DNA of 54,463 bases. Origin: a virus (Duplodnaviria > Caudoviricetes). This document shows positions 1 through 54,463 of this stretch, piece after piece. Made by a program: the position numbers and the translations under genes. How positions within the stretch are numbered: the first letter of the stretch is position 1; every line of letters begins with the position of its first letter. The notes below the pieces were generated by a model. That model did not search any database, was not told the DNA's origin, and saw nothing but the letters and a program-made list of their open reading frames with translations. Location of the stretch: positions 1 through 54,463 of IMG/VR virus record IMGVR_UViG_3300043568_000537. The stretch is one strand, 5' to 3'.

Positions 1-348
1 AAGCTAGACAGCATGGTTAAGCTATACTACGCAAAGAACGTATATTCTGACACACTTAAGCTAAACTACGGGTCAATATATGTACAAGATTCTGTACAGT
101 TTAACAAGATATTTGGGAGAAAGTGGTCAGCGGACTTGCTGATACCGAAGGAGACTAAGACTACTATAGTAAAGGAGCCTGCCAAGAACAGGGTTTATTT
201 TGGTGCAGGAGCTTCATATGGAACGTCTATAACCCCAACCGTTGGATTGATGCTCAAGACAAAACAGGAAAGGATTTATGGCGTATCTTTGGGCGTAAGT
301 AACGGCCTGCCGGTTTACGGTGGGTCTATATATGTAAAAATATTCTAA
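1..348 (+). CDS. Partial hypothetical protein with a beta-rich C-terminus, lysis-module associated (5' end probably upstream of the window)
   Basis: Frame is open from base 1; the C-terminus has alternating Gly/aromatic beta-strands ending in Phe; it directly precedes the holin-like gene. Confidence 0.6.
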   Translation, partial: KLDSMVKLYYAKNVYSDTLKLNYGSIYVQDSVQFNKIFGRKWSADLLIPKETKTTIVKEPAKNRVYFGAGASYGTSITPTVGLMLKTKQERIYGVSLGVSNGLPVYGGSIYVKIF

Positions 349-349
349 T

Positions 350-601
350 ATGATAAAGAATTTTATTTGGAGTTTGCTTGCAGAAGATGGAAAGATTAGC
401 AGCAAGAGGTTTGCAGGGATCATGGCAACAGTTTTCCTGTGTGTCACACTGCTATGGAACAGCTTCAGCGAGGAGCACATTGCACCTTCAACCATTCTTG
501 TTGAGTGTGTTACGGCCGTAGCAATTGGATCTCTTGGAATTTCAGCAGCACAAACAATATTTAAAAAGAAAGAAGATGGCAGTAGCGAGAAAGAAGGCTA
601 G
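350..601 (+). CDS. Putative holin (2 TM)
   Basis: 83 aa, GKISSKRF followed by two hydrophobic helices and a charged tail; lies in the lysis cluster. Confidence 0.6.
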   Translation: MIKNFIWSLLAEDGKISSKRFAGIMATVFLCVTLLWNSFSEEHIAPSTILVECVTAVAIGSLGISAAQTIFKKKEDGSSEKEG

Positions 602-848
602 TCCTACACTAAACCCAATAACCAGCATAGTAAGCTTTGAGCAGTTCAAGAAGAGCCCTGTGGCAGCTGTTGCGTTCCTGTGTATATGCGGAATGTCTTT
701 CCTGTACTACAGGGGAGAGTCTGAGAGGGAGAAGATGTGGAACATTGTAGCGACTCAGAATGAGAAGATTAGGAAGTCTGACAGCACCTCTGCTGCTGCC
801 TTGTCTCAGATTCAAATACTGAAGAAGCTTAAGCAAATCCCAGAATGA
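576..848 (+). CDS. Single-TM membrane protein, lysis module
   Basis: ATG at 576; TM PVAAVAFLCICGMSFLYY followed by a helical tail; overlaps both neighbours. Confidence 0.55.
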   Translation: MAVARKKASPTLNPITSIVSFEQFKKSPVAAVAFLCICGMSFLYYRGESEREKMWNIVATQNEKIRKSDSTSAAALSQIQILKKLKQIPE

Positions 849-1183
849 TTAAGAACCTGTACATAGCGTTTACAACAATAGCTTTAGGATACCTTCTAGT
901 AAAGGAGCCAGAGGTTGTAAAAGAAAATGTTATTGACGAATCTTCTTTGCGTTCTGACAGCTTGAAGTCTTTCTTGACGGCATCGGACAACGCAATATCT
1001 ACAAAGATTGAGAAGACCAAAAACACTATAGTCAGCCTAAAGGAAGAGGTTTCTGAACTGAAGGGAGTTATAAAACAAAAAGAACTACAAATAAATGAAC
1101 TCAAGGGTACTATTTCTGAGTATACTTCTAACATTGGTGACAAGTTTAGCATACTCGCAGCATCTGAGGAGGCTGGGAAGTGA
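845..1183 (+). CDS. N-anchored coiled-coil protein, inner-spanin-like
   Basis: N-terminal TM and heptad coiled coil (LKEEVSELKGVIKQKELQINELK); overlapped by the next ORF. Confidence 0.5.
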   Translation: MIKNLYIAFTTIALGYLLVKEPEVVKENVIDESSLRSDSLKSFLTASDNAISTKIEKTKNTIVSLKEEVSELKGVIKQKELQINELKGTISEYTSNIGDKFSILAASEEAGK

Positions 1184-1517
1184 CACGTTTGTCGTGATGA
1201 CAATGAGCCAAGGAAAGAAAATGAATGAAAGCTTTCTGTCTCTTAGGGACAGCATAAAGAATATTTCTTTTAAGTACGACTCTGTTGTCTCAAGGTTTGT
1301 GGTAGAAAAGCATGTCTCAATGGATTCTATAAGCCTTATTAAGCAGAAATATGTTCAATCGGAATCTAGACTTGACTCTCTTCAGTACAAGTTCAACTAC
1401 AACAAGGCTTTAATAGATGCGAGGGAGAAGGGTTGGGCAAAGGACAGGTCTACGTATCAATTCTTTATATTTGCACCATACGTTTTATTGTTAATACTAA
1501 ACATAGTTAACTTATGA
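1095..1517 (+). CDS. Secreted coiled-coil protein with a C-terminal TM, possible spanin partner
   Basis: Signal peptide ending AYS-Q, coiled coil and a hydrophobic C-terminus; starts inside the previous gene in another frame and ends at the endolysin start. Confidence 0.5.
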   Translation: MNSRVLFLSILLTLVTSLAYSQHLRRLGSDTFVVMTMSQGKKMNESFLSLRDSIKNISFKYDSVVSRFVVEKHVSMDSISLIKQKYVQSESRLDSLQYKFNYNKALIDAREKGWAKDRSTYQFFIFAPYVLLLILNIVNL

Positions 1518-2116
1518 TCAGCGCATCCAAGCTTTCTACTAAAGTTCCTGCCCCAGTAATGGGAGAGGTTGCTTCCATTATAGAGAAGTTTAACATGACA
1601 AACCCATTGAGGCTTGCTCACTTTCTAGCACAGGCTGCACACGAGTCAGGTAACTTTAAGTTCCTGAAGGAGAACCTAAACTACTCATCTGACAGCCTAC
1701 TTAAGGTGTTCCCTAAGTACTTCAAGGACAAAGCAACGGCCGACAAGTATGCCAGGAATCCAGAGAAGATTGCTAACAGGGTCTATGCGTCAAGGATGGG
1801 GAATGGGGACGAAGCGTCCGGAGATGGGTTCAAGTTTAGGGGAAGGGGATACATCCAGCTGACCGGTAAGGACAACTACAAGGCTTTCTCTAACTTTATT
1901 GGGGAAGATTGTGTAGCTAACCCAGACCTGGTATCAGACAAGTACCCACTTGTGAGTGCGTCATGGTTCTTCGACAAGAACAATCTCTGGACAATTTGTG
2001 ACAAAGGGGCAACGGACGAGGTTGTAACGGCTGTAACAAAGAGGGTAAATGGCGGGGTGCATGGTTTGAGCGACAGAATATCTAAGTTCAAACTATTTAA
2101 CGATTCATTGTCATGA
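1514..2116 (+). CDS. Glycoside hydrolase family 19 endolysin
   Basis: RLAHFLAQAAHES, ENLNYS, RMGNGDEASGDGFKFRGRGYIQLTGKDNY and VTKRVNGG motifs typical of phage GH19 lysins. Confidence 0.92.
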   Translation: MISASKLSTKVPAPVMGEVASIIEKFNMTNPLRLAHFLAQAAHESGNFKFLKENLNYSSDSLLKVFPKYFKDKATADKYARNPEKIANRVYASRMGNGDEASGDGFKFRGRGYIQLTGKDNYKAFSNFIGEDCVANPDLVSDKYPLVSASWFFDKNNLWTICDKGATDEVVTAVTKRVNGGVHGLSDRISKFKLFNDSLS

Positions 2117-2220
2117 CAAGCCAGCCGTCTAATGTCTCTATGCCTTCTGTTACTTTGCAAACGCTGTTAAGTATTTGCTCGTAGTATGACTATATTTGCA
2201 ATATATATATATGATCAGGA

Positions 2221-2412
2221 ATGAACTCACACAATGACATTACTTTTCTTGGAGTCCCATCAACAATAGTTAGCTGGATGGCGTACTTGAACATTGTGGA
2301 CATCAATCCACTGATCAACTTTGTGGTCAGCATATTCTCTCTAACCTGGCTTTCTATACAGATATACTCTTGGGTAGAGAAGAGGATAAAAGAAAAAAGA
2401 AATGGCAGCTAA
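2221..2412 (+). CDS. Small membrane protein, holin-like
   Basis: 63 aa, hydrophobic segments and a basic C-terminus; TATATTTG box at 2191-2198 upstream. Confidence 0.5.
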   Translation: MNSHNDITFLGVPSTIVSWMAYLNIVDINPLINFVVSIFSLTWLSIQIYSWVEKRIKEKRNGS

Positions 2413-2689
2413 TAAGAACGCTGGTAAGCACCCTAGTTATGACAAATTAAATTGGAGTCCATCTTCTATTCAAAGGAAGAGGGCGTATGATAAGAAGTAC
2501 AATGAATCTAAGGAAGCTAAAGACAATAGGGTAGAATTAAATAAGGCAAATAGACAAGCCGGAACCTATGGTAAGATGACTAAGATGGGTAAGGATAGAA
2601 GCCACACTAAAGATGGTAAAATGGTCTTAGAATCAAGCTCCTCAAATAGGGGACGCAACGGACAAAATGGTAAGTCTACCAAGAAATAG
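2402..2689 (+). CDS. Small basic protein with a degenerate HNH-like C-terminus
   Basis: GKDRSHTKDGKMVLESSSSNRGRNG resembles the D-x-S-H...N-R pattern of small phage HNH-like proteins. Confidence 0.5.
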   Translation: MAANKNAGKHPSYDKLNWSPSSIQRKRAYDKKYNESKEAKDNRVELNKANRQAGTYGKMTKMGKDRSHTKDGKMVLESSSSNRGRNGQNGKSTKK

Positions 2690-2704
2690 TCCTACATTCG
2701 TTAT

Positions 2705-2902
2705 ATGATAATGGTAGTAAAAATGCCCGATGACGAAGAAGAGAAATACTTCAACGCTATCTTCTTATGCTCAACCAAAGACCCAATGTATCTCCTTGAT
2801 ATGATGGAGGATATGGACTTGGGAGATATAATACATGAAGAAGGTGAGGCAGGCATAGATATGCTAGACCCATTTAAACTAAAGAAGATATTCTTTAATT
2901 AG
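2705..2902 (+). CDS. Acidic hypothetical protein
   Basis: 65-aa ORF starting 4 nt after a TACATTCG box; converges on the next gene. Confidence 0.55.
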   Translation: MIMVVKMPDDEEEKYFNAIFLCSTKDPMYLLDMMEDMDLGDIIHEEGEAGIDMLDPFKLKKIFFN

Positions 2903-3945
2903 AATATATGCGTTAATCTTGCCACCTGACCATGTACAGGATGATGCACAAATCCCTCAACAGCTTTAGGGGCATGGACATATCCATTTCTGTGATGCCA
3001 TGAATCAGTTCCTGAAGGAGACCTAAGAGCTTCAACATTTACACTCATATAGTCCTTGCTTTTCTTATGGTGTATGTGGTGTATATAGAAATATCTATGC
3101 TTACACTCTCCCCAAGATTCACTAGCCTCATGAGCCATCAACAATGGCAAGTCTGCTTCTTTAGCTCCATCACCGTGAGTTGTACCTATAATATTTGACC
3201 CATATACAAAATACTTTCTGTGAGATATACTGACGTTAAACGTAACTGATTCACAGTTTCTGAACCAAGCCTCTATTGTCTGTGCCAAGAAGAATCCATT
3301 TGTATAATCATGGTTAGACGGATCATACTGTACGTGTACGGGAGCAATCTGAATCAGTATCTCTATGCAGTCTGTAAGAAGCCTTTGAGCTGTCTTAAAG
3401 TTATCAAACCACATAGCGCTTGTATCTTGATGCGTACCCGCTGTTGTACTATTCTTGGCATTGTCAACATGAAGGATGTCGTTTCCAACAATAAATAGAA
3501 TCTTATCTATATTGAAGTTGCATTTAGATACCAAACCTATCACTCCTTCCTTAACTCTTTTAACAGCTATGTCGTGGTTATATTCATCACCTGACTCTAC
3601 TATGCTTGACAGCTTACCTATATGGATGTCAGCAGGGTCTATAACAAACAAATGGCCATCAGAAGATGGCTCATAATTAATTGATGGATATAACGGAGAG
3701 TATTCTTTTATTGAATTAAGAAACTCATTCATCATCTCCTGAACACTAAGACTACTACCCTTTACATTTATACTAAACTTTTCACTCTTGAACCAGTAAT
3801 AGTTAACATTTTCAATCGGTATACCCTGCTCTTCACACTCTTTATTTAGTGCAGTATGATTTACCTTACTACCCCTGTACTCGTACACTAATTGAGCCTC
3901 ATCTGGCTTCAGTCGCATGCGTATAGTATCTCGTGATTCAGACAT
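2899..3945 (-). CDS. Calcineurin-like metallophosphoesterase / nuclease
   Basis: DIHIG, GNDILH, SNHD, THGD and HHIHH metal-binding motifs. Confidence 0.85.
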   Translation of the reverse strand: MSESRDTIRMRLKPDEAQLVYEYRGSKVNHTALNKECEEQGIPIENVNYYWFKSEKFSINVKGSSLSVQEMMNEFLNSIKEYSPLYPSINYEPSSDGHLFVIDPADIHIGKLSSIVESGDEYNHDIAVKRVKEGVIGLVSKCNFNIDKILFIVGNDILHVDNAKNSTTAGTHQDTSAMWFDNFKTAQRLLTDCIEILIQIAPVHVQYDPSNHDYTNGFFLAQTIEAWFRNCESVTFNVSISHRKYFVYGSNIIGTTHGDGAKEADLPLLMAHEASESWGECKHRYFYIHHIHHKKSKDYMSVNVEALRSPSGTDSWHHRNGYVHAPKAVEGFVHHPVHGQVARLTHIF

Positions 3946-3969
3946 AAAATATGTTTGGTTATTGCTAAA

Positions 3970-4338
3970 TTACAAAGACTTTATAATTTCAACAACTTCT
4001 AAACATTCTTTTTGACTTTTGGGGAAAAATAGTTTTGGTTCGCTTCTCCATTCAGTATACATCACATATCTGAACCATTTCCATTTTAGGATGTTATCAT
4101 TCCTTTGGAATCCCTTTGTATCCACCACTACATTTCTTCCGCTAGAAGTAAGATCAAAGTCTACAGTGAGTGTCATAGGACGAACTGCCTTACCATCATA
4201 TCTAAACGATGGGCATAGCTGATACGGAACCTGAAACTCAAAGTCTATATCATTCTTCTTTAACAGTTCGTAGAAGAACAGCTCAAGCCTAGAATCAAAC
4301 TTGAGCCCGTACTTCTCTACTTTTTTTATTTGCTTCAT
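3970..4338 (-). CDS. DUF1064-like PD-(D/E)XK endonuclease
   Basis: GLKFDSRLE, FEFQVPYQL, VDF...VVVDTKG motifs. Confidence 0.75.
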   Translation of the reverse strand: MKQIKKVEKYGLKFDSRLELFFYELLKKNDIDFEFQVPYQLCPSFRYDGKAVRPMTLTVDFDLTSSGRNVVVDTKGFQRNDNILKWKWFRYVMYTEWRSEPKLFFPKSQKECLEVVEIIKSL

Positions 4339-4340
4339 AT

Positions 4341-4739
4341 CTACATCATGTTCATTTCTTGTTTAGCAAATGATAGCGAAGACCTCAACAATTCCATCTT
4401 GTAGTGGCTCTCTTTTATCACCATTTCACATATGTTATTGTAGAAAGAACAGTCGCCTATCTCATATGCTATAACAATCTTCTTCTCCGTTGCTCCCATG
4501 TCATCGTTGTTAAGATTCATCATCTTTTGGAATGAAAGCTTTTCGGCGAGGAACTGGAACTGAGCCTTACAAGTGACGCCAATAACCATAACGGATGTAA
4601 GGTCTGACATATGTTTTACAATGCTAGGAGCATCAGAGCAGTCAACTTTTTGATTAACTACTTTTCTAAACATCTCATACTGCTCAACTGTTCTTTCAAA
4701 TGCAGACTGAAGACTTTGGTCGTTAAATACTTGTTTCAT
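4341..4739 (-). CDS. Helical hypothetical protein
   Basis: 132-aa ORF tightly packed in the replication operon. Confidence 0.6.
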   Translation of the reverse strand: MKQVFNDQSLQSAFERTVEQYEMFRKVVNQKVDCSDAPSIVKHMSDLTSVMVIGVTCKAQFQFLAEKLSFQKMMNLNNDDMGATEKKIVIAYEIGDCSFYNNICEMVIKESHYKMELLRSSLSFAKQEMNMM

Positions 4740-4740
4740 G

Positions 4741-4974
4741 TTATATTGTTTTTGCGTACCTAATTGCTAGTTCCTTTTCATAGCTAGGACTATATACTCT
4801 ACCTCTATTCTCTGCAGCGTGCTTGATTACTCCGAAGGTTATACCAAGCTTTTGTTGTGCGTACTTGATACTGTGATATACAATAGCCTTTTCCTTTCTT
4901 TCTTCTATATCTTCTATGGATATGTCATATGCAATAATACCCACTCTAGACTCTGTAATAAATTCGTACCCCAT
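4741..4974 (-). CDS. Small DNA-binding-like protein (NUMOD1/HTH-like)
   Basis: YHSIKYAQQKLGITFGVIKHAA resembles a NUMOD1-type helix-turn-helix. Confidence 0.45.
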   Translation of the reverse strand: MGYEFITESRVGIIAYDISIEDIEERKEKAIVYHSIKYAQQKLGITFGVIKHAAENRGRVYSPSYEKELAIRYAKTI

Positions 4975-4975
4975 A

Positions 4976-6790
4976 TTATAGTATCTTGTATTTAGTTAGT
5001 AATTGTTCTCTATTAAAAGGAAGGTTATCATAATCATCTACAAACTCAATTCCGTTTACCATCTTTAATCTAACACTACTCCCGTAAGGTGTGGGCTTGC
5101 CTCCAGTCTCTCTATTCCTAACCTTGTCTACGGATACCTCTGTAAACATCCATTCATTAGGGTCTTTAATCTTCCTGTGCAGTGTGAGGAAGTTATCTGA
5201 CTTATTATATAGAGCAGCACCACCTTCAGTATCAGATGCGTGTGGCATCTTTTGGCTACCGCTACTATCCCTATCCCGTTGTGATGCTGTAGTAGTATGA
5301 ACGGATAAGAACAGTGTTGTGTTATACCTCTTGGTGTAGTTTAACATGTCTCCATATGCCTCGTAGTCATAGTTATACTTATTCTTAGAAGCTGTAAGTT
5401 CTAGCTTCAATGAATTGTATGGATCAATGAACAATCCTTTGAGGGACTTATATCCCATCATAACTTTAGAGTGGTCCATTATATCCTTGTAAGTATATAG
5501 ATTATCAGTAGACAGCATGAAGAAATGCTCATCTACAAATTTAAGTGATACAGCATGCTCTCTATCATCCATGTGTATTATTTTTTTACCAACAAAGAAC
5601 TCCATCATCTTCATCTTAACAGATGCTGCTCTATTCTCTCCGGTGTACACCATCCAGTTCCAATCATACTTGATAGCAGATAGGAATAGTAGCCAAAGAT
5701 TTATAGTAGTCTTACCAATATGACTGTGTGCTAAAGACGCATAGAACTCACCTTCTTTCAGCAAGAAGTGTTGGTCTAGGTCATGGTATCCAAGTGGCAT
5801 TCCCATTGGGATGAGGCCCTTCCTAAACTTGTAGATGAAGTCATCATCACTTGTGTTTGATGTAAGGAATGATAACTCTTCTTCAATTGCACCAAGTTCT
5901 CTAACAGCTTCCTTAAACTCCTGCTCAACCTGTGAAATAGGTCTTGCCATACCGTGCCTAAGTCCATCCTCAATTGTCTTGTCAGCAAGCTTTGGGTCAT
6001 CAATGTGGCGCTTCCTAATCTCGTGAGAAAGAATATTAAAAGCTATGTCATACTCTATATTCTTTGTCGCTACATAGCCTCCAAGGAGATTAGCGGCTCT
6101 AAGGAGTGCATGATGCTTTTCTCCATCGGGCGCAGACCTAATCATCCTAGATGCTATGTCAACCTTCTTATAGTCAGTATGCCCATCTCCGTACATCAAT
6201 CTTGAGGGTTGCTTTTCTTCCTCAATATCAATATCATAGAATACTGACGACGATGTATTTACGTATATGTTTGGGTCATAAGATACGTACAATACTCTTG
6301 CCACATTTTGAGCTGTAGTGTCAAGGCCTTTTATTCTCTTTATAAGAGCCCTGTAATGTTCGGTGTGTTTGTTTCCGTCTCCAATTTTAACTAGACCATG
6401 CAAACCTTTTCCCGATGAAGACCTCCATAGCGCATAGATAATATCATCATTGATGAGTTCGCTTACAGCATAATCAAGGTCTTCTACATTATCAATATCA
6501 ATTGGAACTAATCCGCTGTGCTTAGTAATGCTCTTGTCATCCCTATAGGAAACATATTCCTTTCCGGATGCATTAATCTTTGTAATTGGCTTGTTAAACT
6601 CTCCTGTAAATAGTACGCAAGGAAGATTAGCTTTTAAAGAACGCTTAGTGTCTTCATTCTCGCATAAGCGTATAGCTTCTATCTTTGACCTGTACCTACC
6701 GTTTCTAATAGCATCAAGGACAGCTTCTATCCTAACAATCTTAGGGCTGTCAATAGATACTATATTCTCAAATATAGTTACTGTATGCAT
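4976..6790 (-). CDS. Primase-helicase: BT4734/VirE-N-like primase domain plus a DnaB/Twinkle-like SF4 helicase
   Basis: N-terminal LPCVLFTGEF, HSGLVPIDID, SSSGKGLH, RVLYVSYDP; C-terminal AHSHIGKTT (Walker A), FIDPYN and NKSDNFLTLHR. Confidence 0.85.
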   Translation of the reverse strand: MHTVTIFENIVSIDSPKIVRIEAVLDAIRNGRYRSKIEAIRLCENEDTKRSLKANLPCVLFTGEFNKPITKINASGKEYVSYRDDKSITKHSGLVPIDIDNVEDLDYAVSELINDDIIYALWRSSSGKGLHGLVKIGDGNKHTEHYRALIKRIKGLDTTAQNVARVLYVSYDPNIYVNTSSSVFYDIDIEEEKQPSRLMYGDGHTDYKKVDIASRMIRSAPDGEKHHALLRAANLLGGYVATKNIEYDIAFNILSHEIRKRHIDDPKLADKTIEDGLRHGMARPISQVEQEFKEAVRELGAIEEELSFLTSNTSDDDFIYKFRKGLIPMGMPLGYHDLDQHFLLKEGEFYASLAHSHIGKTTINLWLLFLSAIKYDWNWMVYTGENRAASVKMKMMEFFVGKKIIHMDDREHAVSLKFVDEHFFMLSTDNLYTYKDIMDHSKVMMGYKSLKGLFIDPYNSLKLELTASKNKYNYDYEAYGDMLNYTKRYNTTLFLSVHTTTASQRDRDSSGSQKMPHASDTEGGAALYNKSDNFLTLHRKIKDPNEWMFTEVSVDKVRNRETGGKPTPYGSSVRLKMVNGIEFVDDYDNLPFNREQLLTKYKIL

Positions 6791-6804
6791 GTTGTTGTGT
6801 TAAA

Positions 6805-6836
6805 ATTGCCCCGAACATTTTACTGAACGGGGCATT
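6805..6836 (-). terminator. Hairpin between SSB and primase-helicase, possible weak terminator
   Basis: TGCCCCG (6807-6813) / CGGGGCA (6828-6834) stem with a short T run on the minus strand. Confidence 0.4.
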
Positions 6837-6861
6837 GTATGTGTGCGTCGTGCGTCTAGCC

Positions 6862-7134
6862 TTAGAATGGGAGGTCAAGATCATCAACCTTTGCTGCATG
6901 TGCAGGCTGAGAAGTCTTCTTAGAAGCATCAGGCTTCCATGTATCAAGTGTTACATACACATTGTTACCATACTTGTCCGGAGACTTTCTGTCGTTTACA
7001 TTGATGTTGCAGTATCCTGCTTCGTTCTTGTACTTCTTTAGTTCCTCAATGAATTTCTCTACGTTAATAGAAATCCTTGTTCCGTACATTGTTTTCTTTC
7101 CATTTACTCCGTTGAAGTAGATTTTCTCTGACAT
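6862..7134 (-). CDS. Putative single-stranded DNA-binding protein
   Basis: 90 aa with an acidic SSB-type tail DDLDLPF; sits between the recombinase genes and the primase-helicase. Confidence 0.65.
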   Translation of the reverse strand: MSEKIYFNGVNGKKTMYGTRISINVEKFIEELKKYKNEAGYCNINVNDRKSPDKYGNNVYVTLDTWKPDASKKTSQPAHAAKVDDLDLPF

Positions 7135-7194
7135 ATTGTGTAGTTTAAAATTGTGTAAATTTCCCCAAGGCCGAGATAGCCCTGGGGTTGTCTG

Positions 7195-7449
7195 TTATGG
7201 TTTGTTGATTAGGACTTTTGGAGTAACAAGAAGGTCTACGTCATACCCGTGCTGTTCCAATACATCTATTATAGCTGACATAGAAACAGTTCTAGGCTTT
7301 CCGTTCTTTCCCTTGTACTTACCGACGTAGTTCACAAAGAACCAGTAGTTGTTTTGGCTATTATTCTCGTGTATACTATCTAGTATAGTAGCTACCTGTG
7401 GAAACTTTTGATGAAGCTTCTCTTTATTTATGTATTTCGTGTTGCTCAT
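7195..7449 (-). CDS. Hypothetical protein
   Basis: 84-aa ORF coupled to the upstream gene by an ATGA overlap. Confidence 0.55.
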   Translation of the reverse strand: MSNTKYINKEKLHQKFPQVATILDSIHENNSQNNYWFFVNYVGKYKGKNGKPRTVSMSAIIDVLEQHGYDVDLLVTPKVLINKP

Positions 7450-7793
7450 AATACTCTCTCTATGGTATCAAGTTTACCATTAGTAAACTTAGCTTTGAAT
7501 ATGTAGAATATCTCGTATGGTTTGCCGTAAAACTTAACGAATCCTGTATAGTCACTGTTTATTACACCCTTATTTACCCTATTCATGCTGAACCTAAAGA
7601 AGCTATCTGGCTTCTCAACAAGTTCGTACTCGTAGTCAGTATATGAAAGGCTTCCATCTTCGTCTATTACATAGTCTAAGAACTCCCTATCTAGGTCTTT
7701 TGTCTGAAACTCAAGACCCGATAAGTCATGCCTCTGAAATCCGTTTACCGGAAGAAGACTGTCGCTTATCTTTATGTAATCGTATCTACTCAT
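7446..7793 (-). CDS. Hypothetical phage protein
   Basis: ATG at 7793; MSRYDYI...FQTKDLD...FYG...AKFTNGKL pattern. Confidence 0.65.
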   Translation of the reverse strand: MSRYDYIKISDSLLPVNGFQRHDLSGLEFQTKDLDREFLDYVIDEDGSLSYTDYEYELVEKPDSFFRFSMNRVNKGVINSDYTGFVKFYGKPYEIFYIFKAKFTNGKLDTIERVL

Positions 7794-7856
7794 ATTTAAA
7801 AAGTGGGAGCAGAAAACATTAAAACTGCTCCCTATGTGCAAACCCCACATATATTG

Positions 7857-7886
7857 CGAATATACAAGATATTTTACAATTACAAA
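7857..7886 (-). promoter_or_regulatory. Bacteroidota-type promoter
   Basis: Minus strand TTTG, 18 nt, TATATTCG; followed by a GGGAGCAG/CTGCTCCC hairpin at about 7805-7832. Confidence 0.55.
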
Positions 7887-7887
7887 A

Positions 7888-8652
7888 CTATTTTATCCAC
7901 TGTGGTAAGTCTAGAACAAACTCACTTTCTTGCATAAATCCATACCCGGCATTGAAGGCTTCCAAGTCTATACAAGTAGCGAACTTATCAGCTAGGTCGT
8001 ACAGCTCTTCTTGACCCTTCTTGATGTATTGATCTGCCACATCTACTAGCATATAGTTGTATGGAGCCTTAGTTTCTACAATCAAGTACTTAACGGGAAG
8101 ATTATGAGCAAGGTTATAAAGACCTGCCTGTATGTGGTACTTTCTGTTGTAAAACTCTCTAGTAACATTAGCAGGTGATGCGTCATTGATTGTCTTAATC
8201 TCAAGGATGTACTCATTATCCTTAACGCCATCAACAAATCCTCTGAATGGTAGGCCTGCTATATCCATCTTGAACTCTTGCTCGAAACTATTGCAATCCA
8301 TGATGGTATTCCTAACCTTCCAATTCGACAGGATGCTATCTGTTATGCCAATAGCTTCAGTCATTTCATCTTCGCTGATGAGAGTTTTACCTTCGTTCTT
8401 GCTTACGAACTCTTCCCACAGTTCCTTGCCAACCTTTGTTCTCCTATCAACATCAGGGTAAATAGCAAACATTTCTGCTGTCTTTTGTGGGTACATGAGG
8501 AGTGCATGTATCAGTGTGCCAAGGTCCATTGCTTTGCTTGGAGCTGACCTATTGTGTACATAGTACACATAGTGCTTTGGAGACTTAGCAAACTCCTTTA
8601 TTGAGGAGTATGACAATGGTCTTTCTTTCAGGAAGTCTAAATCTATTCTCAT
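7888..8652 (-). CDS. RecE/exonuclease VIII-like PD-(D/E)XK exonuclease (DUF3799-type)
   Basis: LSYSSIKEF, GTLIHAL, DRRTKVGKE, RGFVDG..ILEIKT and YHIQAGLY motifs. Confidence 0.85.
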   Translation of the reverse strand: MRIDLDFLKERPLSYSSIKEFAKSPKHYVYYVHNRSAPSKAMDLGTLIHALLMYPQKTAEMFAIYPDVDRRTKVGKELWEEFVSKNEGKTLISEDEMTEAIGITDSILSNWKVRNTIMDCNSFEQEFKMDIAGLPFRGFVDGVKDNEYILEIKTINDASPANVTREFYNRKYHIQAGLYNLAHNLPVKYLIVETKAPYNYMLVDVADQYIKKGQEELYDLADKFATCIDLEAFNAGYGFMQESEFVLDLPQWIK

Positions 8653-9227
8653 TGTAATTGTTTTATTTTATTAGATACTGCTAGTCTAAATACTGGGTTA
8701 AGTTTGATGTTGTCATCTAAACCTTTAGCGTAATCTGTAAGAGATTGCTTGTCGGTGAACTTGTCAATGTTTGCAACAAATGATGATACTATCGTATTCT
8801 CATACATCTGAAGTGCGTTATCGTGCTGTCCTTTGAATACATCAATACCTATACCTATGTAAGAACATATCTTGGTAATGGCATCTGTTGTAGCTCCCTT
8901 ACACGCATCACCTGGATCATCGTTTACTGATGAAGCTATGCTCTCATAGTATATACCATAGTCGGGAATGGTAAAAGCTGTTTTAAGTACAGCCGTGTAC
9001 TCCGTCCTCTCCTTGCCTGCGTTTGTTACCTTTGTCTTTTCCATGATAGGTGTAATTAGTTCTGTCTTAATCTTCCATGCACCTACACCGAATACATCAT
9101 TCAACCTTTCTGTTACGTATATAGCCTTAATCGTTGATAGGTTGCTCCTTGTAGGATGCTGTGTCACGGCCTCTTTCGGTAGTGGCTTCTTGATTAATAA
9201 TAATTGCTGTTCGGATAGTTGCTTCAT
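8649..9227 (-). CDS. Rad52/22-family (Sak-like) single-strand annealing protein
   Basis: YVTERLNDVFGVGAW and DACKGATTDAITKICSYIGIG motifs; adjacent to the exonuclease. Confidence 0.85.
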   Translation of the reverse strand: MKQLSEQQLLLIKKPLPKEAVTQHPTRSNLSTIKAIYVTERLNDVFGVGAWKIKTELITPIMEKTKVTNAGKERTEYTAVLKTAFTIPDYGIYYESIASSVNDDPGDACKGATTDAITKICSYIGIGIDVFKGQHDNALQMYENTIVSSFVANIDKFTDKQSLTDYAKGLDDNIKLNPVFRLAVSNKIKQLQ

Positions 9228-9326
9228 TTCTTTTGTATTTTAAGTATATAGCTAATTGTGCGTACATTATAAGGTTAATGGATATAGCAAATAGTATAAC
9301 TTTTACTATATCTTTAATCTCTATTA

Positions 9327-9590
9327 TCATGGGATGTTATTGGTTATGTCACTGTGTTTGTTTACCATCTTTTCAAATTCTCTTACTGAGATATATGAAA
9401 GGATACAGTCTCCATCTTTAAATGTTATGTGCGTGCACACGCCATTGTTTTCATCAGAAGGTCTATACCTTGATATGGTAAATGGGTTAACCATGGTGTA
9501 AGTGTCTTTACACAGCTCTTCTCCGGTGATTTCTTTGTGGTCTAAATCATAAACTTTGATAGGCAATTTGATAAATCTTCTTGTAAACAT
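9327..9590 (-). CDS. Hypothetical protein
   Basis: ATG at 9590 right after the upstream stop. Confidence 0.55.
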   Translation of the reverse strand: MFTRRFIKLPIKVYDLDHKEITGEELCKDTYTMVNPFTISRYRPSDENNGVCTHITFKDGDCILSYISVREFEKMVNKHSDITNNIP

Positions 9591-9591
9591 A

Positions 9592-9921
9592 TTATTGGGG
9601 GTTTGGTGAAATTTCGTCCATTCTAGAGTTGACATAGTCAACGATTACTTTCTCTAAATCATCCTGCATTGATGTTGGAATCAGTGAGACAACACGCAGT
9701 ATCTCATCATATCTAAGAGTATCAATGGCTTGAAGCGTAGATCTTTGTGTCTTCATTTCTATAGCTTGCTTGAGCCATCTTAACCTATCACGTATTGTCC
9801 TAACAGCACTCTTGGCATTTGGGGGGAACGTGCTGTCTAAACATAAGTCCTCTGCATATATCAATGCGTTTGCTATGTTTACGTATATAAGATGAAGTGA
9901 TTGCTGTTGTCCTATTGTCAT
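9592..9921 (-). CDS. Hypothetical protein
   Basis: 109-aa ORF with coupled start and stop. Confidence 0.6.
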   Translation of the reverse strand: MTIGQQQSLHLIYVNIANALIYAEDLCLDSTFPPNAKSAVRTIRDRLRWLKQAIEMKTQRSTLQAIDTLRYDEILRVVSLIPTSMQDDLEKVIVDYVNSRMDEISPNPQ

Positions 9922-10223
9922 TGTTCCATCATTTTTAACAGTTCTTTTTCTACTATCCTGTACTTGAATGTAAAGTTGTCATCATACTTTAACATAAAGT
10001 CAGCATCATTAATGTGGTATAGTGTACCACTATGCTCATTACATCCTACATACCTCGCTACATCCATAAATGTGTGAAGCATATACTTTTTAAGTAGGGA
10101 TACAAATGCTTTCTTTGCGTACATCTCTGCTCTTTTCCTTTCTCTACCACGTAGGTAGAACTCTTGGTCAACCTCAAAGACTTCAGCGACCATTAGCTTT
10201 AGTTTGTGTTTGTAATCTTCCAT
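9918..10223 (-). CDS. DnaA domain IV-like helix-turn-helix protein
   Basis: MVAEVFEV..RERKRAEMYAK..TFMDVARYVGCNEHSGTLYH resembles the DnaA C-terminal domain. Confidence 0.55.
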   Translation of the reverse strand: MEDYKHKLKLMVAEVFEVDQEFYLRGRERKRAEMYAKKAFVSLLKKYMLHTFMDVARYVGCNEHSGTLYHINDADFMLKYDDNFTFKYRIVEKELLKMMEQ

Positions 10224-10388
10224 GCTGTTTTGTTTTATAATTAATAATAATCTTCATCAGAGTCTATCGGTGAGTTGTATACCTCGTATAGTATCCAAGA
10301 GATAAGAAAAATAACTACTGCTGCGTAAATGTACATATGGTTTGATTTAATGTGTAATTAAAGGGATAAAACAATGCATTCTGTGTCG

Positions 10389-10706
10389 CTATAAGGGATT
10401 CTCTTCTCCCCCTTGTTGCTCCTCTATTATTGATATTACTATATCAATTATACCTCTTGTTGTTGGATGTGTCTTCATAGCGCCTATCTCAGCCATACAC
10501 TTATCTATTACCTTGTACTTGTCAATCTTGTATCCAAGCCACTCAAGGCTTATAATTTTCATCCCCTTAGTGTCAGATATTAGTACGGGGTAATGCTGTA
10601 TACCTTTTGAGTATAGGTACATTTGAGTAAAGTTTAGTGCGTCATTTACGTGATTACACTTGGCATCTTCGTAGCCTGCGTTGTAAGAGTCGATGATAAT
10701 CTTCAT
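10389..10706 (-). CDS. Hypothetical protein
   Basis: 105-aa ORF with an A-rich start context. Confidence 0.55.
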   Translation of the reverse strand: MKIIIDSYNAGYEDAKCNHVNDALNFTQMYLYSKGIQHYPVLISDTKGMKIISLEWLGYKIDKYKVIDKCMAEIGAMKTHPTTRGIIDIVISIIEEQQGGEENPL

Positions 10707-10711
10707 GCGTA

Positions 10712-10749
10712 TTGTTTGATTTTAGAACAATTGTTTTGTTTTAGAACAA
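10712..10749. repeat. Tandem 19-bp imperfect direct repeat
   Basis: TTGTTTGATTTTAGAACAA (10712-10730) and TTGTTTTGTTTTAGAACAA (10731-10749). Confidence 0.7.
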
Positions 10750-10906
10750 AAAGTTTGCTACACTCTGGCAGTAGCTTCCCACCTGTCAGCCTTATCCGTT
10801 TATAACAGTACCCCCTTCCATCCGGATGAGCAGGCCGACTATGTCTATCCCAACCCAGGTGCATGGGTACAAGGTTTATGAGATGTCGGGGTTGAATTAT
10901 TTATAC

Positions 10907-10937
10907 GCAAGATATAAACATTTTGCGGAATAACAAA
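10907..10937 (-). promoter_or_regulatory. Bacteroidota-type promoter
   Basis: Minus strand TTTG, 19 nt, TATCTTGC. Confidence 0.55.
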
Positions 10938-10952
10938 ATATATTTTAAGTAT

Positions 10953-11573
10953 TTATAGTGTTGATTTTAATATATCTAAACATAATTGTTTAGGAATCAT
11001 AGATCTGTTGTAATCTCCTTTGATACCTTGTGTACCTGTCCGTGATCCTCTTGGTGCTGACTGATGGCATGTATCTCCATTCTTACACATCTCCCGTGGA
11101 TACCACTTATCTGAATTAGTCCATATGTCTGTTGGCTTCATCCTAGTATCTCCGTATTGACAATACGTAACTGTATGTCTTTTATCAAAGAAGTCTGATA
11201 CGGGTAGCTTCCTTAGTTTACCTCTTGGATTCTCTACAAAGTAGATGAGGTTTTGATTTAGCTGTTGGTAATGCTTGATGATATCTATTGTCTTTTGTAC
11301 AATCTTAACTCCAAGAACAGCATTATCTGTCTTAGGTGTATTGTCTATGTTCCAATGCTTACCTATACTTGCAACTGAAAAGAAGGTGCATGGTGGTGAT
11401 GCCCATATGATATCCGGTATGAATGGGACTTTATCTGTATCAAACTGTAGTATGTCTGATACATAGTTAATATCTTTAAATGCATTTATATCAGATGAGT
11501 ATACTTCAAACCCCATCTGTTCTGCTGCTGTACCTACTGACCTACTACCTGCAAACAGTTCTAATAGCTTCAT
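10953..11573 (-). CDS. Short DNA (cytosine-5)-methyltransferase
   Basis: ELFAG (motif I), WASPPC (catalytic PC), VENP (motif VI), YCQYG..RMKPTDIWTN. Confidence 0.88.
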   Translation of the reverse strand: MKLLELFAGSRSVGTAAEQMGFEVYSSDINAFKDINYVSDILQFDTDKVPFIPDIIWASPPCTFFSVASIGKHWNIDNTPKTDNAVLGVKIVQKTIDIIKHYQQLNQNLIYFVENPRGKLRKLPVSDFFDKRHTVTYCQYGDTRMKPTDIWTNSDKWYPREMCKNGDTCHQSAPRGSRTGTQGIKGDYNRSMIPKQLCLDILKSTL

Positions 11574-11582
11574 ATTATTTTT

Positions 11583-11747
11583 TTAAAAACCATACAATAG
11601 ATTGTCTTTCTTTTTATTATCACTATTCTTTTTACTGTTCAATGCCTTACACTTCTTACACCAACTTCCATATCCTGTTCTTGTACCATTGTCTTTTCCA
11701 AAGTCAGTGTATTGTTTCTCTACTTTACATTTAGTACACTTCTTCAT
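11583..11747 (-). CDS. 54-aa zinc-finger protein (not in ORF track)
   Basis: MKKCTKCKVEK...SWCKKCK, with two CxxC pairs. Confidence 0.6.
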   Translation of the reverse strand: MKKCTKCKVEKQYTDFGKDNGTRTGYGSWCKKCKALNSKKNSDNKKKDNLLYGF

Positions 11748-11751
11748 ATGT

Positions 11752-11895
11752 TTATATTTCAACTACTATACCTTGTTGACAGCTATAGGCTTCATCATCA
11801 GCCTCATCTTTACTTGTAAATACTAATGGATAACCATTTTGGTCAGTACAGATTGTAGGATATTCTTTATCAAATGTTTCAATTACGATGTACAT
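11752..11895 (-). CDS. 47-aa hypothetical protein (not in ORF track)
   Basis: MYIVIETFDKEYPTICTDQNGYPLVFTSKDEADDEAYSCQQGIVVEI, packed against the next gene. Confidence 0.5.
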   Translation of the reverse strand: MYIVIETFDKEYPTICTDQNGYPLVFTSKDEADDEAYSCQQGIVVEI

Positions 11896-12172
11896 AAAGT
11901 ATTAATTTAATTGTTAATAATATACAGTCCCGAACTTAGATTTGAAATTAGGAGGTCAGAAAAGAGAAGTTAACCTCCCCTCCCAAAGAGATTAACCTCC
12001 TTCCCTGACCTTAACAGTCCGTCACTTGAGTTATCAAATAGGTAGGCTGTATAGGGTTAAGAAGTTACCATCACCACTATACATTTAACAGGATACTTAG
12101 GAATCTTTTACAAGGCTAAGTATTTATATTTCCTTGTACTCAGAACTTAGAGGGGTAGACGACTACTTGCTA

Positions 12173-12281
12173 GTCAATCCAAATAAAAAACCCACACTGA
12201 TTGCAGCAGTATGGGTTTAATAAAAGAGGGTTCTCTTAAATCAAACCCGATTGAATACTGCAATTATCTAATCGGATTGAC
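12173..12281 (-). ncRNA. Candidate structured small RNA / leader with a kissing-loop pair of hairpins
   Basis: Outer GTCAATCC/GGATTGAC stem, two inner hairpins with complementary loops (ATTGCAG/CTGCAAT), the second followed by a U-tract; consensus promoter directly upstream. Confidence 0.55.
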
Positions 12282-12285
12282 AATA

Positions 12286-12317
12286 CAAAACTAATAACAG
12301 TTTTCTAATCTACCAAA
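12286..12317 (-). promoter_or_regulatory. Consensus Bacteroidota housekeeping-sigma promoter
   Basis: Minus strand TTTG (12314-12317), 20 nt, TAGTTTTG (12286-12293). Confidence 0.75.
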
Positions 12318-12320
12318 TAT

Positions 12321-12581
12321 TTATACAATTAAGTCATCAATATTTATTCCCTCCTCTTCAAGTAGTTCGTATATCCTCTCAAAGGCAAGGTCTATAGCAT
12401 CATATGCATCAAAGGTTTCATCCTTCATTTGTCTAGCCTCTACGGTATACTTTAGGGACTTCTTTGAGTTGTTTACTAAGTTCCATATGAACATAGCCAT
12501 AGCTGTAGATTTGGTGCATCTTAGGTGCTCTACCCTGTCATCAAAGTCTGCAAGATTGAATGTTAGTGTTGCTGTTGCCAT
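12321..12581 (-). CDS. Hypothetical phage protein
   Basis: ATG at 12581 (MATATLTFNL) with an A-rich upstream region. Confidence 0.6.
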   Translation of the reverse strand: MATATLTFNLADFDDRVEHLRCTKSTAMAMFIWNLVNNSKKSLKYTVEARQMKDETFDAYDAIDLAFERIYELLEEEGINIDDLIV

Positions 12582-12591
12582 GTTTTGTAGT

Positions 12592-12870
12592 TTATTTGTC
12601 AGTTTTATCCTGACGTGATTGATACATATCGTTATAGTAATCCTCCATTGATTTATACTTGCCTGCAACTATAGCATCTGCTCCATCATTATAGGCAAAT
12701 GTTATCTGCTCTTTCTCTATTGCTTTGGCTTGTTCCAATATTTCATCAGAAGGTCTTGTTATGCTTACATTACAATGATGCCATAACCATTCTACTGCTG
12801 TCATACGTTCACGTTCTTGTTTATTAACCATTTGTTGGTTATACCATTCGTAAGGTGTTTGTTGTGCCAT
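12592..12870 (-). CDS. Hypothetical phage protein (TAVEWL...EQAK.EKEQI pattern)
   Basis: Motif pattern I recognise from small proteins of aquatic Bacteroidota-type phages. Confidence 0.65.
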   Translation of the reverse strand: MAQQTPYEWYNQQMVNKQERERMTAVEWLWHHCNVSITRPSDEILEQAKAIEKEQITFAYNDGADAIVAGKYKSMEDYYNDMYQSRQDKTDK

Positions 12871-12873
12871 AGT

Positions 12874-13077
12874 TTATAGTTTTTCTATTTCAGTTTTTAC
12901 ATTAATGTAGAACTCTTTAGATACATCTTCAACTTGTGTATCAGGCTCTCCGCTCCAAGGAGTAACCTTAATAACCTCATCAATGGCTACTAGTGCACAT
13001 TCAATGGCTACTCGTTGACTAACTACCTTTGACATGTATTTGACTACTAAATATGCTGCTTTTTGTTGTGTTGTCAT
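12874..13077 (-). CDS. Hypothetical phage protein
   Basis: AIECALVAIDEVI...VKTEIEKL; tightly packed. Confidence 0.65.
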   Translation of the reverse strand: MTTQQKAAYLVVKYMSKVVSQRVAIECALVAIDEVIKVTPWSGEPDTQVEDVSKEFYINVKTEIEKL

Positions 13078-13079
13078 GT

Positions 13080-13502
13080 TTATTTATTTAGATTTTCAGT
13101 ATTTACACAATATCCACAACCCTCTCCGTCACAATGGTGACAATCATTTGTAGGAAGAATTACAGACCTAACATATCCCAATAGCTTAAATCTTTCAACA
13201 GTTGTTTTAAGCTCCATAACAGCTTCCCCGCTATAAATCATAGCATCTATTAGTTCTCCAACTAACCTATGTCTTTCAAGTGTGTTAAGGTCTCCCCATT
13301 TTGGTAAAGTTTCTCTCTTCATTTTTGTGTTGTTTTTACATTGTTTGCAATATTGAGGAGGCATGTCTAGCTTCCCTTTGATGGCCATTATTTCTTCATC
13401 AGTGAAGCTACTTCCTATCTTCATGATTACTCTACAGCTTGAGCATAGTAGTGCACCAAGTCCTCCGTTGTATTTGAATATAGCTTTTTCATCTTGTCTC
13501 AT
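13080..13502 (-). CDS. Hypothetical protein with two Cys-rich modules, possible internal start at 13322
   Basis: CxxC...CxxC in the N-terminal half and CxxCxGxGCxxC at the C-terminus. Confidence 0.55.
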   Translation of the reverse strand: MRQDEKAIFKYNGGLGALLCSSCRVIMKIGSSFTDEEIMAIKGKLDMPPQYCKQCKNNTKMKRETLPKWGDLNTLERHRLVGELIDAMIYSGEAVMELKTTVERFKLLGYVRSVILPTNDCHHCDGEGCGYCVNTENLNK

Positions 13503-14188
13503 ATGTCAATTGTTATGATGTTCCCGTGAGAAGTTAATCCAAGGTCAAACCTGCCATCTGTTACGCATGACGCATTAGAGAACTTAGTAGGACTCTTGCT
13601 ATACTTTGACAATCCTTGATTATTAATCCCCTTCATGTCGTGTATATGCCCAAACAGATGAGCCTTTGGCTTGTACATGAATATCCACTTCATTAGGGCA
13701 CTATCTCCACATTGCTTGAGCTCTCCATCCATCTCTTCTGTAAGGTCTCTCACTCCCTTCGCAGGCCCGTGTGTGACTAGCACATCCATATCTGTTGGCA
13801 TTGTCTCCCACACCCTATTGATTGTCTGCCTAGACTTCATGAATGCCCATTCTCCAAACGTAGGAGTGTAGGGTGAGCCAAAGATTTTGACACCATCAAT
13901 TATGACACTATCGTGTTCTAAGTACACAATACCCCTATTCTCAAAGTCAACCTGCTTGAACATCCTTTTCTCTATTGAGGTATCATGATTACCTGCAACG
14001 TATATCTTATGCTTTACAGGTACAGTCATATACCATTCAGCAAAGTCATGAACCTCATTTAGGTTACGTGCCGGATCCCTCCAATTAGAACAGTCTCCGG
14101 AATGGATGACAACATCTATGTTCTCAAATACTCTTTCGGGTAAGTCCTTGTGAAATCCATGGGTGTCGGAGAGGTGCAGAATTTTCAT
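13499..14188 (-). CDS. Metallophosphoesterase
   Basis: SDTHG, HSGD, AGNHD, VTHGP and FGHIH motifs. Confidence 0.9.
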   Translation of the reverse strand: MKILHLSDTHGFHKDLPERVFENIDVVIHSGDCSNWRDPARNLNEVHDFAEWYMTVPVKHKIYVAGNHDTSIEKRMFKQVDFENRGIVYLEHDSVIIDGVKIFGSPYTPTFGEWAFMKSRQTINRVWETMPTDMDVLVTHGPAKGVRDLTEEMDGELKQCGDSALMKWIFMYKPKAHLFGHIHDMKGINNQGLSKYSKSPTKFSNASCVTDGRFDLGLTSHGNIITIDI

Positions 14189-14898
14189 TTGATGAGAGTT
14201 TTTACCATTTCGGTGACGTTAACAAAAAGGTCGTCAAGCGTACCGTTATTGTGTATTACATAATCAAAGTTCCAATCGTCAAGCTCTACCTCAGATACGT
14301 GATTATTTACAGGCTCTAATCCATCACTATGAACCCTTACTACAAACCCATCATAATCTTTAATAGCCTTAGCCTCATTGACAAACCTTGTATCAGTGAT
14401 AATCCAATTAGAATGTGGTATATCCCTACGAGTGTCTCCAACATATCCGGAGAATGCCGTCTTTCTATACTCAGCCATAAGAGCATTAACCCACACATCG
14501 GGATGCAGGTTATTACGCAATGCATCAGTCCCTAGCTTTTGAAGGAACTCTCTAACAGTTATGAGTTGATTGAACTGTATATCCTCAAATGGCGTAATAC
14601 TATTGAGAGGGTTTGTACCAACTGTACCCCACTCATCACCCAATAACGCATCCTTAAACGCTCTATCCTCAAACATCTTCTCACTAATGCCAGTGAGTAC
14701 ACTAGCTACAGCTTTTAACTTACCTGCCCACTTCTTAACCTCCCATCCTGACATATCCTCTAGCATATACATATAGCTATTAGGATGCTTTAGTATCTCG
14801 TGGATAGTCTTGCTATCAATGCCTGACATTGCATACTGCATCATAGTACCTACAGTATCCTTACCCGAATTAGCGTAACCCGAAATTCCTATAATCAT
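14185..14898 (-). CDS. Deoxynucleoside monophosphate kinase
   Basis: IIGISGYANSGKDT P-loop, REFLQKLGTD, IITDTRFVNE, HVSE, IHNNGT. Confidence 0.88.
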   Translation of the reverse strand: MIIGISGYANSGKDTVGTMMQYAMSGIDSKTIHEILKHPNSYMYMLEDMSGWEVKKWAGKLKAVASVLTGISEKMFEDRAFKDALLGDEWGTVGTNPLNSITPFEDIQFNQLITVREFLQKLGTDALRNNLHPDVWVNALMAEYRKTAFSGYVGDTRRDIPHSNWIITDTRFVNEAKAIKDYDGFVVRVHSDGLEPVNNHVSEVELDDWNFDYVIHNNGTLDDLFVNVTEMVKTLIK

Positions 14899-14909
14899 AG
14901 TTGTAGTTT

Positions 14910-15338
14910 TTATTCGTAAACGATTTTAATATTACCTTCCTTGATTAGATTATGTTTCTTAGCACATTCAACTATACCGGCATACACTTCCGGATAAGCT
15001 TTAGCCCAATCCTTGCAAGTATTTATGCTGTGTAGTAGTGTACTATGTTGTCTTAGATTTAGCATCTTGTATATCTTATGCATAGTCATTGCCTCTTCTT
15101 CAACGAGCATATACCTAAACCATATCTTTTCATATGAGTTATTCTTTCTGCCCTTAGAGAATAGCACAGACTTGTCTACGTTGAAATACTCAGCTATAGC
15201 AGTCGCCCACTTATCAACCCTTGGATCATCGTCTGTCACCTCTCCGCTTGCATTCCTCTTCTCTTGTACAGTAAGTTCTTTACCATACTTATCATATATA
15301 TACTTCTTGAAATCTAACACATCATTGCTGAAAGCCAT
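14910..15338 (-). CDS. DnaA domain IV-like helix-turn-helix protein
   Basis: IAEYFNVDKSVLFSKGRK...LRQHSTLLHSI resembles the DnaA signature helix (RDHTTVxHA). Confidence 0.65.
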   Translation of the reverse strand: MAFSNDVLDFKKYIYDKYGKELTVQEKRNASGEVTDDDPRVDKWATAIAEYFNVDKSVLFSKGRKNNSYEKIWFRYMLVEEEAMTMHKIYKMLNLRQHSTLLHSINTCKDWAKAYPEVYAGIVECAKKHNLIKEGNIKIVYE

Positions 15339-15537
15339 CTTTTATTTTTTGATAATTGTTTAATATGTTTAACGCATCTGTGTCCAGGTCTTCATTAAGC
15401 CATCCTTTGCTATCTATAAGCATCTTAATAATCATGTCGCTCATAATCTTATTCATCCTTACATTAGCATTTCTTGATGCATTAACTTTCCTAAATGATT
15501 CCATAATCTTGGCTAACTTATCTTCACACTCACTCAT
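15322..15537 (-). CDS. Hypothetical protein
   Basis: 71-aa packed ORF. Confidence 0.5.
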   Translation of the reverse strand: MSECEDKLAKIMESFRKVNASRNANVRMNKIMSDMIIKMLIDSKGWLNEDLDTDALNILNNYQKIKDGFQQ

Positions 15538-15758
15538 AGTATTTGAAATTTACCATACGGATACACATCAACAACCCTTGTAGTACCTACTAAGTATTCA
15601 GTTATCCTTGTGTCTCCAAGTATGAATGACCTAATCTCTTTGCTAACCTCCGGCATATCCGACCAATTTAATACAGCTATGCAGGTAATGTTAGAGTATT
15701 CTTCATGCCTCATTAGAGCCTCACAGGCGTTCCGTATCGTAACTAGGGAGTAGTTCAT
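15534..15758 (-). CDS. Hypothetical protein
   Basis: 74-aa packed ORF. Confidence 0.5.
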   Translation of the reverse strand: MNYSLVTIRNACEALMRHEEYSNITCIAVLNWSDMPEVSKEIRSFILGDTRITEYLVGTTRVVDVYPYGKFQIL

Positions 15759-15924
15759 CTGCCATTGTATTATACATGTCCTTTAATCCCCTCTCATATC
15801 CCTTACAGAAGCACAGCTTTATAAGGCTAGGGTGTATGTCCGGAAGGTTGTAGGTTAGGTCAAAATCTTCCTTGAATCTCATGTACGAGTTCTCTATGTC
15901 TACTGACATATCTAATTTATTCAT
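15721..15924 (-). CDS. Hypothetical protein
   Basis: ATG at 15924 just downstream of a promoter. Confidence 0.5.
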   Translation of the reverse strand: MNKLDMSVDIENSYMRFKEDFDLTYNLPDIHPSLIKLCFCKGYERGLKDMYNTMADELLPSYDTERL

Positions 15925-15942
15925 GATGTTGATTTTAAGTGT

Positions 15943-15988
15943 GCAAATTAAAGACAAGGTGTGGACAAATCAAGTATATTTATCCACA
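15943..15988 (-). promoter_or_regulatory. Promoter overlapped by an inverted pair of DnaA boxes
   Basis: Minus strand CTTG (15971-15974), 20 nt, TAATTTGC (15943-15950); TGTGGACAA at 15960-15968 and TTATCCACA at 15980-15988. Confidence 0.6.
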
Positions 15989-16006
15989 ACCTTGCCTATA
16001 TTGTTG

Positions 16007-16306
16007 TTAAATTGAAGGTCTATTCTTCCTATTATCGAAGTCGACACCGCCAAACCTGCCACCTCCATACATCATCTCATTCTCAACAGATATTTCATAA
16101 GAGATGTCATCCCAATCTGATGCATCCAAAGAATACCTCTTAGTTTCCAATATGATTTCACTATGAACGTATGAGTCTGTGTCCCACCTGTCAGTCATAT
16201 TCAAGAGTTCTTTAGCTGTCTCAAGGGCTGACTCTTTATTATCGGAAGGGATGTCATGCTCTTCTCTTTCCCATGCGATTACTTTGCGATAGATTGTTAC
16301 CTTCAT
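16007..16306 (-). CDS. Hypothetical early protein
   Basis: 99-aa acidic ORF. Confidence 0.55.
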   Translation of the reverse strand: MKVTIYRKVIAWEREEHDIPSDNKESALETAKELLNMTDRWDTDSYVHSEIILETKRYSLDASDWDDISYEISVENEMMYGGGRFGGVDFDNRKNRPSI

Positions 16307-16587
16307 AGTTCCACTTTTACAGTTTTAAGATACCCTCTCATTGCGTTGTCTACAGCATCCTGCTGTGTTGGATACAGTGTGCTATCCATCTTTAACTTAC
16401 CTCCGAATGCGTAGGCATTGGCATACATTGTCTTGGTAAGATTAAGATCTAAGCCTGACTTGTACACCTTGTTCCTTCTACCTTCCTTATCCCATGTGAA
16501 TACTTTGCCATCCACATTACCTACCTGAAGACCTAACTCCTTAACAAATGTCAAATTCTTAACTTGCTTTCCGTTTTTTGTAAACAT
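16303..16587 (-). CDS. Hypothetical early protein
   Basis: ATG at 16587 (MFTKNGKQV..TWDKEG..SGLDL). Confidence 0.55.
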   Translation of the reverse strand: MFTKNGKQVKNLTFVKELGLQVGNVDGKVFTWDKEGRRNKVYKSGLDLNLTKTMYANAYAFGGKLKMDSTLYPTQQDAVDNAMRGYLKTVKVEL

Positions 16588-16606
16588 AACTATTGGTTTT
16601 ATTGGT

Positions 16607-16864
16607 TTATAATACTGGCAATACGCCATTTGCTCCATAGAATAATACACCTCCATCATTACCTTCGTCATCACATGATAGGATACATGATGTTCCGTCA
16701 TTTAGGGAGAAGCACACGGGTCTGCTGTGCCACCCCATCATTTCCATCTCTTTATCATTTAGGTATCGTACATCAACGATTGTCTTACCTAACAATACTT
16801 TCTTTGCCACGCCATTCCAATGTGCGTGTAGTTCTTTTTCGTTTCTAACTCTTGCTTCATTCAT
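16607..16864 (-). CDS. Hypothetical early protein
   Basis: LLGKTIVDVRYL...GW...LSCDDEGNDGG pattern. Confidence 0.65.
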   Translation of the reverse strand: MNEARVRNEKELHAHWNGVAKKVLLGKTIVDVRYLNDKEMEMMGWHSRPVCFSLNDGTSCILSCDDEGNDGGVLFYGANGVLPVL

Positions 16865-16869
16865 AGTTT

Positions 16870-17232
16870 TTATATTTCTGCGTTAAATGAACATTGCCCT
16901 GTATTGATAATGCACTCCTCTATCTGTTTGCCTAACTTATAGTCAGCATAGTCACTAACCATATGAATGGGGAGTCCTGCTTCTTTAAGCATATCATCAT
17001 TGTATCCGCCCTCTCTTGAGAAGAACTCATCAAACTTCTCCATCCTATCACCTATTTTCTTCTTTATTTTGCGAAGTTCTTTCTGCACATCCTTCAAGTG
17101 GTCATCATCAAAATAATACTCAATGTAACTTGGCTCACATTCTGCCGACTTGCTGAATCTTGATGGTGCATCACTTGATTGTACAGCGAACCAAAACTTA
17201 CCTTCAATGTCTCCGTGGTAATAACGTCCCAT
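16870..17232 (-). CDS. Hypothetical early protein
   Basis: MGRYYHGDIEGKFWFAVQSS...ADYKLGKQIEECI..GQCSFNAE. Confidence 0.7.
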   Translation of the reverse strand: MGRYYHGDIEGKFWFAVQSSDAPSRFSKSAECEPSYIEYYFDDDHLKDVQKELRKIKKKIGDRMEKFDEFFSREGGYNDDMLKEAGLPIHMVSDYADYKLGKQIEECIINTGQCSFNAEI

Positions 17233-17243
17233 AACTGTTGTTT

Positions 17244-17507
17244 TTAATTGCTTGAAAAATAAAGTTCTCCATTGTTCTTGTATACGTACTCTTGTCCATT
17301 CTCTACAATGGTAACAAGTGTACCATTCCTAAGTCCATCTGAATAGAACTTAGCATAGGGATCCGGTGAGTTGTCTAAAACATTTAGCACATTGTTTGGG
17401 TCTACCATACTACACCCGTATATTGGTGTATGGGTAAATGCAATTCTGACCATTGGAAAATTGTTTTCCAATAGTTTTCTGTAATAACCTTTTGGAGGAG
17501 TACTCAT
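17244..17507 (-). CDS. Hypothetical early protein
   Basis: 87-aa ORF with an A-rich start context. Confidence 0.5.
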   Translation of the reverse strand: MSTPPKGYYRKLLENNFPMVRIAFTHTPIYGCSMVDPNNVLNVLDNSPDPYAKFYSDGLRNGTLVTIVENGQEYVYKNNGELYFSSN

Positions 17508-17649
17508 AATTGTTGTTTTTATTGGTTTTAAAATCTAAGTATTTGCAAATAGTTCTGATAGGCATCCTCATATGTGAGTGCCCAAATCTTGTATCCATCA
17601 ATGACAAATAGTTTCTTTTCCATAATTTTTGTTTTATTGTTAGTGAATA

Positions 17650-17934
17650 TTAGGCTTTGCAAACTGGCACATTCTTGAGGTGGTCCTTGTGCTTTGATAC
17701 TGCTACCCGAACACCATCGTCATGAAGGCATGACCAAAAGTCACGACCCTCTCTTGTATCCGCCCATATCATAGAGCTGTTGATAAAGTCTCTCATGCTG
17801 TCATACTTCTGTAGCAACACTTGCCATGAGTTTTGTTTGTGCCTAATAGATATATTGTACAATGCCCTGTCTCTGATACCGAGGGGTAGTTGCCTTAAAT
17901 AATCTAATCCTGATGGTACAGTTTTCTTTTTCAT
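17650..17934 (-). CDS. Hypothetical early protein
   Basis: WADTREGRDFW motif; ATG at 17934. Confidence 0.55.
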   Translation of the reverse strand: MKKKTVPSGLDYLRQLPLGIRDRALYNISIRHKQNSWQVLLQKYDSMRDFINSSMIWADTREGRDFWSCLHDDGVRVAVSKHKDHLKNVPVCKA

Positions 17935-17950
17935 GCTATGAGAGTTTTTA

Positions 17951-18967
17951 TTAAAATGGGAAATATGTTTTGTCATCCTTGTGGTATGTCATACAGTACT
18001 CACACATACCATCCTTGAGCTCATGCTCATAGTACTCTATTGCACAATTCCAACAGTCTCTTACCTTCTCACTGCCATATGACTTGCTGTATGTCTTGCC
18101 GTCATAAGACCAACCATCCCAATCATTATAAGTTGTGTCAGCTTTCTTTACACTATCCCAACCACCGTACCAATTACCCTTGCTAGCAGTTGGCTTGGCG
18201 TATGTCTTAGGCGTAAATTTGAACTCATATACCTTAGTGCATGATGACATGATAGAGTATACCATGTTGAGACAGTTCTCTACATCATTGAGGTTAATCA
18301 TCTCGTCATCCATGTGAGGATTGTAATACCCACAAGACATGTTAGCCACACATATACCTACACCACTCTGTGCCAGGGTATACACATCTGTCAGTCCGCC
18401 CGTAGATTCATTGTACCCATAGTTGTCAATGATAGGGGCAATGTCATTGTAGAACTCCTCACCATATAGGTCAGTGCCAAATATGTTATAGACAAAGTCA
18501 CTGTTACCCTTTCTGTCACACTGTAGTATAAACCGACAGTCATTGAAGAATGACAGGTCAGCTACACTACTACCTACACAGCCAACCTCCTCATCTCTGA
18601 AGAAGGCTGCCTTGCAATAATCTAATGACTCCAACATTGATAGGCATATGTATATACCAACCTTGTCATCACCACCTACGCCAGTAGGGCGCATGTTCTT
18701 GATGTCATATGCCATAGCTATGTTGTCATCATGTACCACCATGTAGTCCTGCGTGGGAATTATATCGTGGACAGTATCCGTATGTGATACGATACATGGA
18801 TACTTGCCATCGGTACTTACACCCTTAGTTACGTAGAGGTTGCCCTCATGTAATTCTACATCGTAGCCACGTTCAAGACACTTGTCAAGGATATATTCAA
18901 CCATTGAGTCAGTATTGTAGCTGACAGATTGAATGTTGAGAATCTCAAGGAATTGTTGATTAATCAT
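17951..18967 (-). CDS. M20/M28-family zinc peptidase
   Basis: SHTDTVH, GGDDKVG, DEEVGCVGS, QCDRKG, GLTDV and NMSCGYYNPH motifs; C-terminal CxxC...CxxC. Confidence 0.85.
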   Translation of the reverse strand: MINQQFLEILNIQSVSYNTDSMVEYILDKCLERGYDVELHEGNLYVTKGVSTDGKYPCIVSHTDTVHDIIPTQDYMVVHDDNIAMAYDIKNMRPTGVGGDDKVGIYICLSMLESLDYCKAAFFRDEEVGCVGSSVADLSFFNDCRFILQCDRKGNSDFVYNIFGTDLYGEEFYNDIAPIIDNYGYNESTGGLTDVYTLAQSGVGICVANMSCGYYNPHMDDEMINLNDVENCLNMVYSIMSSCTKVYEFKFTPKTYAKPTASKGNWYGGWDSVKKADTTYNDWDGWSYDGKTYSKSYGSEKVRDCWNCAIEYYEHELKDGMCEYCMTYHKDDKTYFPF

Positions 18968-20321
18968 TGTATACTTCTTTTGTTTCTACATCGCTGTAGC
19001 TGTTTTTTAAATAAAATCTGCCTGTTGTTTTGTCCGACACTGTATCTTCAGTAAGCGCCCACTTGCCATCCACTAACTGAACGCAGTCATCTATCAATGC
19101 ATACTCACCATCATGCAACTCAACTGCATCGTCATATGGTATAGCATCACCATTGACATCCCACACAATGTCATCAACATGGTAATACTCTGAGTGATGC
19201 TCAACATATACTATATGGTCAGAGTCGCTTGCGAAATGCTCACCACGGCTTGGCACATATACTGCGTCCTCGTCAAGCCTCCATCCCTCATATGTCTCTA
19301 CACATCTGTCATGATATGCATAGCCATCAACCCATCTGCCACTGCTACGCCTATAGTCAAGGTGTATAGCATCATCCTCATGTATCCTGTCTCCCGATAC
19401 AATACAAGTAACATGATTGGATGTGTCTTCCCATGAACCATCGGTCTCACGAAGTGTACGATAGTCACTGTTGGGCTCAAAGTTGCACAGCCTACCAGTA
19501 TCCTCACATAGAAACCTAAGCGAATCCATGTAAGGGTAGTAGCTATAATCCCAATTGCGTAGCGTAACACTTACATTACAACCACTACTAACGTGCTTAC
19601 CATTCATCATGTCAAAGTCATGGTGATGGCAAGACTGTGAAGACTTGTACCTCATACCATTACGGATGGCAAAGTCAGTGAAGATTGGCTGTAGGTGTTC
19701 GGCTGCATAGATTGTATCCATACACAGCCCTGTCTTGTCAGTATTCCATATCAATGCCCTGCCTGCAACCTTGTGGTCTTGGTCAATACACACAGCCATG
19801 GATATCTCGTCAGGGTTTTGCTTGTAGATATCAAAGAAGTCACTGTCCGAATGGCGCATACAGCTACCGGAAAGATTACCGCCTGCATGACAACTGTATT
19901 GGTCATTGGCATAGTACAATGGAATAAGACCGCCATTGCATACCACCATTGTAAAGATAGGATCACTACCGCCATCACCATCACCATGCACACCTACATA
20001 TGATGCGACAAGGTTGCTGAACTTCTCATAGTCAGAATCCTTGATAGCAAGGTGGTCTATCAAGACTTGGGGTATAACCTTGCGTATTACCCTGGCAGGC
20101 TTGCCGTCTTGCCTACCATCCCTACTCCACTTGCCGTCATCATTGACCTTGTGCTCTTTACCTGCCGGAAGGAAGGATACCATTCCCCCTCTCATGGTTA
20201 GGTAGTTGACCTCATCAGTCGTACAATTCATCGAATACTTTGTTAAGGCTCTTGCAATGTTACAGTCCAACTGTTCATGCAAGTAAGTGAGCATTGTTTG
20301 GAAACTACTGCTGTAATTCAT
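18960..20321 (-). CDS. Uncharacterised phage protein (SCM...GRALIW...MDTIY core plus acidic C-terminal repeats)
   Basis: 453-aa ORF overlapping the peptidase start; YPYMDS motif followed by short D-x-V repeats. Confidence 0.75.
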   Translation of the reverse strand: MNYSSSFQTMLTYLHEQLDCNIARALTKYSMNCTTDEVNYLTMRGGMVSFLPAGKEHKVNDDGKWSRDGRQDGKPARVIRKVIPQVLIDHLAIKDSDYEKFSNLVASYVGVHGDGDGGSDPIFTMVVCNGGLIPLYYANDQYSCHAGGNLSGSCMRHSDSDFFDIYKQNPDEISMAVCIDQDHKVAGRALIWNTDKTGLCMDTIYAAEHLQPIFTDFAIRNGMRYKSSQSCHHHDFDMMNGKHVSSGCNVSVTLRNWDYSYYPYMDSLRFLCEDTGRLCNFEPNSDYRTLRETDGSWEDTSNHVTCIVSGDRIHEDDAIHLDYRRSSGRWVDGYAYHDRCVETYEGWRLDEDAVYVPSRGEHFASDSDHIVYVEHHSEYYHVDDIVWDVNGDAIPYDDAVELHDGEYALIDDCVQLVDGKWALTEDTVSDKTTGRFYLKNSYSDVETKEVYND

Positions 20322-20343
20322 GGCGTTGATATTTGGTTTACAA

Positions 20344-20568
20344 TTAGAGAATCAATTTACTATTTCGTTCACGTAATGCCCTAGGATATCGGTTTTTGTG
20401 AAACCGACGATGAGCGTTTGTCGCGACCTTCGCCATCACAAAGAAGAATAGCAGGTCAACGATTGCCCATCCTAAGTATCGGATGTCAGCTACTGATAGA
20501 ATCAAGAGAATGAATAAAGCCATTCCCGATAGGATGGCCATTGTGTCAAGAAAGTCACGTTTGTTCAT
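20344..20568 (-). CDS. Small 2-TM membrane protein
   Basis: Two hydrophobic helices and a basic tail; TAAATTGC box upstream at 20587-20594. Confidence 0.55.
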   Translation of the reverse strand: MNKRDFLDTMAILSGMALFILLILSVADIRYLGWAIVDLLFFFVMAKVATNAHRRFHKNRYPRALRERNSKLIL

Positions 20569-20695
20569 GTGTGTTGAATTTAGATTGCAATTTAGCAATT
20601 ATTAATGAATAAAAGAAATAAAAATGTATATAACTTGCACAAAAAGGGCTGTGATAATAGCCACACCAATACATAGGGTGATTAACTTCTCTTGT

Positions 20696-20890
20696 CTAGT
20701 CATGTTGGTAAGTTTCTTGAATCCATCTGCCATCGACTAACCTTTCAATGGTATAGTCGCCATTGTACTGTCTGTTGCCTGCACTTGTGAGCCATACCCT
20801 AACATCTCCATCGTCAATCTTCAGCTCATCTCCATCCCAGGCTTGCTCGATTGTATCAAGCTGTCTTAGTTCTTGTCTTGTGTACTCCAT
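20696..20890 (-). CDS. Hypothetical early protein
   Basis: 64-aa ORF. Confidence 0.55.
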   Translation of the reverse strand: MEYTRQELRQLDTIEQAWDGDELKIDDGDVRVWLTSAGNRQYNGDYTIERLVDGRWIQETYQHD

Positions 20891-20897
20891 GTTGATT

Positions 20898-21314
20898 TTA
20901 ATATTTGAAAGTGATTGATGCGATTCTTTTGCCGTTTACCTTTATGAACCAATCTTCGGGATGGTAATGTTCAAAAGAGTATTCAGCCCCTAATGATTCC
21001 ATCAGTTCCATAAATTCATATCGAGTAGGACAGTCATCGTAAGCATGTATTGATAATGTCCCATCACAATTATATAGGATGTTGGCATTCTCAAAATGAT
21101 TAAAGATAGCCTCTTTTATATCATCATGCTTGTCCATGTTGACCATCTCTGATATTTTCTTGAGTGCATCTACCATCTCATTGTCGTTGTCGTATGGGAT
21201 TGAACGATACCCGCATACTTCTCCATGCCTATCCTCTACCCAAGCAGTAACAACCTTTGACCCTAAGTTTATTGATGCTATAACATCATTGCTGAATTTG
21301 AATTCAAGTTTCAT
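20898..21314 (-). CDS. Hypothetical early protein
   Basis: 138-aa ORF, tightly packed. Confidence 0.55.
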   Translation of the reverse strand: MKLEFKFSNDVIASINLGSKVVTAWVEDRHGEVCGYRSIPYDNDNEMVDALKKISEMVNMDKHDDIKEAIFNHFENANILYNCDGTLSIHAYDDCPTRYEFMELMESLGAEYSFEHYHPEDWFIKVNGKRIASITFKY

Positions 21315-21325
21315 CTCAATTTATT

Positions 21326-21541
21326 TTAGTTTTTAAATTCATATATATCTAAAAGTGCATAGGCGTACTCAAGTACCAAGTACAGCAGGTCAGAGTCTGA
21401 CATTTGTGCTAGCTTTAGGTACTTCTCACCATTTGACAAGTCGCCATAAATATCTAACTTCAATGCAGCGTTGTACAGCTCTTGCCTAACAGATATCTCT
21501 TCGCTTAACCTGTGCTTTACAATTACATCCCTTAATCCCAT
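21326..21541 (-). CDS. Hypothetical early protein
   Basis: 71-aa ORF. Confidence 0.5.
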   Translation of the reverse strand: MGLRDVIVKHRLSEEISVRQELYNAALKLDIYGDLSNGEKYLKLAQMSDSDLLYLVLEYAYALLDIYEFKN

Positions 21542-21542
21542 C

Positions 21543-21725
21543 TTATTTATTATTTACAGATTCTTCAATGGCTGCTGCTATACAGCTGATAACTAAAACG
21601 GCTATTGTGAATGCCCCTCTACCACCATTACCCCAATTGGATGGGTTAGGTACGAATGATATGAAAGCAATTATCAAGTAAAGGGAGATGAGGACAATCA
21701 GTAGGATTGCTATGAACTTATGCAT
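21543..21725 (-). CDS. Small 2-TM membrane protein
   Basis: TM, NPSNW...R, TM pattern. Confidence 0.55.
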   Translation of the reverse strand: MHKFIAILLIVLISLYLIIAFISFVPNPSNWGNGGRGAFTIAVLVISCIAAAIEESVNNK

Positions 21726-21930
21726 ACAACCCCCTTTCTACAGCTTGCATTGCTGTTTTAAGTTCAAATGCCTTGTAGTTTGCCCATGCTTCAGCCAACT
21801 TCTCTTTAGGATCGGTTGCTTCTGACAATTCGTACCACTTGCTGATTAGAGCCTCTGTTGTACTCTTCTTGGCTACCACCACCTTGCCACTATAGACAAG
21901 AGTTGATGTCTTTTTGATTCTACTTCTCAT
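21718..21930 (-). CDS. Small basic early protein
   Basis: 70 aa; ACAACACA before ATG, similar to the start context of 22819-23211. Confidence 0.55.
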   Translation of the reverse strand: MRSRIKKTSTLVYSGKVVVAKKSTTEALISKWYELSEATDPKEKLAEAWANYKAFELKTAMQAVERGLYA

Positions 21931-21982
21931 TGTGTTGTTGTTCAGATGTACTGCTGTCCACCAGTATGTTGATGATTAAAAA

Positions 21983-22028
21983 TAGGTATAGGGTGGGGAG
22001 TTGAACCCCACCTACGACCATCCTATAC
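21983..22028 (-). ncRNA. Minimal tRNA-like element (acceptor stem plus T-arm, no anticodon arm)
   Basis: Minus strand GTATAGG-ATGGTCGTAG-GTGGGG-TTCAACT-CCCCAC-CCTATAC-CTA. Confidence 0.65.
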
Positions 22029-22029
22029 T

Positions 22030-22762
22030 TTTAAAGGTTATTCACGCGTGATTTGTCAGTTATGTAGCAACATCCCGTTGCCCATAGTATTTTACTCCCT
22101 GCTTAATCAACATACAACGCCCACTTATAGCGTTGAATGGCTTTCGTCCAGGAGGGGTCAATTACAGCTATTTGATAGCTACAGCGGACCCGAACCCGCT
22201 TATACACATTTACCACAATCCCTTAAAATGTGCGAAAATTACATGGATTTTCCTTGCAAAAGTATAACTTCACGAAAGGCTTCAACTTAACGCCAATCAT
22301 GTTTCCACCTTGCACCCAAACTGCAAAGCTGTTTATCTCTAATGCCCACTTGGAAATATATTAGTACAGACCCATCCACATTTGGCACAGCATTTCGCTG
22401 TATGTGAATATTGGGTTAAACGTCCTTTGACCTATCAATTTTTGCTACTATTCTACCTTTGCCGTAAACTACATACATTACATGATGTAGAAACATCCAC
22501 ACTAAACTTTCTACATGGGATAGGACTTAACTTCTCGCCCATTATGGGATATGCCCAAAGTTTACTGCAAAAGCTACCAAATAGTTGCAAACATTACCCC
22601 ATACAATGCCTTTCGCTATTGTATGGCTTTTGATAGGCGAAGCATTGCGTAATCCGCCTAATATACGTTTGGCACTCAAATTCCAGGCTACACTAATGTA
22701 CATACTACCCCACCCCCACTTAGGATCGCGGATGATGAGAGTTTTTCGCGGAGGAAAAACAA
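22030..22762 (-). ncRNA. Candidate large structured non-coding RNA (about 730 nt)
   Basis: No minus-strand ORF of 60 aa or more in an otherwise gene-dense block; more than ten local stems plus nested long-range pairings; GAAA-containing loops on the minus strand. Confidence 0.6.
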
Positions 22763-22766
22763 AATG

Positions 22767-22792
22767 AAAAAAGGGGCAGTTATAAGCTGCCC
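22767..22792 (-). terminator. Intrinsic terminator after the first early gene
   Basis: Minus strand GGGCAG-CTTATAA-CTGCCC-C-TTTTTT. Confidence 0.7.
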
Positions 22793-22818
22793 AACCTTGT
22801 TAAGGTATTAATATTAAT

Positions 22819-23211
22819 TTACTTTTTTGTAGCGTAGTAACGCTTGATTAATCCCAATACTAACCAAGTAGAAAAGCCCTTTGTATCGCTGTAAACTATT
22901 TCTTTTTCGTTTCTTAATGGGATTAAGTTTGTAGGGGTTAGGTCTTTTTCATTGTAGTTTTTGAATGAACTTAGGAACTTACCATCTGACAATTTGATGG
23001 CTGTAATACATGAGGAAATTGACCTTAGCTTTAATTTAGCATCCCTATTTTGAACGCTTTTGAATTGTTGTAATTCCCTTCCCGATACATTTTCGGCAAG
23101 GAAAATAATTTTTTCGCTTTTCTTAACAGCTGTTTTTTCGCTTTTCGCTTTGCTGTTTCCTTTCGCTGTTGCTGTTGCTTTGCTGTTTTTTGTTGCTGTT
23201 GCTGTGCTCAT
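22819..23211 (-). CDS. Basic 130-aa protein, first gene of the leftward unit
   Basis: N-terminal repeat ATATKNSK/ATATAKGNSK, Lys-rich, C-terminal FSTWLVLGLIKRYY. Confidence 0.75.
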   Translation of the reverse strand: MSTATATKNSKATATAKGNSKAKSEKTAVKKSEKIIFLAENVSGRELQQFKSVQNRDAKLKLRSISSCITAIKLSDGKFLSSFKNYNEKDLTPTNLIPLRNEKEIVYSDTKGFSTWLVLGLIKRYYATKK

Positions 23212-23300
23212 TGTGTTGAATTTAAAAATTAATGAATAAATGAATAAAAAATATATGTAATAATATACAATTAATGTAGACTGAAAATGAACGCCAATAT

Positions 23301-23495
23301 TTCAAAGAACTTTCGCACAATTCAAAGGGCTTGCCTTGTCGCTGTTGTATGGCATTTCGCCACATATTCAACAGCTATTGAACTACTGAAAAACCAGTTA
23401 ATCGGGTATAAAATTTTAGGCATAGCAATGCCATTACGTTTTCACGTTTCTTTTATTTTTCATACCCTTTAAAGAACTAAGCAAAAATATGCTTA
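23301..23495 (-). promoter_or_regulatory. Structured leader with two boxA-like antitermination sites
   Basis: Hairpin TAAGCA/TGCTTA (23478-23495) then GTTCTTTAAA (23468-23477); second GTTCTTTGAA at 23301-23310; TATCTTCG box at 23499-23506. Confidence 0.5.
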
Positions 23496-23759
23496 CAGCG
23501 AAGATATAATTAATAATTGGATTAATATGTATAATTGTAAAGTATTATTGCAACATTGTTGCAAATATGTAAACTATCTACGAAAACGATTTCGTAAATT
23601 TATTTGGTTATGTCGTTACAATTTTGTAAGCAATTTATACATAATACATTGTACTTTTTTTCTCATGTGGCGAATAGGTAAGGGATGCAAATGTATTGCA
23701 TGGGATAGGAACGCTTCTATCATGTACAAAGTACGCAAACTGAATATCCCACCATAAAC

Positions 23760-23808
23760 AGTCTATTAATTTTGTAGACTAATAATAGTCTATTGATCTT
23801 GTAGACTA
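23760..23808. repeat. Two tandem interrupted palindromes AGTCTA-N9-TAGACT
   Basis: AGTCTATTAATTTTGTAGACT (23760-23780) and AGTCTATTGATCTTGTAGACT (23787-23807). Confidence 0.8.
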
Positions 23809-23871
23809 AGGTACTCGGTTAGGGAGATCCGTTTTCCTGGAATGATCGGGGCGGAAAAAAAAATAGGGGTC

Positions 23872-23919
23872 CCTTACGACATTACACCCCTTATTCATTA
23901 TTTCCTTACGACATTACAC
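23872..23919. repeat. 16-bp perfect direct repeat, 32-bp period
   Basis: CCTTACGACATTACAC at 23872-23887 and 23904-23919. Confidence 0.85.
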
Positions 23920-24084
23920 ACCTATTTTACATATTATACCCCAACCACTTTACAGATTATATACTCTGTAGGAGGTGTATAATATAATTAAGAAGAAAAC
24001 CTCATAACTAACTGACAATCAATACTAGGATTCCCTAATAGGGGGATTAAATCCTTGGATAGGTAAAAAACACTACATTTGGTC

Positions 24085-24573
24085 ATGACTAAAAAGCACG
24101 AAGAATACCTGTACAACCCATACAAGATTAATGGGATTATAGAAAGGATGTACACTACCAAGACAGATGAGACATTGACTGTTGACCCCGACACTGGACA
24201 GTACTATACGATGAAGAAGGTTAGCCAAAACAAGAGGCTACTGCACGACTCATTTGTGTACACCAAACTGTTTCAAGATAGCGTACCTATTCTTATGGGT
24301 TTATCGCACTCTTCTCTTAGGATTATACTATATGCCATGAGTGTGGTTAGACCATTAAGCGAATGTGTTATGCTACATGCTCCTGACGTGTGTGTAGTAT
24401 GCGGAATAGCAGAAAAAACATTCTACAATAACATTACTGAGCTGTTAGATAAGAGGATACTGTCAAGAAAGCTTGGGTCTTCTATAGAGTTCTGGTTTGA
24501 TCCGAACCTGTTCTTTAATGGTAACAGGGTTAAGGTTACAGACCAAAGATTATCTAGTCTAAAAACAAGCTAA
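24085..24573 (+). CDS. RepL-like winged-helix DNA-binding protein
   Basis: TVDPDTGQ, YTKLF, HTH region EKTFYNNITELLDKRIL and FWFDPNLFFNGNR. Confidence 0.65.
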   Translation: MTKKHEEYLYNPYKINGIIERMYTTKTDETLTVDPDTGQYYTMKKVSQNKRLLHDSFVYTKLFQDSVPILMGLSHSSLRIILYAMSVVRPLSECVMLHAPDVCVVCGIAEKTFYNNITELLDKRILSRKLGSSIEFWFDPNLFFNGNRVKVTDQRLSSLKTS

Positions 24574-24582
24574 TTTTGGGGG

Positions 24583-25197
24583 ATGAAATATGAGATACCC
24601 AATGAGTTCAAACAGTTTGTTGCTAACGTAAGGAGGAGGTGCAGTGCCAATAGGATAGAACTTGTCCTATCTCCTTCAAGGAATGTTGTCATAACAGACA
24701 GCTTCTCTACAGACTGTTCGGGGTATTTTGATGATGTAAATAGAACTCTAGTGGTAGCCTGTGGCAAACCATTTGAAGAATGGATAGAGATACTCGTGCA
24801 CGAGTACTCACACATGCAGCAATGGCTAAGTGACGAAAGGTGGTCTCACTGGAGTGATTGTTGCTTTGATTTATGGGCATTCTTAGATGGGGAGAAGGTA
24901 ATGAATACCCAACAGCTTACTAAGGTCATTGATGGCATGATTGAGCTTGAAAGGGATTGTGAGGTTAGGGCATTAGAGAATATAAGGTATTGGAAGCTAC
25001 CTATAAACAAGTCTAGGTATGGCAGGAAGGCTAATCTGTACCTATACAGCTATAGAGCAATGCCTATAATGAAGAAGTTCCCTACGGGGCTGTACGACAA
25101 CAAGGAGCTTATAAGCATGTGCCCTACACGTATTAAGAAAAACTATAATGTGATACCCCAAGAGGTGCTAGATCTGATAGTAAAAACTTACACATAA
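24583..25197 (+). CDS. HEXXH zincin metallopeptidase-like protein
   Basis: ILVHEYSHMQQW with downstream ELERDCE. Confidence 0.7.
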   Translation: MKYEIPNEFKQFVANVRRRCSANRIELVLSPSRNVVITDSFSTDCSGYFDDVNRTLVVACGKPFEEWIEILVHEYSHMQQWLSDERWSHWSDCCFDLWAFLDGEKVMNTQQLTKVIDGMIELERDCEVRALENIRYWKLPINKSRYGRKANLYLYSYRAMPIMKKFPTGLYDNKELISMCPTRIKKNYNVIPQEVLDLIVKTYT

Positions 25198-25228
25198 GTT
25201 TCTTATTTTTGTTATAAATAACGTAAAA

Positions 25229-25363
25229 ATGAAAAATTCAATGACAGGGTACGGAGCAAAGACAGCAACTAAGGCAGCGCCAAAAAGTGCAAAGAAGTTA
25301 ACCAAGGCGGCAGCCAAGGAGAAGTTTATGCAGATGATTAATGCAAAGAAGAAAAAGAAGTAA
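25229..25363 (+). CDS. 44-aa Lys/Ala-rich peptide (not in ORF track)
   Basis: MKNSMTGYGAKTATKAAPKSAKKLTKAAAKEKFMQMINAKKKKK, after a TATTTTTG box at 25204-25211. Confidence 0.6.
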   Translation: MKNSMTGYGAKTATKAAPKSAKKLTKAAAKEKFMQMINAKKKKK

Positions 25364-25474
25364 TTGGAAGGAAACGTATCTATATCACCCATCAACAGAC
25401 AGTTCATTGCATCGCAAGGAATTATTAAAGGGGTGGGTAGTAGATTGTCAAATCGCAAAAAATCAAATAAAGAA

Positions 25475-25729
25475 ATGAAACAACAACCGAAACAACAACC
25501 GAAGCAGCAACCTAAGCAGCAGCCAAAGCCTAAGCCTAAAGTGCAAAACTATGGTGCTACAAAAGAGGATAGTGCCTTTTCAAAAAGGTCTGGTATCCCA
25601 TTGTCAGAAGTAATGGCGCAAGGCGGAGTTACCCCTAGTTCTGTAATGAAGGAGATTGAGAAACAAGGAGCATATACAGTTAGGATGAAACCTACTGGAC
25701 TCTATAAAAAAACAACCAAAAAGAAGTAA
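25475..25729 (+). CDS. Basic protein with KQQP repeats
   Basis: ATG at 25475; (KQQP)x4 with synonymous variation, which supports coding. Confidence 0.6.
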   Translation: MKQQPKQQPKQQPKQQPKPKPKVQNYGATKEDSAFSKRSGIPLSEVMAQGGVTPSSVMKEIEKQGAYTVRMKPTGLYKKTTKKK

Positions 25730-25730
25730 G

Positions 25731-26063
25731 ATGCCACAACCTAAAAAGCCAGTAGCAAAGTCTGCCAAACCAGTAGCTAAAAAAGTATTGCCAAAAGCTG
25801 ATACTACTAAAATATCTAAACCATATAAGGTATCTGCTGATGAACCATATTTGAAAGGGTATGTTTATCCAGGCGCTGATTCCACTGGTAAAAAAATGAG
25901 ATATAATGCTAAAGTGGTTGCTCCTGAAATGATAAAAAGAAATGAAGAGAGAAAGAAAGAAGGAAAGGCTCCAATCTCTTATAAATCAATTACAGGTTCT
26001 GACGTTATTCCATTTAGCAAAAAGGGTAAGTCATTTAAGGACAACCCAATTAAAAAGAAGTAA
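25731..26063 (+). CDS. Lys/Pro-rich basic protein
   Basis: 110 aa with KPVAK repeats. Confidence 0.6.
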   Translation: MPQPKKPVAKSAKPVAKKVLPKADTTKISKPYKVSADEPYLKGYVYPGADSTGKKMRYNAKVVAPEMIKRNEERKKEGKAPISYKSITGSDVIPFSKKGKSFKDNPIKKK

Positions 26064-26066
26064 ACG

Positions 26067-26189
26067 ATGGCAAAGGCAAAAGGCTCATCCGATAAGATTA
26101 AAGTAACCTTTGGTAAAAGAAAGAAGGGTGGAGCCCAGAAGTCTTTTAACAAGCACGACAGGAAGGATAGAAAATATAGGATGAGATGA
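26067..26189 (+). CDS. 40-aa basic peptide (not in ORF track)
   Basis: MAKAKGSSDKIKVTFGKRKKGGAQKSFNKHDRKDRKYRMR; ATGA overlap with the next gene. Confidence 0.55.
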   Translation: MAKAKGSSDKIKVTFGKRKKGGAQKSFNKHDRKDRKYRMR

Positions 26190-26572
26190 GTACTGCTGTA
26201 AAAAAAAATCCTGGATTATGGAAAAGAATAGTTGCCAATGTAAAGGCTGGCTCGAAAGGCGGAGATGCAAGCGAATGGTCTGCAAGAAAGGCTCAATTAG
26301 CGGTAGCCTTATACAAAAAATCTGGTGGTGGATATCAAGGAAAGAAGTCAAGCTCAAATTCGTTATCGAAATGGACGAAGCAGAAATGGACGACCTTTTC
26401 TGGGAAGCCCTCGGATGGGATGCGTCGGTATTTGCCGGAGAAGGCGTGGAAGTCGTTGAGCCCAAGCCAAAGAAAGTCAACAAACCAAGCAAAGGCACAG
26501 GGAAACCTGAAAGGCCAACAGTTCGTAAAGCAGCCAAAAAAGATAGCGGAAAAAGTAAAAGAGTTTAGATAA
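26186..26572 (+). CDS. Basic phage protein (WSARKAQL family, DUF5872-like)
   Basis: WSARKAQL..YKKSGGGY..SLSKWTKQKW..RYLPEKAW motifs. Confidence 0.7.
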   Translation: MSTAVKKNPGLWKRIVANVKAGSKGGDASEWSARKAQLAVALYKKSGGGYQGKKSSSNSLSKWTKQKWTTFSGKPSDGMRRYLPEKAWKSLSPSQRKSTNQAKAQGNLKGQQFVKQPKKIAEKVKEFR

Positions 26573-27657
26573 TGAAACCTAAGTTGTCTGATATAGTTAA
26601 AGTGTTAAGGCAGAAGGCTAATACTTCTGACACTCTTTTTGTGTCTGATCCAAAGGATAAAAGACTTAAGTCTTATCAAGACAGCTTGAGTTTATATAAT
26701 AAATCTAAAAAGGAAATAGGGAAGGACGGTAATAGTAAAAAAAATACACCAGTATATATTAAGAAGGGGATAAACCCAAGGGAATTAATGAAAACTGCGT
26801 ATTCTTTTGTTCAGAATCAACTTATTGATGTTAGTGGAAGATACGACAATAACATGAACCCTAATAATAATTTTCCTGCTCCGAAAGTAAAGCAAAAAAT
26901 ACTGCCAATAGCTGGAATTGGAATTAATGAAGGGAACTCCATGGGAGGATGGTATGATATATATAAAAAACCTACACAGCCCGTTAAGTATAAGAAGTCT
27001 GATGTTATAAAAGCACTTGAAGATAAACAAGGTTCTGATACGTTATATGTAGATGACTTAAAAAGTCCAAGGTTAAAAGCGTACCAGGATAGTTTAAAGT
27101 TATATGGGTTTAATCCTTCTAGGAAAACCTTATCTAAAGTAATAAAAGAAGGAGTATATAATAAAGCAAATCCAAAAAGTGTTTCCGGGGATATAAAGCC
27201 TATAGAATACTATAAGGCTAATATGGGGAATATTAATAAGTTAGATGCTGAAGGTAAAACATATACTTTTTTTCAACCAGATGTAACAAAAGAAAATTCT
27301 TCAAGATTTTATTACGACCAAAATAAATTTACTAGAGATAGGAAAACCGGAGAAATAGCCATCTCAAATGTTGGTATATACAAAAAGCCCGTACAGCCTG
27401 TCAAGTATAAGAAGCCAGAAACAAAAAAGGAAGAACCTGCAAAGAAGAATGAAAGCAAGCCTGTAGAGAAAAAGAAAAACGTATACGAGGGTACGCCAGT
27501 TTACTCACCAGGCGCAGGAAGCGGTATGCCAAGTGCGCTAGTAGGATTTAGGAGTAAGAGTGGAGATACCACATATATCAAGCCTGAAGACTATGAAAGG
27601 TTTGCTGTTCCTAAATACGGTAAAGCATTTATTGAAAGCAAAAGCAAAAAGAAATGA
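26572..27657 (+). CDS. Basic protein with two tandem ~138-aa modules
   Basis: SDTLxV..D..RLKxYQDSLxLY ... IYKKPxQPVKYKK occurs twice. Confidence 0.7.
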   Translation: MKPKLSDIVKVLRQKANTSDTLFVSDPKDKRLKSYQDSLSLYNKSKKEIGKDGNSKKNTPVYIKKGINPRELMKTAYSFVQNQLIDVSGRYDNNMNPNNNFPAPKVKQKILPIAGIGINEGNSMGGWYDIYKKPTQPVKYKKSDVIKALEDKQGSDTLYVDDLKSPRLKAYQDSLKLYGFNPSRKTLSKVIKEGVYNKANPKSVSGDIKPIEYYKANMGNINKLDAEGKTYTFFQPDVTKENSSRFYYDQNKFTRDRKTGEIAISNVGIYKKPVQPVKYKKPETKKEEPAKKNESKPVEKKKNVYEGTPVYSPGAGSGMPSALVGFRSKSGDTTYIKPEDYERFAVPKYGKAFIESKSKKK

Positions 27658-27959
27658 TAGACTACAGGGGTGAGAAATTCAGTGGTTATAACAAGCCAAA
27701 GGATGCATCTGATGGAGTACACAAAAAAGTAGTACTAGCCAAAGAGGGTGATAAGGTAAAGCTTATACGCTTTGGTGCAAAGGGATACTCATCTAACTAC
27801 TCCCCTGAAGCTAGAGAACAATATAGGAAGAGGCACGCCAAAGAAGCAAATTCTTCAAAATTATCTGCTGGTTGGTGGGCTTATCACTATCTTTGGAGTA
27901 AGAGCTCACAAGTGTACAGAAGCGGAAAGTCTTCTGGCAAGGGGGAGCGATTTAAATAA
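27654..27959 (+). CDS. Small basic phage protein
   Basis: FSGYNKPK..KKVVLAKEGDKVKLIRFG..YRKRH..SAGWWA..LW. Confidence 0.7.
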   Translation: MIDYRGEKFSGYNKPKDASDGVHKKVVLAKEGDKVKLIRFGAKGYSSNYSPEAREQYRKRHAKEANSSKLSAGWWAYHYLWSKSSQVYRSGKSSGKGERFK

Positions 27960-27971
27960 ACCAAACCATAT

Positions 27972-28571
27972 ATGGAGCATCTCTACAACACAATCAAACC
28001 TGTTGGCAAAAGAGTAGTTATTGCTGTTCGTTCCGGGGAAAAGGATTCCCATAAAGTAATAAGGGATGACGGAACCGAAGTTGAGTTATTCGTAAATACT
28101 AACTACTCATGGGATGGAAAGATTTCCAACCATACACAGGGACTACTACTGACAGATTTCAAGAACCTTAAAGCAGGAACAAATGTACTGTTCAACCACA
28201 ACTCAATCACAGATGAGTACAAACTGGATATCGAGCCCGATAACCTTACCTCAGTTTACGCCATTGACTCAAATATGCTACACTTTGGTGTAAAGGATGA
28301 CCAAGTCGTTTGCATAGACGGGTTTATGCTAGCTGAACGCATGTACGAAGAAGAAGCTAAGTTTGGAAGTATTATCCTTGCTGATAAGAAGAAGAAGGAA
28401 TGCATGCTAAAGATTTTAGCAAAGCCTGAAAGCGTAACAGAGTTTGAGGTTGGAGATATTGCAATAGTCTACAAGTACTCCGACTACGAAATGACGCACA
28501 ATATAGGCGGACAAAGAACTACACTTATTAGACTGAAATATACAGACTGTATAGGGAAATGGGAAAACTAG
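27972..28571 (+). CDS. GroES-like co-chaperonin with two tandem domains
   Basis: IKPVGKRVVI...LKAGTNVLF and FMLAERMYEE..FGSIILA...EVGDIAIV..YEMT halves. Confidence 0.6.
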   Translation: MEHLYNTIKPVGKRVVIAVRSGEKDSHKVIRDDGTEVELFVNTNYSWDGKISNHTQGLLLTDFKNLKAGTNVLFNHNSITDEYKLDIEPDNLTSVYAIDSNMLHFGVKDDQVVCIDGFMLAERMYEEEAKFGSIILADKKKKECMLKILAKPESVTEFEVGDIAIVYKYSDYEMTHNIGGQRTTLIRLKYTDCIGKWEN

Positions 28572-28855
28572 AAGACAAGATAGCTATATACGAATCCGAT
28601 GGAATCGTTGGGGCTTACTACGCGCTAAATAGAAAACTAAACGAGATTACATCATTGCTAAATAACAATGACCTTTCTAAGCTTGACCTATCTGATAAAG
28701 ACAATGGATCATGGGAAAGGGTAATGAAGTTGTTTAATAGCGTAGGTGATATAAACGAAGTATTGAAGAAGTTAAGGGTAGACAACCAATTATCGGGTGA
28801 TGAGGAGAAGGATAAGTCTAGAAGGAAACCTATAATAGAAGAACTGTTCAAATGA
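28559..28855 (+). CDS. Helical protein, candidate terminase small subunit
   Basis: 98-aa helical ORF upstream of TerL; call is positional only. Confidence 0.4.
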   Translation: MGKLEDKIAIYESDGIVGAYYALNRKLNEITSLLNNNDLSKLDLSDKDNGSWERVMKLFNSVGDINEVLKKLRVDNQLSGDEEKDKSRRKPIIEELFK

Positions 28856-29466
28856 GGAAAAGAATAAAGCTTTCCGATGATAAGGAGGTTATTTACAAAG
28901 CCTACCAAGATGCTTTATCCGATTTGAGGGTAGAGAAGTTTAGGAGCAGAAAACATATTGAGGACAAGAAGGAGATACGGAAGGAGAAGAATAAGAAGAT
29001 AAATACTATGTCTTATAAGCACTTCCGAATGACGCAAGTTCTTTGGGGTGTAAACAAGAGGATAGAGAAGCTAAAGAGAAGGCACTCCGTTCATCAAGCT
29101 AAGGGAAGAAGGGATGGGTATAAGAAGGCTGTAGCTAGGATGGATAAGCCTAACTTCAAGACAGACAACCCTGCTAGGTTTATAGGGATGCTTGGTATCC
29201 TAACAGATGCAATGGGGTTGACTATTAACGAATGCGCATTCCTTATGTGGGCAAATAGATACGACTACTTTGTAAAGTCAGATTTTGCTAGAGATATGGA
29301 AGGAACAAGTATTCCGTATTATTCTTGCGTAAGCAGACTAAAAGAAAAGGGAATGATTGTCAAGATGGATGAAGTTAAAGAGTACGGGAGATTCAAGTTT
29401 TGCTTAAACGCAATAGGTAAGATGAATGCATCTAAGATAGATAAGTTTGTAAAGAAGATAAATTGA
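28852..29466 (+). CDS. Basic protein with a C-terminal winged-helix-like region
   Basis: GLTINECAFL...VSRLKEKGMIVK...FCLNAIGK resembles a MarR-like wHTH. Confidence 0.55.
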   Translation: MRKRIKLSDDKEVIYKAYQDALSDLRVEKFRSRKHIEDKKEIRKEKNKKINTMSYKHFRMTQVLWGVNKRIEKLKRRHSVHQAKGRRDGYKKAVARMDKPNFKTDNPARFIGMLGILTDAMGLTINECAFLMWANRYDYFVKSDFARDMEGTSIPYYSCVSRLKEKGMIVKMDEVKEYGRFKFCLNAIGKMNASKIDKFVKKIN

Positions 29467-31481
29467 AGCAGACATATAATATATACGGAATAGATTACGA
29501 GTGTCCAGATACACCATCTGTGATAGATGGTTCTCAATTCGCGAACTGCGAACAGTATTTTAGGAGGACTGAAGTTCCTGTATCATTTGAAGACTTGGAG
29601 TTTGACGAAGATGGGAATGCTGTGTATGACGATAATCATATTGACTTTATTACCAAAGAGGTTGATAAGATAAAGAACGGATACTGGTTTATGAATGACG
29701 GTGAACCTACGTACATAAATGGACTTCACTACTTCTACCTAAACTATTGGACTCTTGAGAATGGGGACATGCCTGACTATAGAGATGTAGATAGAAGGTA
29801 TTTCTATTTCCAGGAGTATTGTGAAAATGATACGCAATGCTACGGGATTATACGAATAAAAAAACGTAGGGAAGGTGCTACATCTCAAGCTACGTGCTAT
29901 TTAGTTTGGAAGGCTATAACACAAAAGAAATCATTCTGCGGCATCATATCAAAGACTGGTAAGGATGCTTCTGATGCTTTCATATATATGGTGATGAATG
30001 GGTATAGGAATCTACCTGTATTCCTAAAGCCGAGAGTAGAGGATGAGGATACGAAGACAGAGCTTGTATTCAGGAAAAGAAAGGATAAGAGGAAAGCTAA
30101 GGTTAGAGATAAGGGACAAATCTATGATAGCGATATCGGTCTTGAGTCAAAGATTAACTTTAAGAACACAGCTCTTAACTCATACGACTCCGGAAGGGTA
30201 AGTGCACTACTTATGGATGAGGCAGGTAAGTGGCCGAAAGAAGTAGCTGTAAACCAATACTGGCCTATCGTTAAAAAGACACTTACTAGGGGTGCTATCA
30301 AGGTTGGATTCTGCCTTATACCATCAACAGCAAATGATGCAAAGAGTGGTGGTGAGCCATACAAGATGTTGTTTGAGCAGTCTAATCAATTTAAAGACCC
30401 TAGTACTGCAACAGGACTATACAGATATTTCTGCCCAGCATATGACGGATACGAGGGTTTTATAGATAGGCATGGAAAGTCAATAATAGACGAGCCGACA
30501 GAAGAGCAAGCAAATTATATAAAGAAGAGATACGGATTAAAGATTGTATCCGGAGCAAAAGACTATCTGCTAAAGCAAAGACAACTGCTGTCTGATGATA
30601 AGAAGGCTCTTTCCGAAGAGATAAGGATGAACCCATTTGACGAGAATGAGGCGTTCATGATTGACCAAAGGAAATGCTACTTTAATGCAGAAAAGATATA
30701 CAATCAGATTGACTTCCTGAAAGAAGAAAGGATTCCAATTAGGAAGGTTCGTTTGATATGGAAGGATGATAAAACTGTAGATTGGGTTGATGATAAGGAT
30801 GGTCCTTGGAAGGTTTACAAGTTTCCTCCAAACGGGGAGTCTAACAAATCGCTAGAATCGGATGGGATAAAAATACCGGCAAATACGCATAAATACGTAT
30901 CAGGTATTGACCCGTTTAAATCATCAATTATTTCCGGCAAGGGATCAATGGGTGCTTGCCTTGTATTTGAGAGGTTGGACATGAGTGACCCAAGTAATAC
31001 CTGTATGCCAATAGCTGAGTACATAGACAGGCCTAGGCTGAAGTCAATGTTCCATGACGAGATGTTGAAGGCTTCGATATATTGGGGATACAAAGCGTGT
31101 TACGAGAATGACGTAGGAGATGACTTTGTTGACTATTTCAGTAATAAAGGTTTCAAAGGATATCTGATGAAAACGCCTGAGTCTGCCATAGACAAGAACC
31201 GAAAAAGGAATGTATCAAAGTTTGGGGTTACTTCCGGTGATGCATTCGCATTGGCTAGGCAGTTGGATACCTGCATAACCTATATAGAGAACCATTGTGA
31301 GAAGATAGTCTTTAGCGAACTGTTGGAGGAACTTCTTCAGTATGACCATGAGCACAGGACTATTTACGATAGAAGTGTGGCATTTATGATTAGTTTGCTT
31401 TCTGGCGTATCTTTAGAAAGCAAGAGGATTGAGAAGGCATCTAGCTCTATTCCTATCAGGACGTTTAAACTAACAACATAA
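29463..31481 (+). CDS. terL: Terminase large subunit
   Basis: HYFYLNY, KKRREGAT (Walker A variant), LLMDEAGKW (Walker B), GIDPF nuclease motif; TTG start; precedes the portal. Confidence 0.9.
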   Translation: MKQTYNIYGIDYECPDTPSVIDGSQFANCEQYFRRTEVPVSFEDLEFDEDGNAVYDDNHIDFITKEVDKIKNGYWFMNDGEPTYINGLHYFYLNYWTLENGDMPDYRDVDRRYFYFQEYCENDTQCYGIIRIKKRREGATSQATCYLVWKAITQKKSFCGIISKTGKDASDAFIYMVMNGYRNLPVFLKPRVEDEDTKTELVFRKRKDKRKAKVRDKGQIYDSDIGLESKINFKNTALNSYDSGRVSALLMDEAGKWPKEVAVNQYWPIVKKTLTRGAIKVGFCLIPSTANDAKSGGEPYKMLFEQSNQFKDPSTATGLYRYFCPAYDGYEGFIDRHGKSIIDEPTEEQANYIKKRYGLKIVSGAKDYLLKQRQLLSDDKKALSEEIRMNPFDENEAFMIDQRKCYFNAEKIYNQIDFLKEERIPIRKVRLIWKDDKTVDWVDDKDGPWKVYKFPPNGESNKSLESDGIKIPANTHKYVSGIDPFKSSIISGKGSMGACLVFERLDMSDPSNTCMPIAEYIDRPRLKSMFHDEMLKASIYWGYKACYENDVGDDFVDYFSNKGFKGYLMKTPESAIDKNRKRNVSKFGVTSGDAFALARQLDTCITYIENHCEKIVFSELLEELLQYDHEHRTIYDRSVAFMISLLSGVSLESKRIEKASSSIPIRTFKLTT

Positions 31482-31502
31482 TTTGTACTTTTGCTTTAGA
31501 TT

Positions 31503-33821
31503 ATGGCAAATACTAACAAGGAAATATTGAATTTCCACCTCGGAACAATTAAGTCCAAAAGGGATGAGAAGGAAGGATTGAAAATATCCAAGTACCTTGA
31601 AAGGGCTTTTAATAGTGGATACTTTAGCAAGCGAAACAAGAAATTCGACAAGAATAGGAAGTTTGCTAGAGGCAGACAGCCTATGGCTGAGTTTCTAGAT
31701 TTGCTTAATGTAGACGGTAAAGAGGCATTTGTAAACCTTGACATGAAGGCTCCTGCCATTGCCCCAAAGTTCATACAGGTTATGATTGGTGGATTTATGA
31801 AGAGGGAGGAGAAAGTTAGGGTTTCTGCCATAGACCCAATATCTACAGATAAGAAGAAGTACGAAAGAGAAGAGGCTGAGTTTAGGATGAACTTTGGCGA
31901 TGAGATAAAGGGTATTGAAGAGCAGGCTGGATTAAAGCTTATCCCAGATAATGCCTATACTCCAGAAGATTATGAAGAATTGGATTTGTTCTTTGGCGGA
32001 CAGTATCAGCTTCCGGAAGAGATTATGTTTGAAAAGGGCATAACTGCTGTATTAGATACTAGTGGATGGGATGTGATAAAGAGGAAGCTGTTGGAGGATA
32101 TGATTGAGGTAGGCTTGGCTTGTACAAAAGTAACTTCATCTAGAGACGGAAAGATTACAGTAAGAAGGGTAATACCTGAAAACTTAATCTATTCATATTC
32201 TGATTACGATGACTTTAGGGATATGTCTTTTATTGGTGAAGTTATCTCAATGAAGATATCTGATCTTAGGGAGATGTATCCTAATATTGATGAAGAGAAG
32301 TTTTTTAAGATTTCACAGAAGTCAAAGAACTATACGTCATCTGTAAAGTGGGAAGAAAAGTTTAGGTATAATATCGACAGGCCTTATGATGATTTTACTG
32401 TTGACGTTTTAGACTTTGAGATTAGGACTGTTGATTCTATGATATACCAAGCCAGGATTAATAAGTTTGGTAATCTTATTGTAGAGAAGAAAGATAAAGA
32501 ACCTCAGAAGGTAGGTGACAATAAAGAGATTATTAGGAAGACCATGAAGGTAAATTATCATGGTGTATATGTGATGAACTCTGATATTATGTTGGAGTGG
32601 GGAGTTGCTAAGAACATGATTAAGCCGTCTATAGCAAAAGAGCTATCTGACGTATTCTTTAGCTACAGCCTGTACATGCACGAGAATCTTGACCTTGAGA
32701 ACATGGCTATCCCTGAAAGGATGGAAACATCTATTAGGCAGATGACTCTTGCTCACCTAAAGATTCAACAGCTTGTAGCCAAGTTGAGGCCTTCTGGTTT
32801 GATTATAGATATTGATGCCCTTTCTGATATTAGTCTTGGTCAAGGAAAGAATGTTACTCCAATGGAGATACAGCAGATATACGACCAAACTGGTAATATA
32901 TATTATAGAAGAAAAACTGAGGATGGTGATAATGTAAATGGAGTACCTATTTCAGAAGCACCAAATAGCGGAAGCATTGGACAGATACAGGAATTGATTA
33001 CCGTATACAACCACTACCTTACTAGACTTAGGGATGAGATTGGTGTAAATGAATATCGTGAAGGAGCTTCTGTTAATCCTAAGTTGGGACTTGGAGTTCA
33101 GCGTTCACAAGTAGAAGCATCTAATAACGCAACCGACTTTATTTATGATGGATATCTTAATCTATATAAGCAGACATCATTTAAGTCAGCTTTGTTATTA
33201 TACGATTCTGTACTTTATGGAGGTAGGCAATACAGGGATTACATATCTGATAAAGAAGTTAAGGATAAGCAATTTGATGTAATCGTTGAGGTTATGCCAG
33301 ATGAGGCAGAAAAGCAGTTCTTGAACAGTATGATTCAAACAGCAATATCTGCAAATGCTATTGATTTTGAAGATGCATTTAAGGTAAAGAACATAAAGAA
33401 CTATAAGCTTGCCGAGATGTATCTGTCTAAGGCTAAGAGAAAGAAGATGAGGGATGATATGCAGAAGGCGCAACAGAACTCTGAAATGAATGCTCAGTCT
33501 CAACAGCAGTCAATTATGGCTAAGGCACAAGCTGATGCACAGACTCAGCAGGTTGAAGCTCAATCCAAGATAGCTATTACAGACGCTGAATCTAAAATGA
33601 AAAGCGACCTGTCTAGGCAAGAGTTTATTCAGTTGGCACTTATGAAGTCATTTGAATTGGATAGGGAATTGCCCGATGAGATTCAGAGCATAGTAGACCA
33701 ATACTTCCAAGAAAAGGAAGAACAAAAGCAAATGGCTATGCAGCAACAGCAGGAGCAAATGATGCAGCAAATGCAGCAACAAGAAGCTCAAGAAGGATCA
33801 GAAGGTCAGGAAATGCAATAA
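31503..33821 (+). CDS. Portal protein
   Basis: 772 aa after TerL; IAPKFI, GVNEYREG, ASNNAT and a Gln-rich C-terminal barrel typical of podovirus/crAss-like portals. Confidence 0.85.
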   Translation: MANTNKEILNFHLGTIKSKRDEKEGLKISKYLERAFNSGYFSKRNKKFDKNRKFARGRQPMAEFLDLLNVDGKEAFVNLDMKAPAIAPKFIQVMIGGFMKREEKVRVSAIDPISTDKKKYEREEAEFRMNFGDEIKGIEEQAGLKLIPDNAYTPEDYEELDLFFGGQYQLPEEIMFEKGITAVLDTSGWDVIKRKLLEDMIEVGLACTKVTSSRDGKITVRRVIPENLIYSYSDYDDFRDMSFIGEVISMKISDLREMYPNIDEEKFFKISQKSKNYTSSVKWEEKFRYNIDRPYDDFTVDVLDFEIRTVDSMIYQARINKFGNLIVEKKDKEPQKVGDNKEIIRKTMKVNYHGVYVMNSDIMLEWGVAKNMIKPSIAKELSDVFFSYSLYMHENLDLENMAIPERMETSIRQMTLAHLKIQQLVAKLRPSGLIIDIDALSDISLGQGKNVTPMEIQQIYDQTGNIYYRRKTEDGDNVNGVPISEAPNSGSIGQIQELITVYNHYLTRLRDEIGVNEYREGASVNPKLGLGVQRSQVEASNNATDFIYDGYLNLYKQTSFKSALLLYDSVLYGGRQYRDYISDKEVKDKQFDVIVEVMPDEAEKQFLNSMIQTAISANAIDFEDAFKVKNIKNYKLAEMYLSKAKRKKMRDDMQKAQQNSEMNAQSQQQSIMAKAQADAQTQQVEAQSKIAITDAESKMKSDLSRQEFIQLALMKSFELDRELPDEIQSIVDQYFQEKEEQKQMAMQQQQEQMMQQMQQQEAQEGSEGQEMQ

Positions 33822-33850
33822 TGCATATATTTGTATAAAATAAACCAACC

Positions 33851-34945
33851 ATGTCAGAAGCACAATTCAATCCATTTGACACATCGTCATACTCAAATAC
33901 TCCGGTGGAAGTTCCACAGGAGGTTGTTGTAGAAGATGTTCAACCAGAAGCACAAGAAAGCCAAGAGGTACAATCTACAGTTAGTTCAGATACTGCAGTA
34001 GAACTTCCTCAAGAAAGCCAAACAAATGTACAATCTCAAAGCGAGCCTGTACAGTTTGAGTGGCCAAATGAAGTAGCAAAAGATATTTACGACAAGCTTG
34101 TAAATGGTAACATATCAGAATTAGCTGATATGATTTATGAGCAAAAAGTTCTTTCAAGTTTGGATACAATGAGCGAATCGGATGTTCTAAAGCTTAAAAT
34201 GGCTTATGAATATCCGGACTTAACACCTCAAGAAATAGAGGAAGAGTTTAGTAGCAGGTTTGGCATTGATGATGATGCTGATACCACCATGATGACCGAT
34301 GATGAAATTGCTGCTCACAATAAGAGAATTGACAAGCAAATGAAGTCTATGTCAAGGGAGATGAAGAAAGAGGTTAGAGAGGCTAGAGGATACCTTGAAG
34401 GATTAAAGCAAGATATTTCGTTTCCAGATATATTAAGTCAAGTTCAGAGTACACAGTCACAGGTATCACCTGACGATGTATTGAACAATTACTTCGCACA
34501 GCAAGAACAAGAGCAGAATCAAGTTTATGCAGAAGCCAGACAGGCTTATGTAAGTAGCTTAGATAATGGTCTAAAATCCTTTGATGGGTTCAGTGTCAAT
34601 TACAAGGACGAGGATGTCCAGTTTGACGGAAAGTATAACCTTACTCCGGAAGAAAAGGTTAATCTTTCTAGCACCCTAAAAGAATTTGATTTAGAAGAGT
34701 TTTATGGTAATCGTTATTTCAAGGAAGGAAGATACGATTCAAAACAACTCGCAGAAGATGTTTATTTCTTGCAGAACAGAGACAAGGTGGTTAACTCGCT
34801 TGTGACACAGGCTGTGTCTAAAGCAAAGTCTGACCTACTTAAATCTATGAAGAATATTGATTTCAATGATTCGCCAAGGGTTGCTGCGTCTTCAAACTCA
34901 AATGATGACTATAGTGCGATGGTATCGAAATTGTATAGTTTATAA
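33851..34945 (+). CDS. Capsid scaffolding-like acidic protein
   Basis: Acidic low-complexity N-terminus; between portal and capsid; TATATTTG box at 33826-33833. Confidence 0.65.
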   Translation: MSEAQFNPFDTSSYSNTPVEVPQEVVVEDVQPEAQESQEVQSTVSSDTAVELPQESQTNVQSQSEPVQFEWPNEVAKDIYDKLVNGNISELADMIYEQKVLSSLDTMSESDVLKLKMAYEYPDLTPQEIEEEFSSRFGIDDDADTTMMTDDEIAAHNKRIDKQMKSMSREMKKEVREARGYLEGLKQDISFPDILSQVQSTQSQVSPDDVLNNYFAQQEQEQNQVYAEARQAYVSSLDNGLKSFDGFSVNYKDEDVQFDGKYNLTPEEKVNLSSTLKEFDLEEFYGNRYFKEGRYDSKQLAEDVYFLQNRDKVVNSLVTQAVSKAKSDLLKSMKNIDFNDSPRVAASSNSNDDYSAMVSKLYSL

Positions 34946-34967
34946 TAACAAATTAAAATAAATCAAA

Positions 34968-36305
34968 ATGCCAGTATTACAACCCGGTAATGTGATGCAA
35001 ACAGGTGTTACAAGGTCATTTATGTCTGACCTTTCCATCCTGAAGCCACAGTATTACCCACAATTTATTGACAAGTATGGTTCTCAGAACTATGCTCAAC
35101 TTTTGGAAGCTCTAGGAATGAAAGCTACCGTTCCTTCTAGGGAATTTTTTCACTTTGAATCTCGTGGTAAACTTCATTCAGCTGTACAGCTTGATGGTGG
35201 TGCTATCGCAGATGTTGCTGCAGGTGCAGAGGTTACTCTTGCTATCTCTAGTGCATTTGTTACAGGTGGCAGAAGCCCTCTCCGTGTAGGCGAAGTTGTT
35301 GAAAACGCTGCAACTGGAGTTCAGTACAAAATCACTGTTGTGACTTCTGCTACTGCATTCAAGATGAAGCCTTTGGATTCTACAATTGATCCAAACACAG
35401 ACCTTGGTGCTACCTCTACTGCTCACCTGTTGTTCCGTGGTATCACTGAAGCTGGTGAAGCTTCTACTAAGCTTAATACCCTTACAGGATTGACTGAAAG
35501 GAAGACTTTCTACACAACTGAAATTCGTGAAGACTTCACCATTAGCGATCGTGCTAAGATTGAAGAACTTTACTTCGAAGTTAATGGACAGTCTTATTAC
35601 ACCTACAAAGGACTTGATGAAGCTGTACGCAGGTTCATGAACAATAAGGAGTTCAAGCTTATGTTTGGTAAGCCTTCAACTGATGCTCAAATTGGTAGTA
35701 CTGGTACTACAGGTTTGGTTCCTCAAATTGAGGCTAACGGACAGACTTACAACTGGAATGCTGGTGCTAGTGGATTCACTATCGCTGACTTCCATTCTAT
35801 TGCTCGTCTTGCCGACTTCAATGGTGGTGCTCAAGAATATCATTTCTTGATGGATAGCTATCTCCGTAGTGTTGTTGACGATGCATTGTTTACCAACTAT
35901 AACAATGGAGCAATCCTTTGGGGTTCTGTTGGTGGTGCATCTGAGGTTGCAGTTAAGTATGGCTTTGATTCATTGAAAATCGATGGTATCACCTTCCACT
36001 TGAAGAAGTACCTTCCTTTCAATGCTGAAGCTGTTTACGGTGTTGCTCCTTCTACAGAGTACTACAAGAATAGCGGTATCCTCATCCCAATGAAGGATGG
36101 TCGTGATGCACAAACTGGTGACAAAGTTCCTTCTCTCCGCATTGTTTACAATGAGGTTGAGCCAGGAAAAGAAGTTAAAGTTTGGGAAACTGGTGCTTTG
36201 GCTAAGGTTCCAACTAACGATAAAATGGAACTCAATGTACACCACATGGCGTACTGCGGTATCCAGGTATTTGCCGCTAACCAATATATCTCTGTTAAAT
36301 CCTAA
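34968..36305 (+). CDS. Major capsid protein
   Basis: 445 aa after the scaffold, strong codon bias (GGT, GCT, TTC), GTTGLVPQIE motif, followed by a strong terminator. Confidence 0.85.
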   Translation: MPVLQPGNVMQTGVTRSFMSDLSILKPQYYPQFIDKYGSQNYAQLLEALGMKATVPSREFFHFESRGKLHSAVQLDGGAIADVAAGAEVTLAISSAFVTGGRSPLRVGEVVENAATGVQYKITVVTSATAFKMKPLDSTIDPNTDLGATSTAHLLFRGITEAGEASTKLNTLTGLTERKTFYTTEIREDFTISDRAKIEELYFEVNGQSYYTYKGLDEAVRRFMNNKEFKLMFGKPSTDAQIGSTGTTGLVPQIEANGQTYNWNAGASGFTIADFHSIARLADFNGGAQEYHFLMDSYLRSVVDDALFTNYNNGAILWGSVGGASEVAVKYGFDSLKIDGITFHLKKYLPFNAEAVYGVAPSTEYYKNSGILIPMKDGRDAQTGDKVPSLRIVYNEVEPGKEVKVWETGALAKVPTNDKMELNVHHMAYCGIQVFAANQYISVKS

Positions 36306-36323
36306 TTTAGATATAGCGAAATT

Positions 36324-36355
36324 GAGACCCCTCCTAGTGAGGGGTTTCTTTTTTT
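36324..36355 (+). terminator. Intrinsic terminator
   Basis: GAGACCCCTC-CTAGT-GAGGGGTTTC-TTTTTTT. Confidence 0.85.
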
Positions 36356-36387
36356 ATGTATATTTGTCTTAATCAAAATCTTAAACC

Positions 36388-37296
36388 ATGGCTAAAAGCA
36401 CGAAAAAAACAATTGACGAAAATGGCAATCTCGTAGACGCAGTGTCACAACAAGAAGAGAATGCACTCGTATCAGACATTGTAATAGAATTACCAAAGAA
36501 GAAGAAAGAACCAAAAGAGTACGTATTCCAACTAACAGCTAAGTTTTACTCAAATAGCGTATACAGTCAGTACCCAGAGAATTATCTCCTGAAGAATTCA
36601 GACATTATATACGATGAGGAAACCGGAACAGAAAGGAATATCCGATATCTTGAGGGCGTTAGTACCATTTGGGAAGAGGAGCAAAATCATCTTTCTGAAT
36701 CAAAAAAGAACCAAAGACCGGACATTAGGTTTGTAAAAGGATTTCTTAGGGTTCCATCAAATAAACCATCATTGGTAGAATTCCTTACAAAAAGCAATAT
36801 GTTTGATAGGAAGTCAAACAGAATGGCTGGGTCTAGGGCAATCTATACAATGCTTGACTTTGAGGCACAAGAAGAAAAGGAGATTGTAAAAACAGAAAGG
36901 AGAATGGAAGCAATGAAGATTGCGATGGATGCTCCTGACGAGATTATGATACCACATGCCAAATACCTTGGAGTTAAGTTTGTTAACTCTTATGGTGTTG
37001 AAAGGTCGACTAGGGCTATTAAAATGGACTATATTGGAGTTGCTGACAAGAACGCAGAGACGTTCATTAAGACTTACAATAACCCATTGGTAAAGGTTCA
37101 GTACTTGGTCTCAAAGGCTATTCAGACTAATATCATAGATATCAGCTCTATTAAGGGTCAAGCATCTTGGGGAGATACAAAGAAGTTTATTGCACAAATC
37201 CCTGACAGCAAGGATGCTTTAACTTTTCTGTCTGAGTACAGTTTGACCGAAAAAGGAAAGGATTTCTACACCCAGCTCAAAACATTGGGTGAGTAA
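36388..37296 (+). CDS. Post-capsid hypothetical protein
   Basis: 302 aa; RNIRY..STIWEEEQ..IRFVKGFLRV; TATATTTG box at 36359-36366. Confidence 0.7.
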   Translation: MAKSTKKTIDENGNLVDAVSQQEENALVSDIVIELPKKKKEPKEYVFQLTAKFYSNSVYSQYPENYLLKNSDIIYDEETGTERNIRYLEGVSTIWEEEQNHLSESKKNQRPDIRFVKGFLRVPSNKPSLVEFLTKSNMFDRKSNRMAGSRAIYTMLDFEAQEEKEIVKTERRMEAMKIAMDAPDEIMIPHAKYLGVKFVNSYGVERSTRAIKMDYIGVADKNAETFIKTYNNPLVKVQYLVSKAIQTNIIDISSIKGQASWGDTKKFIAQIPDSKDALTFLSEYSLTEKGKDFYTQLKTLGE

Positions 37297-37328
37297 CATA
37301 GCTTCGTGTTAATTATGGTTTGATTGGT

Positions 37329-37363
37329 TCTCCCGGTAGGTCTCTACTGGGAGATTTTGTTTT
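37329..37363 (+). terminator. Intrinsic terminator
   Basis: TCTCCCGGTAG-GTCT-CTACTGGGAGA followed by TTTTGTTTT. Confidence 0.7.
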
Positions 37364-37374
37364 ATATTTGCATT

Positions 37375-38043
37375 ATGAATATTAATGAGGTATACAAGCT
37401 AGTATCCTATTTGGTAGATAAGTACCAAGGTACATACCTATCGCCTGAAGACTTTAACATGGTCATAAACATGGCACAGAATCAGTACTTGGGATTTATA
37501 ACAGACGACACAGGAAGTCCAAGTAGTAATCCAAAGAATCCTGTAGGCATGTCAACATCTGCTGTTATAGCGGATATGCTGTCTCCATTCCTTACAGAGA
37601 CTACACTAACAATAACATCTCAACTTGCTGCAAAGCCTAATGACCTATATAAGACAGTAGCAATTAGGACAACAGACGACAACTACGCTGCTAGAGTCGT
37701 TGCCGAAGATAGGATTGCTTCGTATATAGGAAATCCTATAGATGCCCCTACTGTTACTGAGCCAATATACTACGAGCTTGGTTCTAACTTTAAATTCTAT
37801 CCTTCAACTATAGCTACAGCTAAACTTACGTACCTTAAAACACCTCAAGTATTAAAGTGGGCATATACAGGTGCATTGATATATGATCCTGCATTAAGTG
37901 TACCCGCATCAAACGCTAATTTAGAGTGGGGGGACACTGATACGTATGAGATTATATATAGGGCAATTGGAATTATAGGTATAAATTTGAAGGACGGTGA
38001 TTTAATGAGGGCTTCTCAAACTATTAAAAATAACGGGCTATGA
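37375..38043 (+). CDS. Tail ring/adaptor protein
   Basis: MNINEVY..YLSPEDFN..AQ..YLKTP; position at the head of the tail block. Confidence 0.65.
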   Translation: MNINEVYKLVSYLVDKYQGTYLSPEDFNMVINMAQNQYLGFITDDTGSPSSNPKNPVGMSTSAVIADMLSPFLTETTLTITSQLAAKPNDLYKTVAIRTTDDNYAARVVAEDRIASYIGNPIDAPTVTEPIYYELGSNFKFYPSTIATAKLTYLKTPQVLKWAYTGALIYDPALSVPASNANLEWGDTDTYEIIYRAIGIIGINLKDGDLMRASQTIKNNGL

Positions 38044-38666
38044 CAAGGAGAGTACTCATAGAGCAAATTAGAAGGCTGTATTATGGTGGAGTTCCGGGTG
38101 ATGATGCCAACCTTACCGAAAATGAGGTAAACTTATATATCAACCAGGCTATTGCTTATGTAGCTAAAGTAAACTACACAGATGCTATAAAGCTAGATGG
38201 AGTTGAAACAGTTAGTGATGCATTTTATGCTACATTTAAGAATCTTGCACTTACGTTAGATTCAGATACAGGATATTGGTACGCTTCGCTACCTCATCCA
38301 CCACTTGGATTATCTAGGGGTTATGGTATATCTTCGGTTACATTTCCTGTAAGCACAGGATTAGCTAAAGCTCCAGTTGCTATTTCTCCAAGAGAGATAG
38401 ACCTTATAGACAACTTGAAGAAGCCTCCAAGTAAAATATTTTTTTGGGCAGAGGGTGGAAGGCTATATTTTAAGAGCCCTTACTATAATCTTAATGGTAA
38501 GACACCAATCGTAAGAATGGTTAGCGCAGAGAGCTCAGACCTTACAGCTGAGGTTAATGTTCCCGGAGAGCATATATCAGAAATGATTAACTGGATATTA
38601 AACCAGCTGAAGGTTAGGAAGGGAATGCCTGAGGATACAACTAATGACGGACTCGATAAAGCATAA
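38040..38666 (+). CDS. Tail ring protein
   Basis: 208 aa ending PEDTTNDG; second of three ring-sized genes. Confidence 0.6.
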   Translation: MTRRVLIEQIRRLYYGGVPGDDANLTENEVNLYINQAIAYVAKVNYTDAIKLDGVETVSDAFYATFKNLALTLDSDTGYWYASLPHPPLGLSRGYGISSVTFPVSTGLAKAPVAISPREIDLIDNLKKPPSKIFFWAEGGRLYFKSPYYNLNGKTPIVRMVSAESSDLTAEVNVPGEHISEMINWILNQLKVRKGMPEDTTNDGLDKA

Positions 38667-38668
38667 TT

Positions 38669-39439
38669 ATGGCAAAAGATACAGCTCAGTTTATTGAATT
38701 GGCAGAGGTTATATATCAGTATATTGACCAAGCTAAACTTACTAGCGCAGAGTATAGGAGGCTATGGCCTATTGGTGTAAGAGGCGTAGAGGAAATCGGA
38801 TACGATGTCCATATGGAGCCAAAGACAGAAAAGCTTATAGTTAATGCTAATAAGACTGTTACTCTTCCTACTAACTATATAGGATTCTCTAAGGTCGGTG
38901 TATTGAACGCAAAGGGTGAAGTAGCTACTCTTAGAAGGAATAGCAACCTTACTGAATATAAGATTGACCAAACAGATAGACTGTCAAAAAATACTGACGA
39001 TAGTGTAGGTAATACATATAGGCTTCAAGACTTAGCTTACGTAAACTATTTTGATGGAGCAAGATATGCTAATATTTTTGGGGCAGGAGCTGCATTAAAT
39101 AGTCAAGGTCAATTTGATATATCTGAAACAGAAGGATTGATATATCTTGATAATGATTTTGTGTACGATTATGTTATCCTAGAATACTTTTCATCTCCAT
39201 CTGACGATGTAAACTTTAAGATACCAATTCAAGTTAGGGATGCTGTATTATCATATATAGCTTGGAGAGATATTGAGTATTTGCCAGCTGGAAGAAGATC
39301 AACAATGGGTGATAAGCAAATGAGGCGTAAAGAGTATTATAATCAAAAAAGGCTTGCGAAGATGAGGGTGAATCCTGTGACTCCTTGGGATGCAAACGAG
39401 CAGATAAGGCTGAGTCAAAAACTTGTAGCAAAATCATAA
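38669..39439 (+). CDS. Tail ring protein
   Basis: 256 aa; TLPTNYI..KV, VILEY, AVLSYIAW, EYYNQKRLAKMR. Confidence 0.6.
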   Translation: MAKDTAQFIELAEVIYQYIDQAKLTSAEYRRLWPIGVRGVEEIGYDVHMEPKTEKLIVNANKTVTLPTNYIGFSKVGVLNAKGEVATLRRNSNLTEYKIDQTDRLSKNTDDSVGNTYRLQDLAYVNYFDGARYANIFGAGAALNSQGQFDISETEGLIYLDNDFVYDYVILEYFSSPSDDVNFKIPIQVRDAVLSYIAWRDIEYLPAGRRSTMGDKQMRRKEYYNQKRLAKMRVNPVTPWDANEQIRLSQKLVAKS

Positions 39440-39440
39440 T

Positions 39441-42400
39441 ATGAAGACTGAAAGAAAACAGATAGCAGGGGTAATGAATCTTGATGACTCTAATGATGTT
39501 TTGCCAAGCGGTCATCATAAGGAGGCTAATAACATAGTATTTAGGGGAAGTCAAGGTAGCCTTTCTGCCCAAAATATATTGGGAAATAGGAATATCGCAA
39601 CATCTCTACCGGCCGGAACAAATAGCTGTATAGGGTCACATTATGACTCACAAAAACAGAGACTGTTTTACTTTAACTTTAATTCAAATGGGAATCATGG
39701 TATATACATATATAACACTATACCTAAAACCATTCAGGCTTTATTTATAAACAATACTCACAGCACTACAGATGTTTTAGGATTTAATAGAGATAATCCA
39801 ATTACATCTATCAATGTAATGTACAATGACGCATATAAGCCTTCATTGGACCTTGATGGAGATGTGCTTTATTGGATTGATTCATTAGGAAGACCATCAA
39901 AGCTTAATATAGACAGAAAGTTAGCAGCAGTATATGCATCTTACAAGAGGTCATACTTAGACGTATCTAAGGCTCCTCCATCAATGCCAATAAAGTGTAC
40001 TTACGAATACGATAATAACGTAACTAATAACAACCTACGGAACGCAATGTTCCAATTTATATATAGATGGGTTTATGATGATGGAGAAAAATCTGTATGG
40101 AGTACGGGTAGTATGGTTCCATTACCTTGGCTACCATTTAGTGAACCATTATCTAGGTTTCCTAATAATAACTCTAGAATAAACTTGTTCATGTCTACGG
40201 GAGATGAAACAGTAAAAAAAATAGAGATAGCAGTTAGGAAGTCTTCAGATGGGGTTATATCGGATTATGAGCTAATCACATCACTTAATAAGAAAGATGC
40301 TAGCCTGTCTATACTAAACAATAATGTGTATAGCTATTTGTTTTATAATAATTCATCTTTAATACCAATAGACAAGGCAGAGCAGATAGCATTATTTGAC
40401 TATGTACCACAAAAGGCAAATGCACAAGAGTTACTAAATGGTAATACTCTCGTTTATGGAGGTATAACTGAAGGTTATGATAATATTAGTAATGTAAATG
40501 CTACTCTTACATCAAACTCTACAACACAAGACTTCCTTGAAGTTCCAGGAGCTCTATTCTTTGCACAGCAGAATGGAGTATCATCTTATGGTGGAACGAA
40601 CTCAATAGACGTATTCCTTACTGGAAGTGGAGCTAATGATGTAGTGACAAATATTCCAACTACAGTTCCGGCAGCAGGTTATGGAGATTTCTATATTAAA
40701 CTAAGAAATTCAGTAGGAACTTTATTTACAATATACTACGATTCAACAACGTCTAATTCAATAGTAGAAATTCTTATAGGCCTTCAGGCTGAAGCTGTTT
40801 TGCTTGGTTTTACTGCAACAATTTCTGGGAATAAACTAACGATATCCGATACTAATACGCTGAATCTGGAATCAGCATACATGACAAACAGTTTGTCTGC
40901 TGTACCTTTTGCAACTAATAGGCAAGACAATGCACTATACGTTCACCAAGGAAACTCAAATTACAGATATGGTATTGTGTATTATGATGATAAAGGGAGA
41001 ACAAATGGTGTCGTTACATCAGAGGGATTAAGGATTACTACTCCAAGATGGACAGGAAGTACCTTATACCCATTCGTACAAATATCTATATCACATCAGC
41101 CACCAATTTGGTCGACATACTACAATATCGTAAGGACAGATAACCTTACGTATGATAAGAATATATTTTGGGTGTCAAAAAGGGCTTTTACTAAGTTGAC
41201 AACAAGGGGAACATCATCAACAGATTATTCTATATCTTACATAGGTATAGATAACATGATACAATATAATGAAGATATTCAGTCTACTTCAGGATATATT
41301 GGATATGATTTTGCTCCAGGAGATAGAATAAGATTTACAGAAAGAATTAACACAAGCGGAATATCTACAGCTCTGAGTACCAATTTAGATTTTGAGATTA
41401 TTGGGGTTGAGTCTAATCCAAACGTAAACGGATATGTAGCTCAAGGAACTTACATAAAAATAAAGTACCCATCTTCGTCTTTAGATGCAAACTTTAAGCT
41501 ATTGGAACCGGATCCTGTTGTATATGCAGGTACTGCTACAAATGTGGAAGATTTTCAGAACTATAAAATACAGATATATAGCTATAAGAAACCATCTGCA
41601 GGAATTGATGTTTATTATGAGATAGGGCAACAATATGCTATATCACAGCCTAGAACAGAAAGCAGATGGCATGTAGGTCAAAGTCAGTCTCAAACAGCAT
41701 CTGTACCAGCATTAGTTTATCTTACAAGCGGAGATGAGTTCTTTAGGTATAGGAATGTACCTATCGGAGCAAATTATACCTTTACCGCTGGGCAGTATGG
41801 TCAAGGAGATAGCTTTGGTCCATATGCCGGCAGGTATAGAAATATAAACGTAAACATATTCGCTACGGATAATACTACTAAGACGATATCTAACTCTATA
41901 TATGAAATAAAGTCTCAAGTACTTGGAGGCAGTACAACAAGTTTGATTGCTACCGATTATCCTAATTACATAACTCCAGATTGTCTATACAGGAATAAAA
42001 GCGGAGTAACCCAAACTGTAAGATTAAAGGGCACTATTCCTATTTCTACTATAACATCAAATGCCAATTATATCGCTATACATGCAAAGGTTGTTTTAAA
42101 TGCAACTACTGCAGAAATATATCCCGTTTTGAAAAGAGTTCCTGTCACAGAATCTAATAGGCAGTATGAATTTGAATTTGATGCTAAAATACCCGTTGCT
42201 GCTGCTGCCAAATTATTTTTAATGACAGAAACACATGATGATACTGGATTTAAGATTAATGTTGGCGCTTTTAACCTACAGCTTGATGTTGTAAATAATA
42301 CACAAATAGCAATAATAGAGAAAAGTTTTAGTGATATAAATAAGATTCAAATAAACGCAAAGTCAAGACCTCTTGTGTTTGATGAAAATGCTAAACAGTC

Positions 42401-43457
42401 TTATTACCCTACATTGGTCAGGTTTGGACTGCAGAAAGAAGCAGGAACAGATGTGAATAACTCTAATAGGTTTAGTTCAACCAATATGGATGAATATGAT
42501 AGGAGTAAAGGTGATATAGTAAGATTTAAAGTTCGAGGAAGCAGAATGAGGGTATTCCAACAGAGGGCATGTGGAGTTGTTGGGGTTCTTGAAAATATGA
42601 TATTCAACGCTGAAGGTAGCAGCAATTTGATACAGACAAACAAGCTGTTAAACCAAATCAACTACTACCAAGGGGAATATGGGATTGGCAATCTAGCTAC
42701 TAGTTTGACATCTTCTTCCCGTGCAGACTACTTTGTAGACCCTATAAGGGGATATCAGCTAAGGTTAAGCGATGATGGACTTACTCCAATATCTAGCATT
42801 TACAAAGCACAGTTTTACATTACAAGCCTTGCAAATAAGTACATAAATAATACTGCAGGAACACTTGGAGGATTTGCTAAAGTTCTTGGAGTTTATGACT
42901 TCTTCGAAGAGGAATATATTACTGTATTTCAAGGATTTGCAGGTCAGGCTAACACTACACTTGGTTTTAACGAACTAAGAAACAGCTATACCTCTTTTTA
43001 TGACTACGCGCCAGAATGGATAACGTCTACAGAAGGTTCTCTTGTGTCGTTCAGAAATGGTCAGCTGTATGTGCACGATAGTGCAACATATTGCAACTTC
43101 TATGGAACTCAGTATAAACCATCTATTAAGTTGGTTTTCAATGAGATGCAAAACATAAAGAAGAGGTATAACACCATTAGCATGCTTTGTAACAAGAAGT
43201 GGATACCGGATACAAACGGGGATATAACTACTAACCTTGGGCAAAGCTCAAGCCTACAGGATGCTGACTTCCTTTATAAGGATGATAAGCTTCACGCATC
43301 TTTCAAAAGGGATGCAAGTAGTACAGGTGGGCTGTATAATGGTAATGTGCTTAAGGGTAACTGGGCACAGATAAACCTAAAGCCGGTTAATGGAAATGAA
43401 TTCGTAAATTTGTTTTATATAGAACTAGGAATTTTAGAACCTTTTTATAATAGATAA
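39441..43457 (+). CDS. Tail muzzle / stabilisation protein (P22 gp10-like)
   Basis: 1338 aa; GVMNLDD, NTLVYGGITEGYD, YRYGIVYYDDKGR, GEYGI, GLTPIS and SFYDYAPE motifs. Confidence 0.75.
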   Translation: MKTERKQIAGVMNLDDSNDVLPSGHHKEANNIVFRGSQGSLSAQNILGNRNIATSLPAGTNSCIGSHYDSQKQRLFYFNFNSNGNHGIYIYNTIPKTIQALFINNTHSTTDVLGFNRDNPITSINVMYNDAYKPSLDLDGDVLYWIDSLGRPSKLNIDRKLAAVYASYKRSYLDVSKAPPSMPIKCTYEYDNNVTNNNLRNAMFQFIYRWVYDDGEKSVWSTGSMVPLPWLPFSEPLSRFPNNNSRINLFMSTGDETVKKIEIAVRKSSDGVISDYELITSLNKKDASLSILNNNVYSYLFYNNSSLIPIDKAEQIALFDYVPQKANAQELLNGNTLVYGGITEGYDNISNVNATLTSNSTTQDFLEVPGALFFAQQNGVSSYGGTNSIDVFLTGSGANDVVTNIPTTVPAAGYGDFYIKLRNSVGTLFTIYYDSTTSNSIVEILIGLQAEAVLLGFTATISGNKLTISDTNTLNLESAYMTNSLSAVPFATNRQDNALYVHQGNSNYRYGIVYYDDKGRTNGVVTSEGLRITTPRWTGSTLYPFVQISISHQPPIWSTYYNIVRTDNLTYDKNIFWVSKRAFTKLTTRGTSSTDYSISYIGIDNMIQYNEDIQSTSGYIGYDFAPGDRIRFTERINTSGISTALSTNLDFEIIGVESNPNVNGYVAQGTYIKIKYPSSSLDANFKLLEPDPVVYAGTATNVEDFQNYKIQIYSYKKPSAGIDVYYEIGQQYAISQPRTESRWHVGQSQSQTASVPALVYLTSGDEFFRYRNVPIGANYTFTAGQYGQGDSFGPYAGRYRNINVNIFATDNTTKTISNSIYEIKSQVLGGSTTSLIATDYPNYITPDCLYRNKSGVTQTVRLKGTIPISTITSNANYIAIHAKVVLNATTAEIYPVLKRVPVTESNRQYEFEFDAKIPVAAAAKLFLMTETHDDTGFKINVGAFNLQLDVVNNTQIAIIEKSFSDINKIQINAKSRPLVFDENAKQSYYPTLVRFGLQKEAGTDVNNSNRFSSTNMDEYDRSKGDIVRFKVRGSRMRVFQQRACGVVGVLENMIFNAEGSSNLIQTNKLLNQINYYQGEYGIGNLATSLTSSSRADYFVDPIRGYQLRLSDDGLTPISSIYKAQFYITSLANKYINNTAGTLGGFAKVLGVYDFFEEEYITVFQGFAGQANTTLGFNELRNSYTSFYDYAPEWITSTEGSLVSFRNGQLYVHDSATYCNFYGTQYKPSIKLVFNEMQNIKKRYNTISMLCNKKWIPDTNGDITTNLGQSSSLQDADFLYKDDKLHASFKRDASSTGGLYNGNVLKGNWAQINLKPVNGNEFVNLFYIELGILEPFYNR

Positions 43458-43459
43458 TT

Positions 43460-44086
43460 ATGGCAAAGAAGAAATTTTTTGATACAGGACTTGGTAAAGC
43501 TGCTGCTATTGTAGGAGGAGGAGCTGCTGGAGGATTATTTCTGTTGGGTAGAAATATAGCTAAAAAATATAAAGAGGCAAATACCGGCATAAAGCAGCAG
43601 GTTTCAGCGCTAGAAAGACAAGAAATTGCTCCTGAGATAACGCAAGCAAACCAAGAGGCTCAGATGATGAAGAATCAAGGTTTATCATCTTCTGCTTTAG
43701 GTCTATTTAAGCAACAGGCCGACCGTTCTCAGAGTGCAGCATTCTCTCAATTGGGAGGAAGAAGGTCTGCATTAGCTGGAGCCGCATCTATAATGGATGC
43801 TGCTAATACAGCTGGATTAAAACTTGCTGATCTTGAAGATGAGGCAAGACAGAGAAATATGATGGCAGCAAGGTCTTCAGCCATGGGACTTGGACAGCAA
43901 AAGATGGGTCTTCAGAAGTATAAGCAAGAAGGCCTATTTAATTATTATATGGGCAGAAAGCAAGCATTAAATACGCAAATGTCTAATTTAGCTAAAGGAG
44001 CAATGAGGGTAGGGGCTGCTGCTCTTACTGGAGGAGGCTCTGAGGCTATTGGAGGATTTGTAAAAAGGAAAGGAAGCGGAGACTAA
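43460..44086 (+). CDS. Small ejection (internal virion) protein
   Basis: Gly/Ala-rich hydrophobic N-terminus and Gln/Ala helical body; follows the muzzle gene. Confidence 0.6.
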   Translation: MAKKKFFDTGLGKAAAIVGGGAAGGLFLLGRNIAKKYKEANTGIKQQVSALERQEIAPEITQANQEAQMMKNQGLSSSALGLFKQQADRSQSAAFSQLGGRRSALAGAASIMDAANTAGLKLADLEDEARQRNMMAARSSAMGLGQQKMGLQKYKQEGLFNYYMGRKQALNTQMSNLAKGAMRVGAAALTGGGSEAIGGFVKRKGSGD

Positions 44087-44098
44087 TAAAATAATCTA

Positions 44099-45460
44099 AT
44101 GGCATACGAGTATAACTTATCACCAATCGACATTGATGGAGCAATAAAAGCTGTTCAAGATAATGCATTTAGGCAAGAACAGCTTAGGCTGAAGTACGAG
44201 GAATCTATGAACAAAGCCATAGATGACCAACAAAGGCTTTATAATGGTAAAGTTAGGGAGCAAGACATTGGAGAATTTGATTCAGTATTTGCAGAATATG
44301 CTGAAGCCCAAAAAAGATATCAATCACTTAATAAGTTTGGTAGAAGAGGAGGGGATTTGACTATGGCTTCTGCTGATGCAAGAACTGCAAAAGCTAAAAT
44401 GGATGCATATATAACAGACTCTACATCTCTAGGTCAGACGCAAGTAGGTTTAGGTAAAATATTTAAAGACCCTACTAAACTTGTAAATACAAAGAAGTAC
44501 AACGAAGTGTATATGCAATTAAGCTCTATGACTACAAAACAGATAAAGGATTTGTACGCAGGAGATTTGAAGAAATTGCCTACAGACTTTGAGTTTAATG
44601 AAAAGGATTACGGACCAGAAGAAGTAGGGAAATTCTCAAGATCAATTAAGCAAAATCTTCCTATAAGCGCCCCGAATACCATAAAGGAAATTGCAGTTAT
44701 AGACCCTGCTACAGGCAAGCAAAAGTTGGTAAATAGGGATATAGTATTTGGAAATTATAAAAAGACAGTTCAGGTTCCTGTAGTTTCGGTAAAAGCAGGC
44801 ATGGACCCTAGTGTAGTCCTAAATTCAGTTATAATGAATTCAGCTACAGACGATAATACATTAACTTACCTAAAGGCTATTAAGAAAAGGGTGTTTGAGT
44901 CAGCTTCAAATGCACAGGATCCACAATCACAAAAAGACTCTGAAGCTCAAATACAAAGAGCAATGCAGATATATGGGATAAAAGACAGAACACAAGTCAA
45001 CGAGTATCATTTATTCGCATCTAACTTTGTAGACCAAAACAGAATGGGAGAAGTGGAGGTTGAAGATTGGAATAAACTTGATGAGTATATTAAGATATTT
45101 GAAAAAGATAATGGATTGAAGCTAGATAATCTTCAGATGAAAAAGATTACGAAAGACATACAATCATCAAACACTGATATGTCTCTTTCAACGCTTAATA
45201 AGCTTTTGAATATGTATAAGGTAGCAAGAGATACTGGGGCAACAAGTGTTGAGGAGTGGTTGCCGACAATAGAGGCTGTATTTAAGAAATATAACTTGCC
45301 TATGAGCAGGGAAATTATAAATAAGGCTAATGAAGGTATTGCTATTCAAGCTGATGACTTTCAGAACCTTTACTGGAAAGGAATAGGTGGGAATGTGCCA
45401 GGTACAAACCCAACAGTTCCGGGAACAAGACCTAGTGCAACTGGAAGCAAGAAGAAATAA
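44099..45460 (+). CDS. Putative ejection/internal virion protein
   Basis: 453-aa helical protein between the small and large ejection genes. Confidence 0.55.
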   Translation: MAYEYNLSPIDIDGAIKAVQDNAFRQEQLRLKYEESMNKAIDDQQRLYNGKVREQDIGEFDSVFAEYAEAQKRYQSLNKFGRRGGDLTMASADARTAKAKMDAYITDSTSLGQTQVGLGKIFKDPTKLVNTKKYNEVYMQLSSMTTKQIKDLYAGDLKKLPTDFEFNEKDYGPEEVGKFSRSIKQNLPISAPNTIKEIAVIDPATGKQKLVNRDIVFGNYKKTVQVPVVSVKAGMDPSVVLNSVIMNSATDDNTLTYLKAIKKRVFESASNAQDPQSQKDSEAQIQRAMQIYGIKDRTQVNEYHLFASNFVDQNRMGEVEVEDWNKLDEYIKIFEKDNGLKLDNLQMKKITKDIQSSNTDMSLSTLNKLLNMYKVARDTGATSVEEWLPTIEAVFKKYNLPMSREIINKANEGIAIQADDFQNLYWKGIGGNVPGTNPTVPGTRPSATGSKKK

Positions 45461-45487
45461 TACGCCTATATATCTTAACTTTGGGGC

Positions 45488-48400
45488 ATGTCATTAAGCA
45501 AGAAACCAACAGATGATAAAAAGCCCATTTCAAGCTCAAAGCTTGTTGGGTTGCTCACTCCAGGAAAGAAACCTTCTATAGAAGCAAAGACTCCTACGCT
45601 ACAGAATATTAGCGTAACAGGAAAGAGGATAGCTCCAAAGGATATACCTATCGCAATAAAATCAAGCACACAAGTTATTAAGCCTATAAAGGCTGAAGAA
45701 TATGTGCAAATAGATAAGACTAAAGAATTGGCGATGGATAACACCGTCAAGGCTATGGCAGAAGCTGAAGGTAATGCACCACCTCTCAAAGGTACAAGTC
45801 TACATAATCGCTATAAAGAACAGATTGACTTTGTAAATTCAACAGGAGAGAAGCTTTCTATACAGAAAGATGCGGAAGGGAATCCAATGTATGGTAGGCA
45901 AAAGGACTTTTGGGAGTCAGCTTCAACAGCTATATCTGCATTTAGAGAAAGCGTTGCCTCTGGCAAAACATACAAGGATTCAGATGATGAAACAAACAGA
46001 AGATACCTAGAGAATAAAAGATTTGCAAATACAAGAAAACCCGGCATCCCACAGTTTGAGAATATGGGGGGAGCTACTGCAGGTGGTCTATTTGATCCTA
46101 TAGTTGAAAGCGTTGTAATTGGCTTACCAACAGCTGCAGCAACGATGCTTGGCGTACCTGGAGCCACACAGGCAGGTGCAGCACTAACAGCAGGAACCGT
46201 TGGCTTTGACATGGCGATGTCTAAGTATGGCACAGCTCTTGAGGAAAATTACTTCATTGCAAGGGAGCAGGGGATGGGAGAGAAAGAAGCATATGACAGA
46301 GCAAAGACTGTAGCAGCTAAAGCAGCAGGCGTAGAGGGTCTTGTTCAGGTAGCATTTGCAGGAATGGGTGGACTTGGTCAGGCTCCAAAAGGATTGATGG
46401 GTGGAGTGGTAGCTCCAGCTGTTAAAGGTGCGATACAAGAACCCAAGAAAGAAGCATTAAAGACATTTGCTAGAGGATTTGGAGAGAACATGAGGCACGC
46501 ACTTGGTATAGGTGCAATCGTAGGTACTGGTCAAGCTGTTGTGGATAACGCATCTGAGCAAGAGGGTATACATATAGAAGGAAAAGAAGAAAGAGCTATA
46601 GAAGGTGGTGGTCATATGGTTGCCATGGACTTAGCTATCAAAGCGATAACTCGTGCTCCGGGTACAATATCTAAAAGTGCTAAGTCATTTGCTAAAGGTC
46701 TTTTGGCTTCTGATGAAAAGATAGCATCTGACTTTATTTCACAGATGGAAGCTGCTGGTCTGTATGAGCAAGGTACTAAGAAGGTAGTAATGAAAGAGGT
46801 TAAGAGTTTTAGCCAAGCGTCTAAGAAGACTCCTGACTTTATGGGTGATGGTGTTAAAAAAGGAATTGCTGCAGGTCTTATTGAAAAAAGAACAAAGCTA
46901 GAAGCCGAATTAAATAAATTAGATCCGGTATTCAGGGAGGAGAAACAGCTTGAGATAGATGATATTAACTCTAGGCTAAAACAACTAACATCTACAGATA
47001 AACCATTTAGCGTAGAAATAGAACTAGAAACTAAACCACAAGAAAATGCCACTACAGAAACCACGGGGAAAGTCCAAGAAGGCGGTGTCAGCGAATATCA
47101 GGGAGCTAATCAAGGCAAACAAGGAGAAACCACAGGGGAAACAACGACCGTTGAAACAAATACTGGCGATAGCGCTGTCATCGGTGCGGAAGAAAAAGGG
47201 AAGCTAATACTATCTCATGGAGGAGATGTAAAAATAGAAAGTTTTGACCAGTCCAAAATAAAAGGAGGAGCAAGGGCTGAACTTGGTCATGGATTCTACT
47301 TCTCTGAAGATGGTAAAAGTAAAGACTATGGTAAAGAGATGACGCAAATTGATGCCTCATCATTAAATATAGTAGATGAAAGAGATGCAGTTCCTAGTGA
47401 TTTAATACAGAGGCTTCGTGATTGGCAAAAAAGTTTACCAGAGTCTCCATTTGGCCTAGGTAAAAAAGAGATTGCTGATCACTATATAGGCGTAATGGAA
47501 AAAGAACTTAAAAAAAATCCATCTATGTCAATAGGTGAATTGAGGAGAAGTTCTTTATGGAATGTTCCAGCAGATAGGGATAATCTATGGTCAGAAATGA
47601 TGGTAGATGTAGGGATAGATGGTATGAAGGCTACGCAAGGAGATGGTAAAGGAGGTAGCTCAATACGTCAAGCAGTAATTTATCCTCAGCCAAAATTAGA
47701 TACATTAATAGTAAAAGAAACAGCTCCTAGTCTATCATTATCTGACAAGATTAGGAAGTTTAAAGTTGACCAATCTATATTAACTGGGGGTGATAAAGGA
47801 GCTATGCAATCTAATATTGCAGGTCTACCAATAGGAATATATAACGCATCCGTTGAGGCTATTGCACTTACAGTTGAGGCAGGTGAAACTATAGCTGCTG
47901 CAATAGAAAAACAGATAGAATCTCTAAAGAAAGGTGGTAGGGCTTTTGATGAAGATAAGTTCAGAAAGAGTATCATGCTTATTGATAAGGCTAATAGTAA
48001 CAAGGGCAGGATGGCTGCTGAAGCAGAAATGCAAGGTATTAAAGCTGCTGATTATACAGAACTTCAAAGATTTGCTCTTGAGAAGTATAACGAGAGTGAA
48101 GTCTTCAGGGATCCTGCAGAATTGGGTAAAAGACTTAGGACTGAATTAGATAAAAAGATGGATACATCTAAGATATCTGATGATGTATTTGAGATGATTG
48201 GATATGATGCTATCGTCAACGAGAAGCAGGCTCCATTCATGCCGGGTGCGCAAAAGCGTGCAACTGTACCCGTGTCTGAATTTAGGGCAGAACAGATACT
48301 TACAAATCCGAGAGAAGTATTTAAGGCAATGTATACAGCTGCTACTACACAGGCTAAGTCTACAGCAGAAAGATTGAACTTATCAGCAACTGCAATATCT

Positions 48401-51400
48401 GACGCTATATTCAATGAGAAAGGAGAAAGAGTAAATCCAAAGGTTATAGCGAAAGCTATAAAGATGTTCGTTACATCTAAGATGGATACTGAAACAGCTG
48501 CTGTAGAGTTTGCTGCAAACATAAAAGAGATAAAAAGACTGTCTGTAAATAACAGAAAGTTCGGGGAAATAAGAGCAAAGATTAGGGAAATAAAGAGTGC
48601 ATCAAAGGATAAGAGGTTTTCAACAATAGCTACTAGGGAAACTACTGCAGACATAGACTTCATGGCTCCTTCAAAAGTAAAGGACTACGATGTTGATGCA
48701 AATGGCAATATTATTGAATTAGATACAGATAACAGGCTTAATGAATATATTGAATTACTAGAAGAGTATAGGAAGTCAATAACTGGTGAAATACCAAACG
48801 GGCATAAGACTAGACCAAAGTTTATAGACTTTGTCAATGACCAAAGGGATAAGTATGATGCGATGCAGGTCAGGAAGATGGAGCTCAGAAAAGCAGAGTT
48901 TGAAGGAATATACGACAGAAAAATACAGGACGGCAAGATTAAGGTAGACGAAAATGGTGTACCAGAAATCAGCAAGGAGGATTTTGTAGAAGCTCGTATG
49001 AATCCAGAAAGCGAGGTTGCTAAAAAAACAGACTTTGAATTGATAGATGATTCAGAGGCTGAAGTAATGAGAGAGATGACAGACGTTAGGCAAGAAATGC
49101 TTAAAGAGTCTATAGATAATAATGAGATAGATGCTGACATCGTAGAAGATGCAAAGCTTATAGCTGGGATTGATGCTAAAAAGATATCACCAAAGAACAT
49201 ACAGCTATTCAATAATATCATTGAGGATGTTCTAAACGGAGAATCACCATCAAGGATGGGTGAAATCGTTTCAGATATAGAATTATTTAACAATACAGAA
49301 AGTCTTATTGGGACCCCTGCTACGGTAAGGGATATGGCAAAGTATCAAAAGGCTGGAATTAGTACTAGAGTTAAAATGGCGTTTGGATATAAGCCAGGAG
49401 TTAAAGCGTATGAGGAACTTGGATTCTCTAACCTATTTAAACTGTTATTCACAAATCCAGATGCCGCTGACAAAGCAAGGTCTATTGTTTGGTTTCCATT
49501 TGAGCAAGCCAATCTAAAAGTAAATAATATGGCTAGGGACTTTGCACAGAACTTGTCCGATGCATTTAGTTCAAAGTCAGTTGTTGTGACAGACGTTAAT
49601 GGCGTTAAAACAAAAGTAAAATTTACAGCAAAGCCTCTAACTGTATCTAATAGCTATAGAATAGGTGTAGCTAGTACACTAGCTCAGTTTGAAGATATAG
49701 GCAGGCAGATACAAACTATAGTAGAAACAACAAAAGCTCTGTCTGAAAAGTCTTATCAAAATAGTAATAGATTAGATGACTACTTGGATAATACCGTAAT
49801 GGCGCTACAAAGCCTAGGGATAATAAGGGGCCATGTAAAAGATAATAGAGGAGTATATATTGACTTAGAGATAAATCCCGATATTACAATGTCTGAAATA
49901 TCTACTAAGCTAAATGATAGGGAAGTATTTTCTATTGGACTTATGAAAAAAGGATTTAAGGATGTAGCTCCGGATCTTGATAGAACAATGCGTCAATATT
50001 ATGGCACTGCAATTGATATGAGCAATGAGAATTATATACCACTATCTCCAAAGGTATTCGGGGAAGCTCCTGAAGTGCTTGTTGAAGGTCAGATTGATGA
50101 AGGGATTCCATCTCATATTAGTGTAATGCGGTCTTCTACTACAATGAATAGGCAAAACAATCTATCAAGTGTAGTTAAAAAGAATGGTAAAGAGGCAATA
50201 CTATTTTACAACTTTGACGTAGCTACAGAAGTTCCAATAAGATTCCATGAAACCCTTAATACTACATATACAACTGCTCCTGTAAAGACAATGAGCAAAA
50301 CTATTAATAGTAAGGGATTTCTTGAGTTTATATCAGGAAAGTACAATCAAACGCCAACAGAATTTGTTGACAATAAGATATATTTTAATAGGCAGATAGC
50401 AGATGTTGTAAACATGGATAGGAAGCCTTTCGTTTTAAATAAACAAATGCAGGCACAGAATAATAGGTTGGTTAGATTCTTTATGGGAAGAATGCTAAAC
50501 TCTATAAGTGCAGGAGTTAAGCAGTATGTTCCATCTATACCAGCACTAGCAATGCATGGAGGAATCGAGCCATTTGGAATATCATATCAACTGTTAGCTG
50601 GTAAAAGAATACTAGATCCAAAAACTTCCGAATTACTGAAACAGTTTTACAGTAAAACTAATAGTTCAAATAGGATTACAGCAAGTATAGAAGCTCTTCA
50701 GCAAAAGTCAAAGAGCATAAATAATAACAAGTATATTAGAGGTGCTATAAATAAAATAGACTTCGTAGAAAAAATAGCAGGCCTATCTCTTGACCTAGGA
50801 GACCAAGCTACTACAATGCAGGCCCTAATGATTGGGTACATTAAAGGGCTCAAAATATCTGGGAAAATAACCAAGTATTCTGAATTTAATTTAGAAACAG
50901 AATTAAGCAGAGGTATTGACCCATTGGCAATGTCTCATGCAGAGCAGTTCCTTGCTTTTATAAATAATGAATCTACTTCTTCAAAAAAGGCTAAAGTATT
51001 TAGGCAAGATAATGCATTGGTCACAAGGCTTCTTCAATCGTTTTCTCATAATCAGAATGTAAATGCATTGATAGACTTTGGTATAGTTCAAGACCATTTA
51101 TCTGGTAAGGCTTCCGCAGACGACGCTAGAAAGGCAGTAGGAGGCCTAGTAATGTACCTAACAAACATAGGTGCATACGGTCTTACAATGTATGGACTTG
51201 GTTATACAAACTATAAGGTAGCCAAAATGTCTCTTGGTCTAGCAGGTGTAAATCTTCATAAAGATGAAGAAAAGCAGGAGCAAAATGTTGACAGAGACGC
51301 AACAAGAATAGGATTAGGTTCAATGGCTGATATGATTACCGGTAGAATACCGATACAGTATTCTACGCCTATTAAGTTCGGTTTAGGAATGACGTATGAC

Positions 51401-52321
51401 CTGTATAAAAAGAATGTGGCAGAGAAGGAAAAAGTAATGGGTAAGGATATTACAGGAACTATATATGATGACAATTATGAGCCAATATTAATGAATGACT
51501 ATGGTGGAGTAACAGGCTCTTTCCTTCAAGACGTTGGGATGATGTACGGAACACTCACTAGTGATAAAGATAGGTATATTGGACTTATAGAAGACCAAAA
51601 GAATGCAATGTACACATCTGAGAACATAAAAAGGTTTAGCTTGCTTCTTCCGTTTAAAGACTTCAGTAAAGCTGCAAATAATTATCAAAAGGTTATAAAA
51701 GACCATCAGATCACACAGATAGATACGGATGGCGAGCACTATATCAGAACTGCTACATACCAAAGAGATAAGCAGTTAGCCCTAAACTGGTATACTCAAG
51801 AAGAGATAGATGAGTCAATGAATTATATGAGGTATAAGTCAGAAACGAACAAGGATTTCAAAAACTACGTTTCTGCTACTGTTGTTCCACATGCAAGCAA
51901 AATGATGGATGACTTTATGATGAATACTTCATCTCAGATATTTGGTGTTGAGACCGCTAAAATTTTAAAGAATATCAGTAAGAAAAACGGAAATGATGTC
52001 GTTAAAATACTTAACAATAGATATGCTAATAAGGACATTACTGACGAGGAAGTGAAGTTTATGATTATGAATGGAGTCATCACCCCTGAGGAATATGCTG
52101 TATCTATAGCTTATGATAAGAATGGAGAGCTCAGAATAGACGCTAGTGATGAGCAAATCACAGCTCAGGTAATGAAAAGGCAGGTGGATGCTGAAGTTTT
52201 GAGGAAGTTTGTAAGGTGGGGTAAAGGAGAAGCTTACCCCAAGATAACTCCACAGAATATCATGCAGGCATACCAAAACTTCTCATCAAAGAGATACCAA
52301 GAAAGAGAGAGGAAGAAATAG
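45488..52321 (+). CDS. Large polyvalent ejection protein with an ART-like domain
   Basis: 2277 aa; Gly/Ala-rich membrane-like N-region; SHGG..FDQSKI..GHGFYFS..DGMKA..AVIY domain at about 47200-47700. Confidence 0.7.
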   Translation: MSLSKKPTDDKKPISSSKLVGLLTPGKKPSIEAKTPTLQNISVTGKRIAPKDIPIAIKSSTQVIKPIKAEEYVQIDKTKELAMDNTVKAMAEAEGNAPPLKGTSLHNRYKEQIDFVNSTGEKLSIQKDAEGNPMYGRQKDFWESASTAISAFRESVASGKTYKDSDDETNRRYLENKRFANTRKPGIPQFENMGGATAGGLFDPIVESVVIGLPTAAATMLGVPGATQAGAALTAGTVGFDMAMSKYGTALEENYFIAREQGMGEKEAYDRAKTVAAKAAGVEGLVQVAFAGMGGLGQAPKGLMGGVVAPAVKGAIQEPKKEALKTFARGFGENMRHALGIGAIVGTGQAVVDNASEQEGIHIEGKEERAIEGGGHMVAMDLAIKAITRAPGTISKSAKSFAKGLLASDEKIASDFISQMEAAGLYEQGTKKVVMKEVKSFSQASKKTPDFMGDGVKKGIAAGLIEKRTKLEAELNKLDPVFREEKQLEIDDINSRLKQLTSTDKPFSVEIELETKPQENATTETTGKVQEGGVSEYQGANQGKQGETTGETTTVETNTGDSAVIGAEEKGKLILSHGGDVKIESFDQSKIKGGARAELGHGFYFSEDGKSKDYGKEMTQIDASSLNIVDERDAVPSDLIQRLRDWQKSLPESPFGLGKKEIADHYIGVMEKELKKNPSMSIGELRRSSLWNVPADRDNLWSEMMVDVGIDGMKATQGDGKGGSSIRQAVIYPQPKLDTLIVKETAPSLSLSDKIRKFKVDQSILTGGDKGAMQSNIAGLPIGIYNASVEAIALTVEAGETIAAAIEKQIESLKKGGRAFDEDKFRKSIMLIDKANSNKGRMAAEAEMQGIKAADYTELQRFALEKYNESEVFRDPAELGKRLRTELDKKMDTSKISDDVFEMIGYDAIVNEKQAPFMPGAQKRATVPVSEFRAEQILTNPREVFKAMYTAATTQAKSTAERLNLSATAISDAIFNEKGERVNPKVIAKAIKMFVTSKMDTETAAVEFAANIKEIKRLSVNNRKFGEIRAKIREIKSASKDKRFSTIATRETTADIDFMAPSKVKDYDVDANGNIIELDTDNRLNEYIELLEEYRKSITGEIPNGHKTRPKFIDFVNDQRDKYDAMQVRKMELRKAEFEGIYDRKIQDGKIKVDENGVPEISKEDFVEARMNPESEVAKKTDFELIDDSEAEVMREMTDVRQEMLKESIDNNEIDADIVEDAKLIAGIDAKKISPKNIQLFNNIIEDVLNGESPSRMGEIVSDIELFNNTESLIGTPATVRDMAKYQKAGISTRVKMAFGYKPGVKAYEELGFSNLFKLLFTNPDAADKARSIVWFPFEQANLKVNNMARDFAQNLSDAFSSKSVVVTDVNGVKTKVKFTAKPLTVSNSYRIGVASTLAQFEDIGRQIQTIVETTKALSEKSYQNSNRLDDYLDNTVMALQSLGIIRGHVKDNRGVYIDLEINPDITMSEISTKLNDREVFSIGLMKKGFKDVAPDLDRTMRQYYGTAIDMSNENYIPLSPKVFGEAPEVLVEGQIDEGIPSHISVMRSSTTMNRQNNLSSVVKKNGKEAILFYNFDVATEVPIRFHETLNTTYTTAPVKTMSKTINSKGFLEFISGKYNQTPTEFVDNKIYFNRQIADVVNMDRKPFVLNKQMQAQNNRLVRFFMGRMLNSISAGVKQYVPSIPALAMHGGIEPFGISYQLLAGKRILDPKTSELLKQFYSKTNSSNRITASIEALQQKSKSINNNKYIRGAINKIDFVEKIAGLSLDLGDQATTMQALMIGYIKGLKISGKITKYSEFNLETELSRGIDPLAMSHAEQFLAFINNESTSSKKAKVFRQDNALVTRLLQSFSHNQNVNALIDFGIVQDHLSGKASADDARKAVGGLVMYLTNIGAYGLTMYGLGYTNYKVAKMSLGLAGVNLHKDEEKQEQNVDRDATRIGLGSMADMITGRIPIQYSTPIKFGLGMTYDLYKKNVAEKEKVMGKDITGTIYDDNYEPILMNDYGGVTGSFLQDVGMMYGTLTSDKDRYIGLIEDQKNAMYTSENIKRFSLLLPFKDFSKAANNYQKVIKDHQITQIDTDGEHYIRTATYQRDKQLALNWYTQEEIDESMNYMRYKSETNKDFKNYVSATVVPHASKMMDDFMMNTSSQIFGVETAKILKNISKKNGNDVVKILNNRYANKDITDEEVKFMIMNGVITPEEYAVSIAYDKNGELRIDASDEQITAQVMKRQVDAEVLRKFVRWGKGEAYPKITPQNIMQAYQNFSSKRYQERERKK

Positions 52322-52356
52322 AGGGTTTTTGGGTATATTTGTAGAAATAAACTACT

Positions 52357-52887
52357 ATGCCTTTCTTATCAGCATTCACAGTAACACAGGGAGCAGACTG
52401 CAGCCAGTTTACAGTAAACGACACCTCGGACTATACGGTTGAGGGTACAGGTACTTTTACAGCTAGGAGGCTTACCATACAGAAATCTGACGGATCATAC
52501 CTTACAGTTGGGGCAACTACGTATAATAACTATGTTTGGCCGTTTGTTGCAGGAAACTCTATAATATTTACAGGCAACGCAGTAGATTTCTCTTTAACTG
52601 TAACACTTGCTCATACGTCTTCAGCTGCACAGCCCGGAAGCGTATACACTAAGACATCAGTAGCTCCATTGGTTTGTTACACACTTAGTGGATTTTATAC
52701 CTTTGCCTATAAAATGGCAGTAAATCCATCTCTTGAAAAGAACTACAAATACGTAAAGGATGTAATGAGGCTTTTTATAGAGCAAGAGTCCGCCAAGAAA
52801 GCGGCTATTGACGGTAATTCCCCATCATCACAAGCGTGCTTAGATAGAGCTAAATACATAATAGACAACCTAACACTAGGATACTAA
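52357..52887 (+). CDS. Tail-fibre attachment/hub-like structural protein
   Basis: Beta-rich N-terminal half and helical C-terminal half; own TATATTTG box at 52334-52341. Confidence 0.55.
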   Translation: MPFLSAFTVTQGADCSQFTVNDTSDYTVEGTGTFTARRLTIQKSDGSYLTVGATTYNNYVWPFVAGNSIIFTGNAVDFSLTVTLAHTSSAAQPGSVYTKTSVAPLVCYTLSGFYTFAYKMAVNPSLEKNYKYVKDVMRLFIEQESAKKAAIDGNSPSSQACLDRAKYIIDNLTLGY

Positions 52888-52888
52888 A

Positions 52889-54463
52889 ATGGCATACACT
52901 TTACCACAAATATCTGATATACTTCTCAAGTCCGACAGAACAATGTATAGGCTTGGTAGTATAGCATATGAAAATATGTTCTCTGAGGATAGCGAAGACG
53001 TTGATTATGAAAGAGATATAATCTACATATATAAGGTAGCTGTTGAGTATGCAGATAACTTCTATGTAGGAACAGATAAGCTAGATACTGTTGTGGAAAA
53101 ACTTGCAGCTAAGATAGCTGTATACGACTTTGGTCAACTTACTCCAATTTATAGTGATGCTACTATAGTTACTCAATCAGTTCCTGTAGGTGCAGCACTT
53201 GACGACTTGAGTGACGTAACGATAACAAACGTACAGAACAATCAGACGCTTAGGTACAGCTCATCATTGGGTCAGTGGATAAACGTAGGTCCTGGGGCAG
53301 CTGTGAGGAACAGGCAACAGTTTACGGCCACACTAAACCAAACGGTTTTTGTAACAACATTTCCGTTTGAGTCAGGACTTCTTGACGTGTACCTTAACGG
53401 CGTCAAGCTGTCTCCTCCTAGCTACACAACATTTGGGAACTATACCATAACACTCGCTGACGGGTCACTTGTAGACGACATTGTTGAGGTTATTGCGTAC
53501 GATCCAGCAACTTCATTTATAGACCTTTCTGGATACGTTCCAACCTCAAGGACGCTTACAATTAACGGAGTTACGTATGATCTTAGCGCCAACAGGACAT
53601 GGACCATTGACGCGCTTCCTTCTCAGGCAGGAAACACAGGAAAGTACTTGACTACAGATGGAGTGGTTGCTTCTTGGGGTGCTATTAACCTAAGCGGTTA
53701 CGTTCCGTACACTGGCGCAACTGCAAATGTTGATCTTGGTGGCTTTTCTATTAAGCCATCAATGGTACAAATTACAGGCATCAATAGTGGTGGAACGGGT
53801 GGTGTTCTTAATATAAAGAAAGGAAACACAAGGGTAATTGGTGGTGATGATGCTGCTAATAATATTAGTCTTTGGGCAGAAACGGCTGCATTTGGTTTTA
53901 ACGATTGGGTTAGTGGAAATTTAAGGAATGCTAAATTTTCATTGTTAAGCATTACAAATAATGCTACAAGAACATACACCTTGCCAAATCTTGATGGAAC
54001 GTTGGCATTGTTGAGTGATATTACACCTGGTCTTACATCTGTTGGTCTTTCCATGCCTTCGGCATTTGCGGTCAGCAATTCGCCTCTAACAAGCAATGGA
54101 ACAATAGCGGTAACGGGTGCAGGTACGGCATCTCAATATATTCGTGGAGATGGTCAATTAGCAACCTTACCAAGTGGTTCAAGTGGAGGAAGTTCGGTAG
54201 CGTATTACCTTAATGGTAGTGTTGCTGCAAGTGTTGCAGGATATCAGCAGATGGCAAATAGTGCTGTCATTGGTGCAGGAACAGACTTTGCTTTAGTGGG
54301 TAATGGATTGATTGCACAGTTCTTAACTGATGTAGCAAATCCAAATAGATTAGAAATACCTGCTGGTGCTTGGAATTTTGAGATGTATTTTAGTGCATCA
54401 TCATCGGGGGGAACTCCTGCATTCTATGTTGAATTACTAAAATATGACGGTACAACTTTTACT
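52889..54463 (+). CDS. Tail fibre protein, truncated by the window end (not in ORF track)
   Basis: ATG at 52889, open to the end; LDDLSDVTIT, DVYLNGVKL, YVPTSRTLTINGVTYDLSANRTWT, GKYLTTDG, YVPYTGATANVDLG and TYTLPNLDGTLALLSD fibre modules. Confidence 0.85.
   Translation, partial: MAYTLPQISDILLKSDRTMYRLGSIAYENMFSEDSEDVDYERDIIYIYKVAVEYADNFYVGTDKLDTVVEKLAAKIAVYDFGQLTPIYSDATIVTQSVPVGAALDDLSDVTITNVQNNQTLRYSSSLGQWINVGPGAAVRNRQQFTATLNQTVFVTTFPFESGLLDVYLNGVKLSPPSYTTFGNYTITLADGSLVDDIVEVIAYDPATSFIDLSGYVPTSRTLTINGVTYDLSANRTWTIDALPSQAGNTGKYLTTDGVVASWGAINLSGYVPYTGATANVDLGGFSIKPSMVQITGINSGGTGGVLNIKKGNTRVIGGDDAANNISLWAETAAFGFNDWVSGNLRNAKFSLLSITNNATRTYTLPNLDGTLALLSDITPGLTSVGLSMPSAFAVSNSPLTSNGTIAVTGAGTASQYIRGDGQLATLPSGSSGGSSVAYYLNGSVAASVAGYQQMANSAVIGAGTDFALVGNGLIAQFLTDVANPNRLEIPAGAWNFEMYFSASSSGGTPAFYVELLKYDGTTFT

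What the first reader, a model, noticed from the sequence alone, without database searches (positions are those of the whole stretch)
21983..23506. Candidate RNA-centred early module: antiterminated leader, basic protein, large ncRNA and tRNA-like 3' element
Seen on the minus strand, in order: a TATCTTCG promoter box, a structured leader with two boxA-like sites, one Lys-rich 130-aa gene, an intrinsic terminator, about 730 nt of structured ORF-poor sequence, a mini tRNA-like element, then the early genes. Established: rrn-type boxA recruits Nus factors for read-through, and RNase P cuts 5' of acceptor/T-arm minihelices. Inference: the phage expresses a large stable RNA much as a host expresses an rRNA operon, matures its 3' end at a tRNA mimic, and may pair it with the basic protein as an RNP. 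I do not recognise this arrangement as a named system.
Basis: partly seen in the sequence, partly recalled or inferred. Interest (0 to 1): 0.85.

Follow-up and report, generated by a model that had tools for sequence, protein, structure and literature searches.

The report
New large phage RNA with tRNA-like end
A small group of freshwater phages carries, just after their first early gene, a large conserved folded RNA of unknown function that ends in a miniature tRNA look-alike and matches no described RNA family.

Summary
On the minus strand lie a Bacteroidota-type -7 promoter box, a 280-nt leader, a conserved 130-aa basic protein gene, an intrinsic terminator, about 740 nt without a conserved ORF, a 44-nt acceptor/T-arm minihelix, and then early replication genes.

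The ORF-free stretch is a structured RNA under strong selection. Its 5' and 3' domains are 91-95% identical to relatives whose third codon positions are only 51-57% identical. In the 3' domain, 18 of 59 pairs, including a pseudoknot, show compensatory changes. In the tRNA-like element, 7 of 13 pairs do. The module is found in 9 phage loci from about five lineages. No Rfam family matches, GOLLD and ROOL included. A metatranscriptome contig covers most of the RNA.

Two ideas are not supported: rrn-style boxA antitermination, and an RNP with the basic protein. That protein family also occurs in 13 loci without the RNA and has no recognisable RNA-binding fold.

Best reading: a new class of large phage ncRNA whose 3' end is set by a tRNA mimic. 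This is a new variant of the GOLLD/ROOL kind. Function is unknown.

The parts
23498..23505 (-). -7 promoter box (TATCTTCG). Relatives have TATCTTTG or TAACTTTG.
   Evidence: The consensus TAnnTTTG is recalled. The word alone is not enriched in the window (72 matches against 59.8 expected).
23212..23491 (-). Long 5' leader of the basic-protein gene. It holds boxA-like words at 23477-23468 and 23310-23301 and a covarying nested hairpin.
   Evidence: 81-86% identity to relatives. 4 of 48 pairs compensatory. Site 2 is conserved in L025-L028 and site 1 is not.
22819..23211 (-). Gene for a 130-aa basic protein: a disordered Lys/Thr/Ala-rich N-terminal tail followed by a five-helix domain. Function unknown.
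   Evidence: AF2 pLDDT 81. pI 10.0. No family or fold match.
22767..22806 (-). Small hairpin (22806-22794) followed by an intrinsic terminator: G+C stem 22792-22774 and T run 22772-22767.
   Evidence: The two-hairpin layout is kept with different sequences in all 9 loci. In L025-L028 the terminator loop is T-loop-like.
22665..22766 (-). 5' domain of the RNA: hairpin 22760-22741, then a G.U-rich hairpin ending in a conserved G run (22740-22708).
   Evidence: 91-95% identity to close relatives. Hairpin plus G run recur in diverged loci with changed stem sequences. An RNA-library contig ends at 22714 in adapter sequence.
22346..22664 (-). Variable middle part of the RNA. It is lineage-specific and largely missing in L004.
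   Evidence: Joints at 22258/22273-22342 and 22445-22563 in other runs.
22058..22345 (-). Conserved 3' domain: seven nested helices plus a pseudoknot (22249-22245 with 22221-22217).
   Evidence: 92-93% identity to close relatives. nhmmer E 1e-52 to 1e-92 in L025-L028. 18 of 59 pairs compensatory and 98.0% of cells paired, against 31-47% in slid controls. 25 of 44 pairs compensatory with L029 added. Helix coordinates.
21985..22028 (-). Mini tRNA-like element: 7-bp acceptor-like stem, 10-nt connector containing GG, 6-bp T stem, and the 7-nt T loop TTCAACT. It has no D arm and no anticodon arm.
   Evidence: 7 of 13 pairs compensatory, 96.5% paired, 0 of 500 shuffles as high. ARAGORN finds no tRNA.
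21931..21984 (-). Conserved spacer between the tRNA-like element and the next start codon.
   Evidence: 91-93% identity to L002 and L003. Largely kept in L025-L029.
21718..21930 (-). First downstream early gene (70 aa). ORFs of similar size (62-70 aa) follow the element in L025-L028.

Best explanation
The stretch from about 22766 to 21985 on the minus strand encodes a previously undescribed large structured non-coding RNA. It is about 780 nt here and roughly 480-900 nt in relatives. It belongs to a small clade of freshwater, probably Bacteroidota-infecting, tailed phages.

Architecture (shown): a variable 5' part, a strongly conserved pseudoknotted 3' domain of about 290 nt, and a covalently attached 44-nt acceptor/T-arm mimic.

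Proposed mechanism (inferred):
1. The RNA is made early, as part of or just downstream of the leftward early transcript that starts at the 23505 promoter.
2. Host tRNA-processing enzymes release it. RNase P would cut 5' of the mimic, between 22029 and 22028, and define the 3' end of the large RNA.
3. A 3' tRNA-type cut after the discriminator would free the downstream early mRNA. The mimic would thus act as tRNA punctuation.
4. The large RNA then acts as an RNA, in the manner of GOLLD or ROOL.

Shown: conservation, structure, strand, linkage, and presence in an RNA library. Inferred: co-transcription, RNase P cleavage, stability, and action in trans.

The basic protein is the conserved first early gene, beside which the RNA was acquired. 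It is not a demonstrated partner.
For: Selection on the nucleotide sequence:
- Third codon positions of the neighbouring gene are 51-57% identical to L002, L003 and L004.
- The non-coding 5' domain is 91-95% identical and the 3' domain 92-93%.

Structure:
- On the MAFFT alignment of 8 sequences, 18 of 59 pairs have compensatory changes and 98.0% of cells are paired. Partners slid by 1-3 columns give 31-47% paired and at most 3 such pairs. 0 of 500 shuffles reach the observed count.
- The pseudoknot covaries in two lineages, C-G to G-C and U-A to C-G.
- With L029 added through model R2, 25 of 44 pairs are compensatory (this alignment is fitted to the model).
- Helix-sized indels sit in loops: 26 nt in L003 and L026, and a 41-column sub-helix deleted in L028.

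Strand: invariant G.U pairs occur in at least 5 helices and would be A.C mismatches on the other strand.

tRNA mimic:
- 11 copies, 9 of them distinct. 7 of 13 pairs are compensatory.
- The T loop TTCRAnT and a GG in the connector are present in every copy seen.

Linkage: all 9 loci with the RNA have the basic-protein gene directly upstream and a small ORF downstream.

No coding capacity.

Expression hint: in metatranscriptome run X24, one 605-nt contig at depth 15.6 lies on 22045-22714 and bridges the two lineage-specific deletions. It runs into Illumina adapter sequence at 22714, with the read direction expected for a minus-strand RNA in a dUTP library. The tool warns that DNA can be present in such a library.
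Against: - No transcript ends were mapped. The only RNA evidence is one assembled contig from one run, and it stops at 22045, upstream of the mimic.
- An intrinsic terminator stands between the promoter and the RNA, and no convincing Bacteroidota-type promoter was found between them. How RNA polymerase reaches the RNA is therefore open.
- The acceptor and T stack is 13 bp, not the 12 bp of tRNA, and no CCA is encoded. RNase P or RNase Z recognition is not assured.
- In the window the mimic is followed by a T run and could simply terminate transcription. This T run is absent in L029 and weak in L027 and L028.
- Only 9 loci are known, and several are close relatives, so covariation counts partly reflect shared ancestry.
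- The function of the large RNA is unknown.
Confidence: 0.6

Rival explanations
1. It is a cis-acting leader. The conserved 3' domain, mimic and spacer would form a giant regulatory 5' region for the downstream early genes, for example an RNA that renders RNA polymerase termination-resistant (put-like) or that controls translation of the 70-aa gene. It would not be a free RNA.
For: The element sits between a terminator and about 19 kb of early genes with no obvious promoter of their own. The 54-nt spacer up to the ATG is also conserved. The order RNA, mimic, small ORF is invariant.
Against: About 290 conserved pseudoknotted nucleotides plus a tRNA mimic is far larger than known antitermination RNAs (recalled). 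A second copy of the mimic in L002 and L003 follows an extra ORF with no large RNA before it, so the mimic works as a separate module. The RNA-library contig covers the RNA at higher depth (15.6) than the contig reaching the next gene (2.6). Contig depth is a poor measure of expression.
Confidence: 0.2
2. One reading: rrn-like boxA/Nus antitermination in the leader drives read-through, and the basic protein binds the large RNA as an RNP.
For: Two boxA-like words lie in the leader. Site 2 is conserved across diverged phages. The protein is very basic, with a disordered Lys-rich tail. The gene and the RNA are adjacent in 9 of 9 RNA-bearing loci.
Against: The boxA-like words are not above chance. 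Site 1 is lost in L025-L029. A site-2-like word also stands inside the RNA region of L025 and L026, which fits a DNA promoter or operator word. Homologs of the protein occur in 13 loci (two pairs of them look identical) that have no ORF-free spacer, no nhmmer hit, and no R1 or R2 hit. No RNA-binding family or fold was found.
Confidence: 0.1
3. It is a replication-origin transcript. The structured RNA would be a pre-primer, like ColE1 RNA II, made at the head of the replication-gene arm.
For: The element lies next to the divergent-transcription switch and the cumulative GC-skew minimum at about 23-24 kb. It lies upstream of primase/helicase and exonuclease genes. Direct repeats are nearby at 23757-23809 and 23872-23923.
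Against: The skew minimum is explained by the change in gene orientation alone. Nothing in the conserved pseudoknotted domain or the tRNA mimic is required by a primer model. No RNase H or origin features were tested.
Confidence: 0.06
4. It is a relic: a decayed tRNA gene or an attP core (a copy of the 3' half of a host tRNA gene) beside otherwise non-functional spacer.
For: The T arm has the canonical tRNA loop.
Against: The local acceptor stem covaries on both strands. The flanking spacer is more conserved than coding DNA. No genome among one representative of each of 185,579 species holds the T-arm plus 3' strand word. No integrase was seen among the 28 ORFs scanned against PHROGs. Not every ORF was scanned.
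Confidence: 0.03

Closest known systems
GOLLD and ROOL RNAs (large ornate phage or prophage RNAs)
   Same: Phage-borne, several hundred nucleotides long, multi-helix with a pseudoknot, and of unknown function. [quoted passage not shown] The GOLLD properties come from passages read in 10.1101/2024.12.08.627333.
   Different: No match to either Rfam model in the window, L027 or L029, even at E up to 10. It carries an armless 44-nt mimic rather than true tRNAs. It sits inside an early operon, not in a tRNA island: ARAGORN finds 0 tRNAs in the window. Oligomerisation has not been tested.
MALAT1/MEN-beta with mascRNA (a tRNA-like element that sets the 3' end of a long ncRNA through RNase P)
   Same: A long ncRNA is followed directly by a small tRNA-like structure. 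This is the logic proposed here for 3'-end formation. The eukaryotic mechanism is recalled.
   Different: The Rfam mascRNA-menRNA hit is chance-level: 14.5 bits against a gathering score of 42.5, E 7.8. The known case is eukaryotic and nuclear, this one is a phage. The present element lacks an anticodon-like arm. Cleavage has not been shown.
tRNA punctuation of polycistronic transcripts (mitochondria; tRNA-linked operons in bacteria and phages)
   Same: A tRNA-shaped element sits between functional units of one transcription unit. The second copy in L002 and L003 follows an inserted small ORF.
   Different: These are mini-helices, not functional tRNAs. Processing has not been shown.
Bacterial and phage YrlA (Y RNA-like) tRNA mimics
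   Same: A non-tRNA RNA with a T-arm/acceptor-like module. Only the title and abstract of PMC4201824 were seen, in the listing.
   Different: No Rfam hit to any Y RNA family. No Ro (Rsr) gene was noticed. Size and architecture differ.
rrn boxA/Nus and phage put-type antitermination
   Same: A long leader with boxA-like words stands ahead of a terminator that must be passed.
   Different: The words are not above chance and only one is conserved. No boxB or boxC, N or Q genes were identified. The mechanism cannot be tested here.

Membership tests
GOLLD RNA (Rfam) | Match to the family's covariance model | tested here: not met
   All-family cmscan at gathering score. Scans at E up to 10 on 2.6 kb and on 831 nt of the window, and on the L027 and L029 RNA regions, give no GOLLD hit. 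GOLLD is stated to be in Rfam in 10.1101/2024.12.08.627333. My two recalled accession numbers were wrong.
GOLLD RNA (Rfam) | Conserved 3' region, variable 5' region, phage context, tRNA association | tested here: met
   This is a resemblance only. Searches show the conserved 3' and variable 5' parts, the phage context, and the attached tRNA mimic.
ROOL RNA (Rfam RF03087) | Match to the covariance model | tested here: not met
   The control genomes did not ring either, so that single call is weak on its own.
tRNA | Cloverleaf with D and anticodon arms, detectable by ARAGORN | tested here: not met
   0 tRNA or tmRNA genes in the window, and 0 in the loci tested that carry the element or a basic-protein homolog (L008-L029). 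The element is 44-47 nt, with a 10-14 nt connector in place of both arms.
tRNA | T arm with loop TTCRAnY stacked on an acceptor stem | tested here: met
   13 pairs, 7 with compensatory change, 96.5% of cells paired. The stack is 13 bp, not 12.
tmRNA | tRNA-like domain closed by the 5' and 3' ends, a tag reading frame, and pseudoknots | tested here: not met
   ARAGORN finds none. Rfam tmRNA matches only 15 nt of the T arm, 12.5 bits against a gathering score of 47.
rrn-type boxA/Nus antitermination | boxA consensus in the nascent leader | tested here: inconclusive
   Two near-matches. Count at up to 1 mismatch is 16 against 12.85 expected. Site 2 is conserved and site 1 is not. The consensus is recalled.
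rrn-type boxA/Nus antitermination | Nus-factor-dependent read-through of terminators | not testable with these tools
   Needs transcription assays.
Intrinsic terminator (element at 22792-22767) | G+C-rich hairpin followed by a U run | tested here: met
   The hairpin is kept with changed sequence in all 9 loci.
mascRNA-type tRNA-like 3'-end element | Match to Rfam mascRNA-menRNA | tested here: not met
   14.5 bits against a gathering score of 42.5, E 7.8.
mascRNA-type tRNA-like 3'-end element | RNase P cleavage 5' of the element releases the upstream RNA | not testable with these tools
   Needs an RNase P assay or end-mapping.
RNase P RNA | Match to any Rfam RNase P model | tested here: not met
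   Considered because one conserved word resembles the P4 region, which is a recalled resemblance. No hit.

The most novel reading that the evidence does not exclude
This is a new class of ornate phage RNA, a freshwater counterpart of GOLLD and ROOL. It would be released from the early transcript by the host's tRNA-processing machinery through a built-in armless tRNA handle. It would then act as an autonomous RNA machine, for example as a higher-order assembly or as a decoy or scaffold for tRNA-handling or translation factors, during host take-over.
Probability: 0.35. Interest if true: 0.85.

Novelty: new variant of a known kind. Interest (0 to 1): 0.7.

Why it matters
Only a few classes of large, intricately folded bacterial and phage RNAs are known. 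Two of them, GOLLD and ROOL, were recently shown to build RNA-only cages whose purpose is still unknown (passages read in 10.1101/2024.12.08.627333).

An independent class with the same macro-features would give a second angle on what such RNAs do for phages. Those features are phage-borne origin, a conserved 3' domain, and a physical link to tRNA-like sequence.

The covalently attached, covarying mini-tRNA also gives a concrete, testable mechanism for how phages could cut a stable RNA out of an operon using host RNase P. It would be a bacterial analogue of MALAT1/mascRNA processing.

The RNA is short enough (about 480-900 nt) for in-vitro transcription, RNase P assays and cryo-EM.

Tried and rejected
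Similarity searches that found nothing:
- Near or distant DNA similarity to deposited phages: none.
- Single-protein locus search in IMG/VR: none.
I split it into sub-alignments instead.
- Exact-word scans with RNA motifs returned only contigs already in hand.
- No hits in representative prokaryote genomes.

Structure details rejected:
- The long-range helices that RNAalifold proposed from the 4 close relatives were partly replaced once diverged sequences showed a local helix and a pseudoknot instead.
- RNAalifold's helix at A12 columns 111-116/124-129 was dropped, because 2 of 8 sequences break it and it clashes with the covarying pseudoknot.
- The MAFFT alignment of the mimic misplaced a gap in L003 and L026. 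I used a covariance-model alignment instead. That alignment leans towards the model.

Ideas rejected:
- TAnnTTTG at 22264-22257 inside the RNA is not kept in L002 and L003, so it was rejected as a promoter.
- The + strand 80-aa ORF 22048-22290 is broken by the 26-nt and 41-nt indels in relatives.

The basic protein:
- No Pfam or PHROG match.
- Best PDB sequence hit E 0.44, an integrase N-terminal domain, which is not significant.
- Foldseek best E 3.8.
- ESM Atlas returned nothing usable.
- Complex prediction was not used, since no protein-protein claim is made.

Read-laying, parts without cover:
- The RNA-library run X24 showed no contig over 22724-23235 (the gene) or over 22276-22339 and 22468-22531.
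- Small-share runs X17-X23 were not used for habitat. X20, X21 and X14 hold diverged variants of the region as DNA contigs only.

Tools and sources that were closed:
The catalogue of 8,495 short candidate structured RNAs from IMG/VR (PMC10690425, passages read, lengths 29-151 nt) may contain pieces of this RNA, and I could not check.

Literature: searches found no description of this RNA. These searches cover only the held library.
Full report
CONTEXT. The window is a 54.5-kb IMG/VR virus record, about 80% complete. It is a tailed phage. The rightward arm (from about 24.1 kb) encodes terminase, portal and virion proteins. The leftward arm (from about 23.2 kb down to 2.9 kb) encodes primase/helicase, exonucleases, dNMP kinase, a methyltransferase and many small ORFs. 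Near-identical DNA is held by lake-water and river metagenomes. The -7 box at 23505-23498 reads TATCTTCG here and TATCTTTG or TAACTTTG in relatives. That fits the Bacteroidota promoter consensus, which I recall rather than take from a call. The finding therefore sits at the very start of the early, replication-gene arm.

THE OBSERVATION. All the listed elements exist at the stated places on the minus strand. Details are in the observation check.
- The 130-aa gene is real. It has 15 homologs at E up to 0.01 among 24 candidates and 41 cluster representatives at E up to 0.001 in the exhaustive search.
- The protein has a disordered Lys/Thr/Ala-rich tail and a confident five-helix domain, with mean pLDDT 81. 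Its pI is 10.0.
- It has no Pfam, PHROG, PDB-sequence, fold or Atlas match.

RELATIVES.
- Protein-guided searches gave three close relatives: L002, L003 (the same contig as L005) and the short contig L004.
- They also gave a distant group of 13 loci, L008-L020. Two pairs among these look identical.
- A search with the neighbouring 453-aa early protein (113 homologs) returned 32 loci.
- Of the 30 loci beyond the two already known (L025-L054), exactly five carry the RNA by nhmmer: L025-L028 over the 3' domain (E 1e-52 to 1e-92) and L029 over its 3' end only (E 7.5e-13).
- The same five carry a homolog of the basic protein directly upstream.
- Each of these five has 645-1240 nt between that gene and the next ORF of about 60-70 aa.

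THE RNA IS UNDER SELECTION AND IS STRUCTURED. Conservation against L002, L003 and L004:

| Region | Identity |
|---|---|
| Gene, third codon positions | 51-57% |
| Gene, first and second codon positions | 82-87% |
| Non-coding 5' domain (22767-22665) | 91-95% |
| Non-coding 3' domain (22300-22029) | 92-93% |

- The middle part is variable and largely absent from L004. Other metagenomes show the same lineage-specific deletions.
- On a plain MAFFT alignment of 8 sequences, a structure of seven nested helices plus one pseudoknot has 59 pairs. Of these, 18 carry compensatory changes and 98.0% of cells are paired.
- Sliding the partners by 1-3 columns gives 31-47% paired and at most 3 such pairs. 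None of 500 shuffles reaches the observed values for four of five measures. The count of further pair types is not distinctive, being reached in 150 of 500 shuffles.
- The pseudoknot (22249-22245 with 22221-22217) changes C-G to G-C in L025/L026 and U-A to C-G in L027/L028.
- Covariance model R2 of the core finds the nine known loci among 41 sources and nothing else below E 0.4.
- With the diverged L029 copy (25.9 bits) aligned in, 25 of 44 pairs are compensatory (this alignment is fitted to the model).
- Indels fall in loops or remove whole sub-helices.
- Invariant G.U pairs in at least five helices fix the minus strand as the sense strand.
- No reading frame survives on either strand.

THE tRNA-LIKE ELEMENT.
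- 22028-21985 folds into a 7-bp acceptor-like stem, a 10-nt connector containing GG, a 6-bp G+C-rich stem, and the loop TTCAACT.
- Model R1 finds it once in each of the nine loci. It finds a second, diverged copy in L002 and L003, behind an extra small ORF that the window lacks.
- Searched over whole records, 7 of 10 virus records have it and 3 more distant ones do not.
- Across 11 copies (9 distinct), 7 of 13 pairs show compensatory change and 96.5% of cells are paired. Slid controls give 35-57%.
- It is not a tRNA. ARAGORN finds none. There are no D or anticodon arms, the stack is 13 bp, and no CCA is encoded.
- Rfam gives only sub-threshold hits to the T arm of tmRNA and to mascRNA.
- In L025-L028 the terminator hairpin upstream of the RNA also has a T-loop-like loop.

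NOT A KNOWN FAMILY.
- Rfam 15 (4227 families) gives no hit at gathering score over the whole window.
- It gives nothing relevant at E up to 10 on the region, nor on the L027 and L029 versions.
- A ROOL search of the record is negative.
- No representative prokaryote genome holds either of two conserved words. This also argues against an attP or host-tRNA origin.
- Four literature searches found no description.

EXPRESSION.
- One metatranscriptome run holds a 605-nt contig (depth 15.6) that lies on 22045-22714 in three pieces and bridges the two lineage-specific deletions.
- Beyond 22714 it continues into Illumina adapter sequence. That marks a fragment end inside the conserved G run of the 5' domain, in the read orientation expected for a minus-strand RNA.
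- This is a weak hint. It is one run, made of contigs, and DNA may be present in the library.

WHAT IS NOT SUPPORTED.
- boxA antitermination. The two words are not more frequent than chance. Only the second is conserved in diverged leaders. A similar word stands inside the RNA region of L025/L026, so a promoter or operator reading is at least as good.
- RNP with the basic protein. Adjacency holds in 9 of 9 RNA-bearing loci. However, 13 loci with a homolog of the protein have ORFs following at once, no nhmmer hit (best E 0.26), and no R1 or R2 hit.
- The simplest history is that the RNA module was acquired downstream of a pre-existing first early gene.

MECHANISM AND VERDICT. The best-supported reading (about 0.6) is a new class of large structured phage RNA with a covalently linked tRNA mimic.
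- That the element is a selected, structured, minus-strand RNA I hold at about 0.85.
- That the mimic is cut by RNase P, so as to release a stable RNA and punctuate the operon, I hold at about 0.45.
- A trans-acting function is inferred only by analogy with GOLLD and ROOL.
- The main rival is a cis-acting giant leader for the early genes (0.2).
- The finding is real and unusual, and worth experimental follow-up. The regulatory and RNP parts of the original interpretation should be dropped until tested.

Noticed in passing
L002:7207-7250 and L003:7239-7282 (no counterpart in the window; junction near window 20574/20567): A second, diverged copy of the mini tRNA-like element (34.8 bits). It lies directly behind an extra small ORF that the window lacks, as if ORF plus mimic were an inserted cassette.
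   Followed up: partly
L025:5449-5471, L026:5010-5032, L027:923-939, L028:952-970: The intrinsic terminator after the basic-protein gene has a T-loop-like hairpin in these phages. The RNA is therefore flanked on both sides by T-arm-like hairpins. In L027 the region gives a weak Tymo_tRNA-like hit (E 0.12).
   Followed up: partly
window 23757-23809 and 23872-23923: Two pairs of tandem direct repeats (26 nt at 88% and 20 nt at 95%) lie in the divergent intergenic region, near the cumulative GC-skew minimum. They could be operators, iterons or an origin.
   Followed up: no
window 23357-23339 vs 22631-22613; 23298-23278 vs 22297-22277 and 22542-22522: Short words are shared between the leader and the large RNA: a 19-nt word at 89% identity, and a 21-nt word in three copies at 71-76%. 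Their meaning is unknown.
   Followed up: no
window 18960-20321 (-): A 453-aa early protein with 113 homologs and no Pfam or PHROG family. It has many invariant Cys, His, Trp and Gly columns. It is a widespread unknown phage protein.
   Followed up: partly
window 24583-25197 (+): The second gene of the rightward arm has a borderline match to the DUF6782 putative metallopeptidase family (26.9 bits against a cut-off of 27).
   Followed up: no
window 21931-21984 (-): The 54-nt spacer between the mimic and the next ATG is about as conserved as the RNA itself across diverged phages. Both early genes start in the same context, a 12-nt word repeated at 23218-23207 and 21937-21926.
   Followed up: no
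runs X20-X22 ('organism A'): Small DNA runs filed under an organism name hold several diverged variants of the region. One is a 316-nt contig with 28 differences over 22006-22259 that then runs on unlike the window. They are a possible source of further RNA variants.
   Followed up: no

What the first reader, a model, noticed from the sequence alone, without database searches (positions are those of the whole stretch)
22030..22762. About 730 nt of densely base-paired non-coding sequence, a possible large phage ncRNA
Stems read directly: 22115-20/22130-35, 22166-70/22176-80, 22183-87/22196-200, 22205-11/22226-32, 22234-39/22247-52, nested 22370-74/22412-16 with 22377-81/22402-06 and 22387-91/22397-401, 22485-93/22508-16 (9 bp), 22599-607/22618-26 (9 bp) and 22634-39/22655-60. 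Long-range pairs 22464-70/22559-65, 22431-38/22630-37 and 22418-23/22665-70 nest consistently. Loops read GAAAT, AGCGAAAGGC and GTTCGGGT on the minus strand. The flanking genome is tightly packed, so this gap is anomalous. Size and phage context recall GOLLD and ROOL RNAs, but I cannot assign it to either.
Basis: partly seen in the sequence, partly recalled or inferred. Interest (0 to 1): 0.8.

Follow-up and report, generated by a model that had tools for sequence, protein, structure and literature searches.

The report
Large ornate RNA of lake phages
The gap holds a roughly 700-nucleotide, intricately folded non-coding RNA of a lake-water phage, followed by a tRNA-like hairpin; it matches no catalogued RNA family and would join the very few giant structured RNAs known from phages.

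Summary
The 888-nt gap (21931-22818) between two minus-strand ORFs has no conserved ORF. Nine relatives were found in uncultivated virus and metagenome contigs.

Covariation is strong:
- Conserved 3' core: 77 pairs, 98.2% of cells paired (36-51% when partners are slid), 26 pairs changed on both sides, two covarying pseudoknots.
- Middle domain: 53 pairs, 18 changed on both sides.
- A divergent member, L266, keeps 43 of 45 model pairs, 20 of them through double changes.

G·U pairs place the RNA on the minus strand. It ends beside a 44-nt tRNA-like acceptor/T-arm minihelix (22028-21985).

Rfam (4227 families), the GOLLD and ROOL models and ARAGORN give nothing. Contigs from three RNA libraries bridge 22045-22746 in one piece.

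My reading: a new family of giant phage ncRNA, in phages that probably infect Flavobacteriia-like hosts, built like GOLLD (conserved 3' core, variable 5' part) but not homologous to it. I infer that the minihelix is a processing signal. The biochemical function is not established.

The parts
22819..23211 (-). Upstream ORF (130 aa, P0001). It has a lysine-rich N-terminus predicted to be disordered and a helical C-domain. A homologue sits directly upstream of the RNA in every relative where that side is on the contig.
   Evidence: homology 31-40% identity to the upstream ORFs of L266, L006 and L018; no Pfam or PHROG family; AF2 pLDDT 72.6, no PDB fold match.
22774..22792 (-). Intrinsic-terminator-like hairpin followed by a T run, just after the upstream ORF.
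   Evidence: 6-bp stem with 5 GC pairs, then a T run; compensatory changes in L004 and L002.
22735..22746 (-). 12-nt motif AAAAACTCTCAT at the probable 5' edge of the RNA. One RNA-library contig ends at 22746.
   Evidence: Three exact copies on the minus strand of the window. The other two lie 3 nt before ORF start codons. Contig end: record 14.
22667..22734 (-). 5' leader with a G-rich tract (UAAGUGGGGGUGGGG). It is conserved in the window group and recognisable in L003 and L006.
   Evidence: Alignments. In one RNA-library contig, adapter-like letters follow 22714 (table 7).
22355..22665 (-). Variable middle domain: a long arm closed by helix 22665-22657 / 22364-22355. Inside are long-range helices (22642-22631 / 22437-22425) and hairpins capped by 5-nt G-N-A-A-N loops. 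It is absent from L049 and different in L003, L006 and L266.
   Evidence: z -4.17. RNAalifold on 5 sequences: 53 pairs, 18 with changes on both sides. 91.8% of cells paired against 33-44% when slid, 0 of 500 shuffles. Deletion in L049. Coordinates.
22342..22353 (-). Junction motif CCAAGUGGGCAU, present in all members. AAGUGGG recurs in the 5' leader and in the H8 loop.
   Evidence: Alignments, read directly.
22256..22345 (-). Variable hairpin H1. Its size differs among members, and it is reduced to a stub in L006.
   Evidence: helix 1: 10 pairs, 6 with changes on both sides.
22045..22255 (-). Conserved 3' core. Helices: H2 (22252-22250/22236-22234), H3 (22233-22226/22211-22204), H4 (22200-22197/22186-22183), H5 (22178-22175/22171-22168), H6 (22154-22146/22102-22095), H8 (22135-22129/22121-22115) and H9 (22086-22077/22071-22061), followed by a conserved linker.
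   Evidence: Nucleotide identity to L027 is 81.6%, against 66-74% in neighbouring genes. Model R1 scores the 9 sequences it was built from at 203-308 bits (expected) and L266, which was not in the model, at 90.6 bits.
22217..22249 (-). Pseudoknot PK1: 22249-22245 (AAUCC) pairs with the H3 loop, 22221-22217 (GGAUU).
   Evidence: Three states, AAUCC/GGAUU, AAUGC/GCAUU and AACCC/GGGUU; 9 of 9 sequences paired (helix 3).
22156..22190 (-). Pseudoknot PK2: the 3' end of the H4 loop, 22190-22187 (GGUC), pairs with 22159-22156 (GACC).
   Evidence: The variable pair takes the forms C-G, U-G, A-U and U-A; 9 of 9 sequences paired (helix 6). L266 has GUUA/UAAC at the same place, read by eye.
22042..22051 (-). 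10-nt palindrome UCACGCGUGA in the linker. Two RNA-library contigs stop inside it, at 22045.
   Evidence: It is invariant in 5 of the 9 sequences of A4, changed at its first base in L049 and not kept in L027. L018 and L110 have an 8-nt palindrome (AAUUAAUU) in that linker. In L266, which is not in A4, it is not kept either.
21985..22028 (-). tRNA-like minihelix: 7-bp acceptor-like stem (22028-22022 / 21992-21986), 10-nt linker containing GG, 6-bp T stem (22011-22006 / 21998-21993) with loop UUCAACU, and discriminator C (21985). No CCA is encoded. A U-rich tail follows.
   Evidence: 10 of 10 sequences pair 7 of 7 in the acceptor stem, in 6 sequence variants; the T stem is 6/6 in 8 sequences and 3/5 in 2. 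helices 7 and 8. A weak Rfam tmRNA T-arm fragment lies at 21995-22009. GGTTCRANTCC occurs once in the window.
21718..21930 (-). Downstream ORF (70 aa), the first gene after the RNA. Its start is 54 nt past the minihelix.
   Evidence: Conserved in relatives.

Best explanation
This is a previously uncatalogued family of large (about 650-850 nt) ornately folded non-coding RNA. It is carried by a small group of uncultivated freshwater tailed phages whose hosts are probably Flavobacteriia-like Bacteroidota.

Shown here:
- It lies on the minus strand, in the leftward replication/recombination gene block, right after that block's first ORF and its terminator.
- It has a variable, partly dispensable 5'/middle domain (about 22746-22342).
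- It has a conserved 3' core of about 210-300 nt with seven or more helices and two pseudoknots (22345-22045).
- A 44-nt tRNA-like acceptor/T-arm minihelix (22028-21985) follows it, just before the next ORF.

Inferred:
- The RNA accumulates as a stable, trans-acting molecule, as GOLLD and ROOL do.
- The minihelix is a processing or 'punctuation' module. Host tRNA-maturation enzymes (RNase P at its 5' side; RNase Z or exonucleases and the CCA-adding enzyme at its 3' side) read it, which sets the RNA's 3' end and frees the downstream mRNA.

Not established: what the mature RNA does. My guess is a scaffold, or a self-assembling particle that engages host translation or tRNA machinery.
For: No known family:
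- Rfam gathering search finds 0 matches in the window and 0 in 8 homologous loci.
- At E<=10 only noise appears, plus a 15-nt tmRNA T-arm fragment.
- GOLLD and ROOL models give no match at E<=10.
- ARAGORN finds 0 genes in the window and in 9 loci.
- No match in 50,697 phage records.

Structure:
- 3' core: 77 pairs, 98.2% of 667 cells paired against 36-51% when slid; 26 pairs changed on both sides against 2-4; 0 of 500 shuffles reach any measure.
- Model-based alignment including L266: 35 of 55 pairs changed on both sides.
- L266 keeps 43 of 45 pairs, 20 of them by double change.
- Middle domain: 18 of 53 pairs changed on both sides.
- Whole helices are inserted or deleted without disturbing the rest: a hairpin insertion in L002 and L003, loss of H8 in L018, loss of H9 in L266, loss of the middle domain in L049.

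Strand:
- 655 of 667 cells pair on the minus strand against 613 on the plus, with 45 G·U cells, some invariant.
- The neighbouring genes and the GC skew agree with the minus strand.

Not coding:
- 1-nt indels lie inside the core between the window and L004.
- No ORF is shared among the groups.

Specificity: model R1 finds only family members among 230 of the 266 loci held, about 1.58 Mb. It finds one copy per genome in 5 whole records.

RNA libraries:
- Contigs of 605 and 618 nt from two studies bridge 22045-22714 and 22045-22746 in one piece.
- A third study holds two shorter contigs.
- Two contigs stop at the same base, 22045, with no loose end, while a DNA run goes on. The tool rates this a weak hint.

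Minihelix as a separable module:
- L002 and L004 carry a second copy between two ordinary ORFs, far from the RNA.
- L266 keeps the minihelix but has no U tract after it.

Host:
- 1 of 40 ORF starts has a Shine-Dalgarno-like motif.
- Of 85 phage records with a terminase relative, 84 are Flavobacterium, Cellulophaga or Maribacter phages.
Against: - Folding energy on the RNA strand is no better than shuffles for the whole region (z -1.43) or for the 3' core (z -1.61). The plus strand scores better (z -4.92).
- There are only 10 sequences, falling into about 4 lineages, so counts of changed cells repeat inherited changes. The structures were derived from these same alignments, which favours them over the slid controls.
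- Contigs cannot show strand, ends or level. RNA libraries can contain DNA.
- No promoter was identified upstream of 22746.
- The stop at 22045 could be an assembly break where strains diverge.
- Nothing tested here shows RNase P or RNase Z cleavage, CCA addition, stability or action in trans.
- The RNA sits directly upstream of an operon. In 8 of 9 members whose tail is on the contig, a U-rich stretch follows the minihelix. Both facts also fit a cis-acting leader.
Confidence: 0.55

Rival explanations
1. It is a cis-acting leader of the early replication/recombination operon. The folded RNA, perhaps with the conserved upstream protein, would decide whether transcription passes the minihelix-plus-U-tract (attenuation or processive antitermination), or would control translation of the next ORF.
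For: It lies between a terminator and the first ORF of a long operon. The minihelix is followed by UAUUUUU or UAUUUCAU in 8 of 9 members whose tail is on the contig. The upstream basic protein gene is always adjacent. Contigs from RNA libraries stop before the ORF.
Against: At 650-850 nt, with a dispensable 300-nt domain, it is far larger than known leaders. L266 has no U tract after the minihelix. No alternative terminator/antiterminator pairing was found: the one candidate, 22252-22245 with the minihelix linker, fails in L003 and L006, whereas PK1 holds in 9 of 9. The two contigs stop 16 nt before the minihelix, not after it. A second minihelix in L002 and L004 stands alone, without any leader.
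Confidence: 0.2
2. It is a highly diverged member of the GOLLD (or ROOL) family that the Rfam models are too narrow to detect.
For: It shares the lake-water phage context, the size, the conserved 3' region with a less conserved 5' region, and a link to tRNA-like sequence (passages of Kretsch et al., bioRxiv 10.1101/2024.12.08.627333; Weinberg et al. 2017, PMC5737381).
Against: The GOLLD model RF02032 (416 positions) gives no match at E<=10 after 5 candidates were scored. The cmscan of the region at E<=10 lists neither family. The ROOL search found nothing, but its control genomes were silent too, so that single test is weak.
Confidence: 0.05
3. It is a replication element: an origin region whose transcript or single-stranded DNA folds, for example a primer RNA.
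For: It lies in the replication/recombination block, with primase/helicase, annealase and exonuclease genes. Base pairing would also be kept in single-stranded DNA.
Against: There are 45 G·U cells, some invariant, on one strand, and GNRA-type and T-loop motifs. No iterons or AT-rich unwinding segment lie inside it; those features are in 23212-24078 instead. RNA-library contigs cover it.
Confidence: 0.07
4. The 3' minihelix is a remnant of a tRNA or tmRNA gene, or an attP core copied from a host tRNA gene, and the rest is decayed coding sequence.
For: It has a canonical T loop and a weak tmRNA T-arm match.
Against: Both strands of the acceptor-like stem covary in 6 variants. An attP core would need only the 3' strand. 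ARAGORN finds no tRNA or tmRNA. No D or anticodon arm fits in the 8-15-nt linker. No integrase turned up among the 38 ORFs scanned, though not all ORFs were scanned. The upstream part shows covariation, not codon-like conservation.
Confidence: 0.03

Closest known systems
GOLLD RNA (Rfam RF02032)
   Same: Phage-encoded and found in lake metagenomes. Several hundred to more than 800 nt long. [quoted passage not shown]
   Different: The covariance model does not match. Here the tRNA-like piece is a 44-nt minihelix at the 3' end, not a full tRNA in a linker. The hosts are probably Bacteroidota. Oligomer formation was not tested.
ROOL RNA (Rfam RF03087)
   Same: A large (about 580 nt), multi-pseudoknotted RNA of phages and prophages, often found near tRNAs, with unknown function.
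   Different: No model match. Different helices and motifs.
tRNA-like 3'-end processing modules, such as MALAT1-mascRNA and tRNA punctuation of mitochondrial transcripts (recalled, not checked in a paper here)
   Same: A tRNA-shaped element directly after a long non-coding RNA and before the next gene. This is my proposed working model for 22028-21985.
   Different: Those are eukaryotic or organellar systems and use fuller cloverleaves. Here only the acceptor and T arms are present, in a phage, and cleavage has not been shown.
tRNA-like domain of tmRNA (Rfam RF00023)
   Same: The same kind of T arm (loop UUCAACU or UUCGACU), an acceptor stem, and pseudoknots upstream.
   Different: The acceptor stem is formed locally, not by the 5' and 3' ends of the RNA. 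ARAGORN finds no tmRNA and no tag frame. No CCA is encoded.
Candidate structured RNAs from IMG/VR (Fremin et al., CSBJ 2023, PMC10690425)
   Same: The same data source. They report tRNA-like candidates and terminators in phage intergenic regions (passages read).
   Different: Their 8495 models are 29-151 nt long, so none can be this whole RNA. Fragments of it might be among them.

Membership tests
GOLLD RNA (RF02032) | Match to the family covariance model at or above 150 bits | tested here: not met
   No match at E<=10 in the whole record, 5 candidates scored. Not listed by cmscan at gathering or at E<=10.
GOLLD RNA (RF02032) | Universally conserved 3' region with a less conserved 5' region | tested here: met
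   The 3' core is shared by all 10 sequences. The 5'/middle domain is absent, different or diverged in L049, L003, L006 and L266. This is a resemblance, not homology.
GOLLD RNA (RF02032) | Phage or prophage location, often beside or containing tRNAs | tested here: inconclusive
   The phage context is met. There is no tRNA gene in the window or in 9 loci, only a tRNA-like minihelix.
GOLLD / ROOL | Homo-oligomeric nanocage | not testable with these tools
   This needs purified RNA and cryo-EM or light scattering.
ROOL RNA (RF03087) | Match to the family covariance model at or above 99.1 bits | tested here: not met
   Searches list no ROOL match. One search found none, but its control genomes were silent as well.
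tmRNA (RF00023) | Detected by ARAGORN or Rfam; acceptor stem closed by the 5' and 3' ends; tag reading frame | tested here: not met
   ARAGORN finds 0 genes. Rfam gives 12.5 bits on 15 nt, against a gathering score of 47. The acceptor 5' strand lies only 8-15 nt before the T arm.
tRNA | Cloverleaf with D and anticodon arms | tested here: not met
   ARAGORN finds 0 genes. A linker of 8-15 nt replaces both arms.
tRNA-like 'top half' minihelix | 7-bp acceptor stem stacked on a T arm with a GGUUCRANUCC loop, plus a discriminator base | tested here: met
   10 of 10 sequences pair 7 of 7 in the acceptor stem, in 6 variants. The T stem is 6/6 in 8 sequences and 3/5 in 2. C follows the stem in all.
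tRNA-like processing module (RNase P / RNase Z substrate) | Cleavage at the ends of the minihelix, CCA addition | not testable with these tools
   Only a weak hint exists: two RNA-library contigs stop at 22045, 16 nt before the minihelix.
Intrinsic terminator (for the minihelix) | G+C-rich hairpin directly followed by a U tract | tested here: inconclusive
   The tail is U-rich in 8 members, absent in L266 and cut off in L049. The terminator scan did not call it.
Protein-coding gene or pseudogene | A reading frame conserved among relatives; indels in multiples of three | tested here: not met
   The longest ORF on the RNA strand is 53 aa. ORFs are not shared among the groups. 1-nt indels lie in the core.

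The most novel reading that the evidence does not exclude
This is a new class of giant ornate RNA in phages of Bacteroidota, unrelated to GOLLD, ROOL and OLE. It is made early in infection, matured through its own tRNA-like 3' module by the host's tRNA-processing enzymes, and works as an RNA machine or self-assembling particle, possibly with the conserved basic protein encoded just upstream. Large phage RNAs tied to tRNA-like modules would then have arisen at least three times. That would point to a common, still unknown task linked to tRNA or translation.
Probability: 0.4. Interest if true: 0.85.

Novelty: new variant of a known kind. Interest (0 to 1): 0.75.

Why it matters
Only a handful of bacterial or phage RNAs above 500 nt with complex conserved folds are known: rRNAs, group II introns, GOLLD, ROOL, OLE, HEARO and raiA. 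The phage ones still have no known function, although recent cryo-EM structures show them to be cage-forming RNAs.

A further, independent family would give a new comparison point for that open question. It has the same build (conserved 3' core, variable 5' part), a phage home and a tRNA-like attachment, but a different fold and a different host phylum.

It is also directly testable:
- The core is small, about 210-300 nt.
- It has two well-supported pseudoknots.
- It has a defined candidate processing site.
- It appears in public metatranscriptomes.

The stand-alone second minihelix in two relatives suggests that these phages use tRNA-like hairpins as punctuation marks in their transcripts. 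That has not been described for phages in the papers I searched.

Tried and rejected
**Searches that found nothing**
- A BLAST of the gap against 50,697 phage records found no match.
- A pattern scan of one genome per prokaryote species returned 109 stretches, none of them a family member. BLAST checked all 109. Model R1 checked 80 of the 109. Loci L231-L259 were not searched with the model.
Only 4 were family loci, and two of those were copies of known contigs. More members may therefore exist.
- Of the other patterns, ATCACGCGTGAATAAC gave 9 chance stretches out of 13 and TTTTAAGGNNTTGTGGTAAA gave 11 out of 17.
- A search for relatives of the 130-aa upstream protein in viral contigs found none.

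**Neighbouring proteins**
- The neighbouring proteins gave no functional lead. Eight of the ten ORFs around the gap have no Pfam or PHROG family.
- The 453-aa protein family has no PDB relative by profile search.
- P0001 has no usable hit in the ESM Atlas. Its predicted fold has no PDB match, best E 2.7.

**Ideas tested and dropped**
- Homodimerisation through the palindrome at 22042-22051. Dropped as a general feature because L027 and L266 do not keep a palindrome there.
- Pairing of 22252-22245 with the minihelix linker, which RNAalifold proposed. Rejected in favour of PK1, which holds in 9 of 9 sequences.
- A Bacteroidota-type promoter box (TAnnTTTG, a recalled consensus) at 22264-22257. 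It is present in only 3 of 9 members and RNA-library contigs run across it, so I do not call it a promoter.
- A promoter upstream of 22746. None could be identified.

**Unresolved**
- I could not decide whether GGGCAU at 22347-22342 pairs with the 3' side of H1 or with GUGCC at 22676-22672. Both partners are invariant.

**RNA-library data that I do not use as evidence**
- The flanks 20900-22027 have no cover in X23 and X24.
- The contig over the RNA has a higher depth figure than its neighbours in X22 (15.6 against 2.6-5.9).
- The tool states that uncovered parts and contig depths cannot rank or exclude expression.
- Adapter-like letters follow 22714 in X22. I recognise them as an Illumina adapter from memory only. 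What they would say about the strand depends on a library type that I could not check.

**Closed or limited resources**
- The supplementary files of PMC10690425 and PMC5737381 were closed. Fragments of this RNA could be among their candidate motifs.
- The literature searches returned no paper describing this RNA. That covers only the held library.
Full report
**What is there**

The window is a whole 54,463-bp virus record. It encodes a terminase large subunit, a portal and virion proteins on the plus strand. A replication/recombination block lies on the minus strand: primase/helicase, PD-(D/E)XK nuclease, a Rad52-like annealase, dNMP kinase and an exonuclease.

Between the minus-strand ORFs 22819-23211 and 21718-21930 lie 888 nt without a convincing ORF. 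The longest ORF on the minus strand is 53 aa. A terminator-like hairpin with a T run (22792-22774) follows the upstream ORF.

**Is it more than chance?**

Folding energy alone does not settle the question:
- Minus strand, 861 nt: z -1.43.
- Plus strand: z -4.92.
- Minus-strand 3' core: z -1.61, with 14 of 200 shuffles as good.
- Middle domain 22340-22680: z -4.17, with 0 of 100 as good.
- An arbitrary cut, 22263-22560: z -0.13.

The G+U-rich minus strand gives shuffles that fold well, and minimum-free-energy folding ignores pseudoknots. I therefore relied on comparison with relatives.

**Relatives**

I used a neighbouring 453-aa protein and five short DNA patterns. These turned up nine further distinct copies:
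- Seven IMG/VR contigs: L002, L003, L004, L006, L018, L027, L266.
- Two metagenome contigs: L049, L110.

All copies lie at the same place in related phages. Nothing was found in 50,697 phage records or in one genome per prokaryote species.

The last 290 nt or so are shared by all members. At the nucleotide level this stretch is as conserved as the neighbouring genes or more so: 81.6% against 66-74% for L027.

The 5'/middle part behaves differently:
- It is shared by the window group (L004, L002).
- It is recognisably homologous, with covariation, in L018, L027 and L110.
- It is different in L003, L006 and L266.
- About 330 nt of it are simply missing from L049.

**Structure**

On the nine-sequence alignment A4, my curated structure of the 3' part has 77 pairs in 12 helices:
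- 98.2% of 667 cells form standard pairs, against 36-51% when the 3' partners are slid by 1-3 columns.
- 26 pairs change on both sides, against 2-4 when slid.
- None of 500 shuffles reaches any of the five measures.

Two pseudoknots are supported:
- PK1 (22249-22245 with 22221-22217) occurs as AAUCC/GGAUU, AAUGC/GCAUU and AACCC/GGGUU.
- PK2 (22190-22187 with 22159-22156) has a variable pair that takes the forms C-G, U-G, A-U and U-A.

I built a covariance model of the last 250 positions (R1). It recovers the divergent L266 over its full length (90.6 bits, E 2.5e-23).
- L266 keeps 43 of 45 model pairs, 20 of them through changes on both sides relative to the window.
- By eye, L266 has GUUA/UAAC where PK2 sits.
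- With L266 included, 35 of 55 nested pairs change on both sides. That alignment is fitted to the model and leans towards it.

The middle domain has 53 predicted pairs in five sequences. Of these, 18 change on both sides and 91.8% of cells are paired, against 33-44% when slid.

Whole helices come and go without disturbing the rest: a 26-nt hairpin inside H4 in L002 and L003, loss of H8 in L018, and loss of H9 in L266.

Caveats: the ten sequences fall into about four lineages, and the structures were derived from the same alignments.

**Strand and coding**

On the minus strand 655 of 667 cells pair. On the plus strand 613 would pair. There are 45 G·U cells, and some of these wobble pairs are invariant. 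The flanking genes and the GC skew agree with the minus strand.

There are 1-nt indels inside the core between the window and L004. No ORF is shared among the groups. The two plus-strand ORFs of 80 and 83 aa are broken by these indels in relatives.

**The 3' minihelix**

At 22028-21985 lie, in order:
- a 7-bp acceptor-like stem;
- a 10-nt linker containing GG;
- a 6-bp stem with the loop UUCAACU, which fits the tRNA T-loop pattern GGUUCRANUCC (the only such site in the window);
- a C.

No CCA is encoded, and a U-rich tail follows.

In 10 of 10 sequences the acceptor stem pairs 7 of 7, in six sequence variants. The T stem is 6/6 in eight sequences and 3/5 in two. ARAGORN calls no tRNA or tmRNA. 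Rfam sees only a 15-nt tmRNA T-arm fragment at 12.5 bits.

L002 and L004 carry a second such minihelix between two ordinary ORFs. It is absent from the equivalent place in the window. L266 has no U tract after its minihelix.

From this I infer that the minihelix is a separable module, a processing signal for tRNA-maturation enzymes rather than a plain terminator. This step is inference only.

**Expression**

Twenty-one DNA runs, mostly from lake or river water, hold at least part of the stretch, and six of them hold half of its sampled words or more. Three freshwater RNA libraries from three studies hold a small share of it.

When laid on the window, the RNA libraries give contigs of an L004-like variant:
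- 605 nt, covering 22045-22714;
- 618 nt, covering 22045-22746;
- two shorter pieces.

The 5' and 3' domains therefore lie on one piece. Two contigs from different studies stop at the same base, 22045, with no loose end, while a DNA run continues. The tool rates this a weak hint of a real end. That base lies 16 nt before the minihelix and inside a 10-nt palindrome.

One contig ends at 22746, the first base of the motif AAAAACTCTCAT. This motif occurs exactly three times on the minus strand, and the other two copies lie 3 nt before ORF starts. Contigs cannot show strand, ends or level, and RNA libraries may contain DNA.

**Comparison with known families**

- Rfam 15 gives no match at gathering thresholds in the window or in eight homologous loci, and nothing meaningful at E<=10.
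- The GOLLD model (416 positions) gives nothing at E<=10.
- The ROOL model gives nothing either, although its control genomes were silent too.

From passages of Kretsch et al. and Weinberg et al. 2017: GOLLD and ROOL are phage or prophage RNAs of unknown function, often found near tRNAs. GOLLD has a conserved 3' region, a less conserved 5' region and sometimes tRNAs in its linker. Both form cages.

The present RNA resembles GOLLD in build and habitat but fails the membership test. A 2023 survey of IMG/VR reported only models of 29-151 nt (passages).

**Host**

Only 1 of 40 ORF starts has a Shine-Dalgarno-like motif, and the upstream regions are 49% A. Terminase relatives, at 29-30% identity, are in Flavobacterium, Cellulophaga or Maribacter phages in 84 of 85 records. 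This points to a Flavobacteriia-like host. It is an inference.

**Verdict**

The element is best described as a new family of giant, ornately folded phage RNA with a tRNA-like 3' module. Its existence and fold are well supported. Its maturation and function are inferred or unknown.

Noticed in passing
window 23212-24078: A second large non-coding stretch (867 nt, GC down to 0.28) lies between the divergent gene blocks. It holds two tandem repeat pairs: 26 nt at 23757-23782 and 23784-23809, each with an inverted repeat inside, and 20 nt at 23872-23891 and 23904-23923. It looks like an operator/promoter or origin region.
   Followed up: partly
window 14192-14203, 17938-17949, 22735-22746 (all minus strand): The 12-mer AAAAACTCTCAT occurs three times exactly. 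Two copies lie 3 nt before the ATG of ORFs. The third lies at the 5' edge of the RNA, where no start codon follows. Its role (5' leader element, promoter-proximal box or module boundary) is unknown.
   Followed up: partly
L002:5698-5740 and L004:5698-5740: A second tRNA-like minihelix (acceptor-like stem plus T arm, 27.8 bits with R1) stands alone between two ORFs. The equivalent place in the window (about 20567-20620) lacks it.
   Followed up: partly
L003:4010-4032, L006:7511-7533, L027:12149-12188, L018:9806-9857: In these relatives the terminator after the upstream ORF is a G-rich hairpin with a T-loop-like loop (UUCAACU or UUCAAUU) followed by a U run. The T-arm shape seems to be reused at transcript ends in this phage group.
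   Followed up: partly
window 22819-23211 (minus) and homologues in L006, L018, L049, L266: A conserved small protein is always encoded just upstream of the RNA. It has a lysine/alanine/threonine-rich N-terminus predicted to be disordered and a helical C-domain. It has no family and no fold match. It is a candidate partner of the RNA, untested.
   Followed up: partly
window 18960-20321 (minus): A 453-aa protein is conserved in all relatives (44-79% identity), with invariant Cys and His residues. It has no Pfam, PHROG or PDB relative.
   Followed up: partly
window 23165-23205: A low-complexity GCAACAGCA-type repeat at the 5' end of the upstream ORF attracts contigs of many unrelated organisms when runs are laid, which gives a false depth peak.
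   Followed up: no
L006 about 7407-7315 (minus), and the same place in L003: The different 5' part of the RNA region in these two relatives contains a 30-codon frame for a hydrophobic peptide. The frame is not kept in L018, L027 or L266, although the nucleotide motif CUUUGACAUAUUG inside it is.
   Followed up: no
whole window: Only 1 of 40 ORF starts has a Shine-Dalgarno-like motif. Several plus-strand genes are preceded by TAnnTTTG-like boxes. Terminase relatives are in Flavobacteriaceae phages. The host is probably a member of the Bacteroidota.
   Followed up: partly
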